Of a stretch of DNA of 64,000 nucleotides, positions 1 to 64,000 are shown piece by piece (position 1 is the stretch's first letter; the number at the start of each line of letters is the position of its first letter). The notes below the pieces were generated by a model, which did not search any database, had not been told where the DNA came from, and saw only the letters and a program-made list of their open reading frames with translations. Both the position numbers and the translations under genes were made by a program. This DNA is from Ostrea edulis (lineage: Eukaryota), in NCBI RefSeq assembly GCF_947568905.1, contig NC_079172.1:64294001-64358000 (forward strand), given 5' to 3'.

Positions 1-877
1 GTTTATGATAAGTGTATTTTAGAACATGTAAAATGATTAACACCATGTGTATTAGTATTATAAATATTGTAACATTTTAATTTTAATTCTGCACAGAGAT
101 GTGTCTAGAATGGCAGACCAAAGTACATGCACCTCTTTTGATTCTCCAGGTGATGGAAACAGGTAAAGATTATTTTCATTACTACTTTTTAAAAATTGCA
201 CATGCATTATATTGACAGTCGTCATTATCAATGACAGCTGAAATTTGATAGTGAACGAATCGATTGGAAATAACATTGTAAAAGCAATGATAGCAGATTA
301 TGTCAAGTGAATATTAAATTCCAATCTTACATCTAAACTTACAACTGCCCCTTTGTTTAACATGCAGACACTACATCATCATTTTTTGTGCACAATTTCC
401 ATCATGTCTGGATCTCTTTTGTAAACAATATATCACCGAGATAGTTTGAATGTCTTTATACATGTAATGTTACAGAGGTAGGGTTTTTATTAGACGTAGA
501 ATTATACCGAATTATTGTGATAGAACAATTTTCAATTTCTAATATGTCAGGGTCATTTGAATTATCTTTTGAATTTTGAATTCAGTGCACAATCCTATGT
601 TCACAGTAGATCTCAACAATGGCACACAGAGTGTAGAAATGTAAATGCATGTTACAAATGAAGGATTACTCAAGCCTGCTAGAGGTTCATGACGAGATAC
701 TTTTGACCTGGTGCCACGTATATAAGGGACGTTGACCGAGGCTCTAACTTGTTGGAGTAATGCAAGATATATATATCACTTTAGGTTGTTTTTTTTTTAT
801 CCAGGGTTTTCATTTTTTCATGTTGACATGATGAGGGGTGATTGATTATATAATATTATTATAACATAATGTTTTAG

Positions 878-2573
878 CTCTGACGGATCCAAACTTGAGC
901 AGGCTACTTATGAAGTGATCATGGATCCCAATAAAGATGTCACTTCTTATGATGCCCACAGATCAAAGAAACCGCGTCCAGCAGTCAAGAAACTCTCTTC
1001 CCCTCCTAAGTCCCGTAAAGGCATGACAGTTTGCATCGACCATGGATGGCAGAAAAGGGGGTTTGATAGTTTAATAGGTATATATCTGACAAAGTTTTGA
1101 TTTTTTAATTATCAAAAAATAATGAATGTTAGTCTAAGGGTTTATTGTCTGTGTACCTTGTGAAATGATTATGACATTACTTCAAGCTAATGTCAAGTTA
1201 TGCAGAATTTCTAAAAACATGTAGCACCACTAATTTAATTAAATCCCAAAATAATATCGATTTGTAAATAAATATGGTTTTTCTCCCAGGGCATACATTC
1301 ATGATGAGCAAAGAAAATAAGGTTTTGAAGGCAGTTGTAAGATAACCGCACTTGTGGAGTATGCAAATGGTGGAAGAGAAATAGATCAGGAGCAAAAGTT
1401 CGGGAACATCGTTGTGTGTGGAATCACAGAGGATCTGCCAGGGCCATGGAGAGTGAAGCAGGCCTGAAAGCCATCAAGGATATGATCCAAAAAGGTACGC
1501 CTGTAGATGTAATAGAGGGTGATGGTGATAATACTCTTGTGGCTCGTATACATAAGAGTCTTGGAGTGACTGTTAAGAAAACAATTGACAAGAATCATTG
1601 CATAAAAACATAGTCAAACTTCTCTATGATCTCCGCAATAGGAAGGATGTTAAAATCAGTAATATGGTAATTCAGCATCTCCATAAGTGCATAAAGTATG
1701 TATTCAGCAAAAACCAAGGTGATGTAAATGGGATGCGTGAGAACCTACAGACACTTATACCTCACCAGTGTGGAGATCACAACCATTGTCATGCTCACTT
1801 CTGTGGTTACAAGAAATATGCACACATAAGTTTGCCATACAAAGCACCACTTAGTGCCCCTTTACTACGTGAAAAACTTGATTTACTTTTTGAACCAATT
1901 ATTGCTAAGTCCGCCATGTATGTTGACCTTGGCTCCAGTCAAGCATGCGAGTATGCAAATCGTGCAGCAATGCTGAAGGCCCCTAAACATTTACATTATG
2001 GGGAGAGTGAAAGCCTAGATTTCCGCATTCATGCAACAACAGCCAGCATAAATATTGGAAGGAAATATCTCTCAGAGGTCTACTTAAGCATTGAAGTTTT
2101 AGTTCCAATGATGTTTCTGTTTTGGGTTTTGAGTTGTAAGTTCATTTCATTTGAGTTTCCTTACTCTTTTCAAATTATTACTAACTTTGTGGTGATTTTT
2201 ATTTTAACACATTTTATTATTCAAAAGTAAATTTTATAAATACATGTATATACAATGTAAATACACAAGGATTGTCTTTTAAAAATATTTTTAAAGCTAT
2301 ATCATGAATGTGATATTGTCTAATGACTAATTGGGGAAAAACTATTATGGAAATACATATCTTTATTTTAATGATTTCAGGTTTTCAGTAAAAATGGGCT
2401 TTCCCCTGGTCACTTCAACATGAAGTTCTCGAACAAAGTGGATGAATACAGGGTGAAACGAAGGAAGAAGATGAAATTGCCAGGGACAAAACGCAGACGT
2501 CTTATCCTAAAACAAGAAAGAGTAATGCAAATGAATGCATCCGAGGCATCTGAGGGGTCCATCTATCAATCAG
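878..2573 (+). pseudogene. Mutator/Phantom-like (PF20700-type) DDE transposase exons, with frameshifts
   Basis: Exons 878-1077, 1290-2077 and 2381-2573 (GT-AG, phases compatible) give the motifs DHGWQKRG, HRCVWNHRGSARAME, GDGD, DKNH, HQCGDH-C--FC and GSSQACE. Frameshifts near 1341 and 1610. The 5' part lies outside the window; a possible small exon is at 97-162. Confidence 0.7.
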
Positions 2574-2606
2574 GTTCACTATTCACTATTTTTCCGCTGT
2601 AAAATG

Positions 2607-2625
2607 ATTTTCGTTTACCTGAGCG

Positions 2626-2668
<43 letters not shown>

Positions 2669-3056
2669 TGGTGTCGTCGGCATAAACTTTTCACATTTTC
2701 ATCTTTTCCAGAACCACTGGGCCAATATCAACCAAACTTAGCACAAATCATCCTTGTGGAAGGGCTTTCAAGTTTGTTCAAATGAAGGGCCATGCCCCCC
2801 TTCGAAGGGGAAATAATAAAAAATAGGAACAGTCATTTAAAAATCATCTTCTCAAGAACCACTGGGCCAAAGAAGTTTACATTTACATGAAAGCTTCCTG
2901 ACATAGTGCAGATTCAAATTTGTAAAAATCATGCCCCCCTACCGGGGGGGGGGGGGTATGTTGGGGCCACAATAGGCACCAAAGTATTACATGAATACAC
3001 TGGAAAATATTTAGATAGGGGCTCAGATGAGCAATGTGGCCCATGGGCCTCTTGTT
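2607..3056 (+). mobile_element. Non-autonomous Helentron-type element (HINE-like) in an intron
   Basis: 5' hairpin acctgagc-ggaag-gctcaagt; 3' end gctcagatgagc...ggcccatgggcctcttgtt. The same 3' end recurs at about 29934, 36460, 40555 and 55320. Confidence 0.6.
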
Positions 3057-3158
3057 TTCTGCATTAACCTCCTGGAGGTAATTAGTTTATATCTTAGATA
3101 GAAATCAGGACAAATAATCATTACATAATAACTAAATACACAATATTTGTATTTATAG

Positions 3159-4335
3159 AGATTGGTTTAAGTACAGAGGCTGACATTGAACAGATTCCGG
3201 ATCCCATTCCCAAGTCAAATTTTGGTGCTGTCCAAAAGCTGAAGAACATGGAGGCAAAGTACATTATATTTGATCTTGAAACTACAGGCCTTAGTAAATT
3301 CTCTGATAATTTTCCCTTTTTTCAGACAAAATATGATTGCGGATATTACAGATACTAAAATGATTATCTATATACCCGGTATTTGTACTTTTGCTTTCTA
3401 AATCATGATCACAAATCAAAATAAATGTGTTTTTCTTTTTAAAAGTCAGACAAGGAGCTATGCCTCACATAACTCAAATTGGCGCAGTCGCGATAGAGTC
3501 TGGAAATGTGTTTTCAACTTATGTTCTGCCAAAGATTCCAATAGAGCCCGGAGCAGAAGAAACAACAGGAATAGTCTGTGATGGGACCTCTGTATTTGCA
3601 CATGGATCCAAAGTTACCGCAGTCCCCATACGTGAAGCGATATTGAACTTCCTCAAGTGGCTAGGTACATTTGGCAAATATGGAATTATACTGGTTGCTC
3701 ACAATGGCCGTGTGTTCGATTTCCGTGTCCTTTCCCATGCCATTGACTGTATTGGATTACAGGAAGACTTTCTAGAAATAGTGTCTGGTTTTACTGACTC
3801 GTTGTCTTTGATTCGTTCAAAACATAAGAAACTTGAAAAGTATTCACAGATTTTTTTAGCTAAGCACTTCTGTAATGAGACTTTTTCTGCACATGATGCA
3901 GTGGAAGATGTGAAAATGCTCTCAAAAAGTTTTTCAGTTGTTGTTTCACAAAGTGAATTGTCAAAAGCTGCATATGATGCAGAAACCCCTTTTCTTCAAG
4001 ATAAGTTTAATTCCGCAAAAACATTATATCTACCATCATTGAATATTCTGGTTGGTAATGGTGTTATGAAAATGAACATGGCAGAGAATGTTGCAGGCTC
4101 CGGACTTGGCCTGCATCATCTGAAACTAATACATAAGCGTTCTGGTGAAGATGGTCTGCGCAATATTTTTTGTGCCCAAACCTCTCGTAGTAAACCACGA
4201 GTTACGAGTGACTGTAAGGTTTTGGATTATGTAGTACCTAAATTATGTCAGGTTTTTTTTCACGATAGAAATGTTGTCTTCTATTACTTAGAAGTTACTT
4301 TATACAAACTTGTACAGTGCAATGATGTGTCTTAG
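3159..4335 (+). CDS. DEDDh 3'-5' exonuclease domain with PML C-terminus-like extension; last two exons of the transposase gene
   Basis: Exon 3159-3293 (IFDLETTGL, ExoI) splices in phase 1 to exon 3446-4335 (AHNGRVFDF ExoII, AHDAVEDV ExoIII). No stops or frameshifts. Confidence 0.8.
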
Positions 4336-4683
4336 ACTCGGAGCACGTTTATGTTAAGTTTGTGAGTAAAATGTCCAGAGTTTACACATCGATAAATTCT
4401 TCAAAAAGAATGTTTGATTCTTATAATTCCAATTTATTCACTTTATTAACAATTGCAAAAATTTGAATAGTTTCCCCGCACTATGTTATTTGTTTTCAGG
4501 TGTGTATGAATACATTGCGTTTTCAGATTTATTGATGTGAAAACTCTTGTTCAGCTTTATTTTTGTCCAATCAAAACAATTGTAATAAATAACATTGGAA
4601 TTATTTTAAAGTATGTTTTATATGATTAGATGCCTAAATTGTGCCATTTTTTTATCTGTTCAAAGCATGCTGCTGACCAAGAA

Positions 4684-4975
4684 TTTTTAGTTCACCTTAG
4701 TCACTCTCAGATGAACTAGTGTTGTTGGTCTTTGTTCGCCGCCATGTGTTGTCGGCTAACATTTTTACATTTTTCATTTCCTCTTGTAAACATATACTAG
4801 GCTAATGTTGCCAATAGGGCTGTAGAGTGAAAATGTATTATATTTGATAATTTTATTATTATATTGAATCAAATTAGAAAATCTTTATTTTCAGACAAGT
4901 GTGTGGATAAAATAATCGCATGGTCTATGTATGGGGTATGGTACTCAAGTGATCGTTAAGGCCTGTGATTTGTTT
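4684..4975 (+). mobile_element. Degenerate HINE-like element
   Basis: Begins ttttagttcacc and ends gtgatcgttaaggcctgtg...ttgtt, like the other copies in the window. Confidence 0.4.
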
Positions 4976-5429
4976 ATTACATGTGCATGTAACCAAATTG
5001 TCATAAATACTGGTATTCATTTTGTGCATATATGTACATGTGTATCCTGAACCAGAAAATCATGAAATTAATCATACAATACAATTGACACATCTCGACT
5101 TTTCTTCTTTTTAAAAATGTGTGTGAGGGGTCGTGTGTGTCTGTAAGGGGGGTGGAGGGGTGGGGGGTAAATTTTTCTAATTGACTTTTAGAAATGAATG
5201 CAATAAATGAAACAACATTCATATTATGCCTGAAATATTTTGCCTATCATTCTAGTCCAATATATTTTTCCAAATATTAATTTCAAGCTGACTTTTTGCT
5301 CATCTTCAAAGAATAAATGCGTTTTTCCATGTTATTTTCAAATGGCTAGAGTTACCTTCCTTTAGTGTTTTGGCGGGGGAAATGCTATTTTTAGAAACTA
5401 CACACCCATACCTATCCAATGATGATATG

Positions 5430-8256
5430 AAATATATACCTTACCAGGCATAATCTTTTCGTCAATTGTACATCAGATACCTTAACCAGGTTAGAACAGG
5501 TATTTCAGCGCCTTAGACAAATCAATTTGAAGTTTTCTCCCAAAAAGTGTGAGTTTGGTAAAAAGAAAGTCAAATATGTTGGGCATGTTGTATCCGAAAA
5601 TGGTATCGAACCTGATCCTGAAAAAATTCAGAAAGTATTGAGTTGGCCTACTCCAGTAAATCCAGATCAGGTTCGTCGATTTTTAGGTTTCGCCGGATAC
5701 TACCGTAAATTCATTAAAGATTTTTCAAAAGTAGCAAGGCCATTGACAAATTTAGTTCCAGATTCGTCAAAGAAAACAAAAAGGGGTGCGAAATCAGCAA
5801 CAGTTCCATCACCAAACTAGCATTGGGACGTGGAGCAAGAAAGTTCATTCAATAAACTCAAAGATTGTCTTACTCATTTTACTATTTTAGGTTTTCCTAT
5901 TTATGGTCAACCATTTGAAATCCATATAGATGCATCACAGAAAGGATTAGGTGCTATTCTTTACCAACTTCAAGATAACCAGAAACGCGTTATTGCTTAT
6001 GCAAGTAGAGGTTTGTCTAAATCTGAGAAAAATTATCCGATACATAAACTTGAATTCCTTGCACTTAAGTGGTCAATTACTGAGAAATTTTCTGATTATG
6101 TGTATGGTACAACTTTTGATGTCATTACAGACATCAATCCTTTGACATATGTATTATCTTCTGCAAAATTAGATGCCACTTGTCAGAGATGGGTAGCTTC
6201 ATTAGCCACATATGACTTCAATATTTATTACCGCCCAGGTGAATGTAATTCAGATGCTGATGGTATGTCACGGATACCTGAATTATCAGACGTTTGTGAT
6301 AGAGAATAAATATCTGTAGAATCAATCAAAAGTATTTGTAATGTTCATGTACATATTCCTTTTGTTGCATATCTGTCAATTTCTCCAAATGTTACAGATA
6401 ACTTATTTCAGTCAGAATTTTCAGATATTTCAGAATTCAACATTAGAAAAGAACAATGCAGAGACAGGGACATTCGCTTTTGGATTTCGCAAGTCAGAGC
6501 AGGAATTCTCCCTAAGAAAGAAAATCTTCCCAGCAATAACCTTCCTTTTCATTTAGCCATGTTGAGGAATTTTAAAAAGTTTTACATCAGAAATGGTATT
6601 CTTTTCAGAGAAACACAGAATGGAGATTCTAACATTAAGAAACAACAAGTAGTATTGCCTTATTCTTGCAGGAAAACAGTTTTGAAATACTTGCACACAC
6701 ATATGGGACATCCTGGAAGAGAGAAAACAACAAGCATTGTGCAAGATAGATTTTTTTGGTTCTGAATGACCAAAGATATTGAACATTTCATCAAGACATG
6801 CTCTAGGTGTGTTCTTCGAAAAGCACAGACTGAAAAAGCTCCTCTTGTTAGCATTACCACATCACAACCATCAGAACTCCTTTGCATTGATTTTTTGACT
6901 TTAGAATCCTCAAAAGATGGTTTTCAAAATATTATTGTAGTTACAGATCACTTTACTAAATATGCGCAGGCATTTCCAACTAAAAATCAGACAGCAAAAA
7001 CTACAGCCGATGTTTTAGTTTACAAGTTTATTGTGCATTATGATATTCCACAGAAAATACACAGCGATCAAGGGGCACAATTTGAAGGAAAGCTAATAGA
7101 GGAACTTTGCAACATCATGAACATTAAGAAATCCAGAACCACACCATACCATCCAATGGGTAATGGACTCTGTGAAAGATTTAACAGAACTTTGTTGCAG
7201 ATGTTAGGTACTTTGAATATTGAGCAAAAAGCAGATTGGAAGTCTCATATTGCTCCACTGGTCCATGCCTACAACTCTTTAAAACAGGAATCTACACAGC
7301 ATTCTCCTTTCTTTCTGATGTTTGGCAGGCAACCCAGATTACCAGTAGATATCGCTTTCAACATCCCAGGATCATCTTCAGAAACTTCCATCCCAAAGTA
7401 TGTTGAAACTTTGAAAACCAATTTAACCCGTGCTTATGAATTGGCAACTGAAGCAAACAGAAAGGCACAAGAAAGACAAAAACATAATTATGATTTAAAA
7501 ATTAGATCAGCAGTTCTTCAACTTGGAGACAGAGTTTTAGTCAAAATCACTGCTTTTGATGGTAAGCACAAAATTTCTGATCAATGGGAATCAACACCAT
7601 ACATTGTCATAGGTCAGCCTAATTCATCAATTCCTGTGTACACAGTTAGAGAGGAAGGATCAGACAGAAGGAGGACAGTTCATCGCAACCTGTTATTGCC
7701 CATTGGACATCTGGATTTTAATCCAACTATATTTGCAGAGAGACCTACACCTATACCAAGGAAAAGACTACAAAGAAGAGCAAAGAAAACAGGAAACCAA
7801 GAGATTGCTTCTACCGAGAACTCAGACAGTGACAGTAGTGATGAGGAAGTCATAGTCAGGACCGGTCCGCTGAATTCAGCCACTACGCTGAATGAAGAAG
7901 GAAGTGACATTCCTTCCGATATTGATACCATCCAGACTGACGACGGTCAGACTCCAGCTGGCTGGACAGCATCAATAGTGGATGACACTGATGTGAGGGA
8001 GGACGCTCCCACTCTTGATGATAAGAGCCACATATCAGATTCAGATGAAGCTAGAGAGTCCGAAGGTTACTCTCCCCAAGTCAGCTCAAAGGATACAGAG
8101 GAAGAGTTAGTCACTGCAGAAGATATTGCTTTTACAGAAGATTCTGAACAAGCTGGTCCAGTTGAATCTCCAGGTGCTATAGCAGGAGCTAGACCTGTTC
8201 GAAAGAAGACCAAACCAGACTGGATGCGAACTGGGGAATTTTCCATGGCATTGTAG
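5430..8256 (+). pseudogene. pol: Ty3/Gypsy pol remnant (RT C-terminus, RNase H, integrase), 5'-truncated
   Basis: LKFSPKKC, FLGFAGYYRKFI, DAS..GLGA, HKLEFLAL, integrase HxxxGH/CxxC, IDF, HSDQG and GNGLCERFN. Premature stops at about 5820, 6309 and 6763 plus frameshifts. Confidence 0.92.
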
Positions 8257-8456
8257 GAATCTAAACAACCAGATTGGGTGTTAACATGCAATTATCTTAA
8301 ATCTCTTGTTTCAAGTAATCACTTATCCGGTTTAAATGAGAAGCAGTTGTCGTCAGCATTTGTTGCGATACTGCTGCAGAAGTAAGTTTTGACTGTTGAA
8401 TTTTCATTTCTTTTAATTTTCTTGCTTCAAAATGAGATGACGAGGAAGTCATTTTT

Positions 8457-8900
8457 AAGAAGGGGAAGTATGTGATAGTGTTATTTGATGTTGATTTTAT
8501 TTGATTTTAATTTCTTTCAGATGTCATTGAAAGTAATGAAATAACTTTCAATAATATATAACTATTTACAAAAAACAATTAAGTCCGCTTAAAATTATAA
8601 TTAAGCAGTCAGATAAACATATTAAACAAAGTCATATTTAAGCACAGCCTAGCAAATATAAACTTTAACCTTAAACTCTTAACCTTTGATTAATTAAATA
8701 TTCCAAAAAGCCCATTGGTTAGTTTTTTTTCCCGCCAAGGCCTTTAACCCCGTTGTCTATGAGTAGAGTTCCACATTTGGTTAGACTGTATAGGTAGTGG
8801 TAGAAGGATATTTCTTGCAGGATTTGGAATCACTGACAGTAAGTTGAATTTGACATTTCATACTTTTAACATTTCAGATATAACTAATACAATATTAATC
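8457..8900 (+). repeat. Polypurine tract and probable 3' LTR of the Gypsy remnant
   Basis: aagaaggggaagta (8457-8470) is followed directly by TGTG at 8471. The right boundary cannot be fixed because there is no second LTR. Confidence 0.4.
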
Positions 8901-8929
8901 TATGATTAATAGTGTGAAAAGAGATGTCT

Positions 8930-9266
8930 AGGGGACGGCCTTGTAGGGGTCCAGGGGGCAAAGCCCCCGGAAGCTCCTGGATTTTACAGATTTTATAGGA
9001 CTTGAAATATGTCATTTTTAATAAAGTGAAATTAGTAAAATGACGCAAATTTTAAGGGTTTCTGGAAAAATTAAGTTCTCTCAATAAAGTAATTCAAGAA
9101 ATCAAAAGATTTTGTCATTTATTTCTACGGGAATGGAAGTAATTATTGCTTCTTTTATCTTTTAATACATTTTTCTAAACAAGATACCAAGATTTACCTT
9201 AAATTTGAAAAACAAAATTAGGTGGGGGGGGGGCACCGACTGTGCCCCCTCTTAAATCCGCCACTG
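8930..9266. mobile_element. Fragment of a non-autonomous DNA element (end ccccctcttaaatccgccactg)
   Basis: MITE-like terminus only; no matching opposite end found. Confidence 0.35.
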
Positions 9267-9779
9267 ACTTCCCCCTTTGCACTGGACTCACTAGGGATCT
9301 TAAGACAGTCCCCAGACATCCAGCAGTTTACTGCATCCTTTTGTTCATAATTATCTAGATCAGCCAGTGGTGAAATAGGAGACTAATTTGAATATACTGA
9401 TCACATTAGACGCATAAAATCGATCAATTAATTGGGGGGGGGGTTACGCCATTACACTTAGCAAATACTGTACATTCATGCGAAACGTGGCTCCTGAACT
9501 TTACCTCTTCAATATCTCGCGCATTACCAAATTCGATAAACGATAACTTAAGATTAATCCATTGAATAGTTGTAACAAACCAAACTCGATGTTAACAGTT
9601 GGTGGGGGCCAAAGGGCCGAATTAAGTCCCCCGAATCTACTGAATTATGACTAAATAAAAATGTGCATGCTTTTCTGGACAGTTTTAGTTGGGTTTTTTT
9701 AATTATCAAAGGGGATTCGCCATTACTAGAGCTAGCTACGTATTTTCAAAAATAACTAGTCCTGCATGGACCTGATCGC

Positions 9780-10110
9780 GGAAGCTCAGTAATATATCGC
9801 TTGGTTTGTGGGCGAGAGGTTGTGAGTTTGAGAATCGTTACTGTTATTGTCGCATCAAACCTAAGACATAAACAAAGGCAGTGATTGCTCCTTTGCCAAA
9901 CACTCGGCATTTAAAAGTGAGAATCACGGGTCTTTCCGTAATGACCTTAAGATATAAGATATAAGGCAGATATTCCCTATCGCTGCACAGGCGTTGGCAC
10001 GATAAAGAACCGTCATTGGTACGGCCCAGCAGTGCGCTAAGCACGTCGAGAGATGTGGTACATCATTGACGTTAACTAATGAAACCCTTCGTAACAAATC
10101 AAAATAAACA
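9780..10110 (+). mobile_element. tRNA-derived SINE, probably with a Meta-type central domain
   Basis: Degenerate A/B-box-like head (agctcagt...gaggttgtgagtttgagaatc), core aaacctaagac...gtgattgctcctttgccaa...gtgagaatcacgggtc, and an aacaaatcaaaataaac tail. Family call is from recall of bivalve SINEs. Confidence 0.6.
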
Positions 10111-10118
10111 TCCCCTGG

Positions 10119-10275
10119 ATACAATACAAATGAAAAATTATACAATGGAAAATATAGAATACAAATGGAAAATTATACAATAAAATGGAAAATATGGAAT
10201 ACAAATGGAAAATTATACAATACAAATGGAAATAATACAATGCAAATGGAAAATTATACAATACAAATGGAAAAG
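10119..10275. repeat. Minisatellite, about 21-bp unit (aatacaaatggaaaattatac), about 7 copies
   Basis: Tandem copies directly visible at the LINE 3' end. Confidence 0.9.
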
Positions 10276-13200
10276 ATCAAATATTGCAACGTTTAACATG
10301 CCATAGATAATATACAATACATGTCTAGGTTCATATAAGTACATAATCAGGCATAAAATGCAAAATATATTTTAAAATTATGATATATAGGTCCGATTAA
10401 ATATGTTAGAGTTCTTAATAAACTTTTGAACTGCTTTGAAAATATTAAAATTTACATCATTTGAAAAATATTCATTTCCCCATAATAAAAGATGGATATC
10501 GACAATAGCAATATCATTTAGCTGAAGCAGTTCATTGAAGAAACAATTTCTTGCTTGAGTGTATCTTTTGCATGCAAAGAAGAAATGATGGGCATCTTCA
10601 ATATGACCACATATACAATTTGGAGAGGCAATGATGTTTTTAAGATAAAGATCATTATTTAAAATGCAAGAATGCCTTAATTTGGTATGGATACTATTAA
10701 CATATCGCTGGCCATATGAATAGTATAAAGGTTGTTTTGGGGGTGTTGTTTTAATGTGCTTTTTAAATTTATCAATTGAAGTTATCTCCTTTATTTCTGT
10801 ACTCTGCAAATTCCATTTTCTAACTGTGTCGGGAATAAATGACTTTTTATATAATTCAAGTCTGCATCTAGAAAGTGTGTATTCGCTAGAATTACGGGTA
10901 TCATATGATAATAAATTTCTGCGAATATTTGGGCAAATTTCTTTCAGATATTGGAGAACTAAATTGTTATGGATTTTAAACATATTTGTTAATTTAGCTG
11001 TGTGTCTTCTATTAGAGAGGGGTTCTCACCCAGTTTCAAAATAAAGTGAATCTAGTGAAGCAAAAATTGGGAGACCAGATACTATCCTGGCAGCCAATAA
11101 TTGAATTCTGTCTAACTGGTGTGAATCAAAACCCGCACATCCATCCCAGACTACAGAGGCATATTCTAGTACAGGTCTAATAAAAGTTGTATACATTGTT
11201 GATAAGGTGTTTCTTCCTACAGTAAATTCTAACTTTTTTAGCAACCCAAGTTTTTATACGCATTATTAACAATGTTTTCAATATATACAGACCAGCTTAA
11301 ATCATTAGAATAGGTAAGACCAAGGTGTTTGTGAACAGTAACATATTCAAGCTGACATTGTTGAAACACTAGTTTCGGGGGGTCTACGGATTTGTTCATG
11401 GTAAAAAAAACATTGCTTTCGTTTTGTTAGGGTTAAATTGAAGAAGCCATTTTTAGACCACTTGTCTAAGATTTTTAAGTCATGATTAACGTGTCGTTCA
11501 ATTACAGCAACATTATACGACGAAAATTGAATAGAATTGTCATCTGCAAATAATCTACACATTGGCAGCATACTGTCTGAAACATCATTAACATAAATAA
11601 AAAAAAGCAGAGGTCCCAAGACTGAACCTTGGGGAACACCAGCATGTATACTTCTTGTTGAAGAAAAAAGATTTCTATACATCACCATTTGTTCTATATT
11701 ACTTAAATAACTTGTAAACCATTGAAGTATATTACCATGTAAACCATATGTTTGAAGTTTGAAAAGAAGTCCTTTATGCCAGACTCTGTCAAAGGCTTTA
11801 GATAGGTCACACAAAACCATACAACATAATTTTCCCTCATCAATACTTTTAACAATGCTATGATAAGTTTCAATTAATTGGTATAAGGTGGAATGACCAG
11901 GTACAAAACCTGTTTGTTACTTATAGAATAAATGATTTTTATGAAAATAATTATAAACATGCTTAAAGATAATCCTTTCCATAATTTTGCTGACACAGCT
12001 TAAAAGTGAGACTGGTCTATAATTGGATGCTATAGATGGATCATCTTTTTGAAACAAAGGTAATACATGAGCCAGTTTCCAAGGATTTGGAAAACATTTA
12101 TCAGAAAGAGATCTGTTGAATAATATACATAGTGGTTTAGATACAGATTTTGCTGTATGTTTCAGCATTTTATGGCTAATACAATCAGGACCTATTGCTT
12201 TATTTACTGGAATATTACAGAGAACATCTAAAATATCTTGTTCATTGATAATAATATCACCAAGAGTATCGTTACACAACAAGTACTTATCAGGTAATTT
12301 TACACCCGTATCATCGATATTTGAAATAGAGAAAAAATACTCGTTGAGTGCATTGATTTTTTCTAAATCACTAAAAATAAACTTGTTCTCATTGTCCTCG
12401 GATATACATTGGATAGGTGGAATTTCAGTTGACGGTTTTTTATGAAATGCTTCTTTCAAAAGTTTCCAGTATAGTTTATTATTATTTTTATTTGCATCAT
12501 TAATTTGTGTATCTACATTATCATAATAATTTAATAATGCATGTTTTTTCATGTTGTTAACTTTGTTTCTTGATTTACGATATCTAGCCCAGTCTGAATT
12601 ACTATTAGAACGTAATGCTTTATTACGTAATCTGTTTCTAATTCTAATGTGTTTTCTTAACGTCGAATCAAATCAGGGTTTGTCTTTAGGATGAATAGTA
12701 ATTGTTTTCTCCGGTATGCACTCCCTAATTAAACTAAGATATTGATTTGTAAAAAATTGAGTAGCTGTATCAACCGAGTCAACATTGTTTAAAAGTTCTT
12801 CCCAGGTATACGAGCTGATCAGTGAATTAAGCTTTTCAAAATCTGCATCTTTGTATTGCCAAACTTTGCGTGTATACACATGATTGATACTATAATTTAA
12901 TGGAAGCGATATATACGTAGCTCTATGGTCACTAAGACGGGAAGGTATGTTCAAAGTACTTGACTCGGCTACAATACGCCAGTTTCGAGATACGAACTTT
13001 TCTGTATAGAAGGTACATTTAGTGGAACTTTGAATGCCTAAGTGGGACAGAGTGGATATACAGCCAACGAGGAAGACGATGAAATGTATTAAAAGCGGCT
13101 TCTCTTTAAATATGTAAATGTGGGAAATAATAAATACTATCGAAAGAAATGTTTCACCGAAGTGGAAAGTTACAAACAATGTCATATTTGCAAGAAATAT

Positions 13201-24505: not shown

Positions 24506-25012
24506 TTGTCGTGTAAATAAAAGTATTAAACCCAAAATTCTTAATCACATACTATGATAACAATGTTTAACCACAAATAGTGGAATCTTTATATATCCCA
24601 TTCCATAAGATATTTATTTTTTGTATTAAATGTACAATCTGATTAGAAAAGTTAAAAAAAGTCCAGGAGGCATGTTATTAATATTAAATAAGAATAGTCT
24701 CTCTCTCTTGAGGTAACAGGGATATAGCACCTGTGTATTGTGTGTACACAGGGACGTGTTATTAAAGTGTCCGTGAAGCCGTTTTCAAAGTGCTTCTTTA
24801 AATATTGTTTATATAATAAAGAACAGAAAAAAACAAGTCTGATCACTCAGTGCTTTTTAATATGCGAGTTATTGCACGAAATATCAAAATATTGCTAATC
24901 CACACCTTTACGATAACGAAAACGGGCTCTACCGGAAGTGACGCCAACTAACATCATTGGCGCCATTCTCAATGCAAAATTGGTAGAGCTCGGTAGTGAT
25001 TATAACATCGAA

Positions 25013-28000
25013 ATGGCTAGTAAGAATAAAGGACGGATGTGCGTTGTGGCAGGTTGTAGCAAAAGACAAGCAGATGGAGTTTCGGTACATATTTTCCCAA
25101 AAGATCAGCGTCAGCGAGCAGCCTGGGTTCGTTTTGTAAAGCTAACAAGGGCAGACTGGCCTGAGCCATCGCAGTACAAAGTGATTTGTAGCGAACATTT
25201 TAACGAGGATTGCTACGAGGCCCGTTTTGCGCTGATGAAAGACTTCGGCATTCCTGCGAATAAGTGTCTTCGTAAGGGATCTGTGCCATCGATATATCCT
25301 AAGCGGAAGAGGGATGAACTCAACGACGCCTTTCTTCAGTCTCCTCAGCTCACGACCCCCCCGCCCGAACGAAGAGCATATGCAAAGCGCGCAAAAAACA
25401 TGGTAATTTTCTTTTCTGTTCTTCGTTGTTGTTGTTTTTTTAATCAAACACACTCAGAAGTATTATTCCCACAGCGATGCAGGTTTCAACTTAATAACTT
25501 TATAAACAATGTACATGTCTAGCTGAAAGTAGCCAATGTCTAATGCAATCATTTCCATTTACCATATGAAACAATATAAATCAATGTACAGTAACATGTT
25601 AAATACAAAGATGTCCTTTATTTTGACTTCATGAATTGCTGGACTTCACGCATCAGTGAGGCGAGACAGTGACACAGAAGTGCAGTGGGTACAATGTACC
25701 TGTCTCATAAGCAAATAGCATACCTATCTGATTATTTGTTGAATCTCATCTTCGTAATTAATTACTAATTTACTATACTTGCAAAAATTTGAGTGTAGGT
25801 AAATTTTTAGCTAAGGATCTATATGAGTTGCTTGTCAATTCATTATTCCTTTATTTAGACTATGGTGCTAAGTAAAACATTTTTTTTTTCATTAGGCAAA
25901 AAAAATTGAGATGGGATGCATGCTTATGTTTTCTACGTTTCTTGCTTCATTGTTGCTTTCATGCTCAGATTGAGGATTCGCGGGGGGGGGGGGGGGGTCC
26001 AGATCCCCACCCAGAATTTCCTAGACTTAGTACTGCATTTCCTCAAGGATGTGGTTACACTTGTAACAATTGTTGCATTGGTTCATTATAGATACTGACA
26101 GAGTTGCTGTGTGACAACAATACAGAAATACCAGTAGAGGAAGACCTACAAGAGCATGTTGAGAGTCAGCAAGCACCCATTCAGGTATTCCTGTTTACAT
26201 AAATCAATTTAAACCAGGGTTTAAACTTAACACCTGTTCACTCACCAAATGCAAGTGAAATTTGGGTTGAGCGAGTACAATTGAAATCTTGGTAACCCAC
26301 ATGGCCAGTACATTTTCTTTTCAAAAAAGTATTTTATATCGGGTTCGGTATTGTGATAATCCATATTCATAAATACATTTTCCAAAATGATGCTTTAGAA
26401 ATTTAACCAGTCCCATCGGACTGACTAAAACAGATGAATGTCAGTCCGCCAGACGTTTAACCAATCACAGACTGACGAGCATATATGTTAATTCCGAGCC
26501 CTGTCCATGGTTCGAGGAAAGTGAGGTTGGGATGCTTTGCTTGATGTTGATATGGAATGAACACTGATAAACATATATATATATATATTAATATTGATAG
26601 TGAGACTATTTTACATTATTTGAGTTGGTGGGCTACAAAATTCTTCGGTGGGTTCCGAAATAGCAAAATCCCGGAGCCCGCGTGACTAATGGTATAATTC
26701 TTAAAGTTTAAACTCTGTAGGAGAATTTCACAAATAACAATTTCCACATATTTCTATAACAATTGATTGGAAATGGTTATAGATCATGTTTGAAAATTGT
26801 CAAAACAGAAATCTGTTTTCAAATGTAGGTTAATAAATCAAACATTTCTGAAACAGTAAAACTAGTTAAAATTGTTTTAAAAGTGTTAGCATTTGCATAT
26901 TCTACAGAATACTCAATATTTATATCTATTTTAGGAAGAGAGTAGCATATCAATGGCCTGTCAGACAGAAGAACCTAGGAAACGCAGTGTTAAGATCCAA
27001 GTGGCTGCAAAGAATAAAGAGAAAGGTCAAATTTAATGTTTACAGACAATAATATTATATCAGTGAATTGATTCTATGTACAGTTAATGTTTATTCATGT
27101 TTTTGTTACAATTAAAAAAACCCAGAAACACGATAAAAAGTTTTAGATAAAATAGAAATTTTAATACAAATCAATTCTCTCCTGTTTGTATTTTGTTACT
27201 CAAAAAAAAGTCACTTTTTACAATTGGGCAGATTGTTAATGGCCATTTTACTCTCCAGGGCTGCAAGTTAATCTCCAACCACGTGTTCGCAGCATTGGTG
27301 TACAATTTAATGGCAGGGATGACTTGCCCACTCCACAAGTACCACCAGCAGCAGTTCCTGTCCTGGATTTGTCAAGTGGGGGAGAGTCAATAGAGGAAGT
27401 AGGGAGTGAGGCTGCCTCACTGTATGAACCATCTAGTGGCTGTGCCAGTTCAGATGATTCTCATATCCATAATAATAAGTAAGCTCTATTTTGCATTCTG
27501 TGAGAATTCAAGTGTTTAGTTGAGGGGGGGGGGGGGGGAAATTAGCATTCTAAGTAAATTCAGATTGAAGTTGTAGAAATTTTTAAAAAAAATTGATTAT
27601 GTAATTCTGAACTATTTTCTATTAAAACAAAACAACATTATATATCTATTGTTGAAAAAAGTGTCTGAAAAATCCTATCAGTTGAAGTACTAAGGAAAAC
27701 CTAAGCTATATAATCAGTTTAATTTGAAATGTTTTAGCAATGAAAAGCCCTACAACCCACTGGATGAAGAAAAGTTTATAGTGTCCAGATCAAAGTTGTT
27801 GGAGCTATTCAGTAGCTGCAAGAGGTGCCATAGACACGCCACAGCCACTGTTCATCAGGTGATAGGGACGATGGCCAGGATTAGTGCAGAGTGTGAATTC
27901 TGTGGATTTACTTGGCAATGGAGTAGCCAGCCCTCCCTTGGAAACATTCCTGTAGGAAACCTCGGATTATCTGCCAGCATTCTGTTCTCTGGAGCCCTTG

Positions 28001-31000
28001 CTGCTAAAGTTCTGCGGGTTCTGCAGTTTATGGGAGTTGCAACCATAACAAGTAGAACATTTTATTCCCACCAGGCATCTGTGCTGTTTCCTGTCATTGC
28101 TCGTGTGTGGAACAGACACCAGGAGACGTATGCCAGGCAAGCGGTGGAACGAGGGGAGCCACTGTTTGTTGGTGGAGATGGGCGAGCTGACTCCCCTGGT
28201 CACTGTGCCAAGTTTGGCTCCTACAGCACTATTGACCTTGAAAAAGGAATTGTGATTGACATCCAGCTAGTTCAGGTATTTGCATAAATGAATGAAAGGA
28301 AAGATTTGACATTAACTAGTCTTTATGTATGATATTTAAACATCTATTTTAAGAAGTTTATTTTGAAAGTTGTATTTGTGATTTCAAGTTCTTGATGTTG
28401 TGTGTGAGATGTGGTTTACTTTTTCTCCTTATTTATATTGTTATACAATTTTGTAGAGTAATGAAGTAAAAAATAGTAATGGTATGGAGAAAAGAGGTCT
28501 CGAGCGTGCTGTTGACTGGGTAAAAAATAACGATCTGGAGATAGGGACGATCGTGACTGACCGCCATCTACAAATCCAGAAGTGGATCAGGGAAAATTTA
28601 CCCGAGACCACTCATTACTATGATGTGTGGCATGTTGCTAAAGGTAATATTTTTAATTGTTCACTCTGATTTATGCTCGCAACATTTACAGACATTTACT
28701 AGACACATAGCTATGCATGCTTAATTATTTGAAGTTTGGAGAGAACTGTAGAAAATATGCATTGAGAATTATCTGAGTTTGTCCTGTTTATTCAATGTAG
28801 GTTTAAAGAAAAAAGTCCTGGCTGCCGCCAAACAGAGTGAATGTGGACAACTATCGAAGTGGAGCAGGAGCCTGACAAATCACCTATATTGGGTAGCAGC
28901 CTCTACACCTAATGGGGATGGGGACTTGATGTGGGCAAAGTGGGAATCCGTTGAAAACCATGTTCACAACAAGCATGAGGGACACAATGAGCTATTCCCA
29001 TCGTGTGCCCATGGCATGCTTTATGGCGACGAACGAAAGAAGAAGTGGATAAAACCAGGTAGAACCACTTGTTAAAATTTTAGATCACCAAAGTTTACTC
29101 GAATGACCTATTGCAATTGGTCTGCGGTCATCGTCCTTCGTCATGCGTTAACAATTGAACATTTTTTACTTTTTGATGTCTACCATGCCAATTCTTTTCA
29201 ACTTTGGTATGTAGCATTTTTTGAACAAGGTGGACATAAATTGTAAATTTAAGGATTCCTGCACTCCTGGAGTCTAAGGGGCAGGACAAAAACTGCCCAA
29301 ATTTGACAAATTTTCTTTATATCCACATGTGTGTGAGAAAAACTAAATACATAGTAATGTAGTAATGTAGAACAGGAAAGCCTCTACCAAAATTTTAACT
29401 TTCATGATCCCCAGGGTAGGGGTTCTGACTCCAGGACAAGACCAAATTTGGTATAGAGTTTTAAACATTCAAAATACATCCTCTTTCATGCTATTGATAC
29501 TAAATTGCAAATAACAGATATTTAGAATGATTGGGTAGCCCATTAAGTTGTAAATTTGATGATCCCTAGGTCAGGGGTTCAGGTCCTAAGGTGGGGCCAT
29601 ATAGTGAAAATGTATTAAATATTGGGAAATCTCCTCTACTCCCATATACATTCGCGAAAAACTAATTGCATGATTTTAACGTCTATGAAAATCTCTAACT
29701 TGTGAAGTTTATGACTCCTGGCCCTTTGGTGGGGGTCAATATGGACACGCAGTGAAAATGTATTAAATCTTAGACATTTTTCTTCTTCTACTTCCATACA
29801 GAACTGAGAAACACTAAAGGCATGATTATGATGTCCATAAAGCTTTCTACCTGTATTGTGAAATTCATGGGTTCAGGCACCCCGTATGGGCTATGATCCT
29901 TAGGTGCCCCATTAAGGCCTGTGGGCCTCTTGTTCTTTGCATAGGTCTGTTGATAATTAAACATTTTCTTTTGTTAGCATATTATGGTTTTTATAAAAGT
30001 GTTGAGCCTTATTAAAAACTGCGAATGTTTATTGATTTCATTTTTACTAATTTTTTCTTATATCATTTTCAAAAAGGATCAAAAGCAAGTGAGAAGATTA
30101 GTGACATCATCTTGTCCAATCAGATGAAAAGGGACATTCCCAAGCTATCCCCATTGTACCAGACATCACAGATAGAGGCATTCCATAGTACTGTCAACCA
30201 CTTTGCCCCCAAAATGGTGGCCTTCTCTTACTATGGCATGTACTGCAGGTATGTTTATGCTTCAGAATTTTCATGAATGTTCAATAACCCATGCTGCTTG
30301 TATATTTTATGCAAGGCCAAATAAAATCAATTGATAGATCAACAACCCCTCCCGCCCCTCAAAAAAAGGGAGTCACCTTGATATTTTTTTTTATTTTCGC
30401 AAAATTTACAATTTCAAACAAACTTGCTTCCCAGTGACATGAGTGAATGATTAAAGTCACAGAATGTTGGTTTTGTATCTTCTACCAAGGATTCTTTGAA
30501 TTTTAACTTGATTAACACTGTGATGTCTTTTGTCATTAATTTTTTCTATCTCGGGAAATATATATTAAAAAATAAAATCCTTCCATCTGCCCCATATTTT
30601 TTGTGCTCCTGTATGATAATCTACTAATTAAGTTGAATTGACCAAAGCATGTTTAAGATAAGTAATTTTATAGCAATATTGTTTTAAGGTTGATCGTTGC
30701 TGCTCTTCATTTCAATGAAAATACGTCAAGAGTGCAGGCTGCTACAAAGGAAGGGAACATGCAGTTCAAGATCAGCTTTCCCAAGTTTAAGCATGGAGAG
30801 TACAGTGTGCGAAAGAGAACTGTAGATTCAACATATGGTACTACAACAATACTCCTTTCCTCTCCTCTTTTTCTCTCTCCCTCTCTTGACTAATGGGAAT
30901 GCCTAAATAAAGTCTATATATATATATACCAATAAAATAGAAACAGTATAAAGAATTTAAAAAATTTAATTTGAATTTATGGAAAACAATGAGCACCTAG

Positions 31001-31258
31001 AAGAGTAGAAATTAAGATTCTCATATGACACAGTTATTGCATATTGACTTCATTTCAGGGTATGTAACTTCATTGATGACTGAGACATTCGCATCCATGG
31101 AAGCTTCAGTTGATGCTACATCACCCCATCAACCACCTGTCTCCTGCTTGCCAGAAATACAGCCACCACCACTTTGCAGTAACTTTGTGCATCCTGAAAA
31201 AAGTGAGGCAGTGCAGCATTTCAGATCTCGTTTTAGGAGGAAAGAGACACCAGTATAG
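25013..31258 (+). CDS. THAP-domain DDE transposase, 10 exons, 765 aa, apparently intact
   Basis: Exons 25013-25402, 26092-26184, 26935-27025, 27259-27478, 27738-28275, 28457-28643, 28801-29058, 30077-30248, 30689-30837 and 31059-31258 are all GT-AG and total 2298 nt in frame. THAP C2CH motif (CVVAGC...W...CSEHF); GGDGRADSPGH, VTDRH and QIEAFH carry the D/D/E candidates. Confidence 0.88.
29078..29934 (+). mobile_element. HINE-like element with degenerate 150-170-bp (Cg170-like) monomers in transposase intron 7
   Basis: Starts ttttagatcacc and ends ttaaggcctgtgggcctcttgtt. Internal recurring motifs gtgaaattcatg / gtgaaaatgtattaaat. The Cg170 resemblance is from recall. Confidence 0.6.
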
Positions 31259-31684
31259 AAGAGAAGTGTGATGAACATGTGCGATGAACAAAACTTTATC
31301 ACGTCCATCATGTATATAGTTGTGTAGTATATTGCATATGTAAATAACTTAGTATTAGATTGCTTTATTTTTAGTGTCATAGTATGTAGCTATAGTGTAA
31401 ATAATTCCCCTTGTATAGTCATTAAAGACATGGAAACATGTAAGCAGGGCCCACGTCCCATTCCTGGGTGCAGGATTTATTTTGTAGCTGATGCTTTCAT
31501 TGATTTAAATTATTCTAATTAAAAAAATAGATATCTTTACAGATGTTTTTTATTTTTAGTGTTCTTTTTCTTGCTTATGTTTTTAACTTTTGTATAATAT
31601 TATAAATATTTTTTTCATCATGAGAAATATTGCTTTTTTTAAACTTTTTAAAAAATGTTTTACTTTGAGTCAAATTATGCTTAC

Positions 31685-33231
31685 TCATTCTGGGTCTTGA
31701 TATCCGTGATACTCCTCTGAGCTGAATGTCTCACGGATCTTTGTTACTGCACAGGAGGGGAGGGGAACTCGAACACTCTTTCCTAAGTAGCCCCAACACC
31801 AACGAGCTAGTTGACGATATGCGGTATATCTGTTTCTCCTATGATAAAAATGTATAAATTGTTACACAACTGAATACACCACTTTTGTTGAATTCCTAAT
31901 AATTATTGATAATAAAACGTCATTCTTACTCATTCATGCTGTTCTGTATATCTCCATACTGAGAACGATACTGGTAGTATGCAGTCTCCAGGACAAAGAC
32001 GTCTAGACAAACAGTCTGGAATCCAGGATGTCTTGTAATGCAGGTTAAATCATCACTATAAGACTCAATTTTCTCGACAATCTGTGGAATTTCAGAGCAG
32101 CATTTGCTTTCTAATGCTGTGGGCATGGGTGTGCATGATCCACAATTGCACCTAAAATTGTAATTGCATTATCAACATGTATTACTGAATCATTAGTTAA
32201 TGAAGTATTTGCTATGAATTAATTTCCTGAAGACAAATAGAAAAGCAGGTAAAATATTACATGGCAGCTTAATTACATGATTACCAGGTGCAGCATTCTC
32301 TTTATTTAGCAATTTCCTTGATGTCAATACAACACATTGTAAACAAAAAAATAATTCTTAAACTGATCCTTCAGTATTTTGATTGTTGAGGATTATTTTA
32401 AAAGTTGTTGAGCAACATTTATCCAATCATCAGAATAAAATAAAAGTTAACAAGGATCAAAATAATAATGGATTGGCGATCGAATTCCAAATTGTAAAGT
32501 CATCATACTTATCCACGGGGTTTTGACACAGTATGAGCAAATGGGTACTATTATACTATAATATATACCCATTTCCTCATATTTTGTCAAAACCCTGTTA
32601 TCTACATGTATGTTTCAACGCACACAGGGTAGTGGACAGTTAACAACACAGAAGAAATTTTCTTTTCATTAACATTCTTAAAATGATTGACTTTTTGTTA
32701 TGAACTCTAATCAGGACAGTGTTGTGGTCACTTCAAAGTAAAAACACGTTCAAAATTGTCATGCGACTTCTTGGCTACGCCACTACACTTAACAAATTCA
32801 ATCTAATCTAGCTTAATCAAGCTATTATAATTACGTTTATAATGAGAGCTAAATGAAGAAACTGCTGGACCTGATCAATGGCCAAACGTTTTCAATAGCG
32901 TGGATACAATTATTTTTTTTCTACACGCATAAGCTGTGAAGTTATAAAGTTTATAGATATATTTTATCAATTTAATTACATGGGTAACAAATAAAAGATA
33001 GGGAAAGTTGTACCAATCTGTAATTTCTAGTCTGTGCTGGTCGTCGACTTCGTCTTCGCTTGAACCATCCGATTCGCTAAGATCAGTCGCTTCAGGTTCA
33101 AACCGATATGGGACTATGTCCTGCTGATGTTCCTCGTGTTCTTCTTCGAAGGATGATATCTCAAATGACATGTGTAGGTCAATATCCGACGAAGAATCCG
33201 AGGTTACGCTGTTATCGTTTACAGTTGCCAT
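31685..33231 (-). CDS. KolX-type protein (197 aa): acidic N-terminus plus Cys-rich domain resembling the P2X7 C-terminal ballast
   Basis: Exons 33231-33014, 32151-31930 and 31838-31685 total 594 nt in frame: WCNCGSCTPMPT..ESKCC...CIT.HPGF..VCL and RYTAYRQLARWCWGYLGKSVRVPLPSCAVTKIR. Confidence 0.85.
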
Positions 33232-33983
33232 TTCAAAGCTGATGTAAAGTGACGTCACGCAAGTATTTTGCTAATAATAGTACAACCGGAAGTTGCCTTG
33301 ATTGGTTTTAATCAGGTGCGAAAATCGACAACTTTGAACGGGAATAATTTCCTTATCGCCGCTATATTGACTGTCAAATTTTGGGATATTGACTTTCGTG
33401 TTATTCTACACCAATTAATCAAAACTTTGACTTTGACTTCACGGACTCTTTAAGGGAGGGGTTGTCAGCTATACCCACTGTCTATTGTTTTCTCATTGAT
33501 GGTTTCATTATTAAGCAACACAATGTTTATATGAGTGCACACATTGAGTAGCCCATGTTGAGGATCTTTCTGGTCTTAAAATTAATTTAAACATGGCAAT
33601 TGGAGTCATTAGCCATATTATGAACCCCGGGTTAAATATTTTATAGGGGGGGGTCTTTATATCGCAGCGAAAAAGTGAACCCGTGTTTAAATTATTATGC
33701 TATATATTGAACCCTGCAGGTTCAATATTTCATGGTATCAAAATATTATGCTACACCGGAAATAATATATGTGCTCATAACAAACAACATATCGAAGTTT
33801 TAATCATGGTAAATCAGTGTAAAATAGTGTTTACTGTAGTACATGTAATTCAATATATTAGAGTTTTTACCATAGTTAATTATAGTTAATGTAGTAAAGT
33901 TTACCATATTTAATCGATGTATCAAAAAGTTGCAATTATAGTAAACACACAAGAATATTTTAATGTGTTTTACCTTTTTTCAG

Positions 33984-36900
33984 TTTCTGTCCATTTTGAA
34001 TAAGATTAATCTCACACTGTCAGACAATTCCAAGCACAGACTCTTGACAGAATATGCGGATACATGGGATCACAGTTTGATTCAAGCCATATCAAGTGGG
34101 ATGGATGGAAAATTAAATGGCGATAATCTGGACATTAGGGTTGAGTCAAATGACATTCGAGTTGAAAATAAATCCAAATATTTTCATTTCTTTGCCTCAA
34201 ATTGGGTTGCTGACAGAGTTAATGTCAGAACTATTCCTGAAGATGGACCACTCAGAAGTGTTCATAACCTTACTGCAGATGCTTTCATTCCTTCATCATA
34301 TGAGATTACTACTTTTAAGACCTGTTTGAAAACATTGTTAGCAAGAAAGATAATTTGTTACATTGATGAATTTAAGTGGATGAAGAAACTGGTACCTGAA
34401 CATATTCCTCATGAATAGCAGGCAGAGATGTCAGAGAAGTCTTCAATATCCACCTTGCCCATCATGTTAAAGAATGAAGCAAGCTACTCCGACTGCATTG
34501 AAATCATGGATGAATATATTCAAGTCACTTCAAGACTTTATTCTAAGGCTGGAAGGGGTAATACTTACGAACTACAAAACATTTCTCATCATCAAAGATT
34601 AATTACTTTCTAATCACCCCCACGCTGTATCACACCCATACAGTCGATCATCCCCTCACAATTAATTGCGAGAAGGGATATAGTAACTGGTCCATTCATG
34701 TGTAGGCGAAAGGTCCAAGTCACCACAGGACTTCATGGAGAAAGCTTATAAACACTTGTTATGAGATGTGCCCCATCTCGCAGAGCTCTTATAGTTCTTA
34801 AAACTCCATCCACTGTTATCTATTTTAATGGAAATTTTTGTGTTCATGTTGTTATATATTAAAATATATATGTGCACTCTAAATTGATAGGAGGAGAATT
34901 GGAGAATTTTCAAATTCCTGTTGGTGGGGATCAACTCACAAGAGTTCAACTCCAAGGAGCAAAATCCTTAAGACTGGGAGCCCATCATCCAAAGGAACGT
35001 TTTGATTGTCTTGAGCCAATAGTAGTTGAGATGTTCCATACTATGCAGGATTTTCTCGAGGTATTAGGGGATAGATAAATTATTCAATGTCCGACAGAAA
35101 ACTAAATTCACATAGTTTTTCATCAAGGACCACCCCCCCCCCCCCCACCTTTAAACTAAATATGATGACTGTTGAAACTTGTCGATTAACAAGTAAAAGC
35201 ATATGAGTATGATTAACACTCTGTATACTTTTTCTACTGTTCATTCACAAATGAAAGTGTACATTAAACTATTTTATGTTCATTAAGATGTAATATTATG
35301 TGGTTTTTATGAGTCACTTGTCTTTTTTCTTTTTCCACTGAAGTGTAATCAATGTTGGATGGCAGAAACTCACATGAGTTTTTACCCCTTCATCTAACTA
35401 TTTGAATTAGACTTTTAACCGACATCAATCTTTTGATTTCGCCCTTAAGTAATTTCTGTCATTATCATGTTAATAATTTTGGTCAATCACAATATTTTTA
35501 TGTTTCATCATATCAATACCACATTTTTGAACATCTTGACCAATTGAAAAAATCAATTCATTTTAACAGAAACTGTGCAAGAAATTCTTAAAGCTTTCTT
35601 TGCCAAAGGACAGATGCACCTTGGCTAACCTGAAGATACTAATCCAGAAAAGTAATGTAAATGGGAAAGTCAAAGTGCGTTTTGAGGTAATTATGACGAG
35701 TCTGTATTATTAGTATGCATCTGATTAGTATGTTCTTTTTTCCATACTTTATTTATTTCATGTACGTATATTTCCAGGCCCATGACCAGTTTATAGACAC
35801 CATTGGAACATCTTATCTGCTTGCTTTGACCATGAACTTGTTTGGAATGGAAAGTCTCCATGACAAACCCACTCATCAAGTGCTACCAGAGAATGTTGGA
35901 AATCTTCATCATGAGAGCAAGGAAAAGGTTTTTCATGCCATTCTTGATCACATCCTAGATCAAACATTCATTCCACCTCTAGATCAAAACACAAAGGTAA
36001 GGATAATTAATTAATGGCATGATATTTATGATGCTTCATTGCATAATGCATCTGAGCACAATTGACAGACCCTATTAGTTTTATGGTAAAATGGAGCATA
36101 TCAATTAATTAAGTTAGAGCCAATAGACTAAGTATGAAAGTACGATTACCAGATGACAGATGGACAAAGTGATTTCCACATGACCCTCTGCTTTGACCTT
36201 GGAAGTGACTCTGAGGATCTATAGAAATGTAAAGCAGGTGACTGCAAACTAGATATATTTCAGGGGGTTCAATTGAACAGGTAACAAAAGATACAGGGTT
36301 TATATTCGATTTACATGGGATGATGTTTTTGTATTTATGAGAGCATCTGTATTATCACTTTGAGAATTAATCATGAAGATACCATGATACTTATATATGC
36401 AGATCGACAATTTTTCATGATACGCAGGTGGTTGTTATGGCCCATGGGCCTCTTGTTATATTTGTCTTTAGTTTCTGTATCAGAATTATCCTTATTTCAT
36501 TATGATCCTTATGAGGTGTTGTGTACTAGTGAGGAAAACGTTAGACACATGTCACACCAGGGACAAGAGACTCAACGTGGAAAAAACACTCCTGATTCAC
36601 TAACCATTCCTGCAGAACCCTTACCGGATGATTTGCGCAACTATGTAATCAATTTCTTGAACTGGCACTTCATATTGTGTTTGATGCAAGATGCAATCTC
36701 AGAGGATAACATTGAATTGGTGAACATTGTCTTGAAATTCATGATACCACTGTTTTATAGCCATTCCAAATTGTCAAACTATCTGACAGAGTGCATAGAC
36801 TTCATCCTAAAAACAGAGTGGATCCTTAATCCTAGAATGGTTCTGAAAGTTAGGACAGGGGCATTCATTAATAACTCAGGACAAACAGGACACAACATAG

Positions 36901-37307
36901 CTGCGGAAATGAATAAAGAGCATGAAGTTAAGGAGTTGAAAGAACTTATTAAAGGCCTTGGATCCAATAAGACCCAAGATTCAATTCTCAAAATTTCGAA
37001 GGCTTCACCAGTTATTAAGGAAGTGTCTAACAATTGTTGCAAGTTATTGGATGTAAAGACTATTCATACAACACAGAGAAACAGAAGTGACTCTAGTGAT
37101 ATCAATCGCATTTTAGAAGCTGCTTTACGATCCAACAACCCATGGACATTCACGCCTGGGCGAAAATTGTGTGCCTTTCCACATATATGCAAATCTCCTT
37201 ACAATTTTGACATTCATGCATTCAGAGGTACGGTGATGAGCACTGTGCATAGGTTGAGGAGAGGTTTGAACTTTAATCATGAAAGTGATGATGAAGATTC
37301 TGAGTGA
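33984..37307 (+). pseudogene. Academ-type (DUF6589-like) transposase, multi-exon, 5' exons not found
   Basis: Exons at about 33984-34557, 34890-35059, 35570-35686, 35779-35996 and 36525-37307 give NGDNLD, GGDQLTR, EMFH, NYLTECIDF and FINNSG..GHNIAAEMNKEH. In-frame TAG at 34416-34418. Confidence 0.75.
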
Positions 37308-38004
37308 ATCTTACCTTTGATATGATTTATGTGATAGTATGCATGTGTGAAGAGAATGTGTTGAAAATATATGAAATAACTTTAAGAAATTGTGTCAACT
37401 TTATATGCATACCCTCTTTTTTGTACACAGAATTCCTTGAATATAAATAATACGGAATTGTACCAGTGTCCATACAATGTACATGTATTTCATTCATTGA
37501 ACAAACTTAATATTCCCTTTGGGATTCACATTAGTATCTTACAAGGACACAAATCAATGTCAGAAATTAAAATTGCACTTAATTCAATAACCATGTTCTA
37601 TTTTTATATGTAGTTACAAGCTGATTGAGTAGTGCAATGACAGACAGTAAGACAAATTATGAATTTTAATTTTAAAGGTCAAAATATCAATGTCGAGTTG
37701 AAGGCTGATGTTTAAACATATGACATAATGAACAGATCTAAAAGTGTACAATGTAGTCCACTGCATCCTTGTCTTTAAGGTATTCAATGAATAACAGAAG
37801 AAGATTGAAAATTGGTGAATATTAAAAAAATTCAATCAATAAGCAAAATTTTAAAAATCTCATGATGGAATATTTTTGTTTAATAAACTCGTCACAATGA
37901 AACCATGATTACAAATACCCCACCATACATTTATGAAATATGATCATTGGACATTGAATACCTTAAGATCTAGATAACAATAGAAAATAAATATATCATG
38001 TACT

Positions 38005-51106: not shown

Positions 51107-52478
51107 TACAAGAGGCGTGTTGTGGGATATATTGCGTATCTCAGACTCACGTTGTGGGATCCTTAGGTGGTTTATGGGTCATCTATATTTTAACCCATAA
51201 ACCATGTAGTATAAACTTCACAGAAATGTTCAAAATGATATTATTATCATAAAAAACAAAACAAAAATTTTTAACCCACAAGGATATATCGAAAACTATC
51301 CCCCAACGCAAAATCTATTTTTAGAACAGTCAGTCTAAGTCCCTAGCTTTCAACATTTTGTGTATCTATAAATGTCAAGTAGAAAGTCCCACAATACGGT
51401 TTAGTGATACACGCAATGCATTTTGGGAGGACAATGGCGGAGTTTAGCAGAAGGAAAAGAGCTGTAAGTATTTTGTTCTTATTTAAAAGGAAGTAGTAGA
51501 GCGATTAAATATAACGCATATTTATGATAATTAGACGACTGTCGGACTTGTTTGATCTTAAGCACAATAGGCGGACGCCCCAGCCTGAAGCGTAAACAAA
51601 GTCAAAAGAACATGCATGGATTCGGAATGCAAGTTACATACATTGGGTACTAGTCCGGGAGTTGTGAAAATTTAAGCGCGGTTATATTACTTTTTTTAAA
51701 ATTTGCATACATGTTTACCTCTGATGAAAGAAAAGAGGGATATCATCTGATCATATACCACAGGGGTCTGTTTCACAAAACTTAGTATCTAAGAGTTGTC
51801 TTAAGACCAAAATTTATCGTAAGATGGCACCATAGCTGTTTCACAAAACTTTCATATCTTATGACAATCTTAAGATCTATCATAATCTTAAGAGAACTAG
51901 ATACCTGCATGTCTTAAGTCTAAAGTGAAAATGGTGATATTGAATATACATTTTGGCTAAAAACTTAAGGATTTTTAGAAGAAAACAGTATTTGGAGATA
52001 GAACAATACTTTGTACCATTTCAGGCTTGTTGGAACCTTGCCACCCCCCCCCCCCCCTTGACCTCCACCAATAATTTAGCCAATTATGTTGCCAATTAAT
52101 ACTCTGTACGATAGAAAACATATCAATGTTATTGTTGTACCCCATTATACATGTATGTTCTTTTGCTTGTCAAGGAATTTTTGTGTGGTTGTGCCCCTCC
52201 CAACTGCAATTGTTTGGATGTGCATGCCCCCATACCGAAATTCTTCCTACGGGTATGTATACAAAATGCAACTTCAAGATATTTTATTTTCTAATCAAGG
52301 GCCCCGGAAGGCATTACAACATATAAAAGTTCAATTTAAACATCATCTCAACAGAAAACAATAACATTGCATATTTGTAATCAAGTTGCATTGTGTATAT
52401 GTAAGATAGTAAAATCCAGATATCATTTATACTTCATTCAGCATTATTTTAATTTTAAATTACTTCTCAAAGCTCATT

Positions 52479-53720
52479 TTTGGCCGGGTTGCACGAAGTG
52501 CAAATCCGGTCTATAGTATGGTAAAGTGCGGGCGGGCGGGCGGGGAAATTTTGTGAAATCAACTCCTCCTACAGTTTTTTATGTACAACCTTGAAACTTT
52601 GCAGAAAGTAAGTATATATATTGAAGTTATGCACTAGGTTTTTTGAAGTCCGACCTTTGTCGAATATGGGCGCTACAGCAAAAATTTGTTACTAAAAATA
52701 GAGTTCAACTTGAAAAAGGTAAGTGAGATTATCTTTTGTGGTTAAATTTATTCTATGTTTTAATCGTTTTGATAATTATACCCCCCGCAACAAGTTGTGG
52801 GTGGGGGGGGGGGGTATACTGGAATCAGGTTGTCCGTCTGTCCGTCCGTCCGTCTGTAGACGCAATGGTTTCCGGGCTCTAAAGCATTATCCTTTCCACC
52901 TACCATCACCATATCATACATATGGACTACCCATGGGATGAAGATGTTCCCTATCGATTTTGGGGTCAAAAGGTCAAAGGTCAAGCGCACTGGACATTGA
53001 AGTAGCAATATGGTTTCCGGGCTCTAAAGCGTTATCTTTTCCACCTACAGTCACCATATCATACATATGGACTACCCATGGGATGAAGATGTTCCCTATC
53101 GATTTTGGGGTCAAAAGGTCAAAGGTCAAGTGCACTGGACATTGAAGTAGCAATATGGTTTCCGGGCTCTAAAGCGTTATCCTTTCCACCTACAGTCACC
53201 ATATCATACATATGGACTACCCATGGGATGAAGATGTTCCCTATCGATTTTGGGGTCAAAAGGTCAAAGGTCAAGTGCACTGGACATTGAAGTAGCAATA
53301 TGGTTTCCGGGCTCTAAAGCGTTATCCTTTCCACCTACAGTCACCATATCATACATATGGACTACCCATGGGATGAATTTGTTCCCTATTGATTTTGGGG
53401 TCAAAAGGTCAAAGGTCACGCGCACTGGACATCGAAGTAGCAATATGGTTCGGTTTGTCATGCCATTTGTTTTTTACACTCAGAAAAGAGGTAGTTTATA
53501 CCTATTACCAACACCCTTTGGGAGATTGGGGTAAGCGGGGGGTATTCTTAGTGAGCATTGCTCACAGTACCTCTTGTTTACTTTACAATTCTGCCTCCTC
53601 CAACACTAAGGCCATAACAAATCATAACAGTCCTCCAGATAACTACCACCAAATAAATCCCTACCCAAATTATTTACTCTAAATATTGCAACCCGGCCAA
53701 TTGAGTCTTTGACCCATTTT
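52479..53720 (+). mobile_element. Outer HINE-like element hosting a second HINE
   Basis: 13-bp subterminal IR tggccgggttgca (52481) / tgcaacccggcca (53687), 5' hairpin, (GCGG)4 microsatellite, 3' hairpin tgagtc-ttt-gaccca, and T-rich ends. Confidence 0.7.
52776..53578 (+). mobile_element. Helentron-associated HINE with four near-identical 145-bp tandem repeats
   Basis: subTIR ataccccccgc / gcggggggtat, (GTCC)n, units starting at about 52863, 53007, 53152 and 53297 plus a partial unit, and the 3' palindrome gtgagc-att-gctcac. Confidence 0.88.
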
Positions 53721-55327
53721 TTGGCTAGAAAATCATATTTTCTATGATTAAGCAATGCTTAATTTAGTTCTCATACGTATGTTATTTATTCATCATGAAA
53801 TGGCTAACACCATTAGAGATATTTGATTTATAAACATATTAAGTAAATAAATTTTGAATCAACAAAATTCGAAGTATTCCCATTTTCTAATGGTTTGGGC
53901 AAGACCCGCCCTTGAAAGTAAAAAAAAAAATCGACCCCCCTCCCCAACATTTGTTAGACTTTTTTTTTAAATTTTATTTCATTTTGATGACACAGTTTTA
54001 GTTTTTGAGGTAATACACCCCGGCCTCTCGTTCACTTGAATGTGTATGGAAACTCAGTACACCCACTATTGGATGGCCAAACTGATGTTATCGGTTATAC
54101 ATGGGATTACTGCTGTAACATTTGAGGCTACATGTAAATGTTTCCTTCTTCAAAGCATTCGAAATGGTAAATTTCTGTTTGATAATTATTCTTTTTTTAT
54201 CTACTTCTTTGGATAGCACGATATTTTAATAGCAATAACAGAATTTAAGAGACACCTTCATAGACATGCGCGGATCTAGAGGGGGTGGGGGTCCGGACTC
54301 CCCTGGAATTTGCGGAGTTATTAAATGTACATAGTAAAGTATACAGTTTCTTTTAGAGGTTTTTTTTCTGCATAGACTTTTTCTTTTTACATTGATTCAA
54401 ATTTGCATTCTTACTGCAGTCCAAATTCATATTGTACAGATTTGAAAAATGTAGTCTTGCAGTATTATAGTAGTAAAAAAGTGCAGTGTAAAATACAATT
54501 TATTAAATGAAGAGACAGCTTGATGATTGGCCATCAGTAGGAAATGAAAAAAAAACAACAACAAAAACAAAAATGAAAATGCTGCAGTATGTGAATCATT
54601 ATTTTCTGGAATTGTTCACAAAACTTCTACTAGTTAATTCATTAAAATAAGCTTTATATTTTTCCCAAATTCTCATTCATTATTTAATATGTTTTGTCAG
54701 AGGGGGATATAAGTGCTACTTGGTTATGTTATGTTGATACAGTGCTACAGAAATAAAAGTAGTAAGAGAGAGGGAGATATAAGGGTTTATCTTGGTTAAT
54801 TGATTGGGACATCCCACTACAGATATTGAGCTGTGAACTCCATAATGCTAAGCACCAAGAAGACAGTCTACAGTCATTTACTAGATCTTGACCTTAATTT
54901 TGTTGTTGTTCCAGTTATATTTTGTCACCACTTCTTAATCAGTCTTTATCCTTGAGATATTATTGGATCAAGTTGACAATGACAGCTTTTTCTCTGAAAT
55001 TGCTGAACCAATTTCTAATTTTCTACCAATTTTGGTGTTTAGCATCTTTTGATGAAGAGGAACAAAAATTATGAATTTTATGATCCCAGTTTCCATGGAT
55101 GCTGAGGGATGGGGCCAAAACTATAAAAATTTGTGATCTACAAAAATCTTTTTTACCCTGAAACATCCAGCAGGCATATTGTTTGCATGATTATTATGAG
55201 CAGTTAGCCTCCTACCAAAATTGTGAAATTCAGAACTCCTGCGTCCATAGTTCAGGCCGCAGGGAGAGTAAATTTGCTGCAAGATTCTCTGTGACCATTA
55301 AGGCCCATGGGTATCTTGTTTGTTTCA

Positions 55328-55387
<60 letters not shown>
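55328..55387. repeat. Compound (TA)n(TG)n microsatellite
   Basis: Directly visible. Confidence 0.98.
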
Positions 55388-55389
<2 letters not shown>

Positions 55390-55959
55390 CTTATGTCTAT
55401 TCATGTTTTATGGGTCACTGTTTCCAGATACATGAGTTTCCTCAATGGAATGCTTTGAATTTGTTTAATTTCATCAATTTTATAGGAGATGCACTAGAAT
55501 TACTTTCCCAATTTCATACACTTTTTCATAAAAATCCCAAACAAAAAGTCACAGGCCTGTTTCAAAAAAGTCTTATTAATCCCTGTGTAATTGTCAAGAA
55601 AGGTTGCTGGTAATGGATATTGTAATGCATAGTTGGTTAAAGTTTGTCACGAAATCTGCATAATTCTGTGAAATTCCATGATGCCTGCTTAGACGGAAAA
55701 TCATTTTTAAATTGCTACATGTAGATTGTATTTTGCATGCGTGTCCTTTTCATTTCTGAGATTTCGTTCATGTTGCCGTAAGCATTTATATTTATTGAAC
55801 TCCATCCTAATCAAAATTACGCCTTTGTATACTTTGCTAATTAAAGTGAAAAGTACTAGTGAAGGTATCAAAGCTTGAATTAATTGTGTATCAACATTCT
55901 GCAGGAGGTAAATACTTCTATATATCCGTATAGTGGTTGACCCATAGTCTGTTGAACTT

Positions 55960-57420
55960 CATAGTTTGTGGGTCACTGTCATCTATACATGTATGTGTCT
56001 GTTCATGGATTGTGGGTCACTGTTATAGGTTGTTTGTTCTAACATTTTTCCTGTAGTTTGTTCATGGCTTTTTTTGTGTCTTTGTTTTTATACATTTGTG
56101 TATTTACATATATCGTCAACTTCCCACATTTATGTAGCAATATTCCATTATCACCTGCATATGGTGTTTATATATCTCAACTGCTTCGATATGCAAGAGC
56201 TTGTTCTCGGTATAGTCAGTATTTAAATCGAGGTAAGCTACTGACAAACAAGTTGATGGTACAGGGATTTCAACAGTCTCGATTGAAGTCAGCATTTCGC
56301 AAATTCTATGGTCGTTATAACGATCTAGTTCGTCAATACAACCTCGCATTGGGTCAAATGCTGTCTGACGTGTTTCATACCGATTGTTAAGCCGATCTTG
56401 GCACACTGATTTGACTGCGGATAACTCCGTTTACCTGATCAGGATATGGGGCTCACGGCGGGTGTGACCGGTCAACAGGGGATGCTTACTCCTCCTAGGC
56501 ACCTGATCCCACCTCTGGCGTGTCCAGGGGTCCGTGTTTGCCCAACTATCTATTTTGTATTGCTTGTAGGAGTTATGAGATTGATCACTGTTCGTTATCT
56601 TCACCTTGCATATGTGAATGCTAATAGTTTGTGGGTCACTGTCATATATACATGTATGTGTCTGTTCATGGATTGTGGGTCGATCACTGTCATAGATTGT
56701 TTGTTCTAACATTTTTCCTGCAGTTTGTTCATGGCATTTTTATGTCTTTGAGTTTAGACATTTGTGTATATGCGTACATATGTGAATGCTAATAGTTTTT
56801 GGGTCACTGTCATATATACATGTATGTGGCTGTTCATGGATTGTGGGTCACTGTCATAGACTGTTTGATCAAATATTTTTCCTGTAGTTTGTTCATGGCA
56901 TTTTTATGTCTTTGAGTTTAGAAATTTGTGTATATGCATACATATATATGTGAATGTTCATGGTTTTTGGATTACTGTCATATATAAATGTATGTGTCTT
57001 TTCATGGATTGTGGGTCACTATCATAGATTGTTTATTCTAATATAGTAGAAGTCCTATTATGGCAGTTCAGTTATACATGTGTTTATGGTTTGTTGATCA
57101 CCAGGTAACCCTCATGTTCATAGACTGTGGGACATTGTTTTAAGATTTTATTGTATTCAGATGTGTCCGATTATTGTTTTTGGATCAGTATAAGTATAAA
57201 TATATGATATGGATATTTGTCTGTTTGTGTTTTTTGGTCACTGTTGTAAGATACTAGATTGTGAATACAATTATGTGTGTTTGTTTATGGTTTGTCAGTC
57301 ATTATGTTTACATATATAAGTCTGTTTATTGTTTGCTGGTCACTGTTTGAAATACATGTGATGACCTAAGTATATATGGGTGTTCATGGTTTGTGAATCA
57401 CTTTGTCAGAATATATGAAT
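55960..57420. repeat. Degenerate tandem repeat of about 168 bp, built from about 40-bp gtgggtcactgtcata subunits
   Basis: Units start near 55962, 56625, 56793 and 56961, then decay to about 57420. Confidence 0.8.
56112..56607 (+). mobile_element. 5'-truncated Penelope-like retroelement 3' fragment inserted in the satellite
   Basis: VNFPHLCSNIPLSPAYGVYISQLLRYARACS..LTNKL..QGF resembles the post-RT region of Penelope-like elements and is followed by a 3' UTR. The satellite resumes after 56607. Confidence 0.65.
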
Positions 57421-58547
57421 GTATAAATTTCATCATTTTCTTAAATACCATGAAGGATGTTTGTATGTAACTTATACACAGTGGCATTCTTGCAGAAACT
57501 CGTTGATCAATCATGCTTAAGTTTGATGACCTTAACCTTCCACCTTTACTCATGTTACACTCTTATTGTTGTTGTAAAAAGAACTACATCCTAATGGCTA
57601 AATACTAGTGGCTAATTGCTAAATGGTTGTAACTGTCTGACACTTACAGTTATATATTATGTCACAAAATTGGTCAGTTTGTGAGAGCATGTGGAAATGA
57701 ACTTTTCTATACCAAGGTAAACAGTTTAGAGTTCCTTATTGATATGGTCTTTCTGAGAACTGTTAGATTAACCTTTTTTTACAACGTCGACCGCCGCAGA
57801 GCAGCACATGATAATCCACGAATGGTTTGGTGAATATTGATTTCGTGTGTGTTCCATCAAAAATATTTAATTAGAGATGCGATTGAAATTTTAAGACCGG
57901 ACATGTGCCAGGCAGTATGTACAATTTTGAAAGGAAAATTTGTTGAGATATGAAACGTTATGCAGTGTAACATCTCGTTCGAAACAAGACAAAGGAGATG
58001 CGTTTTTATATCTTATGGATTCTTCCAAAATTTATTCAAATTATCAACAAATGAGAACTCCTAGGACCAAAAAAAAAAAAACCCCAAAAAACCATGATAA
58101 TAATAATTTAATGATATTTTAGAAAGCGCAGCGAGACATCACATAAATTTTATATTTAGCCTGCCACCTTTTTGCTCTAGTGGATGACAACAATGACTAA
58201 TATATTTTTACATCATAGAGGGCGAAGTAAATATTGAATTTTTCTTTATAAAAATGTGTATATTCATTTTTCATTTAATTTCCATTGCTATTTAATTAAG
58301 CTATGTTGTGTGTAATTTTTAAAAATAAAATTAATTTGCTCCAACACCTTAACATGAAATATGTGCCCTCAAATACCCCAAAATCCCACTGAAAATGAGA
58401 GAAAATTGTTTCAATTTTGTGCAGAAACACAACCACTGTTGGATTGTTCTTACATTGAAAAATGTGTATCGTATCTACTAGAATAACATATCAAAAAATT
58501 AGAGATGTCATATTTCATTTAAGAAAATAAATTGATTTTAAAATTTG

Positions 58548-59268
58548 TGTTATGCCCCATACTATGGTAATTTGGTAATTTTCCATTTTTATCTGTTCAG
58601 GAGTTATTGTTCTTTTCAATTATTGCAAAGTTTTATTTAGAGTTATCTCCCTTTAACGTACATTGCAGCCATCTTGTGTTTTTCAACATCTCTATAATTT
58701 GTGGCCTACTACAATGTAAGTAGCTATGCATTATATTTGTGCATTTGTAGAATTGTTTTTTACAATATTTAAATGTTAGTTTCATTGAGATATTTTATAT
58801 AACTTTAAATTTAACAGAAATTTCTACGGCACGTGTCTTGGGTAGATATTGTAGTCCCTATGAGCTGGAACAATTTATTTTAGGCTTTGTGCAGTTAATT
58901 TATAGTAATGTTTGCAATCCATGTGAATTATATATGTAGTTAATGGCATATTTCTTGCAATTTTGTTGATAAGTATTTATATAAAGTAAACCCCTATTTG
59001 TCAGAAAAAGTTATGGAAAGCACTTGGTGTCATTATGTATTTTTCTTGAATTTTTCTAATGTATGGTGTGCTATTATAGATATTATTCCAAAATGTAATT
59101 TCATTCTTTGTACTTTTACAGCCTTTTACCACACTCACACACACATCTACTCAGCCTCATCTTCATGTATTATGGAATACATTACTGGGAGAAATACATA
59201 TTCAGAATTTGTATTGGAGTAACTGTGTACTTAGTGAATGGTTATACTACTGCCTCCGGGGCAGAACA
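58548..59268 (+). repeat. Probable 5' LTR of the BEL/Pao element (about 720 bp)
   Basis: TGTTAT...AGAACA termini (5/6 inverted match), located 37 bp before the gag ATG. The second LTR is outside the window, so the boundaries are unverified. Confidence 0.55.
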
Positions 59269-59305
59269 GTAAAAGGATTACAACTGGCCTGACAAACACA
59301 ACACA

Positions 59306-62300
59306 ATGGATCCAAATCTATTGGAAAACAAAAACATGGAGGATTCATCAGGAGATGTGAGACCTCAGCGGAATATAAAATTGACGGATAAAGGTCAAGA
59401 ACATTTTGAAGACCTCAGCAAATCGCACCAAGCTCGGATTGCGAAGGCATGGAACACATTGGACATTTGTTTAAAAAGCATTGATAAAACGCGTGAAGAA
59501 ATGGAAGAATTACTCGCTTTGCATACAGAAATTAAAAAACTTGGGACTGAATTAGAAACACAATGCTCGGACTATTTACAATTCCTAAACCGGCATAATT
59601 CTGACAATGAACTGGAACTTTTCAACAGAACTTTGAGAGGGTACCGTTTGATGGTGGACACTTCTTTGAGGAAACTCACACTGAAAATTGAAGATCTGAA
59701 ATTCAGAGAAAATGCTTCAAGATCTTCTAAGCCAACTATATCGTCACACAATCTAAGTCAGTCATCAGCAGTATTAAGAAAGCGGGCCAAGGCAGAAGCC
59801 CTGAAGGCTTCCCTTAAATTTGCGGAGGACCAAGCTCTACTGCAGAAGAGACAGGTAGAACTGACACTACGACATGCAATTACAGACAAGGAAAATGCTG
59901 AACTAACTGCTGAAATGAATTTACTGAGCATTAAACGTGAAGCATTAGAGTTAGAAGTTGAAGCACAAGTCTTGGAAAACGATGAAAGCCGTTCCATTAA
60001 ATCAGTGTTGGAAAACTTAGAAACTGAAAATTCTCAAAAAAGAACAAGTGCATATGTTCAGAACATTTCATCAACTTGTAATGAAACTCAACCAGTGACA
60101 GTGTCTCAAAATCAACCAACTGTTGAACAACAAAATGAATCAGAAACTCCACAGCCATTGGAAGTTACATCATCATCACCCCATCCAGCTGTGACCATGA
60201 CAACTTCATAACCTTTTATATATGAAGCACCATTTATGTCGTCACAACCTTGTATATCTACAGCTCCACTCATGTCAAGGTCACAGTCCCAAACCTACAG
60301 AGTCCCATTTGTGCCAACATCACAAAATCAAATGTATGGAACTTAATCAGTGTCAAGAACTCAGCAGTTTCCAGTGGAACTTACAAAGTTTATCTTAAAG
60401 AAAGACTTGCTTTTGTCTCGATTGACAACATTTAATGACAAGCCTGAGTTTTACCCAACTTGGAAAAATTCTTTCAAGGCAATCATGCATGAACTTGAGG
60501 CGGAAATAGACCTACTTATCAAATGGACTGGACCGTTATCACAACGTCACATTATGAGCATTAATGCCGCCAACATGAACAATCCTGAGCACGCATTACG
60601 TCGAAGTTGGATTCGTCTGGATGAACGTTTCGGCTGTCCAGAAATGATCGAGTCAGCCCTGAAGACTAAATTAGACTCTTTTCAAACATTAACCACAAAA
60701 GACCTTCATCGGTTGTATGATCTTTCGGACATTCTGGATGAGATAGAAGCCATTTAGGAGGACTCGCGCTATTCCTGTCTACTTTCGTATTTTGACAGTT
60801 CCTCAGGAGTGACACCGATCGTCAAGAAACTTCCAAGTTATATTCAAGGAAAGTGGACTAATGAAGTAGTGGCCTACATGACTATGAATTAAGTGTCATA
60901 TCCGCCTTTCAGGGTTTTCGCAAGATTCATCCGGGGGCAAGCAAAGATCAGGAATAATCCTTCTTTTGCTTATGACAACAAAACAGACACACTGAGAAGG
61001 AAGCCAGAGAAAGTGTCCACGAAGAAAACAGACTGTGTGCAGATGGGCGATGTTTCAGTTAGAAAGTGTCCACTTCATGGGACACATCATTCCTTGAATA
61101 AATGCAGAGCATTCAGACATAAGTCATTGGATGAAAGGAGGAAATTTCTGAAAGAGAAAAATATATGCTTCAAATGTTGTGATTCTCATTCTCATAAGCG
61201 AAGAGACTGTACTGCTCAAGTGAAATGCGAGGACTGTGATAGCACAAATCACCCATCAGCTCTACATGTTTTTGTTCGTAACACAAGAAATCATGGTGGG
61301 GAGATGCGAAATGATGGAAGACGCAATGACGGGGAGACACAGCATAACAGTGTAGGCTCCATGTGCACACAGATTTGTGGAGGACAATTTAATGGGAAAT
61401 CTTGCTCTAAGACTTTGTTGGTGAAAGTATTTCCAACGGAAGACCCTCGACAAGCCATAACTATGTATGCTGTCATAGACGATCAGTCGAATCGTTCTTT
61501 GGTCAGTCCTATATTTTTTGACCTGTTCAGGTTACAAGCTGACTCAACAGTTTACACACTCTCATCATGTGGAGGCACAATTCGTACTACTGGAAGAAAA
61601 GCCAGTGGATTTGTGGTGGAATCATTGGACGGTAGCTGTTCCCTTGATCTCCCGACACTTATAGAGTGTGAAAACGTACCCAATGTGAGAGAGGAGATTC
61701 CGACTCCAGACGTGGCTCAACATTACAGTCATTTGAGGAATATATCTAGCTTCATCCCTTCATTAGACCCAAAAGCTGAAATACTATTGTTGCTTGGTAG
61801 AGATATAGTAGAAGCACATCATGTTGTAGATCAACGAATTGGTGGAAGAAATCAACCGTATGGACAGAAATTACGCTTGGGTTGGACAATTATTGGAGAA
61901 ACCTGTCTTGGCAAGACTCATGTACCAAGATCAATCAATATGTACAAAACTCATATCCTGGGATCTGGTCGTGCGTCAATGATGCCACCTTGCACCAACG
62001 AATTCAAGATTAGAGAAGAAATCAATCACGTCCCATATGGTGTGAACTCAACAGATGCTTTAACTTGTGAGAGCGATAATTTCGGCAAGGATGTTTTCCG
62101 AAGAACCAAAGACGATGAGAAACCTGGGTTGTCAGTTGATGATTACCAGTTTCTTAACATTATGGATGATGGTTTTCAAAGAGATGCAAATGGTAATTGG
62201 ATCGCTCCACTCCCATTTCGCCATCCGCGACCACGACTCCCTAATAACAGAAGTGTTGCATTGAGACGAGCAAAGTTGCTGGAAGCTTCACTAAGAAGAA

Positions 62301-64000
62301 ACCCTTTGAAACAAGAACATTTTCTCACCTTTATGGAGGGCATTCTGAGAAATGGACATGCTGAGTTAGCACCACAATTGTCACATGATGAGGAATGCTG
62401 GTTCTTACCGATATTTGGTGTGTATCACCCAAAGAAACCAGATCAAGTGCGAGGAGTCTTTGATTCATCAGCGAAACACGAAGGATTCTCACTCAATGAT
62501 GTCTTGTTATCGGGTCCTGATCTCACAAACAGCCTTCTTGGAGTTCTAATGCGTTTTCGGAGGGAACCTGTTGCAGTGATGGCAGATGTACAGCAGATGT
62601 TTTACTGCTTTAAAGTGAACGAAAATCATCGCAATTTTCTACGATTTTTCTGGTTCAAAGACAATAATCCTAACAACCCAATGGTTGAATACAGGATGAC
62701 CGTCCATGTATTTGGCAATCGGCCATCGCCGGCAGTAGGGACTTACGGGATTCGTAGAACAGCACTGAATGCGAAAACAGAATTTGGACAAGACGTTAGA
62801 GATTTTGTGATGGACAATTTCTATGTAGACGATGGACTTATGTCGCTACCTACGGCATCCGAATCTACAAGTTTGATAAGGCGAACACAGAAAGCTTTAC
62901 TGGTTGAAGGCAATATGCGGCTGCATAAGATTTCTTCGAACAGCGAGGAAGTTTTGGGTTCGTTTCCAACAGAAGATCTTGCCAAAGATATGAAAGATCT
63001 AGAGTTCGGGAAGGACCTGCTCCCAATGCAACGGAGTCTTGGTCTTAATTGGAATTTGGATGATGACATTTTTTTCTTTGAGGTGACGTCAAAGAATACA
63101 GCATGCTCTAGAAGAGGAATTCTTTCCTGTGTGAATAGTATATTTGATCCCCTGGGATTCCTTGCACCTGTTGTCATAGAGGGAAAGAATATTTTGAGGA
63201 CTCTTGTTCAAAGCACTATTGACTGGGATACGCCACTCTCATTAGACCAAATAGAAGTTTGGGAGCGTTGGAAAAACCCTTTAGTTCATTTGGGAAATTT
63301 GAAGATTCCTCGGACATATGCACCTATGTCTTTGGAAAACTGTGTTCACAGATCAGTCCACGTTTTTTGTGATGCCTCAGAAATGACCATTGCTGCAGTT
63401 GGTTACATCAAAATGGCGTCTCACAACAATGATCAAGTAGGATTTGTTCTAGAAAAATCGAAACTCGCTCCAACGCATGGACACTTAATTCCAAGACTGG
63501 AGCTATGTGCGGCAATATTGGCAGTAGAAGTTGGTTGTTCTATAGCAGATCACTTATTGTTACCTATCGAGGAGTTCAACTTCTATTCTGACAGTAAAGT
63601 AGTGTTAGAGTATATTTTCAACACTACACGCCGATTCTATACATATGTCACAAATCGTGTCTCATTCATCCGGAAGATGACAAAACCGAAACAGTGGAAA
63701 ATCGTATCCACCGAATATAACCCTGCTGATCAAGCTACCCGTGCACTACCATCTCATCAACTGAAAGACAGTGCATGGTTGAATGGACCTCCTCATCTCG
63801 CTAAGCATGATCAGAAAGATGTTCGAGAATTTACCATGGTGGACCCTGATGCAGACAAGGAAGTGAGAACAACTGTGACTTGCTTCAAGAGTAACACTAA
63901 CACAAAGACATTAGGATCTCATTACTTCCCAAAGTTTTCGACTTGGAAAAGTCTTGTGAGAACATTTGTGCTGCTCAGACACATTGCAAAGTCTATTGCT
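59306..64000 (+). pseudogene. BEL/Pao gag-pol polyprotein (Gag, Cys/His knuckles, protease, RT, RNase H), running off the window
   Basis: One frame with in-frame stops at about 60211, 60347, 60757 and 60893, then open to 64000: CPLHG..HSL..C, CFKCC..H...C, YAVIDDQSNRS, VFDSSA, DVQQMF, FYVDDG, FCDAS, PRLELCAA and NPADQATR. Confidence 0.93.

What the first reader, a model, noticed from the sequence alone, without database searches (positions are those of the whole stretch)
59069..59280. BEL/Pao element may self-prime: no tRNA PBS, and the post-LTR sequence pairs with its own LTR
Seen: the inferred LTR end (AACA, 59268) is followed by GTAAAAGG rather than TGG. The LTR contains CCTTTTAC (59122-59129, 8/8 complement) and CTTTTAC (59113-59119, 7/7). 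In both, pairing stops exactly at the LTR boundary, which is the geometry a primer 3'-OH would need. A TATA-like TATAGATA (59075) lies 28 nt before an Inr-like TCATTC (59101), which would place these motifs in the first 30 nt of the RNA. Known: Tf1/sushi chromoviruses self-prime this way. I do not know of this being described for BEL/Pao. An 8-bp match in AT-rich DNA can arise by chance, and ttttacag also resembles a splice acceptor.
Basis: partly seen in the sequence, partly recalled or inferred. Interest (0 to 1): 0.72.

Follow-up and report, generated by a model that had tools for sequence, protein, structure and literature searches.

The report
Self-priming signature in BEL/Pao retrotransposons
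This oyster BEL/Pao retrotransposon, and 15 relatives from molluscs, ticks, fishes and a priapulid, have no tRNA primer site; instead the bases just after the LTR pair with a co-varying motif inside the LTR, which suggests they start reverse transcription with their own RNA, something reference texts do not describe for this family.

Summary
The LTR ends at 59268 (…AACA). It is followed by GTAAAAGG, not TGG, and CCTTTTAC lies at 59122-59129. One correction: the LTR is 721 bp (58548-59268), not about 200 bp. The element runs from 58548 to 66290 and has a 5-bp target duplication, ATTTG. An empty-site contig confirms these ends.

Five further BEL/Pao families in this genome (probably Ostrea edulis) and ten elements from other species all carry an exact 6-13 nt complement of their own first post-LTR bases. 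It lies 65-158 nt before the LTR end.

- In 16 of 16 elements the pairing begins exactly at the LTR boundary.
- The mean match is 8.2 nt at that offset and about 3.6 nt at other offsets.
- Both sides change together: GG/CC, AG/CT, GA/TC, GT/AC, AA/TT, GTAAGAAAA/TTTTCTTAC, GTGAAAC/GTTTCAC, and 13 nt in Ixodes.
- No element has TGG directly after the LTR.

The best reading is Tf1-like self-priming, at about 0.75. The transcription start, the RNase H cut and the priming itself are inferred, because no usable RNA data were available.

The ICTV profile describes the family as tRNA-primed.

The parts
58543..58547 (+). Target-site duplication ATTTG, 5' copy. The 3' copy follows the 3' LTR at window-equivalent 66291-66295, outside the window.
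   Evidence: The empty-site contig in runs X1/X2 continues from 58547 straight into the sequence that flanks the 3' LTR.
58548..59268 (+). 5' LTR, 721 bp, TGT...ACA ends. The 3' LTR lies at window-equivalent 65559-66290 and is 96.9% identical, with a 12-bp indel.
   Evidence: BLAST of the 5' region against the 3' region of L024; alignment A1; solo LTRs end at the same base.
59075..59082 (+). It lies 45 nt before the CAG at 59119-59121. Its function was not tested.
   Evidence: sequence only.
59113..59119 (+). Upstream partial copy of the motif (CTTTTAC, then AG). It matches the primer-binding site 7/7 here, but only 6 nt in sister families B and C, so it does not co-vary.
59119..59121 (+). CAG directly before the motif, preceded by a T-rich run. 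YAG is conserved at this position in 12 of the 16 elements (TCAGT in families E and F). It is the candidate initiator and transcription start. This is inferred.
   Evidence: No RNA evidence.
59122..59129 (+). Proposed self-primer CCTTTTAC. It is the exact complement of 59269-59276, and its 3' C pairs with the first base after the LTR.
   Evidence: shuffle p = 0.006; covariation in 16 elements; conserved in 15 of the 18 other family-A LTR copies that span it, with 2 substituted and 1 deleted.
59250..59264 (+). Predicted U5 hairpin (CUGCCU/GGGCAG), 4 nt before the LTR end and next to the primer helix. It recalls the U5-IR stem of Tf1 and retroviruses. Support is weak.
   Evidence: Similar short stems occur in about 10 of 16 relatives, but few are individually significant.
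59269..59276 (+). Primer-binding site GTAAAAGG, directly after U5. There is no TGG. A TGG at 59285 is not conserved even within the family (TGA in copy L050).
59306..60211 (+). gag-like ORF of 301 aa. Relatives have one continuous reading frame of about 2000 aa. In this copy it is split into at least three pieces (59306-60211, 60350-60757, 60893 onward).
60893..64000 (+). pol ORF with the Pao reverse-transcriptase region (Peptidase_A17). It continues past the window end to window-equivalent 65104. The polypurine tract AGGCAGGGAG lies at 65549-65558, outside the window.
   Evidence: Pfam PF05380, E = 3.5e-39.

Best explanation
The element is a degenerate copy of a BEL/Pao (Belpaoviridae) LTR retrotransposon. 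Its lineage most likely primes minus-strand DNA synthesis with its own RNA, as Tf1 does, rather than with a tRNA.

Proposed steps:
1. Transcription starts in the LTR at or just before the motif, near the conserved CAG at 59119-59121 (inferred).
2. The 5'-proximal CCUUUUAC (59122-59129) folds back onto GUAAAAGG (59269-59276), which lies directly after U5, and closes an R-U5 loop of about 140 nt. The complementarity, its exact position and its covariation are shown. The fold is predicted.
3. The element's RNase H cuts after the last C of the motif and frees a 3'-OH opposite the first post-LTR base (inferred from Tf1).
4. Reverse transcriptase extends this end through U5 and R to make strong-stop DNA (inferred).
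5. Plus-strand synthesis later copies the RNA primer back into the primer-binding site. This keeps the two sequences matched and would explain the perfect co-variation (inferred).
For: LTR end and insertion boundaries are verified.

The five further BEL/Pao families in the same genome have gag only 25-44% identical to this one. Their LTR ends were each confirmed by 3'/solo LTR matches. Ten elements from Pecten, Mytilus, Patella, Haliotis, Ixodes, Dermacentor, Pungitius, Rhinichthys, Corythoichthys and Priapulus were added. Each of the 16 carries an exact complement of its own first 6-13 post-LTR bases, 65-158 nt before the LTR end.

The complement begins exactly at the LTR boundary in 16/16. 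Mean length is 8.2 nt at offset 0 and about 3.6 nt at offsets from -20 to +20.

Compensatory changes occur at positions 3, 5, 7 and 8, plus the 11- and 13-nt extensions in ticks. Permuting primer-binding sites among elements reached the observed pairing 0 times in 100,000.

On a protein tree, sister pairs differ in both sequences together (A/B, E/F, Ixodes/Dermacentor), with at least 10 state changes.

The motif sits after a T-rich run plus CAG in 12 of 16. AATAAA follows it within about 10-70 nt in most of the elements examined, as expected for the start of R.

The helix is part of the minimum-energy fold of the putative R-U5-PBS RNA in 10 of 16 elements. For this element the pairing probability is 0.91.

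No element has TGG directly after the LTR. Rfam finds nothing significant in 58500-59400 (one DicF match at E = 0.69, far below its gathering score) and ARAGORN finds no tRNA gene in the window.
Against: There is no RNA evidence. The transcription start is unknown, because only assembled contigs were available.

The duplex is short and A/U-rich. It is 8 bp here and only 6 bp in two fish elements; in Rhinichthys a further 4 bp follow a 2-nt mismatch. Tf1 uses 11 bp.

The first six bases, GTAAAA, are almost invariant across phyla. This could reflect a shared host factor or an enzyme preference rather than pairing alone.

In 6 of 16 elements the helix is not in the predicted minimum-energy fold.

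Nothing shows that a BEL/Pao RNase H can cut an RNA:RNA duplex.

This copy has a broken reading frame, and no AATAAA lies between its motif and the LTR end, so the inference is about the family and not about present activity.
Confidence: 0.75

Rival explanations
1. The motif and the post-LTR bases form a conserved long-range RNA stem with another role, such as packaging, dimerisation, translation control or presenting the initiation site. The real primer would be a different, unidentified RNA.
For: The pairing and covariation show only that the helix is selected, not that it primes. Retroviral leaders contain such stems around the primer-binding site.
Against: The helix ends exactly at the U5 boundary in 16/16. 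That boundary is set by where the primer's 3'-OH sits. No alternative primer site is conserved nearby: there is no TGG, and the leader sequence beyond position 8-10 is unrelated between families.
Confidence: 0.12
2. A host RNA with an unusual 3' end (...UUUUAC), such as a tRNA fragment or another small RNA, is the primer. This would explain the near-invariant GTAAAA.
For: GTAAAA is shared by 14 of the 16 elements from four phyla. Internal tRNA fragments prime copia and Ty5 (my own knowledge). The ICTV profile says the family is tRNA-primed.
Against: Bases 7-13 differ between families living in the same genome. Each time they match that family's own LTR motif. One host RNA cannot do this. Pungitius (GTGAAAC) and oyster family E (GTAAGAAAA) change even the core, and their motifs change with it.
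Confidence: 0.06
3. The two motifs are splice signals: a donor at ACA|GTAAR and an acceptor at T-rich CAG|. Their complementarity would then be a by-product, because the motif resembles the U1 snRNA 5' end.
For: Twelve of 16 elements have a T-rich tract plus YAG directly before the motif. GTAAG and GTAAA are donor-like. Family D reads TTACCTG, as U1 does.
Against: The tick elements lack the YAG context but have the longest complements, 11 and 13 nt. Splice signals do not explain why exon bases after an acceptor should co-vary with intron bases after a donor. An acceptor upstream of the donor in the same LTR has no evident use in an element with a single gag-pol frame. No splice joint appeared in the contigs, though this is weak evidence.
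Confidence: 0.05
4. The complementarity is a chance match in AT-rich DNA.
For: For this element alone p is about 0.006. For single relatives it is 0.01-0.17.
Against: The match recurs at the same place and in the same register in 16 of 16 elements whose LTRs otherwise cannot be aligned, and it shows compensatory changes.
Confidence: 0.01

Closest known systems
Tf1, Tf2 and Tj1 of fission yeasts and the Tf1/sushi group (Ty3/gypsy chromoviruses, Metaviridae): self-primed reverse transcription
   Same: There is no tRNA site. The bases directly after U5 are complementary to a segment near the 5' end of the element's own LTR transcript. A hairpin in U5 may sit beside the duplex. PMC4600332 describes the mechanism and says it is implicated in elements 'from fungi to vertebrates', citing work on Tf1 and on the vertebrate Tf1/sushi group.
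   Different: This is another family (Belpaoviridae: Pao reverse transcriptase PF05380). The duplex is 6-13 bp, usually 8, against 11 in Tf1 (my own knowledge). It has a nearly fixed GTAAAA/UUUUAC core across phyla. The RNA 5' end and the RNase H cut are experimentally shown for Tf1 and only inferred here.
Canonical BEL/Pao elements as described by ICTV and for Achilles (olive fruit fly)
   Same: Same superfamily, with gag-pol in one frame, TG...CA LTRs, a 4-6 bp target duplication and a polypurine tract.
   Different: These are described as primed by a host tRNA. The ICTV profile gives an 18-nt site for tRNA-Arg or tRNA-Gly (PMC8742986). Achilles has a tRNA-Tyr site (PMC4580426). The lineage studied here has no such site.
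copia and Ty5: priming by an internal fragment of initiator tRNA-Met
   Same: The primer-binding site does not begin with TGG.
   Different: In those elements the site matches a host tRNA and is the same across families (my own knowledge). Here it follows each family's own LTR.
Retroviral U5-IR and U5-leader stems
   Same: Short stems in U5 next to the primer-binding site; a comparable hairpin is predicted at 59250-59264.
   Different: In retroviruses these stems assist a tRNA primer. Here the support for the hairpin is weak.

Membership tests
BEL/Pao (Belpaoviridae) | Pol with the Pao-type reverse-transcriptase region (Pfam Peptidase_A17, PF05380) | tested here: met
   E = 3.5e-39 on the pol ORF. 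The nearest proteins carry PF05380 plus DUF5641. The N-terminal ORFs of oyster families B-F match such polyproteins.
BEL/Pao (Belpaoviridae) | LTRs with TG...CA ends, a short target duplication and a polypurine tract before the 3' LTR | tested here: met
   721/732-bp LTRs with TGT...ACA ends, ATTTG duplication, AGGCAGGGAG tract, and an empty site.
BEL/Pao clade (Sinbad/Sparrow/Surcouf, Suzu, Tas and others) | Placement in a reverse-transcriptase tree with reference elements | not tested
   No reference sequences were available. Mollusc BEL/Pao elements are mostly Sparrow or Sinbad according to PMC6238403.
tRNA-primed LTR retroelement | Site complementary to a tRNA 3' end (begins TGG) within a few bases of the LTR | tested here: not met
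   The post-LTR bases are GTAAAAGGATTACAAC. None of the 16 elements has TGG directly after the LTR. The TGG at 59285 is not conserved in copy L050. The full tRNA set of the genome could not be compared.
Tf1-type self-primed elements (mechanism) | Bases directly after U5 are complementary to a segment of the element's own LTR downstream of the promoter | tested here: met
   8/8 here; 6-13 nt in 16/16 elements, in exact register with the LTR boundary.
Tf1-type self-primed elements (mechanism) | The two segments co-vary between families | tested here: met
   Pair table and permutation test; sister pairs on the tree.
Tf1-type self-primed elements (mechanism) | The complementary segment is the extreme 5' end of the mRNA | not testable with these tools
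   No RNA runs with raw reads were available. The context (T-rich run plus CAG before the motif, AATAAA after it) is consistent with this but is only an inference.
Tf1-type self-primed elements (mechanism) | RNase H cuts the RNA duplex to create the primer, which stays attached to strong-stop DNA | not testable with these tools
   This needs biochemistry.
Tf1/sushi group (phylogenetic membership) | Ty3/gypsy chromovirus pol | tested here: not met
   The pol is Pao-type. The element may work like Tf1 but is not a member of that group.

The most novel reading that the evidence does not exclude
A whole, ancient lineage of BEL/Pao retroelements in molluscs, ticks, teleost fishes and a priapulid replicates by self-priming from the 5' end of its own RNA. 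It uses a shared UUUUAC-3' primer core. This would contradict the current family description (tRNA-primed) and would be a second origin, or an ancestral retention, of self-priming outside the Tf1/sushi group.
Probability: 0.7. Interest if true: 0.85.

Novelty: new variant of a known kind. Interest (0 to 1): 0.8.

Why it matters
Self-primed reverse transcription is known only from the Tf1/sushi branch of Ty3/gypsy elements. BEL/Pao replication is called 'poorly understood' and is assumed to be tRNA-primed (ICTV profile).

If this reading holds, it would have four consequences:
- It would change the description of Belpaoviridae.
- It would bear on the debate over whether hairpin or self-priming preceded tRNA priming in LTR elements (PMC3601003).
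- It would explain why tRNA-based primer-site finders such as LTRdigest cannot find a tRNA-type site in these elements, so that structural annotation may miss them or grade them incomplete.
- It would mean these elements escape host defences that act through tRNA-derived fragments aimed at primer-binding sites.

It also gives a simple sequence rule for annotation in this lineage: ...ACA|GTAAAA, plus a matching motif 65-160 nt upstream.

Tried and rejected
**RNA evidence for the transcription start.** The look-up of sequencing runs returned only Logan contigs, none recorded as RNA. Read laying showed no molecule starts and no joints at the motifs. Its only useful result was the empty site at 58547.

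**A Logan contig carrying the family-B polyprotein (L088).** It proved to be a collapsed LTR + internal + 30-nt overlap contig, so it does not show transcript ends.

**Fetching 40 full-length relatives from the genome.** I used the 3-4-kb loci already held, and confirmed LTR ends by DNA searches that returned no sequence.

**The formal pair-count tool.** MAFFT put 3 of 16 sequences out of register at the 5' motif (A2). I therefore made the pair counts in a script with fixed registers.

**A conserved U5 hairpin.** It is suggestive, but few elements are individually significant.

**'GT' after solo LTRs.** I suspected a signal, but the flanks are simply diverse.

**Leptodactylus look-up.** It returned no DNA. 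The Priapulus gene model has gaps, and its LTR end is ambiguous by one base.

**Old Tf1 papers** (PMC230564, PMC109269) are not held.

Full report
**What is there.** The window is G000:C9:64294001-64358000. Contig C9 is 75,578,129 bp long. An Ostrea edulis protein among the homologues is recorded on a contig of that same length, so the genome is very probably the flat oyster. This is an inference.

Comparing the 5' region with sequence fetched beyond the window (L024) shows a direct repeat of 721/732 bp that is 96.9% identical. The 5' LTR is 58548-59268 and the 3' LTR is at window-equivalent 65559-66290.

The ends read TGT...ACA. The 5-bp duplication ATTTG flanks the 7743-bp element, and AGGCAGGGAG precedes the 3' LTR. 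Sixteen other LTR copies in the genome end at the same ...GCAGAACA and have unrelated flanks. A contig in two public runs passes from 58547 straight into the sequence beyond the 3' LTR, which is an empty site.

The pol ORF carries the Pao reverse-transcriptase domain, E = 3.5e-39. In this copy the polyprotein frame is split into at least three ORFs. Relatives have a single frame of about 2000 aa.

A search of the same genome with the gag protein found many related families. In five of them, with gag only 25-44% identical to ours, the loci returned included the 5' LTR-leader junction. All have ...CAGnACA|GTAA... at the junction. For each of the five, DNA searches showed 3' and solo LTR copies ending exactly at that ACA. 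Their N-terminal ORFs match BEL/Pao polyproteins that carry PF05380 and DUF5641.

Each family's LTR contains the exact complement of its own first 8-9 post-LTR bases:

| Family | Post-LTR bases | LTR motif | Distance before LTR end |
|---|---|---|---|
| Ours (A) | GTAAAAGG | CCTTTTAC | 139 nt |
| B | GTAAAAAG | CTTTTTAC | 80 nt |
| C | GTAAAAAG | CTTTTTAC | 77 nt |
| D | GTAAAAAG | CTTTTTAC | 65 nt |
| E | GTAAGAAAA | TTTTCTTAC | 90 nt |
| F | GTAAAAGA | TCTTTTAC | 95 nt |

**Other species.** Homologues 52-69% identical in the reverse-transcriptase region occur in bivalves, gastropods, ticks, fishes, frogs and Priapulus. I fetched ten full elements and defined their LTRs by self-comparison:

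| Species | Post-LTR bases | LTR motif |
|---|---|---|
| Pecten | GTAAAAGT | ACTTTTAC |
| Patella | GTAAAAAG | CTTTTTAC |
| Mytilus | GTAAAAAA | TTTTTTAC |
| Haliotis | GTAAAAGG | CCTTTTAC |
| Priapulus | (A)GTAAAAGA | TCTTTTAC(T) |
| Pungitius | GTGAAAC | GTTTCAC |
| Ixodes | GTAAAAGACGGTG | CACCGTCTTTTAC (13 nt) |
| Dermacentor | GTAAAAAAGTG | CACTTTTTTAC (11 nt) |
| Rhinichthys | GTAAAA | TTTTAC |
| Corythoichthys | GTAAAA | TTTTAC |

In Rhinichthys a further 4 bp follow a 2-nt mismatch.

**Statistics.**
- Shuffles give p = 0.006 for this element and below 0.001 for the two tick elements.
- When the anchor is slid from -20 to +20, the longest complement averages 8.2 nt at offset 0 and about 3.6 nt elsewhere. 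It starts exactly at the boundary defined by LTR comparison in 16 of 16.
- Position by position, pairs 1-6 are Watson-Crick in 16/16. Position 3 is C-G once, position 5 is C-G once, position 7 is C-G/T-A/G-C in 6/7/1 elements, and position 8 is C-G/T-A/A-T in 6/6/1.
- Each primer-binding site matches its own motif better than the others' motifs (8.25 against 5.7 nt). None of 100,000 permutations reached the observed total.
- On a maximum-likelihood tree of the N-terminal polyprotein (15 rows; Priapulus left out because its gene model is broken; family A represented by the open frame of copy L049), sister pairs differ in both sequences together, and the pairing state changes at least 10 times. 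The rest of the LTRs cannot be aligned.

**Context.**
- In 12 of 16 elements the motif directly follows a T-rich run plus YAG (TCAGT in families E and F).
- In molluscs it is followed by CCA.
- AATAAA follows within about 10-70 nt in most of the elements examined; this copy has none.

This is what the start of R should look like, and it suggests the RNA begins at or just before the motif. That remains an inference.

Folding the putative R-U5-PBS RNA places the helix in the minimum-energy structure in 10 of 16 elements. For this element the pairing probability is 0.91, with a hairpin at 59250-59264 beside the helix. In the 901 bases searched around the LTR, Rfam gives only one insignificant match (DicF, E = 0.69, 17 bits against a gathering score of 48). 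ARAGORN finds no tRNA gene in the window.

**Interpretation.** The right edge of an LTR is set by where the minus-strand primer's 3'-OH sits. A co-varying helix that ends on that edge in every family is therefore the signature of a primer, not merely of a structure. The simplest mechanism is Tf1-like:
1. The RNA's own 5' segment anneals to the site after U5.
2. RNase H frees its 3' end.
3. Reverse transcriptase extends it.
4. Copying the primer back during plus-strand synthesis keeps the two sequences matched.

The rivals are scored in their own section: a structural stem with an unknown primer, a host RNA ending in UUUUAC, splice-signal look-alikes, and chance. The tick elements count against the splice reading, because they lack the CAG context yet have the longest complements. 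Family-specific bases count against a host primer.

**What is known.** Self-priming is documented for Tf1, Tf2 and Tj1 and is implicated in relatives 'from fungi to vertebrates'; the work cited covers Tf1 and the vertebrate Tf1/sushi group (PMC4600332). [quoted passage not shown] The BEL/Pao element Achilles has a tRNA-Tyr site (PMC4580426).

The main BEL/Pao surveys do not mention primer-binding sites at all: de la Chaux and Wagner 2011, Copeland 2005, and Thomas-Bulle 2018. Full-text searches combining self-priming with Pao/BEL terms found no paper that links them. Subscription papers, such as Frame et al. 2001 on Suzu, could not be read, so an earlier mention cannot be excluded. The scan's own notes hold nothing on this.

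**Limits.**
- No transcription start, cleavage or priming data exist.
- The duplex is short.
- Two fish elements pair over only 6 nt.
- The BEL/Pao clade was not determined.
- Other clades were not sampled.
- The window copy itself is degenerate.

Noticed in passing
G000 loci L055 (C7:82863xxx), L070 (C7:2708xxx), L074 (C2:86426xxx) and their paralogues: Sister BEL/Pao families B, E and F have several copies with 100% identical LTR segments and open frames of 2000-2051 aa. This suggests very recent activity in this oyster genome.
   Followed up: partly
window 58547, runs X1/X2 (organism A): A contig crosses the insertion site without the element. The insertion is therefore polymorphic or absent in a close relative.
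   Followed up: partly
window 59250-59264 and the equivalent U5 ends of relatives: A short stem pairs the conserved LTR terminus G(R)CAG(N)A with an upstream T(N)CTG(Y)C, often inside a conserved TAAACTGGYTG box. The arms vary together in some families (CTGCC/GGCAG, GCTGC/GCAGC, TTCTGTCA/TGACAGAA). It resembles a U5-IR stem but is mostly not significant per element.
   Followed up: partly
L049, L020 and L021 (G000:C1:89532xxx): This family-A copy has an inverted LTR fragment abutting the last ~29 bases of U5 (…GATACTACTGCCTCCGGGGCAGAATA, then the PBS), which is a rearranged 5' LTR. It still keeps an 800-aa open frame.
   Followed up: no
window 58774 (5' LTR) compared with the 3' LTR: A 12-bp indel (GTTGTTCCCATC) distinguishes the two LTRs. 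Other genomic copies and public contigs carry the longer form.
   Followed up: no
window 52865-53589 and 55939-57044: Two tandem-repeat arrays lie upstream of the element, with periods of 145 bp and about 164-168 bp.
   Followed up: no
tree: Fish and tick elements form one well-supported clade, separate from the mollusc elements. This could reflect an old lineage split or horizontal transfer.
   Followed up: no
PBS positions 9-10 in B, C, F, Pecten and Haliotis: The two bases after the 8-bp duplex are AC in these five families (GTAAAANNAC), opposite the AG of CAG. These are conserved mismatches whose meaning is unknown.
   Followed up: no
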